Origin: an uncultured Candidatus Rokubacteria bacterium
GTDB taxonomy: Bacteria; Methylomirabilota; Methylomirabilia; Rokubacteriales; DASRDR01
Assembly: GCA_963826115.1 (NCBI GenBank)
Contig: CAWGVS010000006.1
Coordinates: 704,001 to 768,000 of the forward strand
Direction: 5' to 3'
DNA length: 64,000 nucleotides
The notes below the pieces were generated by a model. The model ran no database searches, was not told the DNA's origin, and saw only the letters and a list, made by a program, of their open reading frames with translations. Positions 1 through 64,000 of the stretch are shown one piece after another (position 1 is the stretch's first letter; every line of letters begins with the position of its first letter). The translations under genes were made by a program, and so were the position numbers.

Positions 1-1479
1 ACTGGGCGCGGATCCTGAAGCCCGACATGAAGGTCGTCGACAAGTACACGCTCGAGGTGCAGACGGGGAGCCCGTACCCGCGGCTCCAGCAGGTGCTGGG
101 GACGACGATCGCCTCGAACAGCTTCCGTGTCGTGGCGAAGCACATCTGGGAGAAGCAGGACCCGACCAAGTTCGAGAACTACCCGCCGGTCACGATCAGC
201 CCGTACGTCTTGAAGACGCACGACCCGAACGGCCAGTGGTTCCTGTACGAGCGGCGGGCCGACTGGCAGCGCACCGACACCGCGATGGTCGCGGGCGAAC
301 CGAAGCCCAAGTACGTCCTCTACCGCTTCTGGGGCCCGGAGGAGAAGCGCATCCTGGCCGCCATCCAGAACGACCTCGACGTCATGATGGACATCACGCC
401 GGAGAGCTGGGACATCCTGAAGGACAAGAACAAGAGCGCCCAGGCCTGGCTGAAGGACTTCCCGTACGCGGCCTTCGACGACCCGTGCGTGCGCGGGGTG
501 GCGCTGAACACGTCCAAGCCGCCGTTCGACAAGAAGGAAGTGCGGTGGGCGCTGGCGCTCGCGACCGACATCCAGGGCGTCTCGATGGCGACCTTCAACG
601 GCATGCTGCGGGTGTCGCCGCTCCCGATCCCGCCGACGACGCGTGCTGCAGAAGACCTACATGTTCCCGATGGAGCCCTGGCTCGCCGAGTTCACGCTGC
701 CCGACGGCTTCCGGCCGTTCGACGCGGGCTACGCCGAGGCGATGGCCAAGAAGCTGACCGCGAGCGGCGTCGCCGGCGTGCCGACCGACCGGGCGGCGAT
801 CCGGCAGCTCTTCGGCGTGGGCTGGTGGAAGCACGACCCGGCGGAGGCGGCGAAGCTGCTCCAGTCGCAGGGGTTCAAGAAGGACGGGGCGGGGAAGTGG
901 CAGCTGCCGGACGGCAAGCCCTGGCAGATGACCATCAACGCGCCGAACAACTTCGAGGTGCAGTCGATGCGGCTCGCCTTCGCCGTCGCCGACTCCTGGA
1001 AGAAGTTCGGCGTCGACGTGACGGTCAAGCAGCTCGAGAGCGCGCCGTTCAACGCCGCCTTCTCGAACGGCGAGTACGAGGCGGACGTCCACTGGCCGGG
1101 GTGCGGCGTGATGCCCGACGTCTACACGAACATGGACCTCAACTGGCACCAGCGCCTGGTCGTCCCGAACGGGACGCCGGCGGCGGGCAACAACAGCCGC
1201 TTCAAGAGCGCCCAGGCGTCCGCGATCCTCGACGAGCTGAGCAAGCTGCCCGACAAGCACGCGAAGGTCGTCCCGCTGACGACCGACTTCTTCAAGCTGA
1301 TGGTCGCCGAGGCGGCGTGGCTCCCGATGTTCGGCACGTCGAAGTTCGTGCCGATCACGACGCAGTACTGGACCGGCCTCCCCACCGCCGAGAACCCGTA
1401 CGAGGGACCCTGGTGGTGGTGGACGGGCATGCGCTACTACCTGACGAAGCTCAAGCCGACGGGCAGCCCGGTAGGGTAG
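1..1479 (+). CDS. ABC transporter substrate-binding protein, family 5 (peptide/oligosaccharide); 5' end outside window, frameshift near 643
   Basis: ORF 27.. (KVVDKYTLEV, NTSKPPFDKKEVRWAL) continues in ORF 643..1479 (GFKKDGAGKWQLPDGKPW); heads a permease-permease-ATPase-ATPase operon. Confidence 0.88.
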
Positions 1480-1492
1480 CCCGACCCGAGAC

Positions 1493-1531
1493 GCGCGGGG
1501 AGCGGGGGCGATCGCCGCCCGCTCCCCGCGC
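1493..1531 (+). terminator. GC-rich stem-loop after SBP gene (terminator/mRNA-stabilising hairpin)
   Basis: GCGCGGGGAGCGGG (1493-1506) is the perfect reverse complement of CCCGCTCCCCGCGC (1518-1531); no U-tract. Confidence 0.55.
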
Positions 1532-1551
1532 CGCGACCGGCCCGGCGGACG

Positions 1552-2555
1552 ATGCGATTCCTGACCTTCCTGTTCTCGCGGCTCGTCACCTACGTCCTGG
1601 TCGTCTGGATCGGCGTGACGATGGTGTTCCTCGTGCCGCGGTTCCTCCCGTCGAGCCCCGTCGAGGCGATGCTGGCCAAGGTGGCCGCCCAGGGCCAGTA
1701 CATGGAGGCGGCCCAGATGGAGGCGCTCCGCTCCTCGCTCCTGGAGACGTTCGGCCTCCGGGGCACGCTCTTCCAGCAGTACACGGGCTTCTTCAAGCGC
1801 GTGCTCCTGACCGGCGACTTCGGGCCGTCGTTCTCCGCCTTCCCGACGCCGGTGAGCCGGCTGGTCGGCCAGGCGCTGCCCGTGGTCCCTCGGGCTCCTC
1901 CTGACGTCCAGCGTGATCGGCTGGATCCTCGGCAACGCCATCGGGCTCTTCGCCGGCTACCGGAAGCAGACGGTCGCCTCGAAGACGCTCGAGATCGTGG
2001 CGATGCTGATCTACCCGATCCCGTACTACATCTTCGCCCTCGTGCTCATCATCCTGTTCACCTACGTGTGGAAGATCTTCCCGTTCTCCTTCTACATCGA
2101 CGCGAGCAAGCCGTTCGGGCTCGAGCCTGATCTGGGACATCGTCTACCAGTCGACGCTGCCGGCGCTCTCCATCATCGCGGTCAACCTCGGCTGGTGGGT
2201 CATCAGCATGAAGGCGCTCTCGGCGAGCGTGGCCGAGGAGGACTTCGTCACCTTCGCGCGGCTCAAGGGCGTCAGCGAGCCGCGCATCATGACCCACTAC
2301 GTGGCCCGGAACGCGCTCCTCCCCCAGGTCACGATCCTGGCGCTCCGCCTCGGCACGATCTTCAACGGGGCGCTCATCACGGAGATCCTGTTCGGGTTCC
2401 CGGGCGTGGGGACGCTGATCTACTCGTCGGCGGTCCAGTCCGACTACAACCTCATGCTGGGGACGATCAGCTTCTCGGTGATCGCGGTGTCGACGGCGAC
2501 GCTCGTCGTCGACCTGGTGTACCCGCTCCTCGACCCGAGGATCCGCTACCGATGA
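1552..2555 (+). CDS. ABC transporter permease (DppB/OppB-like); frameshifts near 1880 and 2130
   Basis: GDFGPSF motif, EAA-loop EDFVTFARLKGVSE, ITEILFGFPGVG and C-terminal DLVYPLLDPRIR, spread over three frames. Confidence 0.88.
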
Positions 2556-3394
2556 TGGGCGCGCGCCGGCCGCCGCGCCTGATCGTCGGCCTCGGCCTGG
2601 CCGTCGTGTTCCTCCTGCTCGGGTTCGTGCTGCCGCTCCTCGCCGGGCACGACCCGCGGGACTGGAACGCGTTCCCGAAGAACCTCCGGCCGAGCCGCGC
2701 GCACTGGCTCGGCACCACGGGGCTCGGCCAGGACACCTTCTGGCTCCTGACCTACTCGCTCCGGAACTCGCTGATCCTCGGCGTCCTGGTCGGCTTCTTC
2801 GCGACGGTGATCGGGGTCGTGGTGGGCGTGTTCGCGGGCCTCAAGGGCGGCTGGACGGACCGGGCGCTCAGCCTCCTCATGGACACGTTCATCGTCGTGC
2901 CGTCGCTGCCGATCCTGATCCTGCTGGCGTCGCTCCTCCAGGGCCGGGCGTCGATCCTGATCATCAGCGGCGTCCTGATCGTGTTCAACTGGCCGTGGCC
3001 GGCGCGGCAGATCCGCTCCGTCGCGCTCACCATGCGCGAGCGGGAGTTCATCCACACCGCCTGGTTCTCGGGCGAGAGCACGCTGACCGTGATCCGGACC
3101 GAGATCTTCCCGTACGTGTCGTCGTGGTCCGTCGGCAACTTCATCAACACCGTGCTCGTGGCCATCGCCGTCGAGTCCGGCCTGGCGGTGATCGGGCTCT
3201 CGAGCCTCCAGGAGTCGACGCTCGGCACGATGATCTACTGGGCGCTCCAGTACCAGGCGCTCCTCGCCGGGCGGTGGTGGTGGATCCTCACTCCGGTGAT
3301 CGCGATCATGACGCTGTTCATCACGCTGTTCCTCCTGGCCTCGGGCCACGCCCAGCACACCGCGGCCCGGCGCGGACGGATCGTCGCCGCGTGA
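2552..3394 (+). CDS. ABC transporter permease (DppC/OppC-like)
   Basis: PSRAHWLGTTGLGQD, REREFIHTAWFSGES; ATGA overlap with upstream gene. Confidence 0.9.
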   Translation: MMGARRPPRLIVGLGLAVVFLLLGFVLPLLAGHDPRDWNAFPKNLRPSRAHWLGTTGLGQDTFWLLTYSLRNSLILGVLVGFFATVIGVVVGVFAGLKGGWTDRALSLLMDTFIVVPSLPILILLASLLQGRASILIISGVLIVFNWPWPARQIRSVALTMREREFIHTAWFSGESTLTVIRTEIFPYVSSWSVGNFINTVLVAIAVESGLAVIGLSSLQESTLGTMIYWALQYQALLAGRWWWILTPVIAIMTLFITLFLLASGHAQHTAARRGRIVAA

Positions 3395-4403
3395 TCCGGG
3401 TCCAGGACGTCAGCGCGTCCTACTTCACCCCGGCGGGCCCGGTCGCAGGCGCTGGATCACGTGTCGCTGACGATCCGCGACGACGAGGTGCTCGGCATCG
3501 CGGGCGAGTCGGGGTGCGGCAAGTCGACCCTGATCAAGGTCGTCTACCAGTTCGTCGAGCCGCCCCTCCGGCTCCTGTCCGGGCGCGTCGAGGCGACCGC
3601 GCGCGGCGCGAGCGGCCAGCCCGTCGTGCTGGACGGCCCGGCGCTCCGCCGCGCCTGGTGGCGGTACATCTCCTACATCCCGCAGGGCTCGATGAGCGTG
3701 CTGAACCCGGTGGCGCGGGTGGGCCGCCAGTTCCTGGACGCCGCGGGGGCCTCGTCCGCGTTCGGGAGCCGGGCGGAGCTGGACTCCCGCATCGCCGGCT
3801 ACCTCGCGGAGCTCAACCTCCCGGTCGACGTGCTGCGCGCGTACCCGCACCAGCTGAGCGGCGGGATGCGCCAGCGGGTGATCGTGGCGCTCGCGACGTT
3901 CCTCCACCCGCAGGTGATCCTCGCCGACGAGCCGACGACGGCGCTGGACGTCGTGGTCCAGCGCGGCATCATCACCATGCTGGCCGAGCTCCAGGCGCGC
4001 GAGCGGAACACGCTGGTCATCGTGTCCCACGACATGGGCGTCCACTACCAGCTCGCCGTCGCGCCTCGCCATCATGTACGCGGGGAAGCTGGTGGAGCTG
4101 GCCGACATGAGCGCGCTGGTCGACCGGCCGCTCCATCCCTACACGGCGCTCCTGATCGGGTCGCTGCCGCGGGTCGGCGACCGGGCGCGGCGCGAGGGCA
4201 TCGGCGGCCGGCCGCCGCGGCTCCTCGACCCGCCGCCCGGCTGCCGGTTCGCGGCGCGGTGCCCTCAGACGATGGCCGTGTGCGAGCGCGTCGACCCGCC
4301 GGTCCAGGAGCTGACGCCGGGGCACTGGGTCGCCTGCCACCTCCACGGAGAGCCGGCGCCCGTCACGACGGCGGCCGGCGCGCCCGGGACGGACGCCGCA
4401 TGA
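3391..4403 (+). CDS. ABC transporter ATP-binding protein (DppD-like); frameshifts near 3450 and 4065
   Basis: Walker A GESGCGKST, YPHQLSGGMRQR, ADEPTTALD, HPYT and C-terminal GCRFAARCP. Confidence 0.9.
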
Positions 4404-5386
4404 CGGCCCCGCTCCTGTCCGTCGACCGCGTGTCCCGCGCGTTCACCGTCGGCAGCATCATCGGCGGCACGCGGCTGCAGGCCCTCGACGACGTCACGCT
4501 GTCGCTCGACGGCCATCAGCCGACGATCCTGAGCGTGGTCGGCGAGTCGGGGTCCGGGAAGACCACGCTCGCCCGCATCATCCTCCGGATGCTGGAGCCG
4601 TCGGCGGGCACGGTCGCGCATCGACGGCAAGCCCATCCATGACGGGCGGCGCGGCCTGACGGACGCGGAGTTCCGGCGGACCGTCCAGCCCATCTTCCAG
4701 AACCCGTTCGACACCTTCAGCGGCCGGAAGCCCGTCGACACGTACCTCTACGAGACCGCCCGGAACGTCCGCGGGATCGAGAGCCGGGATGAGGCGACGC
4801 CGGTCGTCGCGGCCGCCCTCCAGGCGGTGGGCCTCGACCTCGGCGTCGTCGCCGGGAAGTACGCCTACCAGTTCTCGGGCGGGGAGCTCCAGCGGGTGTC
4901 GGTGGCGCGCGCCCTCATCCCGCAGGCCGCGGCTCATCGTCGCCGACGAGCCGGTCAGCATGATCGACGCGTCGCTCCGGATCAACATCGTCAACCTGTT
5001 CCTCCGGCTCAAGGAGGAGCACGGGATCAGCTTCGTCTACATCACCCACGACCTGGCGACGGCGTACTACGTGAGCGACCAGATCGCCATCATGTATCGC
5101 GGGAGCGTCGTCGAGCACGGCCCGCTGGACCGGGTGCTCGGCGCCCCGCTCCACCCGTACACGGAGCTCCTGCTCCAGTCGGTGCCCGTGTTCGGCGAGA
5201 AGTGGGCGGGCCCGATCGGGCTGCCCGACCTCGAGACGCGCGAGTACGCGCGCGCCGCCTGCAAGTTCGCCCCGCGCTGCCCCGCCCGGCGGGACGTCTG
5301 CGCCCGGCGGACGCCGCCCCGGTTCGACGGGCGAGGGCGGCCGCGCGGCGCTCTGCTTCCGACCGACGGACTACCGGGAGGACTAG
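4400..5386 (+). CDS. ABC transporter ATP-binding protein (DppF-like); frameshifts near 4620, 4925 and 5335
   Basis: [32 protein letters not shown] and CKFAPRCP in successive frames; stop TAG at 5384-5386 after [12 protein letters not shown]. Confidence 0.85.
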
Positions 5387-5520
5387 CGGCTGACGCGGGC
5401 GCCACCGGCCGCCGGGCAACCTCACGGGTGCCGTGAGGGCAGCCCCGATGACGCCTGCCGAGGAACCCGAGGCTCGTGGCGCGTCACGCAGTCCGTTCGG
5501 CAACGCCAGGGAGCAAGCAC

Positions 5521-6804
5521 GTGGATCCAGATCGCAGATCCCGGTTGAGGGTCATTCTGGACATTTCGTGGCTCGGCTACGACGAAAACAGAGTGGGCCT
5601 CTGGCGGGCCATCGAGAGTCTGGCCGTTCGCCTGGCGCGGCATCCGGGCTGCGAAGTCCGCTTCTCCGCATGTCGATCGCGCAGCGTGGCGAACAAAGCG
5701 CAGCGCTATCTGAAAGATCATCCCTCCCTTGAACGAGCGTCGCTGATCGGCCGTGACAGGATCCAGGGCGTGCATCAGATGATGGAAAAGCGACTGGCGG
5801 CCATGAACGCCTCCACGTCACAGGACGTCGCGTTCCGCGCGTTGCGGAAAGCCGTGCGCTGGGGCGTGAGATCACTCGAGAAGGCGGAACTGTTGAAACG
5901 GGAGGATTTGAAAGGCACGGATATCTTCCATTCTCCGCATGACCCGCTGCCTGAAGTGACGCGCCGGGTGCCGGGCATGAAACGTGTCTTGACGGTCTAT
6001 GACCTGATCCCGATCCGTTATCCCCAGTACTGCGGCCCCAATGCGCCGGCGCGGATGCGCGCCATCCTGGACAGTCTGGACCCGGCGGACGGGATCATCT
6101 GTCATTCGGTTGCCACCCAGAAAGATGTGATGGCGTACCGTGAGGATATCCCGGCCGAGCGGATCTCGGTCATCCCGCTGGCCGCGGACCCCGTGTTCAA
6201 GCCGGCTTCGACCGAAGCGGCGCGGGCGGTCCGAAAGAAGTACCGCCTTCCGGAGGGGCCCTACGTCTTGACCGTGAGCCGCATCGAGCCGCGCAAGAAC
6301 CTCGATCTCGTGGTGCGTGCCTACAAGCGCCTCGTGGAGCAGCAGAAGTCCGGGGACCTGTCGCTGATCTTGTGTGGTTCTTCGCAGGACGACCGCTCGA
6401 AGCTGGACCGGGCCATTCAGGATTGCGGCGCCCTGGCCAAGCGCATCATTTCTCTCGGGCGTGTCCCGGATGAAGATCTGTCACCGCTCTACAGCGGTGC
6501 GCTGGTTTTCGTGTACCCGTCGTTTTGCGAAGGCTTCGGTCTGCCGCCGCTGGAAGCCATGCAGTGCGGGACCCCGGTGATCGTGTCCAACGCCACGTCG
6601 CTGCCCGAAGTGGTGGGAGACGCGGGCATTCTCGTGGATCCGACGGATGAAGATGGACTCTGCCGGGCCATGATGGGCCCTTGCCGGAATGAAGACGTGC
6701 GGCAGGAGATGTCGCGAAAATCTCTCGCCCGGGCCGGCCGGTTTCACTGGGACCGGATCGTGCACGACACCGTGGCGGTGTACGAGAAAGCCATGCGCTC
6801 TTGA
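5521..6804 (+). CDS. Glycosyltransferase family 4 (GT-B, MtfB-like)
   Basis: TVYDLIP, IEPRKN, YPSFCEGFGLPPLEAMQCGTPVI; GGGAG precedes GTG 5521 (ORF open from 5476). Confidence 0.9.
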   Translation: MDPDRRSRLRVILDISWLGYDENRVGLWRAIESLAVRLARHPGCEVRFSACRSRSVANKAQRYLKDHPSLERASLIGRDRIQGVHQMMEKRLAAMNASTSQDVAFRALRKAVRWGVRSLEKAELLKREDLKGTDIFHSPHDPLPEVTRRVPGMKRVLTVYDLIPIRYPQYCGPNAPARMRAILDSLDPADGIICHSVATQKDVMAYREDIPAERISVIPLAADPVFKPASTEAARAVRKKYRLPEGPYVLTVSRIEPRKNLDLVVRAYKRLVEQQKSGDLSLILCGSSQDDRSKLDRAIQDCGALAKRIISLGRVPDEDLSPLYSGALVFVYPSFCEGFGLPPLEAMQCGTPVIVSNATSLPEVVGDAGILVDPTDEDGLCRAMMGPCRNEDVRQEMSRKSLARAGRFHWDRIVHDTVAVYEKAMRS

Positions 6805-6885
6805 TGCGAGGGTAGTCGACACACGGCCCCGGGGCCGGCTGTCACCACTCGACCTGAGGGCGCTGCGCGGACCGCGAAATCCTAC

Positions 6886-7866
6886 ATGGCAGCCAGCTCA
6901 CCACCGGCGCGCGATCTATCCATCGTCATCGTCACCTACAACTCGCGTGCGGTGATCGAGCCGTGCCTGGCGTCCATCGCCGCCGCGGCCGGTCGGCTCG
7001 CGGTCGCGGTGACCGTGGTGGACAATGCCTCCACCGACGGAACGCCGGATCTGCTGGCCGACCGTGCCGAGCTGACGCTCGTGCGCAATCAGAAGAACCT
7101 AGGCTTTGCCGCCGCCTGCAACATTGGCATTCGGCTCGGTCGGGAGCGCGCCGTGCTCCTGCTGAATCCCGATACGATTGCCACGCCCACCGCCTTCGAG
7201 CGGCTCGTTGCCGGGCTCGACCGCTCTCCCGCCGTCGGCCTCGCGGGTCCGACCATCGTCAATCAGATGAACGGCACGCCGCGACCTCCCGTGTCCGCGG
7301 CGCCCACCCTGGGCTGGCTGTTCCGGCGCTTCACGGCGGCGAGGTATCTGCCGCATCGGCGATCGACGCCGGCCTGGCGAGCGGCTGCCGAGACGCCCCT
7401 CGGTGCGGGGTACCTCAATGGGGCGTGCCTCCTCGTGCGCCGCGAGATGTTCGAGCAGATCGGAGGACTCGACGAAGGCTATTTCATGTACTGGGAGGAC
7501 ATGGAGTACTCCCGACGCGCTCTCGCTCGGGGATGGAAGCTTCTCTGGACGTCTCCGGCAACCGTCTACCACGCCCGCGCGCGAGGCAGCGCGGACGTGG
7601 ACCCATGGTTCAGACACTGGCTCGGCCTCGTCGGGGCACGGCGCTACTTCACCCAGCCCGAGGCGACCATGACATTCCCGGTTGTGTGGCAGCTCTTCAA
7701 GCTCCTGCACCTGGCGACCGTCGTCATGACCTGCGTCGAGAGTGGAGCGAAGGCGTGCGTTCACACGATCGCGGGCAACCGGGAGCGGAGCGAGCGACAT
7801 CGCCGGCGATGGCGCGACGCATCGGCGTTCTTGAGGACGTACGCGGGCAAGCTGCTACGGCTCTGA
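6886..7866 (+). CDS. Glycosyltransferase family 2 (WbbL/rhamnosyltransferase-like)
   Basis: SIVIVTYNS, VVDNASTDGT, NLGFAAACN, LLNPD, GGLDEGYFMYWED. Confidence 0.9.
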   Translation: MAASSPPARDLSIVIVTYNSRAVIEPCLASIAAAAGRLAVAVTVVDNASTDGTPDLLADRAELTLVRNQKNLGFAAACNIGIRLGRERAVLLLNPDTIATPTAFERLVAGLDRSPAVGLAGPTIVNQMNGTPRPPVSAAPTLGWLFRRFTAARYLPHRRSTPAWRAAAETPLGAGYLNGACLLVRREMFEQIGGLDEGYFMYWEDMEYSRRALARGWKLLWTSPATVYHARARGSADVDPWFRHWLGLVGARRYFTQPEATMTFPVVWQLFKLLHLATVVMTCVESGAKACVHTIAGNRERSERHRRRWRDASAFLRTYAGKLLRL

Positions 7867-7922
7867 GCCTCCGTCTTGGCACTGCGGGCCCGGAGGCGAG
7901 CGGGCCGTATACTGCCGGGAAC

Positions 7923-9682
7923 ATGATCGTCCTCGGGATCACCGAGACCCACTGCGCCACCGTGGCCGTCCTGATGGACGGGCGCGTCATCGGCTGCGCC
8001 TCCGAGGAGCGCTGGAGCCGGCTCAAGAACGACGCGGGCTATCCCCGGCGCGCGATCGATGGCCTCCTCCAGGAGCTCGGGATCGCGCCGGGCCAGATCG
8101 ACCTGGTGGCCCTCGCGGGTGCCGGCGCGCCGTCGCGCGAGTGGCAGAACCGCGTGCTCCACGACGAGGCCTACGCGAGGGAGTACTACGGCGTGTCCTG
8201 GCCGTCGCGTCGCCGAGCCCTCGAGAGGACGCTGCGCAAGTGGGGCGCCCGGTACGGGCTCGTGCGCGCCTCGCGGGGCAAGTTCGGCCTCTCCGAGCGC
8301 GAGCGGCTCGACGCGGTCACCGAGCACCTGGGCGTCGCGCCCGAGCGCATCGTGTGCCTCGACCACCACAGCTGTCACGCCGCGGCCGCCTACTGGGGGT
8401 CGGGCTTCGAGGGCCGGGAGGCGCTGGTCCTCACCAACGACAACTCCGGCGACGGGCTCTGCGCGACCGCCTCGACGGGCCGGGGGCTCGCGCTCGAGCG
8501 CCACGAGGGGAGCCCGAGCGCGCCCGGATCGCTGGGGTCCTTCTACTCGTGGGCGACGCTCGCGCTCGGGATGAAGTTCGGCGAGGACGAGCACAAGGTG
8601 ATGGGCCTGGCCCCGTACGCGCCGGACCGGTACGCGGCGCGGGCGGAGGCTGCGCTCCGCGCAGCTCTTCGATCTGGACGAAGGGCGGCCGGCGCGCTTC
8701 CGGTGGCGCACGCCGGGGGCGCGCTACCCGGCCTTCCTGCGAGCCCTGGTGGGGCTGCGCTTCGACGGCGTCGCGGCCGGCGCGCAGCGCCTCCTCGAGG
8801 ACGTCCTCCTGCGGTGGAGCCGGCTGATGCACCGGCGCTACGGCGGCGGACGCCTCGCCCTGGGCGGCGGTGTCTTCATGAACGTCAAGGCCAACATGCG
8901 GATCGGCCAGGAGGACTGGGTGGACGAGCTCTTCGTCTTCCCGTCCTGCGGCGACGAGTCGAACGCGGTGGGCGCCGCGTACCTCGGCTACGTGCGGGAG
9001 TGCGCGCGCCGGGGCGTGCCGGCCGTCCCGCAGCCCTTCGGGCCCGCCTACCTCGGGTCCTCGGTGACGGACGAGGAGGCGGAGGGCGTGGTCCGCGAGC
9101 GGCGGCTCGAGGGCCGGTACGAGGTGGCCTTCCACGAGCGCATCGAGGAGCGCATCGCGGAGCTGCTGATCTCGGACGGGGTGGTGGCCCGCTGCGCGGG
9201 ACGGATGGAGTTCGGGGCCCGCGCGCTGGGCAACCGGTCGATCCTGGCCAACCCATCCGACCATCGCGTGGTGGGGCTGATCAACCGGATGATCAAGAAC
9301 CGCGACTTCTGGATGCCCTTCGCCCCGACGGTGCTCGCGGAGCGGGCGCGGCGACTACCTGGTCAATCCGAAGGGCTTCGCCTCGCCCTACATGATGCTG
9401 GCCATGCCGACGCGCCCCGAGGCCCGGGACGCCATCATCGCGGCGCTCCACCCCCAGGACGCCACCGCGCGCCCGCAGATCCTCGAGCGCGACTGGAATC
9501 CGGAGTACCACGCGGTGATCCGGGAGTTCGAGCGGCGCACCGGGGTGGGGGCGGTGCTGAACACGTCGTTCAACCTCCATGGCGAGCCCATCGTCCGCTC
9601 GGCCGCGGACGCGGTGGACACGTTCGAGCGCTCGGGCCTGCCCCACCTGGCCGTCGGCCGCTGGCTCATCTCCAAGAAGTGA
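7923..9682 (+). CDS. O-carbamoyltransferase, NodU/CmcH family; frameshifts near 8665 and 9350
   Basis: MIVLGITETH, EERWSRLKN, DHHSCHAAAAY, EHKVMGLAPY, GGVFMNVKAN, GRMEFGARALGNRSIL, KNRDFWMPFAP, LNTSFNLHGEPIV. Confidence 0.92.
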
Positions 9683-9686
9683 CCCG

Positions 9687-10508
9687 TCACGGCCCCCGGC
9701 GCTGACGCTCCCGCGCGGCGAACCACGGCCGCATGCGCGGGAGGTCCGGCGCCTCGAGCGGCTTGGTCCCGGCGTAGTGCAGGAGCCGCACGTCGGTCTC
9801 GTCGCCGCGCCAGAAGAACTCCGCGTGGTAGTTGAAGCGGTGGTCCAGGCAGTACACCGGGCGCCCGCGGAGAAAGCGGTTCACGACGTCCTGGTCGGCG
9901 AACTGACCGCTGGGGTAGCGGGCGAGCCGCCGCTGCGTCGCATCGTTCAGGTACCGCGGCCCGATCGCGAGGACGCCGGTGTTGATGCTGAGGCTCCGGC
10001 CGAAAATTCCCGCGCGGGCCTCCTTCGCGGCGCGATCCGACCCCGTGGGGCACCCGGCCAGATCCACGTCGAGCGTGAAGAGATCCGTCAGGTCGCCCAG
10101 GCAGACCATGTCGGCGTCGAGGAAGACGACCCGATCGGCGTCGCGAATGCCGAAGGCCTCCAGCGTCAGCAGCGCGGGCATCAGGCGCGGCGGCGTCTCC
10201 GGGCGATACCGCTCGTAGGCGGCGCCGTCGACGCTCACGAGCGTCGTGCCCGGATGCGCCTGCCGCACGCGCTCCTGGTTCTCGAGCGAGAGCGGCGCGA
10301 GCTGCGGGCTCCAGAACACCCGAAGCGGGAGGCCGGCGAACCAGGGGTTGTGTCGGTGGATCGAGTCCAGCAGGACGACGACGTAGTCCGTGAACGCGTC
10401 GCTGGCCACGGTCGCGACCACGCAGCGGTCGCTCCCGAGGGCGCGGCGCCCGGGACGTCTCGGCCGCCGGACGGCCCGCTGCCAGAGGCCTCCGAGGCCC
10501 TCGACCAT
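9687..10508 (-). CDS. Glycosyltransferase family 8
   Basis: DRVVFLDADMV, INTGVL, ADQDVVN, FNY, LLHYAGTKP. Confidence 0.85.
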   Translation of the reverse strand: MVEGLGGLWQRAVRRPRRPGRRALGSDRCVVATVASDAFTDYVVVLLDSIHRHNPWFAGLPLRVFWSPQLAPLSLENQERVRQAHPGTTLVSVDGAAYERYRPETPPRLMPALLTLEAFGIRDADRVVFLDADMVCLGDLTDLFTLDVDLAGCPTGSDRAAKEARAGIFGRSLSINTGVLAIGPRYLNDATQRRLARYPSGQFADQDVVNRFLRGRPVYCLDHRFNYHAEFFWRGDETDVRLLHYAGTKPLEAPDLPRMRPWFAARERQRRGP

Positions 10509-10537
10509 CCGGCCTAGAACCGAGGGGAGAGCCGACC

Positions 10538-10828
10538 TCACGGGGTGGGCGAGGGGCACGTGACGAGTTGGTGCGGCTGCAGACCGGCGACTATCCCGAC
10601 GGCGAGCAGGTGTGCGCCCGCCGGCGTGTGATGGATATCGTCGGGCCAGAAGAGAGGCGTGCCGCGTTCGGCGTGTTCGCCGAAGAGGTGGAGCACGTCG
10701 ACGACCGGGAAGCCTACGCGACGGCCGAGAGCCTCCAGGACGTGCAAGGGACGCTCCGAATCGTAGCGCAGCCCTAGGCCGCTGCCGATTCCGCCAGGCC
10801 GAACCACGGACTCCTTGACAAACTCCAT
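10538..10828 (-). pseudogene. C-terminal fragment of an SGNH-hydrolase/AlgJ-like protein
   Basis: 96 aa ORF with VVDVL..F..LFWPDDIHHTPAGAHLLA (block V DxxH-like) but no N-terminal GDS motif. Confidence 0.5.
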
Positions 10829-10930
10829 TGGCCGCCGCCAGTGTAGGACAGCTTGCTCCAGCGCGCCGCACGAGGGCTCGCCATCGGGGCGCGGAGCTCA
10901 CGACCGGCCACACGGGAGCGACCCTCCGGC

Positions 10931-12088
10931 GTGGCGATCGACGATGGGCTCCGCCGCTTCGGCGCCGTGCCATCGGTCGCCGAGCTTCGGCCGACCCGCA
11001 TCCTCCTCCACCTCCCCAACCCGCTCGGCGACGCGGTCATGGCCGAGCCCGCGGCGCGCGCCATCGCCGCCCGCTTCCCGGAGGCCCAGGTTGGGGTCCT
11101 CGTCTCGGCGCCCATCGCCGCGCTCGCGGAGACCTGGTCGTTCGTGGACGAGATCTGGACGGTCGCCACCGGCGGGCGAGCTCGCGAGCGCCTCGACGCG
11201 CTCCGGCTCGGCTGGCGGCTCCGGGGCCGGCGCTACGACCTGGCCGTCCTGTTCCCGAACTCCCTGCGCGCGGCGCGGCTTGCGATCGGGAGTCGCGCGG
11301 CCCGCGTTCTCGGCTATTCCGGCCACGATCGCGAACACCTGCTCACCGACCGGATCCCGGCCCCGGTCGCTCCGTTCGAGACCCACATGGTGGTGTTCTA
11401 CTGGGGTCTCGCGGCGGCGCTCGGCTGTGGCCCAGTCCCCCGGAAGACCGAGCTCGACGCGGCCGGCCCGGGGGAGACGCGGACGATCCTGGCCGGGGAT
11501 CCCCGGTCGGCGCCCCGAATCCGTCCGACGCCGGCGATGCATGCCGCCGCCCGCGACCTGCTCGGCCGCAGGGGGATCCGCGACGCGCCGTTCATCGCGA
11601 TCGCGCCGGGTGCGGCCTTCGTGGGCGCCCGGTGCTGGCCGGCCGAGCGCTACGGCGAGCTCTGTCGCCGGCTCGCGGGAGAGCTCGGCTGGCCGTGCGT
11701 GCTGCTCGGACGGCGTGACGAGCGAGTCCTGGGCGCCGCGGTTCACGCGGCGGCCGGCACCGCCAGCACGGTCGACCTGACGGGACACGCCGACGTGGGG
11801 ATGCTGCTCGGGATCCTGGCCCGCGCGAGCCTGTTCGTGGGGAACGATTCCGGGGCGGCCCACGTGGCCGCGGCGCTGGGGCTCCCCGGGGTGGCCATCT
11901 TCGGATCGACGAGCGACCGGCGCACCGGCCCCGTCGGCTGCGGGATTCGTGTCGTCCAGCGGCAGGTCCCGTGTGCGCCGTGCTTCCAGGCGTCGTGCCC
12001 GCTGGGGCATCTGGACTGCCTGCGAGGACTGCCCGTCGACCCGGTGGCCGAGGCGGCCCACCGGGCGCTCCGGGACCGGCTCGCATGA
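10931..12088 (+). CDS. waaF: Lipopolysaccharide heptosyltransferase II (GT9)
   Basis: PNPLGDAVMA, YDLAVLFPNSLRAA, APGAAF..ARCWP, GNDSGAAHVAAALG, CAPCFQASCPLGHLDCL; start codon approximate. Confidence 0.85.
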   Translation: MAIDDGLRRFGAVPSVAELRPTRILLHLPNPLGDAVMAEPAARAIAARFPEAQVGVLVSAPIAALAETWSFVDEIWTVATGGRARERLDALRLGWRLRGRRYDLAVLFPNSLRAARLAIGSRAARVLGYSGHDREHLLTDRIPAPVAPFETHMVVFYWGLAAALGCGPVPRKTELDAAGPGETRTILAGDPRSAPRIRPTPAMHAAARDLLGRRGIRDAPFIAIAPGAAFVGARCWPAERYGELCRRLAGELGWPCVLLGRRDERVLGAAVHAAAGTASTVDLTGHADVGMLLGILARASLFVGNDSGAAHVAAALGLPGVAIFGSTSDRRTGPVGCGIRVVQRQVPCAPCFQASCPLGHLDCLRGLPVDPVAEAAHRALRDRLA

Positions 12089-13398
12089 TGAGCACGGAGA
12101 AGACGCCGCACATCTGGGCGCATGGCGAGACTATCGCGGAGTTCACGCGGGCGTGGCCGCTCCTGACGGCGCTGTGCGAGCGGTACACGCGGTACCGGCT
12201 GCTCCTGACGGCGCGGGACGCCGACACACGCCGCCGCCTCCGGGCAGAGTTCCCCGACGCGACGGTTGAGCCGCCCCCACCCGCCGTCGACCGGCAGGTA
12301 CGGCAGGCGGTGGCGCGGCTCCGACCGCATGCGCTGCTGCTCCTCGAGCATCCCCACGATCTCGGACGCGCGGTCTTCGACCGGGCACGCTGGTGGCGGT
12401 TCCCGATCGTCCTGCTCGAGCCGGGGGACGCCGCGCTGTCCATGGCCAAGGCGGACGTGCTCGCCGTGATCGACCATTTCATCGTCCAGGACGACCGCGC
12501 GGGGGAGGCCCTCCACGCTCGTGGTATCGCGCCGGATCGCATCACCATGACGGGCACGGTCGCGCAGCCTCGCTCGTGGCCGCGCGGCGACGTCGGTGCC
12601 GATCCGGGGACGCCGCCCACGCTGGCCGCACTGGTCTCGGCCCTCGGCCGCGACTGGGCGGCGCTCGGAACGCCGGGGCCGCGCGGCCCGGCCGGCTGGG
12701 GATCGCGTCTCGCCGAGAGCTGGCCCGGCCGGCTCGCGCTCGGTTTCGGGGCGCACCGGATCGACTCGCTCGCGGCGCTCCGCCGCACGCTCGGAACGTG
12801 CGACACGATCCTGTGTCTCGGGAACGGGCCCTCCTCCGAGGAGCCTCAGGTCCGTGACGTCCGGTTCGACGTGCTCTTCCGTGTGAACTGTCGGTGGAGG
12901 GATCGCGGGGGCCCGGACCGGCCGCAGGTCGTCTTCACCGGGGATTCGAGCTGCCTGCGGGCGGTCCCGGATGCGATTTTGGCGTTCCGCACCGTCGAGG
13001 AGGAGCGACGACTGCTCGCGCGCCGTCTTCTCGGCGGTGCGTGGCGGCCGCTCTCCTACGTGACCGTGGAGCGTCTTCCCGTCTCCATGGTCGAGCGACG
13101 TTGGCCCGCACGCCCGACGAACGGGGCCGCCATGGTGGCGACGGCGGCCGCGCTGACGCCCCGGCGCCTCGTCATCGCCGGCATCGACCTCTTTCAGCAT
13201 CCGGACGGGGCGTACCCCGGGGACGTCCTGACTCCGAACGACTACCTGTTGATGCACGACCGCGCCACGGAGCTGGCGATCATCGATCTCGCACTGCGGC
13301 GGTTCACTGGGGAGGTGGTCCTTCTGTCAGAACCGCTACGCCACGCGCTCGAGGCCCGACGCGCCGCATCGCCGGTCGGAGCGGGGGCCCCGTCGTGA
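12085..13398 (+). CDS. Chimeric glycosyltransferase-like protein: WaaA-N-terminal-like domain plus GNGPS (GT29/GT42/WaaZ/DUF115-like) domain
   Basis: N-terminal IWAHGETIAEF..LLLTA..RLRPHALLLLE..ITMTG; C-terminal ILCLGNGPSS, LFRVN, PTNGAAM, LVIAGIDLF. Confidence 0.6.
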   Translation: MMSTEKTPHIWAHGETIAEFTRAWPLLTALCERYTRYRLLLTARDADTRRRLRAEFPDATVEPPPPAVDRQVRQAVARLRPHALLLLEHPHDLGRAVFDRARWWRFPIVLLEPGDAALSMAKADVLAVIDHFIVQDDRAGEALHARGIAPDRITMTGTVAQPRSWPRGDVGADPGTPPTLAALVSALGRDWAALGTPGPRGPAGWGSRLAESWPGRLALGFGAHRIDSLAALRRTLGTCDTILCLGNGPSSEEPQVRDVRFDVLFRVNCRWRDRGGPDRPQVVFTGDSSCLRAVPDAILAFRTVEEERRLLARRLLGGAWRPLSYVTVERLPVSMVERRWPARPTNGAAMVATAAALTPRRLVIAGIDLFQHPDGAYPGDVLTPNDYLLMHDRATELAIIDLALRRFTGEVVLLSEPLRHALEARRAASPVGAGAPS

Positions 13399-14456
13399 TG
13401 TCCCTCTCCGCGGCGAGTGTCCGGCGGGTCCTCGTCGTCAAGCTGTCGTCGATGGGCGACATCGTCCACGTCACGCCGTGTCTTCGGGCCCTGCGCCGCG
13501 CCTACCCGGCGGCGAGCATCGCGATGGCGGTCGAGCGGCGCTTCGCTCCGCTCGTGCGGCACAGCCCACACCTCGACGAGATCATCGAGGTCGACGGCGG
13601 CAGGGGGAGGTTGGCCGCGTGGCTGGAGCCGTGGCGGTATCTTGCCGGGCGTCGTCGACCCCGGTTCGATCTCGCGATCGACTTCCAGGGGACGCACCGG
13701 AGCGCCGCCTGGATCTACGCGAGCGGGGCCCGGGTGCGCGCCGGCCGGCGCCGAGGCGCCGGACGAGAATGGCGACCGGGCTGGCACCGGGTCGTCTCGC
13801 CGGCGTCGGGCCGCCACGCCGTGCGCGTCTGCGCCGACGTGGCCGCGAGCGTCGGGGTCTCCGTCGTGGATTTGGATCCCGAGCTCCGCGTGCCGCGCGA
13901 TGCGGAGGCGCGGCTCGACGCGAGGCTCGCGGCGGCGGGCCTGCCGGCCTCCGGATTCGTTCTGGTCAACCCGTTCACGCGCTGGCCGTCGAAGTCCTGG
14001 CCGATGGACCTCTACCGAGTGCTGCTGGCCCGGCTGGCCGAGGTCGTTCGCGCGCCGATCGTCCTCCACGCCGGTCCTGGTGAGGAAGCGGGGCTCGAGG
14101 CCCTGGCGGACGGCGTCGGTCCGCGCGGTCGTGCCGCGGCGATCGTCCCCGCGCCCCCGCTCGACGAGGCGCTCGCGCTCTTCCGCCGGGCCCGGCTCAT
14201 GGTGACCGGGGACACGGGGCCGATGCACTGCGCGGCCGCCCTGGGCACTCCCGTCGTGGCGCTGTTCGGGCCGACCTGGCCGGAGTGTACGGGGCCATGG
14301 GGGGGCGGCCATCGCATCGTCCAGGCGTCACGGCCCGCGACACCCGACACCTACCGCACCGACGCCGCTCGCGCCCACATCCGCGCCATCGACGTCCCGA
14401 CCGTCTACCGCCAGATCGTCGAAGCCCTGCAGGAGCCGGGGGGGCGGCCGCGCTGA
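13398..14456 (+). CDS. Glycosyltransferase family 9 (heptosyltransferase I/WaaC-like)
   Basis: LVVKLSSMGDIVH, FDLAIDFQG, PSKSWP, TGDTGPMHCAAALGTPVVALFGPT. Confidence 0.88.
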   Translation: MSLSAASVRRVLVVKLSSMGDIVHVTPCLRALRRAYPAASIAMAVERRFAPLVRHSPHLDEIIEVDGGRGRLAAWLEPWRYLAGRRRPRFDLAIDFQGTHRSAAWIYASGARVRAGRRRGAGREWRPGWHRVVSPASGRHAVRVCADVAASVGVSVVDLDPELRVPRDAEARLDARLAAAGLPASGFVLVNPFTRWPSKSWPMDLYRVLLARLAEVVRAPIVLHAGPGEEAGLEALADGVGPRGRAAAIVPAPPLDEALALFRRARLMVTGDTGPMHCAAALGTPVVALFGPTWPECTGPWGGGHRIVQASRPATPDTYRTDAARAHIRAIDVPTVYRQIVEALQEPGGRPR

Positions 14457-14458
14457 CG

Positions 14459-15655
14459 ATGGAAGCGACCGGAAAGATGCACGACCGCATGGACCAGCTC
14501 GCGTCTGCTCACGGCCCTGCCGCGCCGGCTCGCCGGGAGGGGCCAGCGGGAGGTCCGCTGGGCGTCCTCCATGTCATCACCACCCTGGACGTGGGGGGCG
14601 CCGAGCGGATGCTGGTGTCGCTGGTCACGCGGAGTCCGCGGACGCGGTTCGACCACCACGTCGTGAGCCTCGTCCCGGGCGGCTACTACGTCCCGACGCT
14701 GCGCGCCGCCGGCATCCGGGTGACGGAGATTCCGTTGGGCCCTCGTCCGCCTCGGCCGCTCGCCATTCTCACGCTGGCCAGGCTCATCCGGCGCACGCGC
14801 CCCCGCATCGTCCAGGGCTGGCTCTACCACGGCGACCTGGCTGCGACCCTCGGCCTCGCCCTGTCGGGGCGCCGGGGAACGACGCGGCTCGCCTGGGGCA
14901 TCCAGTGCTCGAACCTGAACATCCGCCTGTATCGCCCCCAGCTCGCCCTGGCCATCCGGGCCTGCGCCGCGCTGTCGAAGCTGCCCGACGTGGTGGTGAG
15001 CAACTCGGATGCGGGGCTCGCAAGGCACCGCGCGCTCGGGTACCGTCCGGCGCGCACCTGCGTCATCCATCCCGGGATCGACACCGAGCGGTTTCGGCCG
15101 CGCCCCGCGGCAGGTCGCACGGTGCGCCAGGAGCTCGGCATCTCGCCCAACGCGCCGATCCTGGCGCACGTCGCTCGCCGCGATCCGATGAAGGACCACG
15201 CGTGCCTGCTCGCCACGCTGGACTGCCTGCCGGCCGTCCACGCGCTCGCCATCGGCGCGGGGACCGAGACGTTGCCCGACCGGCCCGGGCTCCACCGGCT
15301 CGGACGACGAGCCGACGTCGAGCGGCTCCTCGTTGCGTGCGACGTGTCGGTCTCGAGCTCGGCCTTCGGCGAGGGCTTCTCGAACAGCATCGCCGAGAGC
15401 ATGGCGACCGGCGTGCCCGTCGTGACGACCGACGTCGGCGACGCCCGGGTCGTCGTCGGCGACGCGGGCCATGTCGTCCCGGTCCGGGCGCCCGACCACC
15501 TCGCCGCCGCCGTCCAGCAGCTTCTCGACGAGCCCCCACCGGCGCACCGGGCCCGTGGCGATCGCGCCCGCGCCCGCATCGTCGCCCAGTTCGACCTTCG
15601 CCGGATGGTCGATCGGTACACGGACCTCTACACCACGCTGGCCGGGGGCGATTGA
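14459..15655 (+). CDS. Glycosyltransferase family 4 (WbnK-like)
   Basis: HVITTLDVGGAERML, QGWLYHGDL, RRDPMKDH, SSAFGEGFSNSIAESMATGVP..TDVGD. Confidence 0.9.
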   Translation: MEATGKMHDRMDQLASAHGPAAPARREGPAGGPLGVLHVITTLDVGGAERMLVSLVTRSPRTRFDHHVVSLVPGGYYVPTLRAAGIRVTEIPLGPRPPRPLAILTLARLIRRTRPRIVQGWLYHGDLAATLGLALSGRRGTTRLAWGIQCSNLNIRLYRPQLALAIRACAALSKLPDVVVSNSDAGLARHRALGYRPARTCVIHPGIDTERFRPRPAAGRTVRQELGISPNAPILAHVARRDPMKDHACLLATLDCLPAVHALAIGAGTETLPDRPGLHRLGRRADVERLLVACDVSVSSSAFGEGFSNSIAESMATGVPVVTTDVGDARVVVGDAGHVVPVRAPDHLAAAVQQLLDEPPPAHRARGDRARARIVAQFDLRRMVDRYTDLYTTLAGGD

Positions 15656-15754
15656 TCGGCGGTGCGGGTCAGCGTCGGCACGCGTGTCGAGCGACTTGCG
15701 TCTGCCGCCCGGGCGACGCTCGAGCGCGTCCTGCGCGCCGCGGCCGATCAGGTG

Positions 15755-16606
15755 TCAGACTCGCCAGCGTCTCCACGACCGGACCAGCGGCGTCCGGGTC
15801 AGAAGCGGGCGCAGGCGGTCGGCCAGGCGCTCGCGCGCGCCCCGGGCGTCCGCCGGCAGGGCGTGCCCCCACTTCCGCTCGAAATGGGCCAGGGCCTCGC
15901 GCCTCTGCGCGAGATCCGTCGCGGTGCTGACCGGCGCCCCCGGGCCCGTGCGCGTCCCGCCGCCCCGGTGCACGAAGCGGCTTCGAACCACGGCGCAGCG
16001 CCGCCCGGTCGCGCGAACGGCGAGCGAGAGGTCGCGGTCGTAGCCGTGGAGGAATCCGTAGCTTTCGTCGAAGCCGCCGATCTCGGCGAGCACCGCCCGC
16101 GGGACGAAGAGGCACACGCCATCGACGACCGCCACCTCCACGACCGGCGCACGCATCGCCGGCCCCTCCGCGAGGCAATGGACGATGCTGCGGCCCAGAT
16201 ACGTGCCGTCGCGGCGCACGTAGCGGGCGCCGTACAGGCCGGCCAGCCCGATCTTCCGTCCGGGGCCCACGGCTGCCGCGAGCTTCCCGAGCCAGTGCGG
16301 ATCCAGCATCTCGGTGTCGTTGTGCAGGAAGCAGAGGTGATCGCCCCGCGCCAGCGCGGCGCCCTGGTTGAGACCGCGGATCAGCCCGACGTTCTCGGGG
16401 TTCCGCTGGTAGCGGAGCGTTGGCACTCCGGACCACTGTCGGAAGTACGACGGGGTCTCGTCGGAGGACCCGTTGTCCACGACGCAGAGCTCGAAGGGGC
16501 GCACGGTCTGGCGCAGGCTCTCCAGGCACGCGCGCGTGAGGTCGAGCCGGTTGTGGACGATCATCACGACGCTGATGAGTGCGTCCGACGTCGCCGCGGG
16601 CGTCAC
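15755..16606 (-). CDS. Glycosyltransferase family 2
   Basis: SVVMIVHNRL, VVDNGSSD, FLHND, VDGVCL, GGFDESYGFLHGYDRD; GTG start inferred. Confidence 0.85.
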   Translation of the reverse strand: MTPAATSDALISVVMIVHNRLDLTRACLESLRQTVRPFELCVVDNGSSDETPSYFRQWSGVPTLRYQRNPENVGLIRGLNQGAALARGDHLCFLHNDTEMLDPHWLGKLAAAVGPGRKIGLAGLYGARYVRRDGTYLGRSIVHCLAEGPAMRAPVVEVAVVDGVCLFVPRAVLAEIGGFDESYGFLHGYDRDLSLAVRATGRRCAVVRSRFVHRGGGTRTGPGAPVSTATDLAQRREALAHFERKWGHALPADARGARERLADRLRPLLTRTPLVRSWRRWRV

Positions 16607-16734
16607 GGGCGGGCCTGGGTCAGGGGAAAGCAGAAGCGAAGCGCGGACATGACAGACGGGACTCCCGGGCCACGAGGATGACCGGGATTGCGGCGTCTTG
16701 GCTGCCGAGGCTCCGCTGGGCACAGCGGACGGGG

Positions 16735-17562
16735 ATGAACCGTCACGCCGACGATCTCCTCCGCGTCGAGTTCGACGAGGCTCTCGGGCCCTCGATCGCC
16801 CGGCTTCTGGACCTCCTCGGCGACTTGCGCTCTGCCGCGCGGACCTCGGGGAGCTCGGACGCAGGGATGCAAGCCACATTCGCCGCGAGAGGCTTTCGCC
16901 TGCACCCGACGTGGCCGCAGACCACCGTCTTCTACGACTCCGCGTCGGACTGCTTCTTCAAGACGCTGAATCGCCGTCCCCGAACGCTCCGGGGGCGGGC
17001 CCACGCGCTGATCACCGATCGAGCCCGGCAGATTCATGCCCTTTCGAGATGGCTGGCCGACCGGGGCGTCCCGATCCCGAGGGTGCGCGCCTTCGGCACC
17101 ATCCGAGAGGGTCGCCGGCCCGTGTATGCCATCGCGCGGGCCGACGGTCGGTCCCTCTACGATCTGCTGGTCCGCGAACGGGGGGCCATCCCTCCGCCGC
17201 TGGCCCGGAAGGTCGTCGATGCCGTGGCCGGACTGCACGGCCTCGGGTACTGGCTGGGCGACGCCCACCTCTCCCACGTGTTCGTCCATCAGGGGGAAGT
17301 CAGCGGCTTCATCGACATCGACAGTATCAGACCGAACCGGCCTCCTTCTCTGGCCAACCTGGCCCGGGATCTCGGGCGGCTGCATCATCCCGCGCTTCCC
17401 CTCCAGCGTGGCGACGGGGACTCGTTGCTTCAGCACTATGCGGCACGGACGAGCCTGCAAGACGTGAAGGCTTTCGAGCGGCTGGTCGAAGGCTACTCGT
17501 CGAGGCGATGGAGGTCGGTCGAGCCCGATCCCGATCCCGATGCCGACGCGTCCGGCCGCTGA
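16735..17562 (+). CDS. LPS core kinase-like protein (Kdo/WaaP/InaA protein-kinase-like fold)
   Basis: FFK, GVPIPRV, LHGLGYWLGDAHLSHVFV, FIDID, DLGRL; located in LPS cluster. Confidence 0.65.
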   Translation: MNRHADDLLRVEFDEALGPSIARLLDLLGDLRSAARTSGSSDAGMQATFAARGFRLHPTWPQTTVFYDSASDCFFKTLNRRPRTLRGRAHALITDRARQIHALSRWLADRGVPIPRVRAFGTIREGRRPVYAIARADGRSLYDLLVRERGAIPPPLARKVVDAVAGLHGLGYWLGDAHLSHVFVHQGEVSGFIDIDSIRPNRPPSLANLARDLGRLHHPALPLQRGDGDSLLQHYAARTSLQDVKAFERLVEGYSSRRWRSVEPDPDPDADASGR

Positions 17563-17605
17563 GCGGTCACGGCTCCGTGAGTCTATCGCGGCGGAGTCGC
17601 GAACC

Positions 17606-17635
17606 TTGACACCGTCCCGGACGCTCGCGCACGAT
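17606..17635 (+). promoter_or_regulatory. Putative sigma70-type promoter TTGACA-N18-CACGAT
   Basis: Consensus -35; same architecture recurs at 20868-20897. Confidence 0.4.
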
Positions 17636-17709
17636 CGGACACGCCGGACTCGCGATGGGTCGAGCCCCACCGATGCGCTCCAGGGCCGAGGTGTCCGGAA
17701 GGAGGATGG

Positions 17710-18495
17710 GTGCCCCGGGTATCGGCCATCGTCATCTGCCTGAACGAAGAGCGGAAGATCGCTCGATGTCTCGTCTCCCTGGCGTGGGTGGACGAGCTCG
17801 TCGTCGTCGACGGCGGCAGCATGGACCGGACGGTGCCCATCGCGCGGACCCACGGCGCCACCGTGCACACGAACCCGTGGCCCGGCTTCGCGGCCCAGAA
17901 GACCTTCGCGCTCGCCCAGGCCACCGGCGACTGGGTCGTCAGCCTCGATGCCGACGAGGAGCTCGAGCCGCGCCTCGTCCAGGAGATCCGGACGGCGCTC
18001 GCCAGCTGCCCGCCGGACGTCGACGGGCTCGTGATGCCCCGCAAGACTCGCTACCTCGGCCGATGGATCACGCACGGCGAGTGGTATCCGGACGACAAGC
18101 TTCGCGTGTTCCGACGGGACCGGGGAGCGTGCACGAGCGACGAGGTGCACGAGCGCTTCACGGTGCCCGGACGGACCATCCGGCTGTCGGGGCACATCCT
18201 GCACTACTCGCACGACGACATCGCGCACCACGTCCGGAAGCTCGACCAGTACGCGGGGCTCGTGGCGGCCACACGGCGTCGAGCGGGCGCCCGGTCCTCG
18301 GTGGGCCGGCTTCTCTCGGATCCGATTCGGCGCGCCGTCCGAGGGTACGTCTGGCGGCGCGGGTTCCTGGACGGCACGCCGGGGCTGATCATCAGCGTGC
18401 TGACCGCCCTCTACGTCTTCCTCATCCACGCGAAGCTGTACGAGCTCGAGCTCTCGCGGGACGGGTGCATCCAGCCGGCGCCGCTCGAGTCGTGA
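17710..18495 (+). CDS. Glycosyltransferase family 2 (WaaE/KdtX-like LPS beta-glucosyltransferase)
   Basis: ICLNEE, VVDGGSMDRT, WPGFAAQK, SLDADE, WYPD, VHE, GFLDG. Confidence 0.9.
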   Translation: MPRVSAIVICLNEERKIARCLVSLAWVDELVVVDGGSMDRTVPIARTHGATVHTNPWPGFAAQKTFALAQATGDWVVSLDADEELEPRLVQEIRTALASCPPDVDGLVMPRKTRYLGRWITHGEWYPDDKLRVFRRDRGACTSDEVHERFTVPGRTIRLSGHILHYSHDDIAHHVRKLDQYAGLVAATRRRAGARSSVGRLLSDPIRRAVRGYVWRRGFLDGTPGLIISVLTALYVFLIHAKLYELELSRDGCIQPAPLES

Positions 18496-19670
18496 GTAGC
18501 GGGCGCGCGACGCCGATCGCCGGGAGGCGCGGGCCCCTGAAGCTCGCGCTCGTGCGCCGTCGCTGGGTGCCCGACGGCGGAGGTGAGCGCTTCACCGCGC
18601 TCCTGGCGGGAGGTCTGGCCGGGGCCGGATGCGCGGTCACGATCGTGTCCGCGCGCTGGGAGGAGCCCACCGGCCCGGTCACGCATCGACGCGTGCCCAC
18701 GGTGGAGGGGAGCGAGCTCCTCTCGCTTCTGTCCTTCACCGTGAACGCGGCCCGGCATCTTCGGCGGGGCGCGTACGACCTCGTACAGAGCCACGCCAAG
18801 CTGCTCTGGCAGGACGTCTATCGGGCCGGCGACGGCTGTCACCGGGAGTGGCTGCGCGTCCGCGCCGCGCACCGGGCGACGCCCGGCGCGCGGCGCGGCG
18901 GCCTGTCGAGCGTCGATCGGCTGCTGCTCTTCCTCGAGCGCGCGTTGCTGACTCGCCGACGCTATCGCCTGATCGTCGCCATCTCGGCGCGCGTTCGCGC
19001 GGATCTCATCCGGCACTACGCCGTGCCGCCCGAGCACATCCGGGTCATCTACAACGGCGTCGACACGCGGCGGTTCCATCCCGCGGACCCTCGGACGCGG
19101 GAAGAGGCCCGCCGTCGGCTCGAGGTGCCGGCCGGGGCGCTCCTCGCGCTGTTCATGGGCACCGGCTTCGAGCGCAAGGGGCTCATCTACCTGTTGCGGG
19201 CGTTGCCGGCCGCCGGCGAGGAGATCTGGCTGGTCGTCGCCGGGCGCGACGCCGAGGCTGACAGCTACCGCGCGCTCGCCCACTCGCTGGGAGTCGAGGG
19301 ACGGGTGAGGTTTCTGGGCGCCGTGACGCAGCCCGAGCCGATCTATGCCGCCGCCGATGTTCTCGTGCTGCCGACGATCTACGAGCCGTTCTCCAACGCC
19401 TGCCTGGAAGCCCTGGCAAGCGGGCTTCCGGTCATCACGACGCGGGCCGCCGGCGTGTCGGAGCTTCTGGCTGACCGGCTGGACTCGCTCACGCTGGCGG
19501 CCGCCGACGATCATGCGAGCCTCGCGGAGCGCCTCCGCCGCCTCCGGGACCCGGCCGAGCGGCGGGTTCTGGGTGCGGACGCGCGGGCCGTGGCCGAGCG
19601 GCGATCCCTCGAGGTCATGACCGACGAGTTCCTCGAGGCCTACCGCTGCCTCGGCCTCGGCCGGGGCTAG
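18492..19670 (+). CDS. Glycosyltransferase family 4 (WabG/WaaG-like LPS core)
   Basis: GGGERF, VQSH..DVYRAGDGCH, GTGFERKGL, PTIYEPFSNACLEALASGLPVIT. Confidence 0.9.
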   Translation: MSSGRATPIAGRRGPLKLALVRRRWVPDGGGERFTALLAGGLAGAGCAVTIVSARWEEPTGPVTHRRVPTVEGSELLSLLSFTVNAARHLRRGAYDLVQSHAKLLWQDVYRAGDGCHREWLRVRAAHRATPGARRGGLSSVDRLLLFLERALLTRRRYRLIVAISARVRADLIRHYAVPPEHIRVIYNGVDTRRFHPADPRTREEARRRLEVPAGALLALFMGTGFERKGLIYLLRALPAAGEEIWLVVAGRDAEADSYRALAHSLGVEGRVRFLGAVTQPEPIYAAADVLVLPTIYEPFSNACLEALASGLPVITTRAAGVSELLADRLDSLTLAAADDHASLAERLRRLRDPAERRVLGADARAVAERRSLEVMTDEFLEAYRCLGLGRG

Positions 19671-19674
19671 GCCG

Positions 19675-20827
19675 ATGCGGATCGGCACGGTGGTGGTGGA
19701 CCTGCTCGACGTCAAGCGGGTGGGCAGCGAGCGCCGGTACGGCGAGCTCCTGCGGCGCCTGGAGCGACGAGGCCACGAGCTCCACCTCTTCGCGCGCCGC
19801 TGGGACGAGGCCGCGGCCCGGAAGATCGCATGCCACCGGGTCCCGGCTCGCGGGCCGGCACCGATCACTCCACTCGTCTTCGCTCTTTCGGCCTTTCTCG
19901 TCACGCGCCGCTGGCGATCCCGCCTGGACCTCGTGCACAGCCACACGCAGAGCCTGGGCGACGACGTCGTGTCGCCGGGTGGCGGGGCCTACCTCGCGTA
20001 CCTTCGCGCGATCGGCCGCGACCCGTGGGGGCGCGCGGGACGGCCGGGCTGGCGTCCGCCGGATCGCGCGCGAGTCTTCATCGAGCGGCGTCAGTTCCGC
20101 TCGGCCCGCCGGGTCGTGACCAACTCCGTGTGGAGCGGCCGGGTGCTCGCCGAAACCTACCCGTTCGCGGCCGGCCGGACACGCTGCGTCTACAACGGCG
20201 TGGACACGGAATACTTCTCGCCTCGCATCCGCGAAGAGCTCCGGGACGGGACCCGCGCCCGCCTGGGCCTCGCGCCCCGGGGAGGTCGCGTTCCTCCTCG
20301 TGGGCACCGGGATTCACCGGAAGGGCGTGCTGGAGCTTCTCGAAGCGTTCGGTGCGCTGGGATCCGTCGCGGCGCGCGTCGTCCTCGTGGGTCGTCGGTC
20401 GGGCGCCGAGGACGCCGCGATCAACGAGACGATCCGCCGGCTTCGGCTGGAGGGCCGGGCGACCTGCCAGGATTTCGCCGCCGACCCGCGGCCCTACTAC
20501 GCGGCCGCCGACGCGTTCGTGCTCCCCACCAAGTGGGATCCGTTCTCCAATGCCACGGCCGAGGCCCTGGCCTGCGGGCTGCCGGTCATCACGACCGCGG
20601 CGAACGGCGTGAGCGAGCTCCTCACCCACGGCCGAGAAGGCTTCGTCGACCCGGACCCGCGCGACATCGGTGCCCTCGGACGCACGCTGGCGCGCATGCT
20701 GGACGCCGATCGCGCGCGGATGGGCCAGGCCGCGCGGGCCCTCGCCGAGACGTTGACGTGGGAGCGACACGTCGACGCCATGCTGACCCTCTACGCCGAG
20801 GTGGTCGAGGAGCGCCGAAGGCGGTGA
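19675..20827 (+). CDS. Glycosyltransferase family 4 (WabG-like paralogue); frameshift near 20281
   Basis: GSERR, VHSH, YNGVD in ORF 19675; GTGIHRKG and PTKWDPFSNATAEALACGLP in ORF 20300..20827. Confidence 0.85.
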
Positions 20828-20867
20828 GCCGCCGGCGCCGGGGATGTGATGCCACCCGGTATCGTCC

Positions 20868-20897
20868 TTGACACCGCCCGTGCCCGCCGCGCACCAT
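20868..20897 (+). promoter_or_regulatory. Putative sigma70-type promoter TTGACA-N18-CACCAT
   Basis: Consensus -35; shares CCTTGACACCG and CGCGCACnATC with 17604-17636. Confidence 0.4.
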
Positions 20898-21025
20898 CCA
20901 GGTCGGGTGGGTCAGTCCGCCTTCGTCCGCTTCGTCGCGCGCATGCCGCGATGGAAATGGGGCTCTGACCGAACGGTGAGACGCGTGGACGCGGGTCCGA
21001 CCCCGATCACCCCGGCGGAGATCCG

Positions 21026-22021
21026 GTGACGAGGGCTCTCAGCTTCGTCGTGGCTGCGCCGACCAAGGTCGGTCGAAGCAGGATCGGCAAGAACCTAGGT
21101 GACGCGCTGAGACGCCTGGGCCAGCGCGTGACGTTCTTCGACTACGACCAAGAGCCTGCCCGGTATCGCCTGTGGCCTCGCGCGTTGAGGCCTCGGGATT
21201 GGCGGCAACGCCAGCTCGATCATGTCAATGCTCACGTCCTGGAGACGGCGCGGACGGTTCGCCCGGACATCTTCCTGTGCGTCAAGGGTGTGCAGTTCCG
21301 GCCGGAGACCATCCGCGCCATCGGGCGGCTCGGCGTGACGACGGTGGGCTACTGGATCGATGACCCGCTGGACCACGGCCGGTCGTTGATCAACGCACCC
21401 AGCTACGACCGGTACTTCACCATTGACGCGAGCTCGGTCGAGCGCTACCGCCGTGAGGGCATCGCGCGGATCGCGCATCTGCGGCTCGCGGCGGATCCCG
21501 AGATGTTTTTCCCGTTGCCGGCCGCCGGATGCACCATGGACGTGGCGTTCGTGGGCACGCATTCTTCCCGACGGGAGAGCATCGTGGTCGGTTTGCAGCA
21601 CGTCAATACCCACGTCTACGGAAGCGCAGCGTGGCGGACGGCGCCGATCGACGCGTCCCGCGTCCACCCGGGCGCTTTCGGATCCCGGACGAACGAGGTT
21701 CTGAACCGTGCTTGCATCAATCTGAATGTCCACACGTGGTTCGGACAGGGGTCGGGCATGAACCTCAGGGAGTTCGAGGTCCCGGCGTCCCGGGGATTCC
21801 TTCTGACAGACTGGGTGGCGGAGATCGACGGCGCCTATCGCGACGGTGAGCACGTGGTCTGCTGGCGGACGCCGGAGGATCTGCGCGCGAAGGTCGCATA
21901 TTACCTCGCGCACGAGGACGAGCGGCGCGCGATCGCGGCCCGCGGCTACGAGCACTTCTTGCGGCATCACACGTATGCGGCTCGGGCGAGCGAGCTGTTG
22001 GACCGGCTGGGTGAGACGTGA
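21026..22021 (+). CDS. Glycosyltransferase, CgeB/Glyco_trans_1_2 family
   Basis: PDIFLCVKG, WIDDP, DVAFVG, INLN, NLREFEVPASRGFLLT, HTYAARA. Confidence 0.85.
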   Translation: MTRALSFVVAAPTKVGRSRIGKNLGDALRRLGQRVTFFDYDQEPARYRLWPRALRPRDWRQRQLDHVNAHVLETARTVRPDIFLCVKGVQFRPETIRAIGRLGVTTVGYWIDDPLDHGRSLINAPSYDRYFTIDASSVERYRREGIARIAHLRLAADPEMFFPLPAAGCTMDVAFVGTHSSRRESIVVGLQHVNTHVYGSAAWRTAPIDASRVHPGAFGSRTNEVLNRACINLNVHTWFGQGSGMNLREFEVPASRGFLLTDWVAEIDGAYRDGEHVVCWRTPEDLRAKVAYYLAHEDERRAIAARGYEHFLRHHTYAARASELLDRLGET

Positions 22022-22205
22022 TCACTGGCCGGGTTGCTCGGATCACGAGGCCGGTTCCTCCGGATGCGGTGAATGTCGATGGGGGCTCTGACCGTCTCCT
22101 CGTGAACGATGACGGGGGAGAGACGGGCGCACTCGATTCGAGCGCGCCGACCCCGGGTGGCGCCGTCGAGCCGCCGGCCAGGGCGCCGCGTCCCCTGGTG
22201 GCGGT

Positions 22206-23288
22206 GTGCCATCGCCCGTCGTCGGCTCGTTCGTGAACGGATCGGCCCGCGAGTCGTCCTCGGTGCTCGCCGGCTGGGCTTTACCTGGGAAGCACGTGCG
22301 GAGGCTCCTGGCCCGCTTCCCGGTTGTCAGGTGGTACGCACGGTGGCTCATCCGGCTCGGGCGCGCCCTGGCCTACCGGGTTCGACGACGTCTGGGCTGG
22401 CTACCCGTAGTCCGCGGCTCGTCGCGGGCCCGGCTCGGAATCTACGTCGGCTACTTCGACGCCGCCGAGATCTTCGGGCTTCACCTGGATGCGTTTCGCA
22501 ACAACACGACCGGCCCCTTCAACTACTACGTGATGAAGAACTGCACGACGTTCGAGGAAGCGCGTCGATTCGATGCCATCGTGGCGGAGTACGACTTCCC
22601 GACGGTCTTCAGCACGTGGCCCGCGCACGAGCCGTTCGCGCACGACGAGTCCCTGCAGAGGATGGTGGACCAGACGAGCGACGAGATCATCGTGGTGTGC
22701 GACGTCGACGCGTTCCCGATCGTGCGAGGCTGGGACGACTTCATCCTGCGCGAGCTGCAGACGAAGGATGCGGTCGGCGCGATCGTGCACATTCCCGAGC
22801 GCAGCAAGATCCAAACGTTCCTGCATCCATGCTTTCTGGCTTTTCGGAGGTCCTTCCTCGAGACCAACGCGCTCAGCCTCCGTCGTCGCCGCGGCGCGGA
22901 GCCCTGCTGCCGGATCACCGAGTACCTGCTAGAGAGGGGGCGATTCCACGAGGGTCACGTGACACCCCTGTTGCCGACCGCGCACGAGGTGGAGCTGTGG
23001 CCGGGATTCCGGCACGATCCCGTGTTCGGATCCGAGAACGTCCGACATGGGTTCGGCACCACCTATGGCAGCCTGGTGCTGCACCTCTGGTTCTGGCGGA
23101 TCGTCGCGAGGCGGCGGCCGGTGAGGAATGCCGCCGGATCGATCCTGATCGAGGTCGAACAGATGGAGAAGGTGCTCGAGTCGATCCGGTCCAAGTTCGG
23201 CAGCCCGGAGCGCCTGTCGTCGTCGCGAGGTCCGGGCGACGCGTCGCGGGCCGCGCGCGCGGCGCACCAGCCCGGGGGCGACGCGTGA
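22206..23288 (+). CDS. Hypothetical protein, probable divergent GT-A glycosyltransferase
   Basis: Coding-like composition; IIVVCDVDAFP (DxD), LHPCFL; glycan-cluster context; start uncertain. Confidence 0.6.
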   Translation: MPSPVVGSFVNGSARESSSVLAGWALPGKHVRRLLARFPVVRWYARWLIRLGRALAYRVRRRLGWLPVVRGSSRARLGIYVGYFDAAEIFGLHLDAFRNNTTGPFNYYVMKNCTTFEEARRFDAIVAEYDFPTVFSTWPAHEPFAHDESLQRMVDQTSDEIIVVCDVDAFPIVRGWDDFILRELQTKDAVGAIVHIPERSKIQTFLHPCFLAFRRSFLETNALSLRRRRGAEPCCRITEYLLERGRFHEGHVTPLLPTAHEVELWPGFRHDPVFGSENVRHGFGTTYGSLVLHLWFWRIVARRRPVRNAAGSILIEVEQMEKVLESIRSKFGSPERLSSSRGPGDASRAARAAHQPGGDA

Positions 23289-23475
23289 CGTCGTCGCACG
23301 AGACGTCCGGCGGCTGACCTGGTCGGCGTTCACCGGTTCTGCGTCGTGCCTCAACGCCTCCGGCGTCACCTGCTCGCAGGCTGGGCGCCAAGATAGGCGT
23401 GGCCGTTCACTGGAGTCTGCTCGCCTGCGGGCCCGATCGCCCTGCGCTCGATGGGGCGGGGCCGCGACGCGCCGG

Positions 23476-24348
23476 CTACGGCCGGGCGCGGCGCCACTGC
23501 CAGCGCCGCCAGAGCCGGGTCAGGAGGGAAGGAGGCGGGGTCCCGGCCGGCGGCCGGGGCCGGCGAAGGTCCGCGACGACCTCGAACGGGGATCGGAGGA
23601 AGATCCTCGAATAGGCTGCGTGCGGACCGCGCTCTTCCCAGAGCCGGCGCTTGTGCGCGAACAGCTCGGCGTTGTGTCCGCGGTCTCGCGGCAGGGAGTG
23701 GTAGCCCCGCTCGTGGTCGATGGCGCGCCGCTTCACGGGCCCTCCGGGAAACATGCGGATGCGCGTCCCGTGGTGGCGGTGCCATCGCCGGAAGAGGTCG
23801 TCCTCCAGGCCGTAGTGGCCGCAGAACTCCTCGTCGTAGCCGAACAGCTCGAGGTAGCGGCCTCGCGACAGCAGGAAGGTGTTCAGGTGACGTCGCGTGT
23901 GGGCCCCGCCCTCGTCGAGCCGGAAGAACATGTACATGGTGCGCCGCAGCTCGCCCAGGTCGACGATGCGCCGAAGCGTGTCCTCCGGGAACTCGTGGTC
24001 CACGTCCGTCAGCAGGAGCTTGTCCGAGCGCGCGTAGACGGCGCCGAGGTTCCTGGCCGCCGCGTGATTCCAGGGCACGTCCTCGGGTATCCGCAGGAGC
24101 AGGACATTGAGGTCGAGATCGGCGGGGAGCGTGACCGGGACGGGAGAGCCGTCGTCGATGAGCAGGAACTGGATCCGGTCGAGGACATACCCCGAATATG
24201 ACGCGTAGCGGCGGAGAAGCTCTGGCACCGACGAGGAGTCCGTCTGGTTGAAGTAGAACGTCGTGACGTAGGAGAGCCCGATGTGGGCGAAGCCCGCGGG
24301 CGCGGCGGGCTCGCCGCGGCTGTCAGCCGAGCAGGGATTCGATGTCAT
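23476..24348 (-). CDS. Glycosyltransferase (GT2/GT7C-like)
   Basis: LIDDGSP, WNHAAARNLG, LTDVDH, GYDEEFCGHYGLEDD; ATG 24348 overlapping upstream gene is inferred. Confidence 0.8.
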   Translation of the reverse strand: MTSNPCSADSRGEPAAPAGFAHIGLSYVTTFYFNQTDSSSVPELLRRYASYSGYVLDRIQFLLIDDGSPVPVTLPADLDLNVLLLRIPEDVPWNHAAARNLGAVYARSDKLLLTDVDHEFPEDTLRRIVDLGELRRTMYMFFRLDEGGAHTRRHLNTFLLSRGRYLELFGYDEEFCGHYGLEDDLFRRWHRHHGTRIRMFPGGPVKRRAIDHERGYHSLPRDRGHNAELFAHKRRLWEERGPHAAYSRIFLRSPFEVVADLRRPRPPAGTPPPSLLTRLWRRWQWRRARP

Positions 24349-25270
24349 CGAATGCGTGCTCGACGAGATGGTTGGCGAGGACCCGCTCGTGCGCCCGGGC
24401 GACCTGGACCGGGTCGGGCGTGAAGGACGCGAGGAGACGCACCAGATCCTCGTAGGTGGCATACACCGTCCCGCAGTCCCTCAGGTCATGCGCGCCGGCG
24501 ATGTCGCGCGCGGCCCAGGGCGTGCGGTTGAGCATCGCCTCGAGGAGCACCAGCCCGAAGCCTTCGGAGCGACTGTTCATGACGTAGAGATCGGCCTCGC
24601 ACATCGCATCGAGGACGTCCTGGTGCTCGGGCGACACGACCACGCGCACTCCGGGAGCGTCATCCGGCACGCCGCGCCGCAGGTCGTAGCCCATCAGGAC
24701 CAGGGTGGTGTCCGGAGGGTGGCTTTCGAGGAACGCCCGCGTGAGCTCCTCCATGCCCTTGCGGGGCCAGAACCCGCCCGCGGAGAGGTACATCCTGGAG
24801 GTCCGGATCCCGCGCGCGGCCTTGAATCCCGGCCGCCCCGTCGTCGAGGCGGGCACTCCATACCGGCAACGCATCGCCTTGGTCGCGTGCCCGAAGCGCC
24901 GGATGTGCTCGAGGTCGAACGAGGTGCCCCATCCCAGGAAACTGGCGCGGGCCATGCCCTGGAGGACGTGGTCGCGGGTCTTGGGCTCGACGAGCAGAAA
25001 GAGGACGGGACTCGGCAGCCGATGCGCCTTGGCCAGTACCTCTCTCTGAGGGGAGAGGTCGCCGTGCACGACGATCAGATCGAACGGCTCGCGCACGATG
25101 CGGCGGTCGCTGGTGACACGCACGCCCCTGTAGTCGCCACGGTGCGTATCGGCGAGGACCACCACGTTGTGACCTCGGCGCAGCGCCTCCTCGGCGAGAC
25201 GCTGGACGTTGTGCTCGCTGCCGCCCGGGTAGGGGGCGTACCGATGCACGACGAACAGCAGCCTGCTCAT
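24323..25270 (-). CDS. Glycosyltransferase family 4
   Basis: VVHRYAPYPGGSE, GGFWPRKGM, NSRSEGFGLVLLEAM. Confidence 0.85.
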   Translation of the reverse strand: MSRLLFVVHRYAPYPGGSEHNVQRLAEEALRRGHNVVVLADTHRGDYRGVRVTSDRRIVREPFDLIVVHGDLSPQREVLAKAHRLPSPVLFLLVEPKTRDHVLQGMARASFLGWGTSFDLEHIRRFGHATKAMRCRYGVPASTTGRPGFKAARGIRTSRMYLSAGGFWPRKGMEELTRAFLESHPPDTTLVLMGYDLRRGVPDDAPGVRVVVSPEHQDVLDAMCEADLYVMNSRSEGFGLVLLEAMLNRTPWAARDIAGAHDLRDCGTVYATYEDLVRLLASFTPDPVQVARAHERVLANHLVEHAFDDIESLLG

Positions 25271-25522
25271 CGGGTGGGCATCGCCCGGGCGGGATTGTAT
25301 CATTGGCCGGCCAACGTCGAATCGTCGTGCCTCGAGGCGGTGGAAGAAGACGGCGGAAGACCGAGTGACGGCTTCGCCCTGGCGCGCCCGTGTCACGAAG
25401 GCGTGATCCACGACCGAACCAGTCGTCGGTCGCGGACGTGACCTGCGTTTCCGAGTGACGGGAGCTCGTGCTCCGGAGACTTTCACGACTGAATGGTGCT
25501 TCTGAACCGGGAGGAGTAGGCA

Positions 25523-26680
25523 ATGACGCAGCCGTTCAACGGCCTCGGCCTCGGCATGGGCAACCTGGCGCGCCTGTCCCGCGCGAAGTCGCGCTCGATC
25601 AGCGCGGAGAACTTCACCGGCGCCAAGGGTGCGGGCGGCATGGCGACCGAGGGGACCGGCGCCGTGGCGGCGAAGGACCTCGGCCGGGGCTGGAAGGTGT
25701 CGCCCTCCGTCCGGATCGAGCCCCACCAGACGTTCACGGTCGCGGAGATCCAGGGGCCGGGCGCGATCCAGCAGATCTGGATGACGGCCTTCCCGGGATT
25801 CTGGCGGAGCGCGGTGCTCCGGATGTACTGGGACGGCGAGGCGACACCCTCGGTCGAGACGCCGCTCGGCGATTTCTTCGGGGCGGGGTGGACCGAGCGC
25901 TGCCGGATGAGCTCGCTGGCGGTCTGCGTCAATCCGGCCGGTGGCTTCAACTGCTACTGGGAGATGCCGTTCCGGCGGAGCGCGCGGATCACCATCGAGA
26001 ACCGCGGCGAGGACCCGATGACCCTCTACTACCAGGTCAACTACACGCTGACCGACGTCCCCGAGGACATGGCGTACTTCCACGCCCAGTGGCGGCGGAG
26101 CAATCCCTTGCCCTACAAGGAGGTCCACACGCTCCTCGAGGGCGTGCGGGGCCACGGCCACTACGTGGGGACCTACCTCGCGTGGGGCGTCCACAGCAAC
26201 GGCTGGTGGGGCGAGGGCGAGATCAAGTTCTTCATGGACGGGGACGGGGAGTTCCCGACGATCTGCGGCACCGGCACCGAGGACTACTTCGGCGGGGCGT
26301 GGGACTTCGAGGAGCCGGGCGCGGTGTACGGGGTCTTCTCGACTCCCTATTCGGGGCTCCACGAGGTGCAGACGCCGTCGTCCATGTTCCGCACGCAGCA
26401 GCGCTTCGGGATGTACCGCTGGCACGTCATGGACCCCGTCCGCTTCGAGCAGGACCTCCGGGTCACCATCCAGGCGCTCGGCTGGCGCCCCGACCGCGCC
26501 AACCTGCCCGCCCAGGCCCTGAGCAAGGTGATGCTCGATCGTCTCCAGGGCGGCTGGCGCCCCGCCAAGCACTACCTCCCGCTCCAGGACGACATCGCCT
26601 CGACCGCGTTCTGGTACCAGACGGAGCCCCACGCGCCGTTCCCGGCGCTCCCGGCGCACGAGAAGCTCGAGGTGATCTGA
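25523..26680 (+). CDS. Glycoside hydrolase family 172 (DUF2961)
   Basis: SRSISAENFTGAKG, QIWMT, PSVETPLGDFF, NCYWEMPF, WWGEGEIKFF, GTGTEDYF; GGAGG RBS. Confidence 0.92.
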   Translation: MTQPFNGLGLGMGNLARLSRAKSRSISAENFTGAKGAGGMATEGTGAVAAKDLGRGWKVSPSVRIEPHQTFTVAEIQGPGAIQQIWMTAFPGFWRSAVLRMYWDGEATPSVETPLGDFFGAGWTERCRMSSLAVCVNPAGGFNCYWEMPFRRSARITIENRGEDPMTLYYQVNYTLTDVPEDMAYFHAQWRRSNPLPYKEVHTLLEGVRGHGHYVGTYLAWGVHSNGWWGEGEIKFFMDGDGEFPTICGTGTEDYFGGAWDFEEPGAVYGVFSTPYSGLHEVQTPSSMFRTQQRFGMYRWHVMDPVRFEQDLRVTIQALGWRPDRANLPAQALSKVMLDRLQGGWRPAKHYLPLQDDIASTAFWYQTEPHAPFPALPAHEKLEVI

Positions 26681-26746
26681 CGGTGCCGACGCGGCCCATC
26701 ACGGAGGGCGGACGCTGACGTCGCCCGCCAGAAGGAGACGATCCTG

Positions 26747-27571
26747 ATGCCGATGGCTCGCGGACCGGATCCGGCCTCGATCGGGCAGTACTGGGGGCGC
26801 GACGGTCTCGGCCAGCGAATCCTGGACGCGCTCCGCGCGGCGGGGAAGGACCTGGGTGCGCTCACCGTCGACGACGTCGCGCCCGCCGACCACTTCCACG
26901 GCGGCGGGAAGGCGGCGACCGACCGGCTAGCGCGCCTCGCCTCCCCGCCGCCGGGGACCCGGGTGCTGGACGTCGGCGGCGGGCTGGGCGGCCCGGCCCG
27001 CACGCTCGCGGTGAGCTACGGCTGTCGGGTCACGGTGCTCGACCTCACCGAGTCCTACGTGCGGGCGGGGGAGCGCCTCACCGAGCTGCTCCGCCTGGGC
27101 GACCGGGTGAGCCACCAGGTCGGCAACGCGCTCGAGCTGCCGTTTCCCGACGGCGCGTTCGACATGGTGTGGACCCAGAACAGCGGGATGAACATCGCCG
27201 ACAAGGAGCGGCTCTACGGGGGCGTCCGTCGCGTGCTGCGCCCGGGCGGCGTGCTCGCGTTCCAGGAGCCGATGGCGGGCCCGGGCGGCCCGCCGATCTT
27301 CCCGATGATGTGGGCGCGCGACGCCTCGCAGAGCTTCCTGCGCGCGCCCGGCGAGATGCGGGCGCTCCTCGAGGCCACCGGCTTCCGCGTACGTGAGTGG
27401 CACGACGTGACCACCGACACCTCGGTCGCCACGCCGCCGGCCGCCCTTCCGGCCTACGCCATCTCGAAGCTGGTCATGGGCGACGCGCTCGAAGAAATCA
27501 TGGCGGCCGGGCAGCGGAGCCGCGACGAGCGGCGCGTGCTGATGATCCACGCGGTCTGCGACCGGCCCTGA
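26747..27571 (+). CDS. Class I SAM-dependent methyltransferase
   Basis: DHFHGGG, VLDVGGGLGGPAR, LPFPDGAFD, MNIADK, VLRPGG. Confidence 0.88.
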   Translation: MPMARGPDPASIGQYWGRDGLGQRILDALRAAGKDLGALTVDDVAPADHFHGGGKAATDRLARLASPPPGTRVLDVGGGLGGPARTLAVSYGCRVTVLDLTESYVRAGERLTELLRLGDRVSHQVGNALELPFPDGAFDMVWTQNSGMNIADKERLYGGVRRVLRPGGVLAFQEPMAGPGGPPIFPMMWARDASQSFLRAPGEMRALLEATGFRVREWHDVTTDTSVATPPAALPAYAISKLVMGDALEEIMAAGQRSRDERRVLMIHAVCDRP

Positions 27572-27625
27572 CGGCGCCGGCGCCACGGCGAGCGCCGTGG
27601 CGGGGATCCGCGACCGCGCGCTGGC

Positions 27626-28009
27626 TCAGAGGCTGCGCTTCCGACCTCGCAAGCCGCGGCGGCTGCCCTTGCGCTTGACCGGTCGCCCGCCCGCAGGCGG
27701 CCGATCCCGCCCGAAGCTCGGGACGCGCGGCTCGAACGACCGCGGGCCCGCCGAGCGGGGCGGCCGGTCCTCGGCCGCGTTGACCGTCAGCCGGCGCCCC
27801 TCGACCTCGCGGTCGTTGAAGAGCTGGATCGCCGTGGCGGCCTCGGACTCGGAGGCGAACTGGACGAACGCGAAGCCCCGGGGCCGCCCGGTCTCGCGAT
27901 CGGAGGGCAGGTAGACCTCGACGACGTTGCCCGCCTCGGACAGGAGCGCGGTCAGCGAATCAGCGGTGGTGCCGAAGGTGAGATTCCCGACGAAGATGCG
28001 GGTCGCGAT
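27626..28009 (-). CDS. RNA recognition motif (RRM) RNA-binding protein with basic tail; apparent ATC start (absent from ORF track)
   Basis: Manual translation: (I)ATRIFVGNLTF (RNP2)...DRETGRPRGFAFVQF (RNP1)...GRRLTVNAA...KRKGSRRGLRGRKRSL*; GGGAGG 8 nt before ATC. Confidence 0.88.
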   Translation of the reverse strand: MATRIFVGNLTFGTTADSLTALLSEAGNVVEVYLPSDRETGRPRGFAFVQFASESEAATAIQLFNDREVEGRRLTVNAAEDRPPRSAGPRSFEPRVPSFGRDRPPAGGRPVKRKGSRRGLRGRKRSL

Positions 28010-28067
28010 GGCTCGTTCCTCCCGTGTCGTTTAGAGTCCGGTCGTGTCGGTCACTGGCGAGGGTCCC

Positions 28068-28265
28068 TCAGGCGCCCTCGCGGCGGGCTTCGCGGGCCGC
28101 CGCGGCGGCCCGGATCTCCTCGGCGAACATGCCCACGTGGAGCGGACAGGGGGGCGCATTCGCCTCGACGTACTGGCACTCGTCCTGGTCGCACTGGACG
28201 AAGTGCTCGCCCGGCCCCATGAGACGGGTCAGCCGCGTCAGCCGGATGTGCACGGGCTCCGACAC
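28068..28265 (-). CDS. Small hypothetical Cys/His-containing protein (65 aa)
   Basis: CDQDEC...CPLH motif, GC3-rich codons. Confidence 0.6.
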   Translation of the reverse strand: MSEPVHIRLTRLTRLMGPGEHFVQCDQDECQYVEANAPPCPLHVGMFAEEIRAAAAAREARREGA

Positions 28266-28414
28266 GACGGGACACCAGAACTCGCGGGCACGGCCTGCGC
28301 GCAGCTCTCAGGCCCTCATGGCCGGCGGACGCGCGCGGCGGTCGCCGGTGCGATCAAACACCCCGGGCGCCCCCGCCTCGCGTACGAGCATCAGCGCGGC
28401 AATCACGCGGGGCT

Positions 28415-28645
28415 TCAGGATGCGCGGCCGAGCCGCTCGAGATGCTTGGCCAGCTTCGCGGGCTCGATGTACTCGTCCTGGCGGCCGGACATGGTCAATC
28501 GGTATCCGCGCTCGCCCTCGTGCTTCCACATCGTGATCAGCCCGGCCTGGTATGCGGCGATCAGCGCCGCGCGATCCGTCGGGGGCGTATCGACGGGTGC
28601 CGGAGCTGGTGAAACCACGGCCTTTGTTCGCTTTCGTGTCGCCAT
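28415..28645 (-). CDS. Small hypothetical protein (76 aa)
   Basis: GAGGGAG RBS before ATG; protein-like sequence (LIAAYQAGLITMWK...EYIE). Confidence 0.6.
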   Translation of the reverse strand: MATRKRTKAVVSPAPAPVDTPPTDRAALIAAYQAGLITMWKHEGERGYRLTMSGRQDEYIEPAKLAKHLERLGRAS

Positions 28646-28985
28646 GATCGGCACTCCCTCGCCAGGTTGCCATCCGGTGGCGGATCGAACGCGTGTCCGC
28701 CAGGCAGCTCAACCGGCACGTGACAGGCTCGGTCCCGCGTGGTCGCTGAGGATGACAGAGGCCCGGTCGTCCTGCGCGTGAACGGCATCGGCCGCCACGG
28801 AAGACCGGATCAGTCTCCCGAGACGGCAGCTCATGCGGGACACGACCGTGACCGAACGCGGTGTTCCGCGCGCGCCGGCGTGGCCATCCCGTGGCCGGTG
28901 TCATCTCGGTGGTGACGTGAATGCTCCACACGCGGCCGCCTCATCGGCGGGGAGATCTCGAGAGCGTGCGGACGCGGGTAGGACC

Positions 28986-29014
28986 TTGACCCCACTGCTC
29001 TAGTGTACTACTGT
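28986..29014 (+). promoter_or_regulatory. Putative sigma70 promoter TTGACC-N17-TACTGT
   Basis: Near-consensus boxes with 17-nt spacer in an AT-richer patch. Confidence 0.5.
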
Positions 29015-29493
29015 GGTCATACAGCGCAACGTGCCCATTCGGGGCGGTTTCGCCATGCGTGCCGCGTGGGTTCTCGTGAGGCTCTAACCGGGTGGCTTGC
29101 CGGGCCCGTCGGCGATGCGAATGCCACGGGTTGAAGTGGACCTCATCCTCGACCTCGCCGGGAGCGTTGCCAGCGCCGCAAGCGGCGGGGCCCTCGGGGA
29201 GACGGCGGGAGCGGAATGCTCGTGTTGACGCTCGTCACATTCCTCGGCGTCGCCCGCGCGGCGGAAGATGTGGTGAGACTCGCGGGGAGCTGAGTAGGGC
29301 GGGGCAGGTGGAGCTTCTGGCCAGCCCGAGTCCGAGTGGCGATCGCGGACCTCTGCGAGCGCGCCCTCCAAGGATCCCGGGGCGGTATCCACGAATCTGT
29401 CATCGCGGCATGTCCCGCATCGGACTCCGGGCCGAGCTCCTCGCGGTCGCCGCGTCGCGACCGGGAGTGACGCGGGTCTCGCCCCCGGGAAGA

Positions 29494-29772
29494 ATGCGGA
29501 TGACGGTCCGAGAGTTGCCGTGCTGGCCGCCGAACTGGCGCGCGGTGGCCACGGGGGCGAGCCACGGGGCCAGGGGCGAGCGCGGTGTCCTCATGGCGGC
29601 GCGGGGGGATCCCACGGCTGAGTCCCTGACCCTGACGATGGAAGACGCCGGCGACCGGTACGTCGCGGTCCTGCGCGACGACGTGCGGGTCCTGACGGGC
29701 CTCACCCGCTTGCTCGACTGGCACCTCGGCCGGTCCTTGGCGCAGATCGCCAGCCTGGAGGTGCGCCTGTAG
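29494..29772 (+). CDS. Small hypothetical protein
   Basis: 3' part of ORF 29092..29772 reads as a globular protein (WPPNW...GERGVL...IASLEV). Confidence 0.5.
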   Translation: MRMTVRELPCWPPNWRAVATGASHGARGERGVLMAARGDPTAESLTLTMEDAGDRYVAVLRDDVRVLTGLTRLLDWHLGRSLAQIASLEVRL

Positions 29773-29984
29773 TGAGTCCGGGAGCAACGGGAAGGGCCGG
29801 AGGCTCATCCGGCGGCACGGCAGGGCAGCGGCGAATGCCGTGCCGATCGTCTCGGCGGGTCCGACGGTCTCCGAGCGATGCTGGCCACGCCTGAGTGCTG
29901 ACCGGTTCCCGTCGCCCGCGCGTCCGAGCCGTGTCATATTCGCTTGCCGATACGCCCTCCAGGCTCTAGACTCGCGGGCGGCCG

Positions 29985-31181
29985 ATGAGAGACGCACGAC
30001 AGGTGCACGTCCGCCCCCCGCGCCAGCGTGCGCAGGCCGAGTCCCCGCCGAGAGCTCTCAGCTTTGGACGCGATACGGCCTTCCAGGTCGCGCTCCGGCA
30101 GCGGGTCGCGGAGTACTTCGACACCACGGGCCAGCGGCCGCGCGACTGCTGGCAGATGTACGCGAAGACGGCGATCCTCCTGGCCGGATTCGCGCTGTCG
30201 TACGTGCTGCTCGTGTTCGTGGCCCAGACCTGGGTGCAGGGCGTGGTCCTCGCCACCCTGCTCGGTCTGTGCGCCGCCGGAATCGGGCTCAACGTCCAGC
30301 ACGACGGCGGGCATCGGGCCTATTCGTCGTATCCATGGGTCAACCGGCTCATGGCCATGACGCTCGATCTGATCGGGGGCAGCTCCTACCTGTGGCGGTG
30401 GAAGCACGGCGTCTTCCACCACACGTACGTGAACATCACCGGCCACGACACCGATATCGAGTTCGGCAGCCTCGCGCGGCTCGCCCCGCAGCAGCGGCGG
30501 CGTTGGTTTCATCGGTGGCAGCACCTGTATCTCTGGCCGCTCTACGGGCTCTTGGCCATCAAGTGGCACTGCGTGGACGATTTCAAGAAATTGCTCCGGG
30601 GCCGGATCAAGCAGCATCGGGTGCCTTGGCCGAGAGGGCGGGAGCTGCTGATCCTCATCGCCGGCAAGGCGGTCTTCTTTTCGCTGGCCTTCGGGATCCC
30701 GATGCAATTCCATGCGCCGGCCGTCGTGCTCGGCTACTACGCGCTGAGCGGGATCGTCATGGGCTTCCTGCTGAGCCTGGTGTTCCAGGTCGCGCACTGC
30801 GTCGAGGAGGCCGCGTTTCCCGAGCCCCGTGCCGACACCGGGCGCCTCGATCACGCATGGGCCGTTCATCAGGCCGAGACGAGCGTCGACTTTTCTCGCG
30901 GGAGCCGGATCGTGTCGTGGCTCCTCGGGGGCCTGAATTTCCAGATCGAGCACCACCTGCTGCCCCGGATCAGCCACGTCCACTACCCGGCGATCTCGGG
31001 GCTGGTGGAGCAGACGTGCCGGGAGTTCGGGGTCCGGTACACGGCGCACCGCTCGTTGTGGGCCGGGATGGGCTCGCACTTTCGCTGGCTGCGCCGCATG
31101 GGCATGCCGGATGCGATGCGTCAGCCATGGGCCGGATCCGGCCTTCCGACGACCGAGGGAGGCCTCCGGGCCGAGCCTTGA
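29985..31181 (+). CDS. Membrane fatty acid desaturase (front-end/delta-6-like)
   Basis: Three His boxes HDGGH, HGVFHH and QIEHH; GGLNFQIEHHL. Confidence 0.92.
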   Translation: MRDARQVHVRPPRQRAQAESPPRALSFGRDTAFQVALRQRVAEYFDTTGQRPRDCWQMYAKTAILLAGFALSYVLLVFVAQTWVQGVVLATLLGLCAAGIGLNVQHDGGHRAYSSYPWVNRLMAMTLDLIGGSSYLWRWKHGVFHHTYVNITGHDTDIEFGSLARLAPQQRRRWFHRWQHLYLWPLYGLLAIKWHCVDDFKKLLRGRIKQHRVPWPRGRELLILIAGKAVFFSLAFGIPMQFHAPAVVLGYYALSGIVMGFLLSLVFQVAHCVEEAAFPEPRADTGRLDHAWAVHQAETSVDFSRGSRIVSWLLGGLNFQIEHHLLPRISHVHYPAISGLVEQTCREFGVRYTAHRSLWAGMGSHFRWLRRMGMPDAMRQPWAGSGLPTTEGGLRAEP

Positions 31182-31287
31182 CGGTCTCCGCGACGGCGCC
31201 GGAGTGGATGAACGTCGGCCGGCGCAGGAGGCCAAGACGCCCGCCCACTCGAGGGTGTGGTGGCAACCATCGGTCGGAGCCGCGCTG

Positions 31288-31361
31288 GACGTCTGCGTCA
31301 TCGCAGTGCTCGACGGGCCCCTCTCAAGACTGAGTTCCGGAGTCGAATCCCGTGGGCGTCC
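31288..31361 (+). pseudogene. Degenerate tRNA-Glu(CTC)-like sequence
   Basis: 74 nt; acceptor stem GACGTCT/GGGCGTC, D stem GTC/GAC, anticodon loop CTCTCAA, T-loop-like GTCGAATCCCG; anticodon and T stems carry mismatches. Confidence 0.45.
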
Positions 31362-31553
31362 CCCTCCCCGGAGGACGATTCCGCGCGGAAGGCTGCCGCG
31401 CGCTGAGACCTCCCTGCTGAGCCCGGCGCAGCGCCCGCTCTCGTCCGTCCGGCCATGAATGCGATGCGCCCCCTGGGCATGGGTGACGGCCCTGCTCGCG
31501 GCGCGAACCTCGGGGCCGGGTCCCCGTGTCCAAAGGGCTCGGGAGAGGTGCCC

Positions 31554-32336
31554 ATGAGACAGGGTCGCCGGGAGTTCCTGGGTCTCGCCGCCGCCGCCGC
31601 CAGTCTTGTCGCCGGACGCCATGCCCCGGTGGGCCTGGCGGACGCGTCCACGGGAGCGCCGATCAGGGCGGTGGCCCTGGACGCGCTGACCGTGTTCGAT
31701 CCCGGCTCCGTCGTCGCCGTCGCGGACACCCTGTTCCCCGGTCGGGGCGCCGCGCTCGCCGCGGCCTGGCGCACGCGGCAATTCGAGTACACGTGGCTCC
31801 GGACGGCCGCCGGGCGCTACGCGGATTTCTGGACCGTCACGGGCGACGCGCTGGTCTTCGCCGCCCGTCAGCTGGGGCTCGAGCTCGCCACCGCGGGCCG
31901 CGACCGCCTCATGCAGGCGTTCCTCGAGATCAAGGCGTATCCCGACGCGCGGCCGGCGCTGGCCGCGCTGCGGCAGTCGGGCCTCCGCCTCGCGTTCCTG
32001 ACCAACATGACGGAGACGATGGTGGACGCCGCTGTCCGGAGCTCGGGGCTCGACGGGCTCGTCGCGGATGTCCTCAGCACCGACCGCGTGCAAGCCTACA
32101 AGCCGGACCCTCGCGCCTACCAGATGGGCGTCGACGCCTTCGGCCTGCCGCGCGACGCGATCGCGTTCGCCGCGTTCGGCGGCTGGGACGCCGCAGGCGC
32201 CAGGTGGTTCGGCTACCGGACGTTCTGGGTGAATCGCGCCGGCGTCCCTCTCGAGCGGCTCGGCGTGGAGCCGGACGGCATCGGCCCGGACCTCTTCGCC
32301 CTGGCCAGGTTCCTCGGGGCACCGCCGGCCGCCTGA
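31554..32336 (+). CDS. Haloacid dehalogenase type II (HAD superfamily) with Tat signal peptide
   Basis: GRREFLG twin-arginine motif; WRTRQFEYTW, YADFW, YKPDPRAY, WDAAGA, WVNR. Confidence 0.88.
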   Translation: MRQGRREFLGLAAAAASLVAGRHAPVGLADASTGAPIRAVALDALTVFDPGSVVAVADTLFPGRGAALAAAWRTRQFEYTWLRTAAGRYADFWTVTGDALVFAARQLGLELATAGRDRLMQAFLEIKAYPDARPALAALRQSGLRLAFLTNMTETMVDAAVRSSGLDGLVADVLSTDRVQAYKPDPRAYQMGVDAFGLPRDAIAFAAFGGWDAAGARWFGYRTFWVNRAGVPLERLGVEPDGIGPDLFALARFLGAPPAA

Positions 32337-32398
32337 CGTTGTCTCGGCGAGGCGCTCCGCCGCGTCACCGGCTCCGCGATCTGGCGTAGACTGACACG

Positions 32399-34030
32399 GT
32401 GCCGAGGGCCTGGGCCGCTCATCTCGCTTGCACGGTGATCGCCGCGGCGCTGCCGTGGATCCCGGTGACGGCGTCCGCGGCCCGCGAGACCGCGGACGAG
32501 CCGGGGGAGACGAAGATCGTCACGGCTCCGGTCGTCCTGGACGGCGAGCTCTTGTTCCGGGTCCGTGGCGTCCCGGCGTTCCCCGCCGAGGAACGCGCGC
32601 GCCTGATCGCGGAGCGCATCGCGGCCGTCGCCGCGGATCCCGCCGTGGACCCTGGCTCGCTGCGCGTTGTCGAGGCCGACGGCCGGAGCGAGTTCTTCGC
32701 CGGCGAGCGCCGGATCGCCGGCGTCGTGGACGCGGACGCCGTCGTCGAGGACGTGAGTCGGCCGACGCTGGCGGCGGCGAACCTGCTCCGGATCCAGGCC
32801 GCGATCGAAGCATACCGGCGCGACCGCCGCCCGGACATGCTGCGGTCGGCGGCCGCGCGGAGCGCGGCCGCGCTGGTCGCGCTCCTCATCGGAGTCAGCC
32901 TCGTCGTCTTCCTCTGGCGCCGCGCCAAGCGGTGGCTCGATCGCCGCATCGAGCGCCGCCTCAAGTCGATCACGTTCCAGTCCCTCGAGCTCGTGCAGGC
33001 CGAGCGCATCCGCGGCACGCTTCGCGGGGCCCTGGCCGCCCTGGCCACGATCGCAATCCTCGAGCTCGGGATCGCGTGCCTGTCGTACGCGCTCGTACAG
33101 TTCCCCTGGACGCGGGCCGCCGGCCGCGGCCTGGTGCGAGCCTCCACGGCGCCACTGGTGGGGCTGGGCTCCGGATTCCTGGCTTGGCTCCCGGACCTGG
33201 TCTTCCTCGCGATCCTCTTCGTGGTGACCCGCTACGCGCTCGGGCTCCTCTTGCTCTTCTTCGGCGCCGTCGATCGGGGCACCGTCAAGCTCGGCAAGTT
33301 CGACCGCGAGTGGGCGTGGCCGACGTACCGGATCGTGCGCCTCCTGATCCTGGCCCTCGTGGCCGCGGTGGCGTACCCGTCCATTCCCGGCTCGAACACG
33401 GAGGCGTTTCGCGGCATCTCGATCTTCCTCGGGGTCGTCTTCTCGCTCGGCGCCTCGGGGGTGGTCGGCAACATGATCGCGGGCTATTCCATGATCTACC
33501 GCCGGACGTTCAAGATCGGCGACCGCGTGAAGATCGGCGACGTGGTCGGCGACGTGACCGAGATGCGCCTCCAGGTGACGCACCTCCGCACCCCCAAGAA
33601 CGAGGAGGTGATCGTCCCGAACTCGGAGATCCTGGGCGGCGACGTGGTGAACTACAGCGTCTACGCGCGCGAGGGGCAGCTCATCCTGCACGCCACGGTC
33701 GGCATCGGCTACGAGACCCCCTGGCGCCAGGTCGAGGCGATGCTGGTCCTGGCGGCGGAGCGCACGGAGGGGCTCCTCCGGGAGCCGCCCCCGTTCGTGC
33801 TCGAGAAGGGGCTGGGCGACTTCGCCGTGACCTACGAGATCAACGCCTACTGCGGGGACGCCAGTGCGATGGGGCGCGTGTACGCGGCGCTCTACCGGAA
33901 CATCCTCGACGTCTTCAACGAGTACGGCGTGCAGATCATGACCCCGGCGTACGAGGGCGATCCGGAGCGGCCCAAGGTCGTGGCGAAGGAGCAGTGGTTC
34001 GAGGCGCCGGCCCTCAAGAACGAGAAATGA
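32399..34030 (+). CDS. Small-conductance mechanosensitive channel (MscS family) with periplasmic N-terminal domain
   Basis: NMIAG, FKIGDRVKIG, VIVPNS, VGIGYETPW, FNEYGVQIMTP. Confidence 0.9.
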   Translation: MPRAWAAHLACTVIAAALPWIPVTASAARETADEPGETKIVTAPVVLDGELLFRVRGVPAFPAEERARLIAERIAAVAADPAVDPGSLRVVEADGRSEFFAGERRIAGVVDADAVVEDVSRPTLAAANLLRIQAAIEAYRRDRRPDMLRSAAARSAAALVALLIGVSLVVFLWRRAKRWLDRRIERRLKSITFQSLELVQAERIRGTLRGALAALATIAILELGIACLSYALVQFPWTRAAGRGLVRASTAPLVGLGSGFLAWLPDLVFLAILFVVTRYALGLLLLFFGAVDRGTVKLGKFDREWAWPTYRIVRLLILALVAAVAYPSIPGSNTEAFRGISIFLGVVFSLGASGVVGNMIAGYSMIYRRTFKIGDRVKIGDVVGDVTEMRLQVTHLRTPKNEEVIVPNSEILGGDVVNYSVYAREGQLILHATVGIGYETPWRQVEAMLVLAAERTEGLLREPPPFVLEKGLGDFAVTYEINAYCGDASAMGRVYAALYRNILDVFNEYGVQIMTPAYEGDPERPKVVAKEQWFEAPALKNEK

Positions 34031-34140
34031 GGGGGCCGATCCGGCGCGGGGGCGCCGAGGCGCGTCCGCCCATCAGCCCTCGAGGTGACGTGACTGCCGG
34101 CGCGGCGCAGACGGCGCGCCGGGGGTGTCGGAGGCGAAGG

Positions 34141-34875
34141 ATGGTCTCGAGCTCACGCATCGTGGTGGTCGCCGGCGCGCTCGCGCTGGCCATGCTGGCC
34201 TTCGCCGCCGACCCGGTCGAGGATCTTGGAGCGAGCGTCTCGCGGGTCGGGCAGGTCGAGACTGCCGTGCGCAAGGGCATCGCGGGGCTCGGGGCGGTGC
34301 CAGCCGCGTTGGACCGGAGCGCGGACCGGTTCACGCGCTTCGTCCGGGATCTCCAGGGGAAAGGCGGCGCGGTCGACCCGAACGCGCTCGTGCAGGAGGT
34401 CCTGAGGGAATCGTACCTTCAGACCACCGAGGATCTCCGCTCCTACGCGGACAAGGTCAAGTACTACAACGAGCAGAAGAAGGCGCTCCGCGACTCCCTC
34501 GGGCCGATTCGCGACGCCGAGGCGCGCCTGAGGGCCACGGGCCGCACCGTGACGGACCTCAGGGTGGCCGGGCTCGAGCAGGCGGTGAAGGGGCTGGACG
34601 CGTACGATCAGGGCGTCGAGCGGATCCGCGAGAGCCTCGGGCGCCGGGCGGCGCGTCTCCAGGCGCTGAACCCGCGCGACCCGAACGTCGCGAAGGCCCT
34701 GACCGCGGCCCTCCAGGAGTCCGTCAAGGACATCAACGAGGACAAGAAGTACTGGCTCAAGCACATCGAGGACATGAACAAGGCGGCGGGCGCGGTCGGC
34801 GACCAGCAGAAGAAGCTCGCCGACGCATCGAAGAAGCTCGCGGACGAGGAGAAGAGGAAGGTCAGGTCCCGCTGA
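34141..34875 (+). CDS. Hypothetical exported helical/coiled-coil protein
   Basis: Signal-peptide-like N-terminus (IVVVAGALALAMLAFA); strongly coding-like codon usage; two related helical segments. Confidence 0.75.
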   Translation: MVSSSRIVVVAGALALAMLAFAADPVEDLGASVSRVGQVETAVRKGIAGLGAVPAALDRSADRFTRFVRDLQGKGGAVDPNALVQEVLRESYLQTTEDLRSYADKVKYYNEQKKALRDSLGPIRDAEARLRATGRTVTDLRVAGLEQAVKGLDAYDQGVERIRESLGRRAARLQALNPRDPNVAKALTAALQESVKDINEDKKYWLKHIEDMNKAAGAVGDQQKKLADASKKLADEEKRKVRSR

Positions 34876-34978
34876 CGGAGCGCTCGCGCCAGGGTCGAGG
34901 GAGGACGAGTCGCGCGACGTGTGAGACCTCGGCGGCCGTTCGGGACCGGATGCGATGCGGGCCGGACCGCCCGCCACG

Positions 34979-35473
34979 ATGGCTGACCTCGACCGCTTCC
35001 GGGCTGCCCAGGCGGATCCGGGGACCGGCTTCGACACCGCGCTCGCGGAGCTGCGCGCCGGGCGGAAGACGAGCCACTGGATCTGGCACGTGTTCCCACA
35101 GCTCGCGGGGCTCGGGCGATCGCCGCGGGCCCGGCACTTCGGCCTGGCGGACGTCGGCGAGGCGACCGCCTACCTGCGCGATCCCGTCCTGGGCGCGCGA
35201 CTCGCGGAGGCCGTGGCGGCCGCGCACTCGCACGTCACCGGACCTCGCCCGATCCCGATCGAGACGCTGATGGGCTCGCCGATCGACGCGGTCAAGCTGG
35301 TCTCCTGCCTGACGCTGTTCCGGCACGTGGCTCGCTCGCCCGCCGCCGGCGCGCCGCGGCCGGCCTGGACGGCGCTGGCCGAGCAGTCGGACGCGATCCT
35401 CGACGCCGCCCGCGTCCAGGGGCTCCCGCCGTGCGCGTTCACCGAGGAGGCGTGCCGCGCCGGATCGCCCTGA
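34979..35473 (+). CDS. DUF1810 family protein
   Basis: DLDRFRAAQ, ELRAGRKTSHWIWHVFPQLAGLGRS, AYL..PVLGARL, DAVKLVSCLTLF. Confidence 0.88.
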   Translation: MADLDRFRAAQADPGTGFDTALAELRAGRKTSHWIWHVFPQLAGLGRSPRARHFGLADVGEATAYLRDPVLGARLAEAVAAAHSHVTGPRPIPIETLMGSPIDAVKLVSCLTLFRHVARSPAAGAPRPAWTALAEQSDAILDAARVQGLPPCAFTEEACRAGSP

Positions 35474-35606
35474 CCCCGGCGCGGGCGCCACGCTCGCGCC
35501 CGTCCGATCGGGTGGCCCGGCGTCAGCGCCGGCGGTCGAGCGAATGGGGCCGGTCGCCGGGGTCGCTCGAATTCCGGCGCGGGGCTGGTCTGGTGCCGGC
35601 CGGCGG

Positions 35607-36131
35607 TCAGCGCTCCGGCCGGTAGGGCGCCTCGCGCATGTCGCCGACGAAGTCGGGCAGCTCCCGGTGGCCCAGCATCTGCCGGACCGCGGCGGTCTCG
35701 CCGGTGTGGAACCAGTAGTGGTAGAGGTTGCGCAGCAGGAGCGTGCCCACGGTCTCGGCCACCGGCGCGCCGTCGCGCGCGAGATGCGTCTCGAGGAGCG
35801 CCGGCGTCAGGGTGTCGAGGTACGCGTCGGCGGCGGCCGTGATCGTGCGCCACGCCGCCCACATCTCTCCGAGCGGCGGCGTGCTGGCCGGCTTGCCGTA
35901 GCCGACGCGGTCGTGGAGCCCGGGCGCCACGTCGATCCCCTGGGCCCACACGACCCAGTAGCGGTGCTCCTGGTTGGCGAGGTGGCCGACCATCCAGCCG
36001 ATCGAGTTCATCGGCATGACGCGCCGGAGCCCGTCGGCCTCCGAGACGCCCTCCAGACCCCGCGCGAACTCGCGGCGCGCGAAGCGCAGCTGGGTGACGA
36101 GGGGATGCGGCGAGACCGGGCCGCCCGTCAT
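35607..36131 (-). CDS. DinB family protein
   Basis: MNSIGWMVGHLANQE, YHYWFHTGE; ATGA overlap with upstream gene. Confidence 0.88.
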   Translation of the reverse strand: MTGGPVSPHPLVTQLRFARREFARGLEGVSEADGLRRVMPMNSIGWMVGHLANQEHRYWVVWAQGIDVAPGLHDRVGYGKPASTPPLGEMWAAWRTITAAADAYLDTLTPALLETHLARDGAPVAETVGTLLLRNLYHYWFHTGETAAVRQMLGHRELPDFVGDMREAPYRPER

Positions 36132-37597
36132 CGCGGCACGCCGGGGGCGATGCCGGCGGCCCCGATCTCGATGAGCCGGCCGCCCTCGCTGACCGGGCGG
36201 AACAGGCGGAGCAGCTCCTCCGTGCCCGTGCCCGGCGGATAGAAGTACTCGGCGCGCTCCGCCGAGAGCGCGGTGGACGCGATCAGCCGGTCCTCGCGGG
36301 GCACGCCCATCAATCGCTCGACGGCGAGCCACGCCACGCCGGGGCCGAGCTTGAACCCGGTGCCGCACCCGCTCCCCGCGTAGAAGACCGAGCCGTCCGT
36401 TCCCGGCACCTCGCCCTCGAACGGCAGCTCCTCCGGATTCATGTAGTAGGCGCCCCCGGGGATGTCCGCCGGCGTCCGCCCGAGGTTGAGGCCGTTCGAC
36501 GTCAGGACCGGGAAGCGCGGCATGAGCGCGACCACGCTGTCGAGCATCACCTGGTCGAGCCCCACGCGCATCCCGTCGAGGACGCCGCCCGTCGGCTGGT
36601 AGTCGTCCGGCTGGAGGGCGTGGTGGTGGTTGCCGCAGACGAGGCCGTGGCCCTCGGGGCGGAAGTAGATGTTGCGCCAGTGGGAGATGACCGGCGCGTC
36701 GATCACCTCGAGCTCCCGCCACCCGACCGCCGGCTCGCCGATCCGGACGCGCGCCTGCGCGAAGTCGAGGTCCGGCGAGTTCCGGATGTAGGGGAGCTGG
36801 TGGAAGCTCGTGAACGTCGGCATCTCCCAGCCCGCGACCTGCCGCACGAGGGCGCCGTTCCCGCGGCCCGCCGCCAGCACCACGCGGGGGGCGAACGCCG
36901 TCGACCGCTCCGTCACGCGGCGCTCCGGGCCGTCCTGGGTCCAGCGCTCGAACACCACGCCGGTCACGCGGTCGCCGCTCCGCACGAAGTCGACGACGCG
37001 CGAGTAGAGGCTGACGGCGACGCCGGCCTGGAGGCCCGCGTCGAGGAAGCCCGTGAGCGCGGTGCCGCCGTCCGCGAAGCCGCCGTCGTCGTCGACCAGG
37101 ACGTGCGTGAAGTCGTCCGGGTCGAGGATCTTCTCGAGGTTCGCCCGGCGGGGGGCGGTCAGGCTGCCGAGGTACCGGTCGCGCGTCTCGACGCGGAGCC
37201 CCTGGCCCGCGCCGCGGGCGATGCGCTCGATCTGGTCGAGGATGCCCGGGCGCTCGCCCTCGTCGACGAACCGCCCCCAGCCCGTCCGGACGAAGCCGAG
37301 ATGCACGGGGCGGCGGAGCTCGAGGGCCTCGGTGGGCCGCGTGTAGATGCGGCGGCCGAAGGCGGCGACCTTCAGGACCTCGAGGTTCGAGTACGAGATG
37401 CGGATGATCCCGCCGGTGTTCACGGTGATGCACTCGCCCGGGATCGCGTTGTCCTCGAGGACGAGGACGCGCGCGCCACGCCGCGCGAGGAAGAACGCCA
37501 CCGGGAGGCCATAGATCCCGGCGCCCACGACGATCACGTCCCACGGACCGGACGGGACCTTCGCGTCGCGCCCCTGGAACACCTGGCCCTCGGTCAT
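36128..37597 (-). CDS. FAD-dependent oxidoreductase (DAO/sarcosine oxidase beta family)
   Basis: DVIVVGAGIYG, VVLAAG, IYFRPE, GSGCGTGFKLGPGV. Confidence 0.88.
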   Translation of the reverse strand: MTEGQVFQGRDAKVPSGPWDVIVVGAGIYGLPVAFFLARRGARVLVLEDNAIPGECITVNTGGIIRISYSNLEVLKVAAFGRRIYTRPTEALELRRPVHLGFVRTGWGRFVDEGERPGILDQIERIARGAGQGLRVETRDRYLGSLTAPRRANLEKILDPDDFTHVLVDDDGGFADGGTALTGFLDAGLQAGVAVSLYSRVVDFVRSGDRVTGVVFERWTQDGPERRVTERSTAFAPRVVLAAGRGNGALVRQVAGWEMPTFTSFHQLPYIRNSPDLDFAQARVRIGEPAVGWRELEVIDAPVISHWRNIYFRPEGHGLVCGNHHHALQPDDYQPTGGVLDGMRVGLDQVMLDSVVALMPRFPVLTSNGLNLGRTPADIPGGAYYMNPEELPFEGEVPGTDGSVFYAGSGCGTGFKLGPGVAWLAVERLMGVPREDRLIASTALSAERAEYFYPPGTGTEELLRLFRPVSEGGRLIEIGAAGIAPGVPR

Positions 37598-37687
37598 GGG
37601 AGCCTCGCCGGCATCGGTGTGCGCACCGCCCGCACATCTTGACACCGGTTCCGGCGAGACGGGTAGCCCCCGCCTCGGGTGTGGACG

Positions 37688-39139
37688 CTAGGCGGCCGGC
37701 AGATGCACGGTGAACACGCTTCCCGCCTTCGGCGCGCTGTCGAGCGTGATGGCGCCCCCGTGCGCGAGCGCGATCGAGCGGGCGATGGCGAGCCCGAGGC
37801 CGGCGCCACCGGTCTCCCGCGAACGCGCGTCGTCGAGGCGGACGAACGGCTCGAAGATCCGCGCGTGGTCGGCGGGGTCGATCCCGATCCCGGTGTCGCG
37901 GACGGTCACCTGGATCTGCTGGCCGGCCTCCCCGGTCCGGGACAGGCCGAGCTCGATCACCCCGCCCGCGGGCGTGTACTTCACCGCGTTCTGCACCAGG
38001 ATCAGGAGCAGGCGGCGGAGCGCGGGCGCGTCGCCCATGACGGCGGCCGGCTCGGCGGCGCCCATGCGCACCGAGACTCCGGTGCCGTCCGCCAGCCGGA
38101 GGCCGACGTCGAACACGTCGAGCACCAGCGGCTCCAGCTCGACCCGCCGGCGCGCCAGCCCGGCGCCGGCCGTGGCCCGCGACAGGAGCAGCAGGTCCTC
38201 GGCCAGCCGGATGAGCCGATCGACCTCCTCGAGGCTCGCCTGGAGGGTGCGCGTGTGCTCCTCGGCCGTGCGCGGATGGCGGAGCGCGACCTCGAGCCCG
38301 CTCTTCAGCGCCGTGAGCGGGGTGCGGAGCTCGTGCGCGGCGTCCGCCGTGAAGCGCCGGAGCTCGGCGAAGGCGGCCTCGAGGCGCGCCAGCGTCACGT
38401 TCAGCGTGTCGGCCAGGTAGTCGAGCTCGTCCTCGGCGCCGCGGCGGGGGACCCGGCGCGCGAGGTCGGCGGCCGTGATCTCGCGCGCCTGCTGCGCCAT
38501 CGCGCGCACGGGCGCGAGCGCCCGCCGCGCGATCCACGCGCCCCCGACCGCGCCCAGGCCGAGGCCCACGGGGAACATCGCCAGCAGGATCTGGAGGTAC
38601 CGGTCGAGCGCCGTGTCGACGCCCGCGAGCGTCATCCCCGCCTGGACGAGCCCCGCGGGCCGGCCTTCGCGCCGGATGGGCAGGGTCACGACGCGCACGT
38701 GCTCGCCCTGCGGCAGCATGAGCGTCTCGAACGTCTCGCGTCCCCGCGCGGCGTTCCGGCGCGCCTGGGCCGAGAGCGGCAGGGGGCCGCTCAGGCGCGG
38801 CGAGCGCCGGCCCGGCTGACCCTCGGGGTCGAACAGCTGGAAGAACGTGTCGAGGAGTCGCGAGCCCAGGACCTCGCGGAGCTCCTCCGGCGCCGGGTTG
38901 ATCAGGAATCCCGTGCGCGCCTGGCCGGTCGCGCGCATCACCTCGGCGACGGCCAGGATCGAGGAGTCGACGTCGCGGACGAGGCTCCAGGCCAGGACGC
39001 GGTAGGAGAGAACGCCCATGCCGGCCAGGATGGCCAGCAGGAGGGCGCTGTACCAGAGCGTCAGGCGCGTCCGGACCGAGAGCGGCCGGAGCCAGCGGCG
39101 GCGGGCGGGCGGGGGCTCAGGCCCCGTCGCGGAGAACGT
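37688..39139 (-). CDS. Sensor histidine kinase (HAMP-HisKA-HATPase; CusS/heavy-metal-sensor-like); start codon unresolved, candidate ACG
   Basis: SVRTRLTLWY upstream of the track's ATG; DAAHELRTPL, NAVKYT, DTGIGI, GAGLGLAI. Confidence 0.88.
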   Translation of the reverse strand, partial: TFSATGPEPPPARRRWLRPLSVRTRLTLWYSALLLAILAGMGVLSYRVLAWSLVRDVDSSILAVAEVMRATGQARTGFLINPAPEELREVLGSRLLDTFFQLFDPEGQPGRRSPRLSGPLPLSAQARRNAARGRETFETLMLPQGEHVRVVTLPIRREGRPAGLVQAGMTLAGVDTALDRYLQILLAMFPVGLGLGAVGGAWIARRALAPVRAMAQQAREITAADLARRVPRRGAEDELDYLADTLNVTLARLEAAFAELRRFTADAAHELRTPLTALKSGLEVALRHPRTAEEHTRTLQASLEEVDRLIRLAEDLLLLSRATAGAGLARRRVELEPLVLDVFDVGLRLADGTGVSVRMGAAEPAAVMGDAPALRRLLLILVQNAVKYTPAGGVIELGLSRTGEAGQQIQVTVRDTGIGIDPADHARIFEPFVRLDDARSRETGGAGLGLAIARSIALAHGGAITLDSAPKAGSVFTVHLPAA

Positions 39140-39794
39140 AGCCCGCTCCTCGGATGGTGTGGATCAGCCGCCGCTCTCCGGGGCCGTCGACCTTCCGGCG
39201 GAGGTAGCCGACGTAGACGTCGACCACGTTCGACTCGGGATCGAAGTTGAGCCCCCACACGTGCTCGGTCAGCATCGAGCGCGTCTGGACGCGCCCGACG
39301 TTGCGCATGAGGAACTCGAGGAGCGCGTACTCGCGGACCGTGAGCTCGACCTTCCGCGGGCCCCGCGTCACCTCGCGCGTGGCCGGATCGAGCGTCAGGT
39401 CGGTCACCCGGAGCAGCGACGAGCGCTGCCCGTGGCCGCGACGGAGGAGCGCCCGGATCCGCGCGAGGAGCTCGTCGAAGGAAAACGGCTTGGTGAGGTA
39501 GTCGTCGGCGCCGAGATCGAGCCCGGCGACCCGGTCGGGGACGGTGTCGCGCGCGGTCAGGAACAGGACCGGCGTCTCGATCCGGCGCTCGCGGAGCTGC
39601 TTCAGCACCGAGAAGCCGTCGTGCCGGGGGAGCATCACGTCCAGGACGATCAGATCGAACGGAGGGCCGCCGAGCAGGAGGTCGAGGGCGGCGGCTCCGT
39701 CGAGGGCGACCTCGACGGCGTAGCCCTCCTCCTCGAGGCCCTGGCGGATGAAGCTCGCGACCTTGCGGTCGTCCTCGGCCACGAGCAGGCGCAT
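39117..39794 (-). CDS. Response regulator, OmpR/PhoB family
   Basis: LLVAEDD, LDVMLP, GADDYLTKPF, SNVVDVYVGYLRRK, HTIRGAGY. Confidence 0.95.
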   Translation of the reverse strand: MRLLVAEDDRKVASFIRQGLEEEGYAVEVALDGAAALDLLLGGPPFDLIVLDVMLPRHDGFSVLKQLRERRIETPVLFLTARDTVPDRVAGLDLGADDYLTKPFSFDELLARIRALLRRGHGQRSSLLRVTDLTLDPATREVTRGPRKVELTVREYALLEFLMRNVGRVQTRSMLTEHVWGLNFDPESNVVDVYVGYLRRKVDGPGERRLIHTIRGAGYVLRDGA

Positions 39795-39933
39795 CGCGGC
39801 CTCCAGCGTAGCACCGCGAGTCGGCGCCGGTCTCGACCGGCACGGGCTCGGCGGGGTCGGGCTCATGTGAGAGGCCCGGGGGAAGTGTCGCGGGGCCGCC
39901 CCGAGCGGAGCGGCCCCGCAACGGATGGGTCCG

Positions 39934-40337
39934 CTACTTCTTGACGACCTTGGCGATCGTGGAGGCCACGGGCTTCCCGTCGACCTCGGCGTACGCCACG
40001 CGGACGTGATCCCCCGCCTTCAGCGTGCCGAGCTCGGCCACGGCCTTCTCGCCGGCGCCGAACGTCTTGTCCTCGGACTTTCCGTTCACGACGTGCTTCA
40101 GGGTGATGGTCTTCGCCGTGGCGTCGACCGACACGATCTCGCCCATCACGGTGTGGGTCTTCGGCGCGACCGTCTTCGGGGCGGTCGTCGCGGCGGGCTT
40201 GGCGGCCGGCGTCGTCGCGGCCGGCGCGACGGCGCCGGCGCCGGGGTGGTGGTGGCCCCGCCGGTCTGGGCCGGGGCGGCGCTCGACAGGGCGAGCACGG
40301 TCAGGGACGTGGCAAGAAGGGCAGCAGCGGTCTTCAT
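39934..40337 (-). CDS. Exported small OB-fold-like protein (CusF/DUF1344-like) with Ala/Pro/Thr linker; frameshift near 40250
   Basis: GGAGG RBS, signal peptide MKTAAALLA..., then GEIVSVDATAKTITLK...LKAGDHVRVAY in ORF 39934..40149. Confidence 0.7.
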
Positions 40338-40427
40338 GGGTTCTCCTCCCGTTGTGTCGAGGGCCCGGTCACCGCCCCTGCGATGCCCGTCGAGGACCCT
40401 CCCAACGTCCGAGGCTAGCCCCTGGCC

Positions 40428-40465
40428 ATGAGAGGCCCATGAAACGAGGATGAGAAGTTTCTCAT
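40428..40465. promoter_or_regulatory. Putative OmpR-family regulator binding array
   Basis: ATGAGA/ATGAAA/ATGAGA at 40428, 40439 and 40450 (11-bp period) plus inverted repeat ATGAGAA-GT-TTCTCAT; TAGCCT -10-like box downstream on minus strand. Confidence 0.6.
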
Positions 40466-40504
40466 CGAGCGGGCGGCGGCACCGCCGCCGGCGTCGCGGC
40501 GCGC

Positions 40505-41104
40505 TTACAGGCCGGCGAGCAACGCATCGAACGCGCGGCGGAGCACGGCCTCCGTGGCCTCGCCCTCGCTCACGCCCCGCACCGTGCCCCCGCGCTCCAC
40601 CCAGTAAACGGTCGGGTAGCGGACGACGCCCAGGGCCCGGGCCAGGGAGCTCTCGGCGTCGTCGAGGGCGACCGGGAAGTCCACACGGTGCAGCGCGACG
40701 AATTCCGACGGGGACGGGCCGCCGCGGCGGCCGATGGCCGTCGTGACGCTCACGAGGCGGACCGTCGGATAGTCGCGGGCGACCTGCTGGAGCGCGGGCA
40801 GGAGCCGCCCGCAGTGGGGACACCAGGACGCCCAGACGACGAGCACGGTCGGCGCCCCGTCGCGATCCTGCCAGCGCACGATGCCGCCGTCGAGGCCGGG
40901 CGCCCGGAAGTCGGGGACCTTCTCGCCGACGGCCAGGGTGTCGGTCCGGCGGGGGCCGCCCGGGCGGACCTCTTCGGGGGCGGCGGACCGCGGCGCGTCG
41001 ACGGTCGCGCAGCCGCCGAGGAGACCGGCGACCAGGAGAGTGCCGAGCAGGCCGGCCCGGAGCGCGCGTCGCGCGCGGTCCGCCGGCCGTCCGTGTCGCG
41101 TCAC
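40505..41104 (-). CDS. TlpA/ResA-like thiol-disulfide oxidoreductase lipoprotein
   Basis: Lipobox LGGC, PDF, WASWCPHC, YPT. Confidence 0.85.
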   Translation of the reverse strand: MTRHGRPADRARRALRAGLLGTLLVAGLLGGCATVDAPRSAAPEEVRPGGPRRTDTLAVGEKVPDFRAPGLDGGIVRWQDRDGAPTVLVVWASWCPHCGRLLPALQQVARDYPTVRLVSVTTAIGRRGGPSPSEFVALHRVDFPVALDDAESSLARALGVVRYPTVYWVERGGTVRGVSEGEATEAVLRRAFDALLAGL

Positions 41105-41170
41105 GTCTTCGATGGTACCGGGACTCCCGGCGCGGTGCGATCCGGAGCGGCGTACTTGGCCGTGGACGCG

Positions 41171-41926
41171 CTAGGCCGTCACGGGCACGTGCGCCCGGAG
41201 GAACCGCCGCGCGTGCTCGACGACCTCGTCGATGTGCTCCGGGGAGTCCTTCCAGGGATAGATGGTCACCTCGGCGCGCGGCGCGAGGCTCGCGACCTCC
41301 ATCGCGACCTTGTACGGGTGCGCGGGCACGTCGTCGGGCGCGATCAGGAGCGGGGTCCGGATCGAGCGCACGAAGTCGCGCGACACGGTGAACACGAAGT
41401 CGGCGCGGTTCGTGTACATGCTCGTCAGGAAGTCGTGGACCATCGCCATCGTGACGTCGGGACGGCGCTTGCACAGCTCGGGCCCCCAGCCGGTGATGTT
41501 GTTCCGGTAGAAGAGGTCGGGGAGCTCGGGCCGGAAGCCGCTCGGCTGCATCATCGCCGCCGCGACGACGCGGCCGGGCGCCCGGCGGATGAGGTTGTGG
41601 ATCATGGGCCCGCCGATGCAGAAGCCCATGACCAGGAACTCCCGGATGCCGAGGTGGTCCATCAGCCCGAGCTGGTCGTCGGCGTAGGCGTCCCACGGCC
41701 GGTCGATCTCGAGCGGCCCGCTGGACTTCCCGGGATTGGCGTTGCGCAGGTCGGCCGTGATGCAGCGGAAGTCGTCCCGGTACCGCGCCATCGGGTCGAA
41801 GGGCGACGCGGTCTGCCAGGACGCGAGCGCCGAGTTGAGCCCGCCGCCCGGGATCAGGAGGAGCGGGAAGCCGGCGCCGACCTCCTCGTAGTGGATGCGG
41901 ACGGGACCTCGCTCGTAGAACGGCAT
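41171..41926 (-). CDS. Alpha/beta hydrolase
   Basis: IHYEEVGAGFPLLLIPGG, DLRN, GFCIGG nucleophile elbow; GGAG RBS. Confidence 0.88.
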   Translation of the reverse strand: MPFYERGPVRIHYEEVGAGFPLLLIPGGGLNSALASWQTASPFDPMARYRDDFRCITADLRNANPGKSSGPLEIDRPWDAYADDQLGLMDHLGIREFLVMGFCIGGPMIHNLIRRAPGRVVAAAMMQPSGFRPELPDLFYRNNITGWGPELCKRRPDVTMAMVHDFLTSMYTNRADFVFTVSRDFVRSIRTPLLIAPDDVPAHPYKVAMEVASLAPRAEVTIYPWKDSPEHIDEVVEHARRFLRAHVPVTA

Positions 41927-42292
41927 GGGGCGGTCTCCTTCCTCTCGGGGGTTCTCCGCTACTCTAGCGCGCCGTTGCCGGGCCGTGCACCCGGCGCGGG
42001 CCGCGCCCGGCGCCTCGGTGGCGGAGCTGAGAGACGAGCCGGCGGATGATCCCGGCCCGGCGAGGGGGCTGGGCACCACGGCCTTTCGGGCCTCGACGGC
42101 CAGGCGACCGGCCGCGTGGTGGGTGGGGCGTCCGTCGGGGTATGATCCGCGGGCCCAACTCCTGACCTCCCGGCGCGCCCTCCAGGCAGCGGGGATGGCG
42201 CCGGGATCTCGACCCCGAGCACGCCGGAGGCGGCGCCCGGTCCGTCGCCCGGCCGCGTCCGCCACCGCTGCCGCCATGGGAGGAGCGAGGCC

Positions 42293-43120
42293 ATGCGTAT
42301 CGGAGGCCGGATCGTCCTCGGGCTCGCGGTGATCGGTGCGCTGGAAGCGGCGGCGTGGGCCGATACCCTGAAGTGCGATCGGATCAACAGCGTGCCCACG
42401 GTCATCAGCAGTCCCGGGGTGTACTGCCTGGACCGTCACCTCACCACGGGCATCGCGAGCGGAGCCGCGATCGTCATCCAGAGCAACAACGTGACGCTGG
42501 ACCTCGCCGGCTTCACCCTCGCCGGGACGGCCGGCCCCGCGGGCGCCGCCTTCGGCATCCAGGCGGTGGGCCGGCGGAACGTCACGATCCGCGACGGCAC
42601 GGTGCGGGGCTTCGAGGAGGGCATCTCGCTGAGCGGCGGCGCGAACAACGTCGTCGAGCGGATCCGAGCCGAGCGGAACACGCTGCGCGGGATCGGGAAC
42701 GTGGGGGGCGAGCGCAACATCGTCCGCCAGAGCCAGGTGTTCGACACGCCCGGGCGCATGGTCGGCCCGACGTTCTTCTCGCCGTCGGCGCTCGCGGCCG
42801 GCGGGACCGGAAGCCGGGCCATCGACAACGACGTCTTCGGGTTCCCCAGCGCGGCCGGGGCCAACGGGGTGGGGATCGCGGTGGGCGGGCTGGGCGTGGT
42901 GGTCGAGGGCAACCGCGTCGGCAATCCGAAGGACGCGGGACCCAGCATCGGCATCGCCGTGGACCCGGGCTCCGAGCACGTGCTCGTGATCGGCAACCGC
43001 ATCACGACCGTCCACACCGGCGTGCTCGCGGACCTCTTGACGCGGTGCCGAGACAACTCCTTCGCCGGCATCACCGGCCTGCTCATGGACAGCTGCGCCG
43101 ACGCGGGGGGCAACAACTGA
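42293..43120 (+). CDS. Exported right-handed parallel beta-helix repeat protein
   Basis: GGAGG RBS, signal peptide, SPGVYCL, NNVTLDLAGFTL, NVTIRDGTVRGF, repeated V.GN motifs. Confidence 0.82.
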   Translation: MRIGGRIVLGLAVIGALEAAAWADTLKCDRINSVPTVISSPGVYCLDRHLTTGIASGAAIVIQSNNVTLDLAGFTLAGTAGPAGAAFGIQAVGRRNVTIRDGTVRGFEEGISLSGGANNVVERIRAERNTLRGIGNVGGERNIVRQSQVFDTPGRMVGPTFFSPSALAAGGTGSRAIDNDVFGFPSAAGANGVGIAVGGLGVVVEGNRVGNPKDAGPSIGIAVDPGSEHVLVIGNRITTVHTGVLADLLTRCRDNSFAGITGLLMDSCADAGGNN

Positions 43121-43291
43121 CGCTGCGCGCTTTCGGGACGTTCGAGGGCCAGCCGGGACGGTGTGAGGCCGGCGCCGGTTGGTCTCGTCGCGCCAGGCCG
43201 CGACGGGCGCGCGCGCCTCGAGGAGGCGCCGCGCGCGCTCCATGGCCTGGTCGATGCGCTTCTGGGAGTCCTCGACGGGTGGCCGGTCCGG

Positions 43292-43567
43292 CTAGGCCGT
43301 CTTCGTCCGGACCACGAGATCCACGTGACGGTCGAGGACCTGGAGGAGCCGGAGCACCTGGTCGACCGACTTCCGGTAGTTGGTCTGATCGAGCAGACGG
43401 TAGAGCTGGGTGGGGGACGTGCCGAGCCGGCGAATGATCTCTCGCCGCGCCAGAGGGCTCGCGGCGACGGCCTTCCGGGCCTCGACCGTGAGCCGGTAGA
43501 GCAGGGCGTCGCGGAGGTAGCCGGGGTCCCGGTTGTACTCGAGCACGTCATCCACGTGAACCGTGCC
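43292..43567 (-). pseudogene. N-terminally truncated HTH transcriptional regulator/antitoxin-like gene
   Basis: GTVHVDDVLEYNRDP...RREIIRRLGTSPTQLYRLLD; in-frame TGA a few codons upstream. Confidence 0.55.
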
Positions 43568-43641
43568 CCGGCTCGTTCACGCGCTGTATCGATTCAGGAC
43601 CAGCGGCGATGCAGAGTGCGGGCAGCGCCGCAGCGCGCGGG

Positions 43642-44710
43642 TCAGCGGAGCGCGCGCATGATGCGGGCCCAGTCCTCGATCGCGCGCTCCTGGCCGGGGA
43701 CGAGCTGGACGGCGAACTGCGTGTACCCGGCGTCGCGCAGGGCGGCGAGCCGGTCCGTGAGCGCGGCCTCGGTGCCCGTGAACGTGGTCTCGCGGATCAG
43801 CGCCGGGGTGACGAAGCGCCGCTCCTCCGGCTTGACGAAGACCAGGTGGCCGCGGTGGTTCATCAGGTAGCGGGCGTCGGCCGGCTCGAAGCGCCGCGCG
43901 ACCTCGACGTAGCCGGCGACCTCCTCCGCGACGGCGGCCGGGACCGGCGACGTGTTCGGCAGCCCCGCCAGCGCCTCGTCGGCGGCGCGGTGGAGCAGCA
44001 CCGCGGCGCGCGGACCGGCCTGGGCCATGGCCCGCGGCGAGTCGTAGGGCTCGCCGTCGGCGAGCACGCAGCCCAGCGCGAAGGCGACGGCGGAGAGCGG
44101 GGCGGTGTGGCCCGCCGCGCTCCACGCCGCGCGCATCTGGGCGAGGGCGCGGAGACCGCCGTCGAGACCCGCCACGAAGTAGAGCCACCCGGCCTCGAGC
44201 CGGGCCGTCAGCGCCTGGGCGCGGGGGCCGTACGCGGAGACGTGCAGCGCGATCGGGTCCCGCGTGTTGATCAGGCCGAGCTCGGGGTTGAGGAAGCGGA
44301 TCTTCCGGCGGTGGCCCTCGATCTCCGTCTCCACCGTCTCCTCGCGCAGGAGGGCGTAGACGGTGTGGATGTACGCCTCGAGGTCCGCGAGGCGCATGGC
44401 GCCGAGGCCCATCGCCCGCCGACCGGTGAAGCCGGTGCCGACGCCGAAGTCGATGCGCCCGGGGGCGAGCTTGTTGAGCGAGGCCAGCCCGGAGGCGGTG
44501 ACCGGCGGCGATCCGGTTCGTGGGGATCAGCACGCCCGTGCCGAGGCGGATGCGCGACGTCTTCACCGCCGCGGCGCCCATGGCCACGAAGCAGTCGGCG
44601 CACAGCATCTGCGAGTCGTAGAACCAGGCGTGGGTGAAGCCGAGCTCCTCGGCGCGCTGCACCACCTTCCAGCTGTCGGCGCTCGTCGCCACCGCGATGC
44701 CGAAGTCCAT
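43642..44710 (-). CDS. LLM-class flavin-dependent oxidoreductase; frameshift near 44500
   Basis: AEELGFTHAWFYDSQM, TSRIRLGTGVLIP, APGRIDFGVGTGF, SAYGPR. Confidence 0.9.
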
Positions 44711-44721
44711 GCCGACGCTCC

Positions 44722-45554
44722 TTACAGGTACGCCGCGTTGGCCTGGTAGCCGAGGCGAAACGACACGCGGGCGGCGGCCTCGACGACGCGGGGGAGGACC
44801 CGCCGGCGGAAGGCCTCGGTCATGCGGGTCTTGCTGCCGCTGACGCTGATCGCGGCCACGACCTCGCCCGCGCGGTCGCGGATCGGCGCGGCCATGCACA
44901 CGACGTCGGCGCGCCGCTCCTCGCGATCGATGGCGTAGCCCTGGGCGCGGACGGCGGCCAGCTCGGCCTCGAGGCGCGCGAAGTCGGCGATCGAGTGCCG
45001 CGTGTAGGGGCGCCAGCCGTGGCGCTCGATCGCGGCCCGCGTCTCGGCCCACGGGCGGTGGGCCAGGAGCGCCTTGCCGAGCGAGGTGCAGTGGGCGACG
45101 GCGCGCCGGCCGAGGGCGGTGTACATGCGGGGGACGGCCTTCGGCGCCGCGTGGGCGAGGTGGAGCACGTCGCCGTCGAGCAGCACCGCGAGGTTGGTGA
45201 GGAGGTTCACCTCGTCGCGGAGGCGGTCCATCTCGTCGAGGGCGTGCTTGCGCACCTCGATCTGGTTGAGGGCGATGCCGGCGAGCTCGATCACCCGGAG
45301 GCCGAGCCGGTAGCCGCCCCGCTGGTTGCGGACGAGGAGCCCCGCGTCCTCCAGCGTCGCGACGTACCGGTAGACCGTGCTCGCGTTCAGGTCGAGCCGC
45401 GCGGCCAGCTCGGCCAGTCCGAGCTGGGGTTCCTCGGCGCTGAAGCAGGTGAGGACGAGCGCGGCGCGCTCGATCGTCTGGCTGCGCGCGCGGCGACCCG
45501 ACGCATGGCGTCGCCGTTCGTCGCCGCGACCACGTCCGTTCCCTGCCGGCCCAT
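44722..45554 (-). CDS. IclR family transcriptional regulator; probable frameshift near 45485
   Basis: SQTIERA, HTH LAELAARLDLNASTVYRY, HCTSLGKALLA, GYAIDREE, AAISVSG. Confidence 0.9.
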
Positions 45555-45590
45555 CGCTCGCCCCATCGGCTCGGCGACAGTAGTCGAGAG

Positions 45591-45605
45591 TTGCGCTATG
45601 CGCAA
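45591..45605. promoter_or_regulatory. Palindromic operator candidate TTGCGC-TAT-GCGCAA between iclR and the catabolic operon
   Basis: Perfect 6-bp inverted repeat in divergent, AT-richer intergenic region; TTGACA at 45620. Confidence 0.55.
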
Positions 45606-45665
45606 GTGATGATTCGACATTGACAAGTATCACGATCGGGTGGGAGACTCCGGCCGGTTCCACCC

Positions 45666-46622
45666 ATGGCCCCGTCGACGCCCTCCCCGCCCCGAGCCGA
45701 GACCCGCCACGACTCGAAGCAGATGCGGGGGGTCTACACCATCCCGGTCACGCCCTTCGACCGGGACGGCGCGCTCGACGAGGCGTCGCTCCGCCGCTGC
45801 GTCGAGTTCTGCGTGCGCGCCGGCGCCCACGGCCTCGTCGCGCCCGTCAACGCGAGCGAGTTCACCAGCCTGACCGACGCCGAGCGGATGCGCGTCGCGG
45901 CGGTCGTGGTCGAGACGGCCGGCCGGCGGCGGCCGGTGGTCATCGGCGTCTCCGGCACGAGCGCGCGCCACGCGGCGCAGTTCGCGCGCGACGCCCGCCG
46001 GATCGGCGCCGACGCGGTGATCGCCATGCCGCCATACGTGCGGAAGGCCGCCGGCGAGGAGGTCGTCGAGTACTTCCGGACCGTCGCGGGCGCGGCCGAG
46101 CTGCCGGTGTTCATCCAGAACTACCAGGCGCCGGTCGGCACGCCGCTCAACGCCGCCTTCCTCGCGCGGATCGTCAAGGAGGTGGACGGCGTCGAGTACG
46201 TCAAGGAGGAGACGCTGCCGGCGGGCCACGTGATCACCGAGGTCTTCCGTCAGGCCGGGCCCCGGCTCCGCGGCGTCATGGGCGGCATGGCCGGGCGGTT
46301 CCTCCTGGACGAGCACCGCCGCGGGATCTGCGGGACGATGCCGGCCTGCGAGGTGACCGACGTCCACGTCCAGCTCTGGGACGCCCTCGAGGCCGGCGAC
46401 GACAAGCGCGCGCGGGCGATCTACCAGCGGCTCCTCCCGCTCCTCACGATCGAGTGGCTCTACGGCGCCTCGGTCTACAAGGAGGTGCTGCGCCGCCGCG
46501 GCGTGATCCAGTCGACGGTCACGCGCGACGCCGGGCTCCACAAGCTCGACGAGTTCGACCACAAGGAGCTCGACGCGATCCTGGCCGACGTGGGCGAGCT
46601 GTTCACGGCGACGGCGCCGTGA
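45666..46622 (+). CDS. Dihydrodipicolinate synthase/NAL family aldolase-dehydratase
   Basis: PVTPF, SEFTSLTDAER, GADAVIAMPPY, Schiff-base Lys in YVKEE; alternative start 45723. Confidence 0.88.
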   Translation: MAPSTPSPPRAETRHDSKQMRGVYTIPVTPFDRDGALDEASLRRCVEFCVRAGAHGLVAPVNASEFTSLTDAERMRVAAVVVETAGRRRPVVIGVSGTSARHAAQFARDARRIGADAVIAMPPYVRKAAGEEVVEYFRTVAGAAELPVFIQNYQAPVGTPLNAAFLARIVKEVDGVEYVKEETLPAGHVITEVFRQAGPRLRGVMGGMAGRFLLDEHRRGICGTMPACEVTDVHVQLWDALEAGDDKRARAIYQRLLPLLTIEWLYGASVYKEVLRRRGVIQSTVTRDAGLHKLDEFDHKELDAILADVGELFTATAP

Positions 46623-46632
46623 CGGGCGCGCC

Positions 46633-47808
46633 GTGAAGGTCACCGACCTCCGCACCGTCGTCGTCGGGAACCCCTGGAAGAACTGGCTCTTCGTGGTCCT
46701 CGAGACCGACGAGGGGCTCACGGGGCTCGGGGAGGGGACGCTCGGGCTCAGCACCCAGCCGGTGCTGGGCGCGCTCGCCGAGCTCAAGCGGTTCGTGATC
46801 GGCCAGGACCCGCTCCGGATCGGCGCCCTCTGGGACGCGATGGCCCGCGGCTGGTACCTGCCGACCGACGCCGTCCACGTGACCGCGATGAGCGCGGTGG
46901 AGATCGCGTGCTGGGACCTCCTCGGCAAGAGCCTGGGCGTCCCGCTCCACCGCCTGCTCGGCGGCGCCGCCCGGGACCAGGTGCCCGTCTACGCGAACGG
47001 CTGGTACCGCGGCCGCCGGACGCCGGAGGACTTCGCGACGCGGGCGCGCGAGGTCGCGCGGCAGGGGTTCCGCGGGCTCAAGTTCGACCCGTTCGGCGCC
47101 GCCCACGGCGACGCTCGACGTCCGGGAGGAGGCCCTGTCCCTCGAGATCGTCGCGGCCGTGCGCGAGGCCGTGGGCCCCGCGTCGAGCTGATGATCGAGG
47201 CCCACGACCGGTTCGACGTGCCCACGGCGATCCGCGTCGGGCGGGCGCTCGAGCCCCACCGGATCGCGTGGTACGAGGCGCCGGTCCACTCGACCGACCT
47301 CGAGGCCCTGGCCCGCGTGGCCGGCGCCGTGCCCGTGCCGGTCGCGGCGGGGGAGCGGCTCAGCCAGCCCGCCGACTTCGCGCGCCTCGGCCGGAGCCGG
47401 ACGGTCCTGATCTGGCAGCCCGAGACGCTCTCGATCGGCGGCGTGTCCGGGATCCAGCAGGTCTCGGCGATCGCCGCCGCGTACGGCGCGACGATCGCGC
47501 CCCACAATGCGCGGGGCCCGGTCTGCACCGCCGTCAACGCCCACCTCGCCGCGTGGCTCCCGAACCTCCGCGTCCAGGAGTACTTCGTCGAGGGCGCGGT
47601 GCCGATGGCCTTCGAGGTGCTCCGCGGCGCGCCGCGCGCGGTCGACGGCGTGCTGACCGTGCCCGACGGCCCGGGGCTCGGCGTGGAGCTCGACGAGGCT
47701 GCGGCCGCCCGCTACCCGTATCGCGCCGACCACTTCATGCACTTCTTCGAGCCGGGCTGGGAGCAGCGCTTCGACGACGACGCGCCCGGCGGCGCGGGAC
47801 GGCGATGA
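46633..47808 (+). CDS. Enolase superfamily acid-sugar dehydratase (galactonate dehydratase-like); two compensating frameshifts around 47110-47180
   Basis: ETDEGLTGLGE, WDLLGK, YANGW, KFDPF, IEAH, WYEAP, AAGER, APHN, PGLG. Confidence 0.88.
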   Translation: MKVTDLRTVVVGNPWKNWLFVVLETDEGLTGLGEGTLGLSTQPVLGALAELKRFVIGQDPLRIGALWDAMARGWYLPTDAVHVTAMSAVEIACWDLLGKSLGVPLHRLLGGAARDQVPVYANGWYRGRRTPEDFATRAREVARQGFRGLKFDPFGAAHGDARRPGGGPVPRDRRGRARGRGPRVELMIEAHDRFDVPTAIRVGRALEPHRIAWYEAPVHSTDLEALARVAGAVPVPVAAGERLSQPADFARLGRSRTVLIWQPETLSIGGVSGIQQVSAIAAAYGATIAPHNARGPVCTAVNAHLAAWLPNLRVQEYFVEGAVPMAFEVLRGAPRAVDGVLTVPDGPGLGVELDEAAAARYPYRADHFMHFFEPGWEQRFDDDAPGGAGRR

Positions 47809-49080
47809 CGACGATCCGGCTGCCGTGGGGCGCGTGGTACGGCGACGAGACGCGCGAGCTCGCTCGTTCCCGACCGCTGGCGGGTGACGGTGCCGCCGGC
47901 GCCGTCCGCGCCGGCCCTGTCCGAGGCGGCGCTCCGCCGGGCGCTCGCGACGCCGATCGGGAGCCCGCCGCTCCGCGAGCTGGCGCGCGGCAAGCGGTCG
48001 GCGGCGATCGTCGTCGACGACCTCACGCGCCCGACGCCGGCGAGCGTCATCCTGCCGCTCGTGCTCGACGAGCTGCGGGCGGGCGGCATCGAGGCCGGCG
48101 CCGTGCGCGTCCTGCTCGGCTTCGGCGGCCACCGGGCGCTCGGGCGGCCGGAGCTCCTCCACAAGCTCGGGCCGCTCGCCGACGACCTGACCGTCATCAA
48201 CCACACGCCCTACGAGCACCTCGTGGCGTTCGGGACCACGACGGCCGGCACGCCGGTGTTCATCAGCCGCTGGTACGCGGAGGCGGAGCTCCGCGTGACG
48301 ATCGGCTGCGTGGAGCCCCATCCCGCGCTCGGCTGGAGCGGCGGCGCCAAGCTCGTCGTCCCGGGCCTGGCCGGGATCGAGACGATCGCCGCCAACCACC
48401 GCCCGGGCCACCTGGCGCGCGGCATCCTCGCCCCCGACGACAACGCCCAGCGACGGGACGTCGAGGAGGCGGTGCGGCGGGTCGGCCTCGACCACATCGT
48501 GAACGTGGTCATCGCGGGCCGGCGCGAGGTCGTCGGGCTCTTCGCGGGCGACATGGTGGCGGCCCACCGCGCGGCCGCCCGCTTCGCCGAGCCGCTCTAC
48601 CACACGCCGGTCGGCGCGCCGGCCGACGTCGCGCTCTTCAACGCCTACCCGAAGGACACGGAGCTTCTCCAGGCGAACAACGCGCTGAACGCCGCGCTGG
48701 CGGCGCGGACGGCGCTCCTCCGCGAGGGCGGCGTCGCCGTCGTGGCGACGGCCGCTTCCGAGGGCCCGGGCTACCACGCCCTCTACCAGCCCGGGGCGCG
48801 CTACTACGAGCGGCCGGCGCATCGCTACGTCGCCGACCGGCCCGTGACGGTGTACTGCCCGCACGGGCGCGCGGCGGACCTGCCGCCGTCGTTCCCCGCC
48901 GGCACCACGCTCCACCGCGCGTGGGCGGACGTGGTCCGGTGGGTCGAGTCACGCGTCGGCCTCGAGCCGGCCGTGACCGTCTTCACCGAGGGGCCGCTCC
49001 AGATTCCGATCGCCGCCGGCCGTCACGCCGCCGCCGGCGCGCAGGACCGCGCGCCGCTCGCGGACAGTCACGCCCGGTAG
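47805..49080 (+). CDS. larA: Lactate racemase LarA-family nickel-pincer enzyme (DUF2088); frameshift near 47865
   Basis: PIGSPPL, VVDDLTRPTP, GGHR, INH, EPHPALGWSGGAK, PGLAG, ANH. Confidence 0.85.
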
Positions 49081-49132
49081 GGCGAACACCCGGAAAGGAT
49101 TCGAGCCACGACGACGTCGCCTGGCCACGGCC

Positions 49133-49968
49133 GTGATTGACGCGCCGGCGGGTGCCCGCGCCGCGGGCCGGTTCGACCTTGGGGGCCGGACCGCGCTCGT
49201 GACCGGCGCCAGCCGCGGTATCGGGCGCGCGATCGCGATCGGCCTGGCCGAGGCGGGCGCCGACGTCGTGGTCCACTACCAGAACGCCGCCGAGGCCGCC
49301 AAGGACTGCGCGCGCGCGATCGAATCCGCGGGGCGCCGCGCCTGGATCGCCGCCGCCGATTTCACCCGCGCCGGCAGCGGCGCCGCGCTGGCCCGCCAGG
49401 CGCTGGGCATGGCCCCGCAGCTCGACATCCTGGTCCTGAACGCCGGCGGCGGGATGCGCCAGGCCTTCGTCGACGTGACCGCCGAGGGATTCCTGGCCCA
49501 GGCCCACGCCAACTTCCTCGCGGGGTTCGAGCTCCTCCAGGCGTGCCTGCCGCCGATGGCCGCGCGCGGCTGGGGCCGCGTGGTGACGATCGGCAGCGTG
49601 CAGCAGGTGCGGCCGAACCCGGCGCTGTCGGTCTACGCGGCGATGAAGTCGGCGCAGCTCAACCTCGTCGTCAACCTCGCGAAGCAGTACGCGCGCCACG
49701 GCGTGACGGTCAACAACGTCGCCCCGGGCATGATCGCGACGGACGCCACGGCCCCGCAGCTCGCGCAGGAGGCGACGCGCGCGGCGCTCCTGGACGAGAT
49801 CCCGCGCGCAGCATCGGCGAGCCCGCCGACTGCGTCGGCCCGGTGGTGATGCTGTGCTCCGAGGCGGGCCGCTACGTGACCGGCGTCGACCTGTTCGTCG
49901 ACGGCGGCATGCACCTGCCCGGCCGCGCGGCCTTCATCGGCGCCGACGGGCGCCTGGCGCCGTCATGA
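49133..49968 (+). CDS. Short-chain dehydrogenase/reductase; frameshift near 49810
   Basis: TGASRGIG, NAG, YAAMK, NNVAPGMIAT, YVTG...VDGG. Confidence 0.9.
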
Positions 49969-50859
49969 TCGCGAGCGGCGCCATGGACTACGCGGCGACT
50001 CCGCCCCGGCGGCGGCGCGGCAGCTTCGAGCGCCGGCTGTTCATGCCGGCGTTCGTGTTCGTGGTCGTGGTCTCGTTCGTGCCGTTCGTCTACGCGCTGG
50101 TGCAGAGCCTGCACCGGTCGGACTTCCTGGACCTGGGCCGCTTCGTCGGCTTCGGCAACTACGTCGACTTCCTGACCGACCGGCCGGGCATCGGGAAGAC
50201 GCTGATCTTCACCGCGGGATGCCTGGCTGGTCACCCTGCCGCTGGGCGTCCTGTTCGCGCTCCTGCTGAACGAGATCGGGCGCGGCCGCGAGCTGATCCG
50301 CACGATCCTGATCGTGCCGTGGCTCCTGTCCGGCGTGGTGACCGGGCGCATCTGGGCCTGGGTGCTGAACGGAGACCTGGGGCCGCTCGCCCACCTCCTG
50401 CGCGGCTTCGACGTCCGCATGCCGAACGCGGTCACGAGCCCCGCGCTGGCCATGCCCGCCGTGATCGTCGCCCACTCGTGGTCGGCCTATCCCCTGGTCA
50501 TGGTGCTGACGCTGGCGGCGCTCCAGACGATCCCGAAGGAGGTGCTGGAGGCCGCGCGCATCGACGGCGCGGTGGGTCTCCGCCGCTTCCGGTACATCGT
50601 CTTCCCGCTGATCCGCAACACCGCGCTGGTGCTGACCGTGCTGACGTCGATCCACGCCTTCAACCACGTGACGCTCGTGTTCGTGATGACGGGCGGCGGA
50701 CCGGTGGGCAGCACCGAGGTGATGGCGCTGCGCGTCTTCATGGAGGGCTTCCGCTTCTACCACCTGGGGATCGCGTCGGCGGGCGCGGTGCTCATGTTCC
50801 TGCTGAACATCGCGTTCACCTTCGCCTACGTCCGCGTGCTGCGGACGGATCGCGCGTGA
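49965..50859 (+). CDS. Carbohydrate ABC transporter permease (CUT1); frameshift near 50215
   Basis: FVGFGNY, IPKEVLEAARIDGA, VMTGGGP. Confidence 0.88.
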
Positions 50860-51690
50860 TGCAGGGCGGCGGGGCCGGGTCACCGGCTGGGCGTACGCGA
50901 TCCTGCTGGCGGGATGCGCCTTCGCCCTGATCCCGATCCTGTGGGCGCTGTCGACCTCGCTGAAGGACATCGCCGACGCGACGGCCTATCCGCCGAAGTG
51001 GATCCCGGAGCGCCCGACCCTGGCGAACTACCGCGTCGATCCTGTTCAGCGACCGCTACGTCCAAGTACCTCGTCAACACGCTCCTGGTCGGCGCGGGCG
51101 CGGTGACGCTGAGCCTCTGCATCGCGGCGCCCGCCGCCTACGCGGCGGCGCGCGGCCGGTTCGCCGGCAAGGACTCGATGCTGTTCGTGCTGTGGGCGAC
51201 CATCATGATGCCGGGCGCGGCGATCATCGTGCCGCTGTACCTCGTCACGGTCTGGGTCGGGCTCTACGACACCTATGCCGGGCTGGTGATCGTGTACAGC
51301 GCCGCGATCGTCCCGACGCTGGTGTGGCTCCTGCGCGGGTTCGTCCAGGGCGTCTCGCCCGACCTCGAGCAGGCGGCGATGATCGACGGCTGCGGCCGCT
51401 GGGGCGTGTTCTGGCGCATCACGCTGCCGCTGGTCCGGCCGGGGCTGATCGCCGGCGCGATCTTCGCGTTCGTCACCGTGTGGAACGAGTTTCTGATCGC
51501 CTTCAGCCTCACCCTGCGCGACGAGCTGCGCACGATCCAGGTCGGCATCTACTTCTTCATCACCGACGTCGGGATCGAGTGGGGCCGGATGATGGCGGCG
51601 GTGATCGCGTCGATCGTGCCGATCGTCGCCCTGTACGCGCTCTTGCAGCAGCGCTTCGTCGAGGGCATGACCGGTGCGATCAAGGAGTGA
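50859..51690 (+). CDS. Carbohydrate ABC transporter permease (CUT1); frameshifts near 50880 and 51035
   Basis: DLEQAAMIDGCG, WNEFL, WGRMMAA, QQRFVEGMTGAIK. Confidence 0.88.
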
Positions 51691-51754
51691 GGGGAGCGGC
51701 CGGCCGCGCGCGGCGGCCGCCATGACCGGACACCAGGAGGGAAGGGAGGCCACG

Positions 51755-53022
51755 ATGACCATGCTGAAGCGGCTGAGCGTCGCGCTGGTGGCGCTGATGC
51801 TGCGCTGCCCTGGACCGCCGGGGCGCAGACCACGACCATCGAGTTCTGGAGCTTCATCGACCCGGCCGGAGCCAACGTCCGCTCGAAGACTCTCGCGTAC
51901 ATCATCGAGACCTTCGAGAAGGCCAACCCGGGCATCAAGGTGAAGACGACCGTCGTGCAGTGGGACCAGATCTCGAGCCAGCTCCTCCGCGCCGACAAGG
52001 CGGGCGCGGTCCCCGACGTCGTGATGCTCTACTCGCCGAACATCCAGGCGAACCTGCAGGCGGGGAACCTGATGGTGCTCGACAAGTACCTCTCGGCCTG
52101 GCCCGAGGCGGACCGCAAGGACATCATCATGCTCAGCGTCGCCAAGAAGGACGGCAAGGTCTACGCCCTGCCGTGGGAGCTGCGGGTGCTGGGCATGGCC
52201 TACAACGCCAAGGCGCTGCGCGAGCGCAACATGCCGGTGCCCGGCACGCTCGACGAGCTGGCGACCGAGGCCTCGGCGCTGACCAAGGAGGGTCTGGTCG
52301 GGCTCGCCTTCGGCTTCAATCCGGCGGACGCGACGGGCTCGGCGGAGTGGTTCATCCCGACGCTCAGCGGGATGGGCGCCAAGGTCCTGAACGACGACGG
52401 CACCGCGGCGTTCGACAGCCCCCAGGCGCGGAAGCTCGTGCAGTACATCTACGACCTGGTCCACAAGTACAAGGCGGTCACGATGGACGTGGCGCTGTCG
52501 GGCGACGAGGCGATCCAGCAGATGGCCGAGTCCGGGCGGGCCGTGTTCGTGCGCACGGGCACCCACCGGATCGCCGCCATGCGGGAGAAGTCCAAGCTGG
52601 GGAACGACCTCCAGTTCATGCCGGTCCCGAGCTTCGAGAAGGGCAAGCGCTCGCCGGCGCTCCTGCAGGGCTGGCACGCCGCGGTCCCGGCCAAGGCGAA
52701 GCACGCCGACGCGGCCTTCAAGTTCATCGAGCACTGGGTGTCGAAGGACATCCAGAGCTACCAGTCCCAGAGCGCGGGCTACCTGCCGACGCGCGAGAGC
52801 GTGGCGAAGTCGGACGTGTTCAACACTCCGGAGCGGCAGTACGTGCGCGATGCGATCGTCTGGGCGCACCAGGATCCCTTGAACTTCAGCTGGCCCGCCA
52901 AGTCGGACTACCTGATCAACGTGCTCGCCCGCATGTTCGAGCAGGTCGTGACCCAGAAGATGCAGATCCCCGACGCGCTCAAGTGGGCCGAGGTCGAGTA
53001 CAACAAGCAGATCAAGCAGTAG
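51755..53022 (+). CDS. Extracellular solute-binding protein family 1 (sugar/sugar acid); frameshift in signal region near 51810
   Basis: GGAGG RBS, signal peptide, FEKANPGIKV, PDVV, DGKVYALP, YN, GYLPTR. Confidence 0.88.
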
Positions 53023-53054
53023 CGCGCCGCCCGCGGCGCCGCGACGACTGAGGA

Positions 53055-53097
53055 CGGCGAGGGGCTGGCCGCACCGGGCGGCCCGGGCCCCTCGCCG
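53055..53097 (+). terminator. GC-rich stem-loop after SBP gene
   Basis: CGGCGAGGGGC...GCCCCTCGCCG inverted repeat with inner GGCCGC/GCGGCC stem. Confidence 0.5.
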
Positions 53098-53201
53098 GGC
53101 TTCAGCCGCGCCCGGGGCCGTGGATGACGCGTCGACAGCCCGGCCACGCGCGACCTGAAGCGCGCGGCCCCGAGCGGCTCGCCCGCGCACGGAGTGTCGC
53201 G

Positions 53202-54354
53202 ATGAAGATCGTCAGCCTGGACGCCATTCCCGTCAGCGTGCCGTACCGTCTGCGCGAGACCAGCGCGATCATCAACCGCGGCGGCGTGTCCGACGTGATC
53301 GTCAGGCTCGTCACCGACACCGGCCTGGTCGGGTGGGGCGAGGCCTGCAAGGCGACCGACACGCTGGCGCTCGAGCGCGGGGTTCGAGCGTGCGCGCCGC
53401 TCCTGGTGGGCCGCGACCCCTGGGAGCACGAGGCCATCCTGGCCGACATCTACAGGCGCGGCCTGTGGTACCTCCAGCCGATGTTCGGCAACTCGATCCT
53501 GGCCGGGATCGACATGGCGCTGTGGGACCTCTGCGGCAAGGACTGCGGCCAGCCGCTGTACCGAGATGCTCGGCGGCGCGCGCCGACCCTCGGTCAACTA
53601 CGCCCACTACGTCCGCTGGGACACGGATCCCGCGAACGTGGCCGAGCACGCGCGCGAGGGCGTCGAGCTCGGGTACTCCGTGTTCTACATGAAGGCGGGC
53701 GTCGACGAGGCGGTCGAGGAGCGGACCCTGGAGATGGTCCGCGGCGTGATCGGCCCCACGCGCAAGATCCGCATCGACTGCAACCAGGCGTGGTCGGTTC
53801 CGACCGCGATCCGGCTCATCAACCGGTGGCACCAGGCGTTCGACCTCGACTTCGTGGAGGCGCCGGTGCCGCACGAGCCGATCGAGAGCATGACCGACGT
53901 GCGCCGCGCCGTGACGGCGCCGCTGGCGGCGAACGAGGGCCTGTGGCGCGAGAGCGACGTCGTGCGCATGATCCGCGCGCGCTGCGCCGACTACCTGTGC
54001 TTCGGCCCGCACCTGGTGGGCTCGATCCGGCGCTTCGTCGCCCTCATGCATCTCGGCGACCTGGAGGGCATGCAGCTCTGCAAGCACAGCCGCGGCGAGC
54101 TCGGCATCTGCGCCTCGGCCGCGCACCAGGTGATGCTGGCGGCGCCGAACGCCTGCGCCGGACAGCAGCAGAACGCGCACCGGCTGAGCGACGACGTGGT
54201 CAGGGCGCGCATCCCGATCCGCGACGGGCCCGACTGGGGCCTCGTCGACACGCCCGGCATCGGCGTGGAGGTCGACGAGGACAAGGTTCGCGTCTACCAC
54301 GAGAACTTCCTGCGCCACGTCGACTTCACGCCGTTCGGCGACCAGAGGCGGTAG
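53202..54354 (+). CDS. Mandelate racemase/muconate lactonizing enzyme family protein; frameshift near 53565
   Basis: TDTGLVGWGE, IDMALWDLCGK, YMKAG, RIDCNQAW, FVEAP, ANE, PGIG. Confidence 0.88.
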
Positions 54355-54419
54355 CTCCACGGGGCCGCGACACCAGCTCGAGCCGGCGAGGGGGCGATCC
54401 CGCCGGATGCCAGGTCCCG

Positions 54420-55424
54420 TCAGCCCGCGCGCGGGGGGAGCGAGCGGCCGATCAGCGCGCGCTCCCGGACCGGCAGGTCGAGCGTGACCTCGGCGGGGAA
54501 CTGGTCGCTCGTGTCGGTGCAGGGCTGGTAGCGGACGCTCACCCGCACGACCTGGTCTCCGGCCCCCGGCGGCGCCGCGAACGTCAGCGACGCGACGCCG
54601 CGCAACGTGCCGGTGTGGACGGCGGACGGCGCGGGGCGTCCGCCGACTCGCAGGTGCCGGGGCAGCGGCCATGCCGCCGGCTCGACCGCCAGGCCGGCGA
54701 GCGGCGCGACGGCCAGGGCGAGACCCTCCGCGCCCCCGGGCGGCGGGGCCGCGTACACGTGGAGGCCTGCCGGGATCGCGACCTCGACGCCTAGTCGGAG
54801 CCGCTGGAAGAAGGCGAAGTCGGGCGCGTCGAGCCAGGCCCGGACCCGGACGCCCCCCGCCTCGACCCACCCGGTGTCAGGCGGTGTCTCGACCTCGTCC
54901 AGCATGTGCGCGAGCAGCCCGAGCCCGGTGTCACGCTCCCGATAGCTCGCGTGGAACCGCTTCCGGGCGACGACGCCGCGCGCATCGAGGAGGAACACGC
55001 CGGGATAGGGGACGCCCACGTGCCGGGGATTCGGCGCGATGCCGTACGCCGCATGGTCATCCTGGACCCGCTCGTTGAGCAGCCCGAGCGCGCGGATGAC
55101 GAGGCTGCCCTCGTCGGACAGGAGCGGATACCCGATGCCGTGCTCCGCGGCGAACGCCCGGAGCACCGCGGGCGCGTCGTAGCTGATCGCGAAGACGGCC
55201 ACGTCGTGCGCGGCGAGACGGGGCAGGATTCGCCGCAGCTCGACGAGCTGCGTCTTGCAGAAGGGTCACCAGTCGGCGCTGCGGTGGAAGACGACGAGCG
55301 CTCGGTGCGCCCCGCGGCGCTCGTGGAGGTCGACGGTCTCGCCGGACTGATCGGGCAGGCGCACGTCCGGGAACCGCTCTCCCTCGCGCGGGCCGATCGT
55401 CGTGAAGTCCCTAGGCGGTAGCAA
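54420..55424 (-). CDS. Selenoprotein: AhpC/TSA (peroxiredoxin-like) domain with UxxC fused to a DsbD-N-like domain; TGA 55268-55266 read as Sec
   Basis: GGGAGG RBS then TTG 55424; MLPPRDFTTIGPREGERFPDVRLPDQSG...VVFHRSADW-U-PFC-KTQLVEL continues in frame into ORF 54420..55202 (AISYD, LLSD, PYPG, GLHVY, YQPC). Confidence 0.88.
55234..55252 (-). promoter_or_regulatory. Bacterial SECIS-like hairpin
   Basis: Minus strand CGCAGCUC-GUC-GAGCUGCG, 8-bp stem starting 13 nt after the UGA; loop starts with GU. Confidence 0.75.
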
Positions 55425-55818
55425 CGGTCACCCTCCCTCGATGCTCACGGTCAGGACGCCGATCAGGCTCGACCCGCCGCTCCAGCGACCGTCCAAGCTC
55501 GAGATGATCGGACGTCGCGCGGCCGGTGACCGGCCCATGGTACCCCAATCGTTCGCCGCACCTGCCGGGACTCGAACACTCGCCAGGCGGGACGACGCCG
55601 CGTGGCGGGCGCGTGCCAGGCTCGGTGGTCGGCACGTCGCCGGTGCCGTGCGTCCATGGCGTGCTCACGAGCCGATCGGTCCAGGCCGCACCGGCCGGCG
55701 GTCTTCCGGGCCAGCCTCCGGATCACCGGGAGCGGGAGGCGCACCGCGCTGGTGCGAGCCACCTCGGCGATGAGCGCACCGGTGGCGCGACTCCCGGGCC
55801 ATCGGGCCGGCGCCGCGC

Positions 55819-55965
55819 CTACCGCGCGCGCTTCCGCGCGTGCTTGAAGAACTGGACCTGGCGCTCGCGCTTCAGGGCCTCCTCGCGCGTGCGGTAGGGG
55901 CCGCCGAGCTTGCGCGAGCCGTCCCTCGAGTAGAGGACGTAACCCTTTGCCGTCTTCCGGATCAT
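55819..55965 (-). CDS. Small basic hypothetical protein (48 aa; below ORF-track cutoff)
   Basis: MIRKTAKGYVLYSRDGSRKLGGPYRTREEALKRERQVQFFKHARKRAR; co-oriented directly after the O-methyltransferase. Confidence 0.75.
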   Translation of the reverse strand: MIRKTAKGYVLYSRDGSRKLGGPYRTREEALKRERQVQFFKHARKRAR

Positions 55966-55993
55966 CGACGGCCTTCTGGCGCCTGGCCGTCGC

Positions 55994-56614
55994 TCACGCC
56001 GGCTCGAAGCGGCTGACCTCGATCCCCGACCCGACCGGGAGCAGCACGCTCGTGATCCCGGGCTTCGCGCGCACGGCCTCGCCGTAGCGCCGCACCGCGT
56101 CGCCTCCCGGGCGCAGCATGTTGTCGGCGACGACGATCGCGCCCGGATTGAGCCGGGGATAGAAGGCCTCGAGGCAGGGGACGTAGAGGTCCTTCCAGAG
56201 GTCGAGGAGCACGAAGTCCAGCCGGAACGGGAGGCGGGCGATCAGCTCCACCGCGTCGCCGACCTCGAAGTCGACGTGGTCGGCGAGGCCCGCCCGCGTC
56301 GCCATCTCGCGGGCGTAGGCCGACTTGTAGTCCCGGAGCTCCATCGTGGTCAGCCGGCCGCCGGACGCCCGGGCGGCGTCCGCCAGCCAGATGCCGGAGT
56401 ACCCGTAGGAGGTGCCGATCTCGAGGATCCGCGGCGCCGTCAGGCTGCGCGCGAGGATGTTGATCAGCCGGCCAGTGTCCGGCCCCACGGGGAGGAGATA
56501 GCGGTCGAGCCAGTCGTCCGGCTCACCCGGCGGCCGCGGCTCGTGGAGGCTCCGCTCCTCCTCGCGCATTCGCTCGTGGTAGACGTCGAGCACCGCCGAG
56601 ACCCTGGCGTCCAT
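55994..56614 (-). CDS. O-methyltransferase (class I SAM-dependent)
   Basis: ILEIGTSYGYSG, GDA, DFVLLDLWKDLY, VADN. Confidence 0.9.
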   Translation of the reverse strand: MDARVSAVLDVYHERMREEERSLHEPRPPGEPDDWLDRYLLPVGPDTGRLINILARSLTAPRILEIGTSYGYSGIWLADAARASGGRLTTMELRDYKSAYAREMATRAGLADHVDFEVGDAVELIARLPFRLDFVLLDLWKDLYVPCLEAFYPRLNPGAIVVADNMLRPGGDAVRRYGEAVRAKPGITSVLLPVGSGIEVSRFEPA

Positions 56615-56630
56615 TCGGGCCCTCCGGGGA

Positions 56631-57665
56631 TCAGTACCCGCGCGCCCGGTCGAAGACGTTCCGGAGCGGCTCGCCTGCGAGATAGCGACGCAGGTTGTCG
56701 CAGAAGAGGTCGACCAGCCGGACGTTCTCGTCGAGCGCCGTGCTCATGCTGTGCGGCGTGACCAGGACGTTCGGCAGGTCCCACAGGGGGCTCCCGTCGG
56801 GCAGGGGCTCCTTCGCGAAGACGTCGAGCGCCGCGCCGCCGAGATGGCCCGACCGGAGCGCCTCGACGAGGGCGGTCTCGTCCACGAGCTGGCCGCGCCC
56901 GATGTTGATCAGGACGGCGCCGGGCTTCATCGCGGCGATCTCGGTCTTGCCGAGGAGGCCGGCCGTCTCGGGCGTGAACGGCACGATCAGGGTGACGTAG
57001 TCGCTCTCCTGGAGGAGCGTCCGGAGGCCGGACGGCGGGTACACCGCGTCGGCGTCGGGCGCTCCGGCCAAATCGCCGGCCGTCCGCCGGACGGCGAGAA
57101 CGCGGAGCCCCGCGGCGCGGGCGAGGCGCGCGATCGTGCGGCCCACGTGGCCGAATCCCACGATGCCGAGCGTCTTGCCGGGCAGCGTGTCGAGGGCGAA
57201 CCGCTCCCAGTGGTGGCGCCGCTGGTCGGCGAGGACGCGCGGCATGCGCTTCGCGAAGTAGAGCATCGCGAACAGGACGAACTCGGCGAGCGCGGTCGCG
57301 TGGAGCCCCGCCGCGTTGGTCACGACGATCGGCCGGTCGCCGAGCCCCATGTGCTCGACGATCTGCCCCACGCCGGAGCTCGAGAGCTGGATCCAGCGGA
57401 GCCGGGGCGCCTGGCGGGCGAGGTCTCGCTCGGTCGCGCGATCGAGGTCGAGCATGACCTCGGCCCCGGCGACCAGCGCGGTCCACTCGGCGGCCTGGGC
57501 GGGCGTCCGGGTCATCGGCGCCGTGTGATCGCCCGGATAGCGCGGGCGCCCGATGAGGTCGCCGCGATAGACGACGTCGAGGCGGGGATCGACCGCCCGG
57601 ATGCGGTCGACGAGCGGCGGCTCGAGCGCGGACGCGACGAGGACTCGGATCCGTGGCGCGGTCAT
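56631..57665 (-). CDS. D-2-hydroxyacid dehydrogenase
   Basis: VTNAAG, GIVGFGHVG, INIGRG, ALDVFAKEPL, VTPH. Confidence 0.92.
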   Translation of the reverse strand: MTAPRIRVLVASALEPPLVDRIRAVDPRLDVVYRGDLIGRPRYPGDHTAPMTRTPAQAAEWTALVAGAEVMLDLDRATERDLARQAPRLRWIQLSSSGVGQIVEHMGLGDRPIVVTNAAGLHATALAEFVLFAMLYFAKRMPRVLADQRRHHWERFALDTLPGKTLGIVGFGHVGRTIARLARAAGLRVLAVRRTAGDLAGAPDADAVYPPSGLRTLLQESDYVTLIVPFTPETAGLLGKTEIAAMKPGAVLINIGRGQLVDETALVEALRSGHLGGAALDVFAKEPLPDGSPLWDLPNVLVTPHSMSTALDENVRLVDLFCDNLRRYLAGEPLRNVFDRARGY

Positions 57666-57679
57666 CGGAATGGCGTCCC

Positions 57680-58576
57680 TCACGTGAGCGAGGCGACCGG
57701 GCGCGCGGGTCGCGGCCGCGGCGGGCGGGCGAGTCGCGGGACGTCGCCGTCGAGCGTCGTCCGGTGCATGCGCCGGCGGTGGCGCGTCTCGTCGAACTCG
57801 GTGGCGCAGTGCTGGGTGCAGCGGTTGTCCCAGAGGACGGCGTCGCCCACGCGCCAGCGGTGGCGGTAGACGAACTCGGGGCGCGTGGCCCACTCCTGGA
57901 GGTAGCGGATCAGGTCCCGGCCCTCGCCCTCCGGCAGGCCCTCGACCTCGCAGGCCCAGCGTCCGATGTAGAGCGCGGTCCACCCCGAGCGCGGGTGCTC
58001 CCGCGCGATGGGATGCCACACGTCGGGACGCTGGGCCTTCTGCGCGTCGGTGAGCGGCGCCATGTGCGGGTAGTGGACGTGGTGGAGACGCACCCGGCTG
58101 AAGCACGCCCGCCGGTCGTCGATCACGCGGCGGACGTCCGCGGGCAGGGCGGCGAAGGCGGCGTAGGTGTCCGCGAAGAGCGTGTCGCCGCCCTCGGGCG
58201 GGACCTCGAGCGCGTGGAGGAAGGAGCCCGCGTTCGGGATCGCCTTGTCCTCGCCGTCCGAGTGCCAGCCCCACCCCGCGCGTCGGAGGCCGACGGGCTT
58301 GCCGTTCTCCTCGACGTTCGAGACGACGAAGACCTCCGGCCACTCGGGCAGGTTGAACTCGAGCGGCTCCATGACGTGGAGCGGGCCGAGGCGCCGGCTG
58401 AAGGCGACGTGCTGGGCGGGCGTCATCCGGAGGTCGCGGAAGAGCAGGATGCTGTGGCGGGTCCACGCCGCCTCGATCGCCGCCATCGTCCCCGCGTCGA
58501 GGTCCCGCGCGAGGTCGACGCCGACGACCTCGGCGCCGAAGCTCGGATGGAGCGGCCTGAGCTCGAGGGTCTTCAC
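57680..58576 (-). CDS. TauD/TfdA family Fe(II)/2-oxoglutarate dioxygenase
   Basis: FGAEV.GVDL, WHSDG, GGDTLFAD, WDNRCTQH, R. Confidence 0.92.
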   Translation of the reverse strand: MKTLELRPLHPSFGAEVVGVDLARDLDAGTMAAIEAAWTRHSILLFRDLRMTPAQHVAFSRRLGPLHVMEPLEFNLPEWPEVFVVSNVEENGKPVGLRRAGWGWHSDGEDKAIPNAGSFLHALEVPPEGGDTLFADTYAAFAALPADVRRVIDDRRACFSRVRLHHVHYPHMAPLTDAQKAQRPDVWHPIAREHPRSGWTALYIGRWACEVEGLPEGEGRDLIRYLQEWATRPEFVYRHRWRVGDAVLWDNRCTQHCATEFDETRHRRRMHRTTLDGDVPRLARPPRPRPARPVASLT

Positions 58577-58811
58577 GTGCTGCCAGCCTATCGCCCCGCG
58601 CGGCGCCGTCAACCCCTCGGGTCGACAGGGTTTCGACACGAGGCCCGGTCGCGTCGCCACGGCAGCGCGTCTCGATCGCGCGGTCGATGCGGCAGGACCG
58701 TGGCCGATCGCGCATCGACGGGGCTCTCGATCCGCGCGCAGCCGCCCGAGTCGCGTCCCGTCCCCGCAGCGCATGGAGACTTCGCATGCGGCGCGATCCG
58801 GAGCGGTTTGC

Positions 58812-58840
58812 TTGACTTCACCGGACCCGCTCACTATCGT
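58812..58840 (+). promoter_or_regulatory. Sigma70 promoter TTGACT-N17-TATCGT positioned for a leaderless transcript
   Basis: -10 box ends 6 nt before ATG 58847; no SD in between. Confidence 0.65.
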
Positions 58841-58846
58841 GATGCC

Positions 58847-59350
58847 ATGCCGAACAGGCCGGCGCGGGCTCGCGCGTGGGCGTTGATGTTCAGCGCGGTC
58901 ACGTTGCTCCTCCTGCTGCTCGGCGCGCCACCGACGGTTTCGGCGCATCCCGGCCACGCCGTCGCGCCGGTCGCCGATGCCCCCTGGACCGTTCCGCTTC
59001 CGCCCATTCCCGAGCTGGCCCTCGCTCTCGGGCTCCTGGCGGTCGCGACGGTTGCGCGGCGGGCACGTGGGCCCCGGTGGCTCCCGGTGGTCCTGTCCCT
59101 GCTGCTTGTGATCCTGGCCTGCGAGACAGCCCTTCATTCGGCGCACCATCTGACCGATCCGCGCAAGGCGGAGCACTGCGTCGTCTACTCGGCGTCGCTC
59201 CACCTGGGCGGGCTCGAGGCCTTGCGCGCCACGCCCGAGCTCTCGCGGTCGGGCGCCTTCCTGGACGCCGGGCGCCTCCACGAAGGCCAGCCCTTCGCCC
59301 GGGCCCTCGCCGGCCCGTCGTCTCGCGCCCCGCCCGTCCTCCCCGCCTAG
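58847..59350 (+). CDS. DUF2946/CruR/CutF-like membrane leader protein with C-terminal RAPP arrest motif
   Basis: Signal/TM segments, AHPGH, HSAHH..EHC, ends SSRAPPVLPA*; first gene of a copper-chaperone operon. Confidence 0.72.
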   Translation: MPNRPARARAWALMFSAVTLLLLLLGAPPTVSAHPGHAVAPVADAPWTVPLPPIPELALALGLLAVATVARRARGPRWLPVVLSLLLVILACETALHSAHHLTDPRKAEHCVVYSASLHLGGLEALRATPELSRSGAFLDAGRLHEGQPFARALAGPSSRAPPVLPA

Positions 59351-59481
59351 CTCGTTCCCTCCGTTACTGGCTGACGTCCCGCTCGTCCGGATCCCGGTTC
59401 TGCCCGGGGGCCGGATACCCGGAACGTCCGAGTCCCGGGTCCCTCGACCCGGATGGCGTGCGATCGGAAGGGAGCCGGGGC

Positions 59482-60099
59482 ATGACCGGCGAGGTGCTGT
59501 GGGTGGCGTCGATGCGGCGTTCCGTCTGGCTCGGGTTCGTGGCCGCGAGCCTGGCCGCAGCTGCCGTGGTCTCGGCGGCCGGGCCGTTCAAGAGCGGCGT
59601 CCTCGAGCCGGCGCACCCGGCGCCCGACTTTGCGCTGCCGGCGTCCGACGGCTCGACCTTCCGTCTCCGTGATCAGCGCGGGCGGGCGGTGGTGCTCTTC
59701 TTCGGCTACACCTTCTGCCCCGACGTGTGCCCCCTGACGCTGTCCGAGATGGCGCAGGTCCGGAGCCAGCTCGCCGCGCGGGCCGCGCGGCTCCGGGTGG
59801 TGTTCATCACGGTGGACCCCGAGCGGGACACGGTCGAGCGGCTGCGCGCGTACGTCGGCGCGTTCGACCGCAGCTTCCTCGGGCTCACGGGGAACCCGGA
59901 TGCCCTGGCGCGCGTCCGGCAGGCCTACGGCGTGGTCGCCGAGAAGCGGACCGTCGCCGGCACGAAGGCCGCGTACCTCATCGACCACTCCGCGTTCGCG
60001 TACGTCATCGATCCCGAGGGCCGGCTCCGGCTGATGTTCCCCTTCGGGACGTCGATCGACGACATGACCCACGATCTGACGCTGCTGCTCGGAGGATGA
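59482..60099 (+). CDS. SCO family copper chaperone
   Basis: FFGYTFCPDVCP, ITVDPERDT, YLIDHS. Confidence 0.95.
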   Translation: MTGEVLWVASMRRSVWLGFVAASLAAAAVVSAAGPFKSGVLEPAHPAPDFALPASDGSTFRLRDQRGRAVVLFFGYTFCPDVCPLTLSEMAQVRSQLAARAARLRVVFITVDPERDTVERLRAYVGAFDRSFLGLTGNPDALARVRQAYGVVAEKRTVAGTKAAYLIDHSAFAYVIDPEGRLRLMFPFGTSIDDMTHDLTLLLGG

Positions 60100-60103
60100 C
60101 GCC

Positions 60104-60619
60104 ATGCGTGTCGCGATGCCGCTGGTCGGTTCACTCGCGGTCGCCCTGACGATCGTGGGGGGCGGAACCGCACTCGCCCAGTCCCCGCCGCCCGGGACGA
60201 GTCCGATCCAGCTGAGCCAGGCCTGGGCGCGCCGTGCGCCGATGATGGGCCAGCCCGGGTCCGGCCAGGGCTCGACGGGCTCCGGCCACGCGCACGGCCA
60301 GGCCGGTGGGTCCGGGAACGGGGCCGTGTACGTCCTGATCCAGAACCGGGGCCGCGAGGCCGACACGCTGCTCGGCGCGACCTCGGACGCCGCCACGACG
60401 GTCGAGCTCCACGAGACGCGTCAGGAGGGCGGGGTGATGCGGATGCGGCCGCTGCCGAAGATCGACGTTCCCGGCGGCGGGCGGATCGAGATGAAGCCGG
60501 GCGGTCAGCACATCATGCTCCTCGGGCTCACGCGGGACCTCCATCCCGGCGACAGGGTGACCGTGCGGCTCCGGTTCGAGAAGGCCGGCGAGCAGACCGT
60601 CGAGGCGGAGGTCCGCTAG
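60104..60619 (+). CDS. Copper chaperone PCu(A)C
   Basis: AWAR, GAVY, ELHET...MRM, KPGGQHIML. Confidence 0.93.
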   Translation: MRVAMPLVGSLAVALTIVGGGTALAQSPPPGTSPIQLSQAWARRAPMMGQPGSGQGSTGSGHAHGQAGGSGNGAVYVLIQNRGREADTLLGATSDAATTVELHETRQEGGVMRMRPLPKIDVPGGGRIEMKPGGQHIMLLGLTRDLHPGDRVTVRLRFEKAGEQTVEAEVR

Positions 60620-60626
60620 GGTCGTG

Positions 60627-61058
60627 ATGGGGCGCGGGCGTCGGCTCTGGATCGCCGCGGCCGTCGGGGCCGGACTCGTGACCCTGGCGATCGTGGGCTG
60701 GGCGGCGCTCGCGCCGCTGCCCGCGATGCCGCGGGAGCGCGTGTACGTGATTCCCCGGGGGACCGGGGCGCGACAGGCGGCCGGGCAGTTCGTCTCGCCC
60801 ATCCCGTCCCACATTCACCTCTGGGTCGGACTCCAGGACGTGCTGGTGCTCCGGAACGAGGACGACGTGCCGCAGTCGTTCGGGCCGATCCAGCTGCGCC
60901 CGCAGCAGACGTACCGGGTCCCCTTCCAGGTGCCCGCGACGTTCGACTTCGCCTGCTCGGCGCACGAGGACGGCCAGGTGGCGATCATCGTGGAACGCGC
61001 GCCTGTGCGGGCCTGGGAGCGCCTGCGCTGGCGACTCATCCGCCTGACCTACCAGTGA
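60627..61058 (+). CDS. Membrane-anchored cupredoxin-like hypothetical protein
   Basis: N-terminal TM helix; LVLRNED...FDFACSAHEDG (C-x2-H loop). Confidence 0.6.
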   Translation: MGRGRRLWIAAAVGAGLVTLAIVGWAALAPLPAMPRERVYVIPRGTGARQAAGQFVSPIPSHIHLWVGLQDVLVLRNEDDVPQSFGPIQLRPQQTYRVPFQVPATFDFACSAHEDGQVAIIVERAPVRAWERLRWRLIRLTYQ

Positions 61059-61951
61059 GCCGGGCTCCCGTGACGAGTCGATCGCAGGCCGAGCGTCGGA
61101 GGGGGCGATCGCGGGCCGGCGCGCTCCCCTCAGGGCCGCGACGCGCCTGGGAGCTCGTCGGGCTGGCCGCGGCCGGCGTCGCGGTGTCCGCCTATCTCAC
61201 GTGGACGAAGCTCAGCGGCGGGGCGCCCATCTGCGTGGGCAACGACGGGTGCGCGCTGGTCCAGGCGAGCCGGTTCGCCGTGTTCCTGTCCGTGCCCACG
61301 GCGGCCTGGGGCGTCGGGTTCTACGCGCTCGTCGGCCTGCTGGCGTGGCGCGGTCTCACCGCGCGCCGGTGGCGTCACCTGTTTCTCCTCGCCGTCGTCG
61401 GCGTCGCCTTCTCCGCCTACCTGACAGGGGCGGCAACCCTCTCGCTGCGAGCCGCGTGCGCGTGGTGTCTGATCTCGGCCGCGCTCGCGGTGTGCATTCT
61501 CGCGGACGTCTGGTGGCGGAGACACGTCGAGTTCGGCCCGCACGCCGCCTCGAGCTCGATGCGCGTCGTCGGCTGGGGCGCCGCCACCGCGGCGGTCACC
61601 ATCGGCGTCACGGCGTGGCTCTACGCGATGGCGCCGGAGGCCTGGGCGCCACGTCAGCTCGCGCTCGCCGCGCACCTCCGAGCCTCCGGCGCCGTCATGT
61701 ATGGCGCCTACTGGTGTCCGGTCTGCCGGGAGCAGAAGACGCAGTTCGGTCCCGCCGCGGACCAGCTGCCGTACGTCGAGTGCGATCCGTCCGGGCCGGG
61801 GGCCCGTCCGGAGCGGTGCGCGCGGGCGGGCGTCCAGGGCTATCCGACCTGGGTGATCGGCGGCCGTACGTACCCGGGCTTCCGGACGCTCGACGAGCTG
61901 GCCCGCCTCTCGGGCTTCGCGGGCTCGGTCACGGCGGCGCCGGGCGGATGA
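61055..61951 (+). CDS. Vitamin K epoxide reductase (VKOR) fused to a thioredoxin-like domain
   Basis: SAYLT, C-x5-C..VQAS, CAWCL; YGAYWCPVC, YVEC, GYPTW. Confidence 0.9.
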   Translation: MSRAPVTSRSQAERRRGRSRAGALPSGPRRAWELVGLAAAGVAVSAYLTWTKLSGGAPICVGNDGCALVQASRFAVFLSVPTAAWGVGFYALVGLLAWRGLTARRWRHLFLLAVVGVAFSAYLTGAATLSLRAACAWCLISAALAVCILADVWWRRHVEFGPHAASSSMRVVGWGAATAAVTIGVTAWLYAMAPEAWAPRQLALAAHLRASGAVMYGAYWCPVCREQKTQFGPAADQLPYVECDPSGPGARPERCARAGVQGYPTWVIGGRTYPGFRTLDELARLSGFAGSVTAAPGG

Positions 61952-62038
61952 GGTGGCCCGGTGACGCCGTCAGTACTGCCGACATCCGACGCGAGAAGAT
62001 CCGTCACTCCGCGCTACTGCATCCAGGAGGTCGGACGC

Positions 62039-62491
62039 ATGACGATGACCCATGATCCCGTCGTGGACCGGTCCGCGGTCGCTCCGCACCAGGCCCGTCC
62101 GAGCCTTCCGTTCCGCCTTCGGCGGGGATGGCTCGGTCTGGGGCCGGCTCTCCTGGCTCTCGGCCTCGTGCCCGGCCTCGCCTGGGGACATGCCGCCCTC
62201 GTGCGCTCGACGCCGGCGCAGCGGGCGATGCTCGCGCGCTCACCCGACCGCGTGCGGCTGTGGTTCAATGAGCCGCTCGAGGCCAAGTTCGCGACCGTGT
62301 CGGTGTGGGATGCCAAGGGGGGCCAGGTCGATCAGCAGGACGGCCTCGTGGGAGCGGACGATCCCAAGACGCTGTCCGTGGGCGTCCCTCTTCTCGGCCC
62401 CGGAACATACACCGTCAAGTACCGGGTGCTCTCGGTCGACGGTCACGTGGTGGAGGGCTCGTTCCGGTTCACCGTGCGGTCATCGCCGTGA
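62039..62491 (+). CDS. copC: Copper resistance protein CopC
   Basis: AWG-HAALVRSTP, LWFNE, YRVLSVDGHVVEG; start approximate. Confidence 0.9.
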   Translation: MTMTHDPVVDRSAVAPHQARPSLPFRLRRGWLGLGPALLALGLVPGLAWGHAALVRSTPAQRAMLARSPDRVRLWFNEPLEAKFATVSVWDAKGGQVDQQDGLVGADDPKTLSVGVPLLGPGTYTVKYRVLSVDGHVVEGSFRFTVRSSP

Positions 62492-62571
62492 GCGTGGCGC
62501 TCCGCTTGCGTCGGGCCGGGACTCGGCCCGGCGCGCCTCGAGGACGGATCGCTCGAGACAGGAGGATGAAC

Positions 62572-63158
62572 ATGGCTCGACCACGTCTGGTCGTTCTCGG
62601 CGCACTGATCCTGGCCATGATGTCGGCCGCCGGGCCGACGAGCAGCCCGGACACACGCACCCGCCCGGGACGCCACCCCACGAGCATCCGGCGACGCCCG
62701 TCCGGATCACGATGCAGGAGCTCCACCGCCATGGGGGCGTCCCGCCCGGCTGGCGCTTCGCGGTGCCGACCGGGGATCCGAACGAAGGCCGAGCCGTCTT
62801 CGTGAAGCTCGAATGCTTCACGTGTCACGCCGTGAAGGGGGAGCCCTTCCCGTCGAAGTCGAAGACAGCGGAGGACGTCGGGCCCGATCTGACGGGGATG
62901 GGGAGCCATCACCCGGCCGCATACTTCGCGGAGAGCCTCGTGAACCCGAACGCCGTCATCGTGACGGGCCCCGGATATACCGGATCGGACGGGCTGTCGC
63001 GGATGCCGGACTACGGCGACGTCCTGACCGTCCGCCAGCTGGTCGATCTGGTCGCCTACCTCAAGAGCCTCACGGGGGATCACGGCGCCATGCCGATGCA
63101 GCGCGGCGCCGCGCCACACGGGCAGGGCACCACCAAACCCGGCAAGGCCACGCCCTAG
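62572..63158 (+). CDS. Monoheme c-type cytochrome with His-rich N-terminus; frameshift near 62640
   Basis: GGAGG RBS, signal peptide, HRHGGVPPGW, GDP..GR.VF, CFTCH, GPDLT, SRMP, DLVAYL. Confidence 0.85.
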
Positions 63159-64000
63159 CGGCGGTGCCGGAGCGCGGCGGTCATCGCCGCGATGTGCTCG
63201 ACGGACAGCCCGCAGCACCCGCCCACGATCCGGACGCCCGCATCCACCCAGGCGACGCACGCCCGGGCGAAGTCGGCCGGCGCGATGATGTCCTCGAACT
63301 TGCCAGTCGGGCATCTTGAAATGACCGGAGTCCGGATAGGCCATGAGCGGCCCCGACCAGTGGGCGCGCAGGATCTCGAGCGCCGGTCCCATCGTCTGGA
63401 TGTTCGTGTGCATCAGCCCCGCGACTTCGCCGCCGTGCGCGAGGATCTGCGGCACGACCTCGCCGAACGGAAAGCTCTCGCGTACGTAGGAGACGATCCT
63501 GCCCGCCTCCGAGCGCGCCGACAGCCCGATCCACACCGGCAGCCCGGTCTCGCGCGCGGCCTCGATCGCGAGCCGAGCGCGCTGCGGATGCGACATCATC
63601 TCCATCAGGAGGAGATCGCAGCCCGCGGACGCAAGCGTCGCCGGCGAGCTCGCGGAAGCTCTCCCGGAGCGTCGCCTCGCTAGGCACCCGTGACGGATCG
63701 GCCACCGCGGCCCCCTGGGTCACGGGGATCATGTGGGAGATGGAGCCCGCCACCACCACCGGGCGACCATCGGCGGCGCGGTCTCGCGCCTCGAGCGCGA
63801 TCTCGACCGATCGGCGGGCCAGCCGCGCCGCGCGATCGGCCCGACCCGAGAGGCCGAGCAGCACGCGCGAGGTCGAGAACGTGTTGGCGGTGATGACGTC
63901 CGCCCCCGCGCGGATGTAGTCCTCGTGGATCGCCCGCAGCAGGTGTGGATGGGACTCGGTCGCGAGCGCGCACCACGCATCGTCGTCCATCGGCGCCCCG
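63155..64000 (-). CDS. Homocysteine S-methyltransferase family protein; 5' end outside window, frameshifts near 63300 and 63640
   Basis: HEDYIRAGADVITANTF, VAGS, LLLMEM, AYPDSG, VGGCCG. Confidence 0.88.

Follow-up and report, generated by a model that had tools for sequence, protein, structure and literature searches.

The leader gene and its operon

The window, a stretch of 64,000 nucleotides from an uncultured Candidatus Rokubacteria bacterium, contains a copper-related operon whose first gene is a leader ORF followed by a long intergenic region (Table 1). A preliminary description of this DNA had placed the ORF before a copper operon with SCO, PCu(A)C, and CopC genes, and all three were identified downstream by their Pfam domains. 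The SCO/PCu(A)C context was found in three of 22 loci (the source locus, L002, which also has the gene for the 144-aa protein, and L004), but it is not conserved in the others, where genes for a TonB/receptor (plug), CopC, CopCD, or a porin lie downstream.

The conservation data ruled out a chance ORF, and on this comparison of sequences the 167-codon ORF is a genuine conserved gene. Annotation pipelines have left it "hypothetical" and started it at what we take to be the wrong codon. The gene caller behind the protein collection puts the start at M14, which gives a protein of 154 aa (P0002), so that the leaderless start from 58847 is one we infer.

The promoter ends 6 nt before the ATG at 58847. 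A promoter scan found one promoter-like site, against 0.0 expected from shuffles, and both TTGACT and TATCGT are kept in L002 and in L001 (whose leader copy, truncated by unrelated DNA, was excluded from all counts), with a spacer that varies. The claim that the promoter abuts the ATG extended to the relatives: 15 of the 22 loci have the same arrangement in frame, where chance would give 0.016 per locus. This comparison across the 22 loci supports a leader mRNA that would be leaderless. Among the public sequencing runs, no RNA run was listed, and the DNA runs were all at small shares (at most 0.20).

Table 1. Features of the leader gene and the operon behind it; positions are those of the window.
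Feature	Position	Strand	Basis or remark
Sigma-70-like promoter	58812..58840	+	TTGACT 58812-58817, 17-nt spacer, TATCGT 58835-58840
Leader (upstream) ORF	58847..59350	+	167 aa; putative divergent CruR/CutF-like RAPP arrest-peptide gene
Predicted signal peptide, aa 1-33 (ends V-S-A), and His34	58847..58948	+	Helix 5-26; A2 alignment columns
Two predicted transmembrane helices, aa 55-72 and 78-102, with basic loop RRARGPR between	59009..59152	+	AlphaFold2
Candidate metal site at outer end of second transmembrane helix	59123..59203	+	E93, H97, S98, H100, H101, D104, C111, H119
Spacer C111 to R160	59180..59323	+	48 residues; poorly conserved sequence, length fixed
Strand pairing with SCO SD and ATG (predicted anti-SD)	59316..59336	+	Overlaps RAPP codons, inside arrested-ribosome footprint
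RAPP arrest motif R160 A161 P162 P163	59324..59335	+	Codons CGC GCC CCG CCC
Intergenic region	59351..59481	+	131 nt; C-rich, G-poor in first half
TTCCCTCCG, alternative weaker anti-SD	59355..59363	+	Duplex -18.6 kcal/mol
SCO SD GGAAGGGAG, spacer, and ATG	59465..59484	+	
SCO1/SenC copper chaperone gene	59482..60099	+	PF02630, E 3.3e-43
PCu(A)C copper chaperone gene	60104..60619	+	PF04314, E 1.5e-34
144-aa conserved protein, no Pfam family	60624..61058	+	Weak amicyanin-like match TIGR02657, E 0.003, far below cut-off
VKOR-family protein, 298 aa	61055..61951	+	PF07884, E 1e-19
CopC-domain protein	61961..62491	+	PF04234, E 5.2e-27; true start probably further in

A His-rich leader family with a fixed Cys-to-RAPP spacing

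The sequence features listed in the preliminary description, namely a length of 167 aa, VSA followed by HPGH, HSAHH-x7-EHC (aa 97 to 111), and RAPP at aa 160 to 163, were all confirmed. Its three hydrophobic segments appeared as helices 5-26, 55-72, and 78-102 in an AlphaFold2 model of moderate confidence (mean pLDDT, 69.7; pTM, 0.37), which we used for helix positions only. The N-terminus resembles an export signal, as judged from helix 5-26 followed by V-S-A/H rather than by a dedicated signal-peptide predictor, and His34 is predicted to be the first residue of the mature protein. In the alignment of the leader family (A2, 88 rows), the column of A33 holds Ala in 78 rows and that of H34 holds His in 76, and the AxA/H site was present in 19 of 20 related loci scanned. 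By the positive-inside rule, the basic loop would be cytoplasmic and both ends outside; R77 is retained in 73 of 88 relatives. AlphaFold2 predicts disorder for the last 45 residues. With its 167 aa and two membrane helices, the product may have a further role as a mature protein.

Among the candidate ligands, C111 is invariant in the A2 rows, which were chosen by H97, H100, and H101 (88/88), followed by E93 (82/88), H119 (77/88), and D104 (74/88). When this row selection was lifted, HxxHH was found in 127 of 128 relatives, with a Cys nine residues later in 123. The reading of EHC as a motif did not hold up, H110 being present in only 19 of 88 rows, but the proposal of ligands other than CxxC did, with any CxxC found in only two of 128 relatives. 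In the 167-aa leader, the motif is C111-V-V-Y114, and the residue at +3 in the relatives is A, Y, F, or L.

The RAPP motif stands four codons before a TAG stop and is invariant in 10 of 10 close homologues. Its expected conservation together with that of the His/Cys motif was borne out, with HxxHH plus Cys in 127 of 128 relatives and a C-terminal R[AGS]PP after the Cys in 118; in 113 of these 118, the motif lies 1 to 7 residues from the end. The Cys-to-Arg spacing is 47 to 49 residues in 116 of the 118 (exactly 48 in 100), 48 in all 116 members of a one-helix family, and 47 to 48 in 21 of 21 loci. RAPP arrest has been shown experimentally for CruR and for seven RAPP/RGPP proteins of Streptomyces lividans (main-text sections of PMC12992588). 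By analogy with the CruR toeprint (PMC12992588), the ribosome is predicted to arrest while P162 occupies the P site and P163 the A site.

The Pfam family DUF2946 (PF11162) did not match the 167-aa leader at E <= 0.1, nor did it match the source locus (G000) in a six-frame search at E <= 0.01, and it matched three of the 88 relatives with a best E of 0.049. Profile comparisons reached further. The A2 alignment aligned with that of the one-helix sister family, A3, at 98.9% (hhalign, E 1.8e-17); the A3-type proteins are shorter, and 17 of 120 carry PF11162 among the matches listed. The A2 profile also matched a PF11162-positive ORF of G041 (E 2.8e-9). Since these links reach DUF2946-positive proteins and the Cys-to-RAPP ruler is identical, the likeness to CruR and CutF that had been claimed exceeds analogy, the homology to DUF2946 being drawn through the A3 and G041 proteins. 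By sequence, then, the leader is a divergent, His-rich leader of the CruR/CutF type, putatively acting by arrest, without CxxC and centred on Methylomirabilota.

Several side observations came from these searches. Pfam and NCBIfam returned only sub-threshold membrane-protein noise for the leader ORF, and DUF2607 (PF10795) matched three of the 88 relatives (best E, 1.8e-5). In the ESM Atlas, hypothetical clusters of Methylomirabilota came first, with a DUF2946 cluster at rank 22 (score 0.83), which we treat as a lead only. Scans of genome contigs and metagenome contigs with the A1 peptide patterns gave one locus each. A second leader-like ORF with HGVHH, on the opposite strand in L008, was excluded from all counts.

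Predicted pairing of the RAPP codons with the SCO Shine-Dalgarno sequence

From RAPP to 60 nt beyond the stop codon, the source locus has 47% C and 28% G, and an Rfam search of 58500-59700 gave no match at E <= 1. The sequences named in the preliminary description were found where it had placed them, with TTCCCTCCG at 59355-59363, CGGAAGGGAG at 59465-59474, CCCCG at 59341-59345, and CGGGG at 59476-59480. However, the anti-SD stem that it had drawn from TTCCCTCCG is not the favoured one; in the ensemble, it accounts for 0.01 of the pairing probability of the SD, and the RAPP zone for 0.65. In a wider fold of the source locus, the strand at 59316-59336 was predicted to pair with the SCO SD and ATG with probabilities of 0.82 to 0.91. 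The duplex of TTCCCTCCG with the SD is also weaker than that of the SD with the RAPP codons (-23.1 kcal/mol) or with two other segments of the intergenic region (-22.5 and -22.6 kcal/mol), and the closest DNA relative, L002, carries a different sequence there. Folding of 59320-59490, proposed as a check of that stem, gave z = -0.35, with 67 of 200 shuffles at least as stable.

The pairing of the SD and ATG with the RAPP codons is predicted, from the modelled folds and their comparison, to recur and co-vary across loci. We analyzed 20 loci, leaving out L018 and L021, in which the downstream TonB gene is without a convincing start codon. Predicted pairing of the downstream SD with a 28-nt stretch around the first Pro codon had a mean probability of 0.53 and reached at least 0.45 in 12 of the 20; six showed little or no such pairing (L004, L009, L016, L022, L028, and L013, the last using the next 30 nt). 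Cognate duplexes averaged -22.1 kcal/mol, compared with -19.6 for non-cognate ones (9 of 20,000 permutations were as good) and -17.3 for an upstream control window. The third base of the first Pro codon is A or T in 13 of 22 loci, compared with 40 of the remaining 353 Pro codons (Fisher p 4e-7); this figure and that of the permutations overstate independence, the loci being related. In the predicted pairings of this base with the SD region, four loci have U-A, three have A-U, and one has G-C. For the second Pro, 18 of 22 loci use CCC.

Masking the footprint of the arrested ribosome raised the predicted unpaired SD fraction only weakly, from 0.17 to 0.26 on average, compared with 0.18 for a control mask. 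In the source locus, it fell from 0.34 to 0.20, since other C-rich segments then pair with the SD instead.

We consider it probable that the leader is an arrest leader of the CruR/CutF type that controls its operon after transcription starts, and we give about an even chance to the occlusion of the SD by the arrest codons as the output step. The leader would be a cis-acting regulator of the CruR/CutF (DUF2946) type on a leaderless mRNA. The nascent chain would be inserted co-translationally, a cleaved signal peptide being followed by a helical hairpin, which would put His34, E93, H97, H100, H101, and C111 on the outer side of the membrane. With a spacer of 48 residues, the metal site would have just emerged as the ribosome arrests at R160-A161-P162-P163. 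The arrest codons and their neighbours would otherwise be paired with the SCO SD and ATG; the arrested ribosome would keep this anti-SD in its mRNA channel, so that SCO and the genes behind it would be freed for translation. Metal at the outer site, most likely copper, may alter the duration of arrest. Since the genes behind the leader serve to acquire or deliver copper, as they do for CruR, our guess by analogy is that copper shortens the arrest and turns the operon off. The parts of the model that we infer are the arrest, the role of copper as the ligand, the membrane topology, and the direction in which the operon is controlled, and the pointers to copper are the gene context and the nature of the candidate ligands only.

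The same leader may have a transcriptional output as in CruR, with the arrested ribosome shielding the nascent RNA and relief of arrest allowing Rho to load on the C-rich intergenic region and terminate before SCO. CruR acts through Rho and has an intergenic region of 162 nt (PMC9426467), compared with 131 nt here; all 20 loci have 43 to 51% C and 17 to 34% G from RAPP to 60 nt beyond the stop, and 15 of the 20 have long intergenic regions (85 to 157 nt). The body of the leader ORF, however, also has more C than G (about 42 versus 33%), which makes the skew only modestly local, and the intergenic regions of 37 to 50 nt in five loci (e.g., L014, L015, L017, and L022) are too short for a separate rut site. 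Nor does this output require the co-varying SD pairing. We regard it as possible but rather unlikely, and it may combine with SD occlusion.

It is improbable that the product functions chiefly as a mature copper-binding protein of the membrane, whether as chaperone or as sensor, alongside SCO, PCuAC, or CopC, with RAPP being incidental or only slowing translation for membrane insertion. The N-terminal module of signal peptide, mature N-terminal His (76/88), and extra helix is conserved in architecture, and the one-helix sister family does without it, which indicates that a bare arrest leader does not need it. However, what is invariant besides the ligands is R-A-P-P and a sequence-free spacer of fixed length, which would fit co-translational sensing rather than a folded protein. 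Disorder is predicted for the last 45 residues, and the gene is always first, heading unrelated copper operons. The least probable reading, very unlikely in our judgment, is the earlier one in which a ribosome stalled at RAPP melts a helix of TTCCCTCCG and CCCCG with the SCO SD: the complementarity is real and could capture the SD once the RAPP codons are occupied, which would explain why masking does not free the SD in the source locus, but TTCCCTCCG lies 25 to 33 nt beyond the P-site codon, outside the footprint, and is outcompeted as described above.

For the arrest leader with SD occlusion, we tentatively suggest a more specific form, to which we give somewhat less than an even chance. The arrest site itself would supply the anti-SD nucleotides, the Pro-Pro of RAPP and the next two to three codons being synonymously selected (CCU/CCA, then CCC) to pair with the GGAGG of the next gene, so that ribosome occupancy is the switch; the sensor would be a three-helix membrane module in which the free N-terminal His exposed by signal-peptide cleavage, HSxHH, and one Cys form a histidine-brace-like copper site. 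No statement of this codon-level rule was found in the published literature searched.

To our knowledge, nascent-chain metal sensing by ribosome arrest has been worked out only for CruR and CutF, both of which use paired cysteines. The leader family appears to put the CruR ruler and arrest motif on different ligands (His-rich, with one Cys and probably an N-terminal His) and a different membrane architecture, and it offers a natural way of asking whether the mechanism depends on the ruler and RAPP or on the chemistry of the metal site. It is found in an uncultured soil phylum and heads at least four kinds of copper operon, among them the SCO/PCuAC route of copper supply to respiratory oxidases. 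The proposed RNA design, with arrest codons that double as the anti-SD, is simple and testable; if it holds beyond the lineage centred on Methylomirabilota, it may be a general building rule for RAPP leaders.

Comparison with known arrest leaders

Published surveys already cover the class of RAPP leaders, and the leader is a variant of a known switch rather than a new kind. ApdA, ApdP, and SecM are exported leaders with a C-terminal RAPP or RAGP arrest motif that control translation of the next gene, as the leader with its RAPP would. Those proteins, however, report on Sec or YidC activity, lie ahead of secretion genes, and have neither a metal site nor a fixed ruler to a ligand.

The small RAPP/RGPP ORFs of PMC12992588 likewise encode small proteins, exported or membrane-bound, with the motif close to the C-terminus, and they precede metal genes, among them those for PCu(A)C, YcnI, and TonB receptors; the main-text sections covered name neither the leader family nor Methylomirabilota. 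The product of one of these ORFs, SLIV_18480 of S. lividans, is a multi-helix membrane protein with a copper site predicted to consist of His and Met, and it causes arrest in vitro (PMC12992588). It differs in having four helices and a 3His+Met site, a comparison made by description only.

CutF of Rhodobacter capsulatus is a nascent exported sensor, as the leader would be, in which a stall at a C-terminal Pro motif, about 45 residues from the metal site, melts the RNA shielding the next ribosome-binding site (PMC9973294; 10.1101/2025.02.05.636593). In contrast to the leader, CutF has CxxxC and a PPP-type motif that depends on EF-P, and at high copper it switches on an oxidase for detoxification. 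In the clusters of CutF-like proteins described in 10.1101/2025.02.05.636593, the sites are made of Cys, of His, or of both, and TonB-like and PCuAC-like genes occur as neighbours, although the His-only clusters adjoin HupE/UreJ genes rather than copper genes. That survey took in only proteins below 150 aa, with few outside Pseudomonadota, Actinomycetota, and Bacteroidota, so the leader family (157 to 200 aa) would have been filtered out.

The closest comparison is with CruR (Bp2923) of Bordetella pertussis, the prototype of DUF2946/PF11162 (PMC9426467; arrest and toeprint, PMC12992588). The leader differs from it in several respects. CxxC is absent, the second Cys being replaced by Ala, Tyr, Phe, or Leu (Y114 in the leader), and HSxHH lies nine residues upstream of the Cys at the end of a membrane helix. 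The module of signal peptide, N-terminal His, and extra helix is added, giving 167 aa compared with 145 aa for CruR, and PF11162 misses the leader. The promoter arrangement is leaderless, and the arrest codons are the predicted partner of the downstream SD, whereas CruR is reported to be Rho-based. On the other hand, both are small exported proteins encoded first in a copper operon with a long intergenic region, both have a C-terminal RAPP 3 to 4 residues before the end, and the relatives of the leader, too, head TonB/receptor operons. The ruler is the same: in CruR, as in the leader, 48 residues separate the (first) Cys from the Arg of RAPP (for CruR, C90 to R139, or 45 after CxxC; PMC9426467).

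Leader gene, its start and its conservation

The ORF ahead of the SCO gene is a genuine, conserved and unannotated gene, most likely a regulatory leader. Re-reading of the sequence confirmed the positions of promoter, ORF, motifs and Shine-Dalgarno region (SD) in the preliminary description. The protein has a signal-like start ending VSA/HPGH, and an AlphaFold2 model (mean pLDDT 69.7) places helices at residues 5-26, 55-72 and 78-102, the last two being further hydrophobic helices. A divergent TauD-family gene lies upstream, and the downstream operon encodes SCO1/SenC, PCu(A)C, a 144-aa protein, a VKOR-family protein, CopC and cytochrome c on the same strand.

Features of the leader region and related copies
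Feature	Position	Strand	Description
Sigma-70-like promoter	58812-58840	+	TTGACT-N17-TATCGT, 6 nt 5′ of ATG 58847
Leader ORF	58847-59350	+	167 aa, stop TAG
HSAHH-x7-EHC motif	aa 97-111 of leader		
RAPP motif	aa 160-163, 59324-59335	+	four codons ahead of TAG
Segment predicted to pair with SCO SD	59316-59336		RAPP codons and codons immediately before
Segment of first-proposed stem	59355-59363		
SCO SD, spacer and ATG	59465-59484		
SCO1/SenC gene	59482-60099	+	
144-aa protein gene	60624-61058	+	between PCuAC and VKOR genes
VKOR-family protein gene	61055-61951	+	298 aa, CPVC motif after VKOR domain
Second leader copy, same genome	C4:196868-197434 (L028 1469-2035)		full paralogue
Third, weaker leader match, same genome	C5:64239-64805		in-frame TAG
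Leader homologue in L001, a named MAG record	3617-4140		ends after HSAHHLNDPKQAE, unrelated DNA beyond

All 9 close homologues (47-61% identity) retain RAPP, the core FACETALHSAHHLNDPKKAEHCAVYSASLHL and the A/H junction after the signal peptide, and 120 cluster representatives matched the leader family at E <= 1e-3 in a full HMMER scan. Among the 128 relatives formed by these homologues and the HMMER-scan proteins, minus the window's own duplicate (P0002), HxxHH was found in 127, the exception (P0104) being an unrelated repeat protein. A Cys follows exactly 9 residues after HxxHH in 123, and R[A/G/S]PP lies downstream of that Cys in 118; the other 10 look truncated or frameshifted by eye. Cys and Arg are separated by 47-49 residues in 116 of the 118 (exactly 48 in 100), and the motif ends up 1-7 residues from the C-terminal end in 113/118. 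In an alignment of 88 full-length members (A2), the RAPP-like and HxxHH columns are invariant by construction, because both served as the regex for selection. Columns outside the selection were also conserved, namely C111 (88/88), E93 (82/88), A33 (78/88), H119 (77/88), H34 (76/88) and D104 (74/88). The ORF is therefore a real gene whose conserved parts coincide with the RAPP, His motif and Cys singled out previously, except that the His of "EHC" (H110), part of the motif in the preliminary description, lacks conservation (19/88). The 48-residue spacer shows no conserved sequence in A2 and is predicted to be disordered in the AlphaFold2 model.

The promoter is the sole promoter-like site in 58400-59700, where shuffles expect 0.0, and its -35 and -10 hexamers are retained in L001 and in the closest DNA relative, L002, with a different intervening spacer. 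A strict pattern (T[TC]GAnn, 16-19 nt, [TG]AnnnT, 5-9 nt, and an in-frame ATG/GTG at the expected place) was satisfied in 15/22 loci, against a background expectation of 0.016 per locus. The protein collection entry begins at M14 (154 aa); the residues ahead of it align with homologues and form the basic n-region needed by the signal peptide. Because this n-region is aligned and the promoter arrangement recurs, ATG 58847 without a 5′ leader is the best-supported start on sequence grounds, in agreement with the leaderless mRNA suggested earlier. By eye, L006, L008, L009, L011, L012, L015, L017, L018 and L022 carry GGAAC[CT], 16-17 nt, (C)GTT about 45-60 nt 5′ of the leader ATG. This element is absent in the window. 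It overlaps the sigma-70-like promoter abutting the ATG and looks like an ECF-sigma promoter, which suggests that the TonB- and CopC-type loci have two promoters.

Spread and downstream genes

A profile of the close homologues matched 23/61 related genomes, and the A2 profile matched 69/151 sampled genomes of the phylum at E <= 1e-4 (including G119, flagged unpublished), with 51/98 among good-quality genomes and 57/104 in the two families of the window's order. The ESM Atlas neighbours of the leader are Methylomirabilota clusters. Each of the 21 related copies inspected (L002, L004-L022 and L028) had the full architecture. The SCO/PCuAC context expected downstream was found in the window, L002 and L004, while the other loci carry different genes: a TonB C-domain protein and then a receptor plug (L006, L009, L011, L012, L018, L021), an unassigned secreted protein of roughly 330-370 aa and, where enough flank is available, CopC behind it (L007, L010, L014, L015, L017, L020; by eye L005, L022, L028), CopC/CopD (L013), a BBP2 porin (L016; by eye L019), or genes without a clear class (L008).

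The secreted protein, the first gene after the leader in these nine loci and regularly 5′ of CopC, begins AHG[LM][AV]GKRFFPATL..DDPFV[AS]DEL, has no Pfam match at 1e-5, and could be a copper protein of the outer membrane or periplasm that has not been described before. The second leader copy in the window's genome heads such a protein of about 330 aa (HGLAGRRFFPATLVIEDPFVADEL...), whose relatives have no Pfam match at 1e-5, and then a CopC-like gene. L008 has a second, divergent leader-like ORF on its opposite strand (224-aa open frame; HGVHHL ... C ... GRAPP), arranged head to head with the main leader. The break in L001 may reflect either an insertion or an assembly error. Within the window's operon, the 144-aa protein is conserved, has an equivalent at the equivalent place in L002 and belongs to no Pfam family, its one match being weak and amicyanin-like (TIGR02657, E 0.003). 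The CPVC region of the VKOR-family protein, encoded within a copper-chaperone operon, points to fusion with a thiol-redox partner that would serve the cysteines of SCO and PCuAC.

Predicted pairing of the RAPP codons with the downstream SD

The preliminary description was substantially correct but picked the wrong helix. The stem it proposed as the switch exists, but it is weak (-18.6 kcal/mol), makes up 0.01 of the SD's predicted pairing, would lie beyond an arrested ribosome's footprint and is missing from L002. In the window, the SCO SD, spacer and ATG are instead predicted to pair with the arrest codons and those just before them (probability 0.82-0.91). In the 20 loci whose downstream start could be assigned (all but L018 and L021), pairing of the SD with the 28 nt surrounding the first Pro codon had a mean probability of 0.53, reached >= 0.45 in 12/20, and held despite intergenic lengths of 37 to 157 nt; six loci showed little such pairing. 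The arrest region of each leader paired more favourably with the cognate SD region than with non-cognate ones (-22.1 versus -19.6 kcal/mol; 9/20000 permutations match), although the loci are kin and such statistics therefore overstate independence; an upstream coding window used as control averaged -17.3 kcal/mol. The first Pro codon is A- or U-ending in 13/22 loci versus 40/353 other Pro codons of the same ORFs, and the second is CCC in 18/22. Wherever pairing of the first codon's third base with the SD region is predicted, it takes the form U-A (4 loci), A-U (3) or G-C (1). Two further results count against the model: the local fold was no better than shuffles, and masking the arrested footprint raised the unpaired fraction of the SD only from 0.17 to 0.26 on average, with no release in the window.

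SD occlusion may be supplemented or replaced by Rho termination, as in CruR. In all 20 loci the RNA is rich in C and poor in G between RAPP and 60 nt beyond the stop, which leaves room for this route.

Relation to known copper leaders

Searches of Pfam and NCBIfam gave no match for the leader protein. Six-frame searches with PF11162 gave no match in the window's genome and passed the cut-off in 1/61 related genomes; the profile touches 3/88 A2 members (best E 0.049). The passing ORF (L023) is a shorter one-helix protein with the leader's layout (HSVHHL ... C-P-V-A-A-A ... GRAPP), and the A2 profile finds it directly (E 2.8e-9). A search for its family found 148 proteins. Among the 120 listed, 117 combine a RAPP-like end and HSxHH with no CxxC, 17 carry PF11162, and the Cys-to-Arg gap is 48 in 116/116. 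When A2 was compared with this family profile to profile, the match had 98.9% probability (E 1.8e-17) and covered residues 68-167 of the window's leader. DUF2946 is described in PMC9426467 by CxxC and RAPP, 45 residues apart; CruR has C90-x-x-C93 and R139, a first-Cys-to-Arg distance of 48 residues that is exactly the leader's, which makes C111 the counterpart of the first Cys. At the second Cys position the leader has Y114, and relatives have A, Y, F or L. Formally, the leader departs from DUF2946 in profile and CxxC and agrees in the other respects. From the profile links and the shared ruler, we conclude that its sequence places it in a divergent lineage within the CruR/CutF superfamily.

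The leader is most likely a co-translational metal sensor. Signal peptide cleavage would leave His34 at a free N-terminus outside the membrane, and the helical hairpin would return the chain, bringing the end of helix 2 (E93, H97, H100, H101) and C111 to the outer face. The ribosome would arrest on R-A-P/P 48 residues later and, since it would then occupy the anti-SD, SCO would be open for translation. Metal bound outside the membrane would alter the force on the nascent chain and, through it, how long the arrest lasts.

Our literature search found no paper on the HSxHH/one-Cys family or its Methylomirabilota spread, the leaderless arrangement, or arrest codons as anti-SD, though survey supplements may list members. 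The class of RAPP-type copper leaders is already published, being covered by the work on CruR (PMC9426467) and CutF and by RAPP/RGPP surveys. PMC9973294 describes CutF and 29 "CutF-like" clusters, whose sites are Cys, His or mixed and whose neighbours resemble TonB or PCuAC; its survey, as described there, was restricted to proteins <150 aa and would therefore exclude the leader family. PMC12992588 surveyed RAPP/RGPP ORFs <300 aa in 52,895 genomes, names PCu(A)C, YcnI and TonB receptors as some of the genes enriched downstream, and demonstrates arrest for CruR and S. lividans proteins, one of which has four helices and a predicted His/Met copper site. According to PMC9426467, copper relieves arrest in CruR and turns uptake genes off; in CutF, according to the preprint on its mechanism (10.1101/2025.02.05.636593), copper prolongs arrest and turns detoxification on. 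By analogy, we favor the CruR polarity for the leader, because the operons that follow it acquire or deliver copper.
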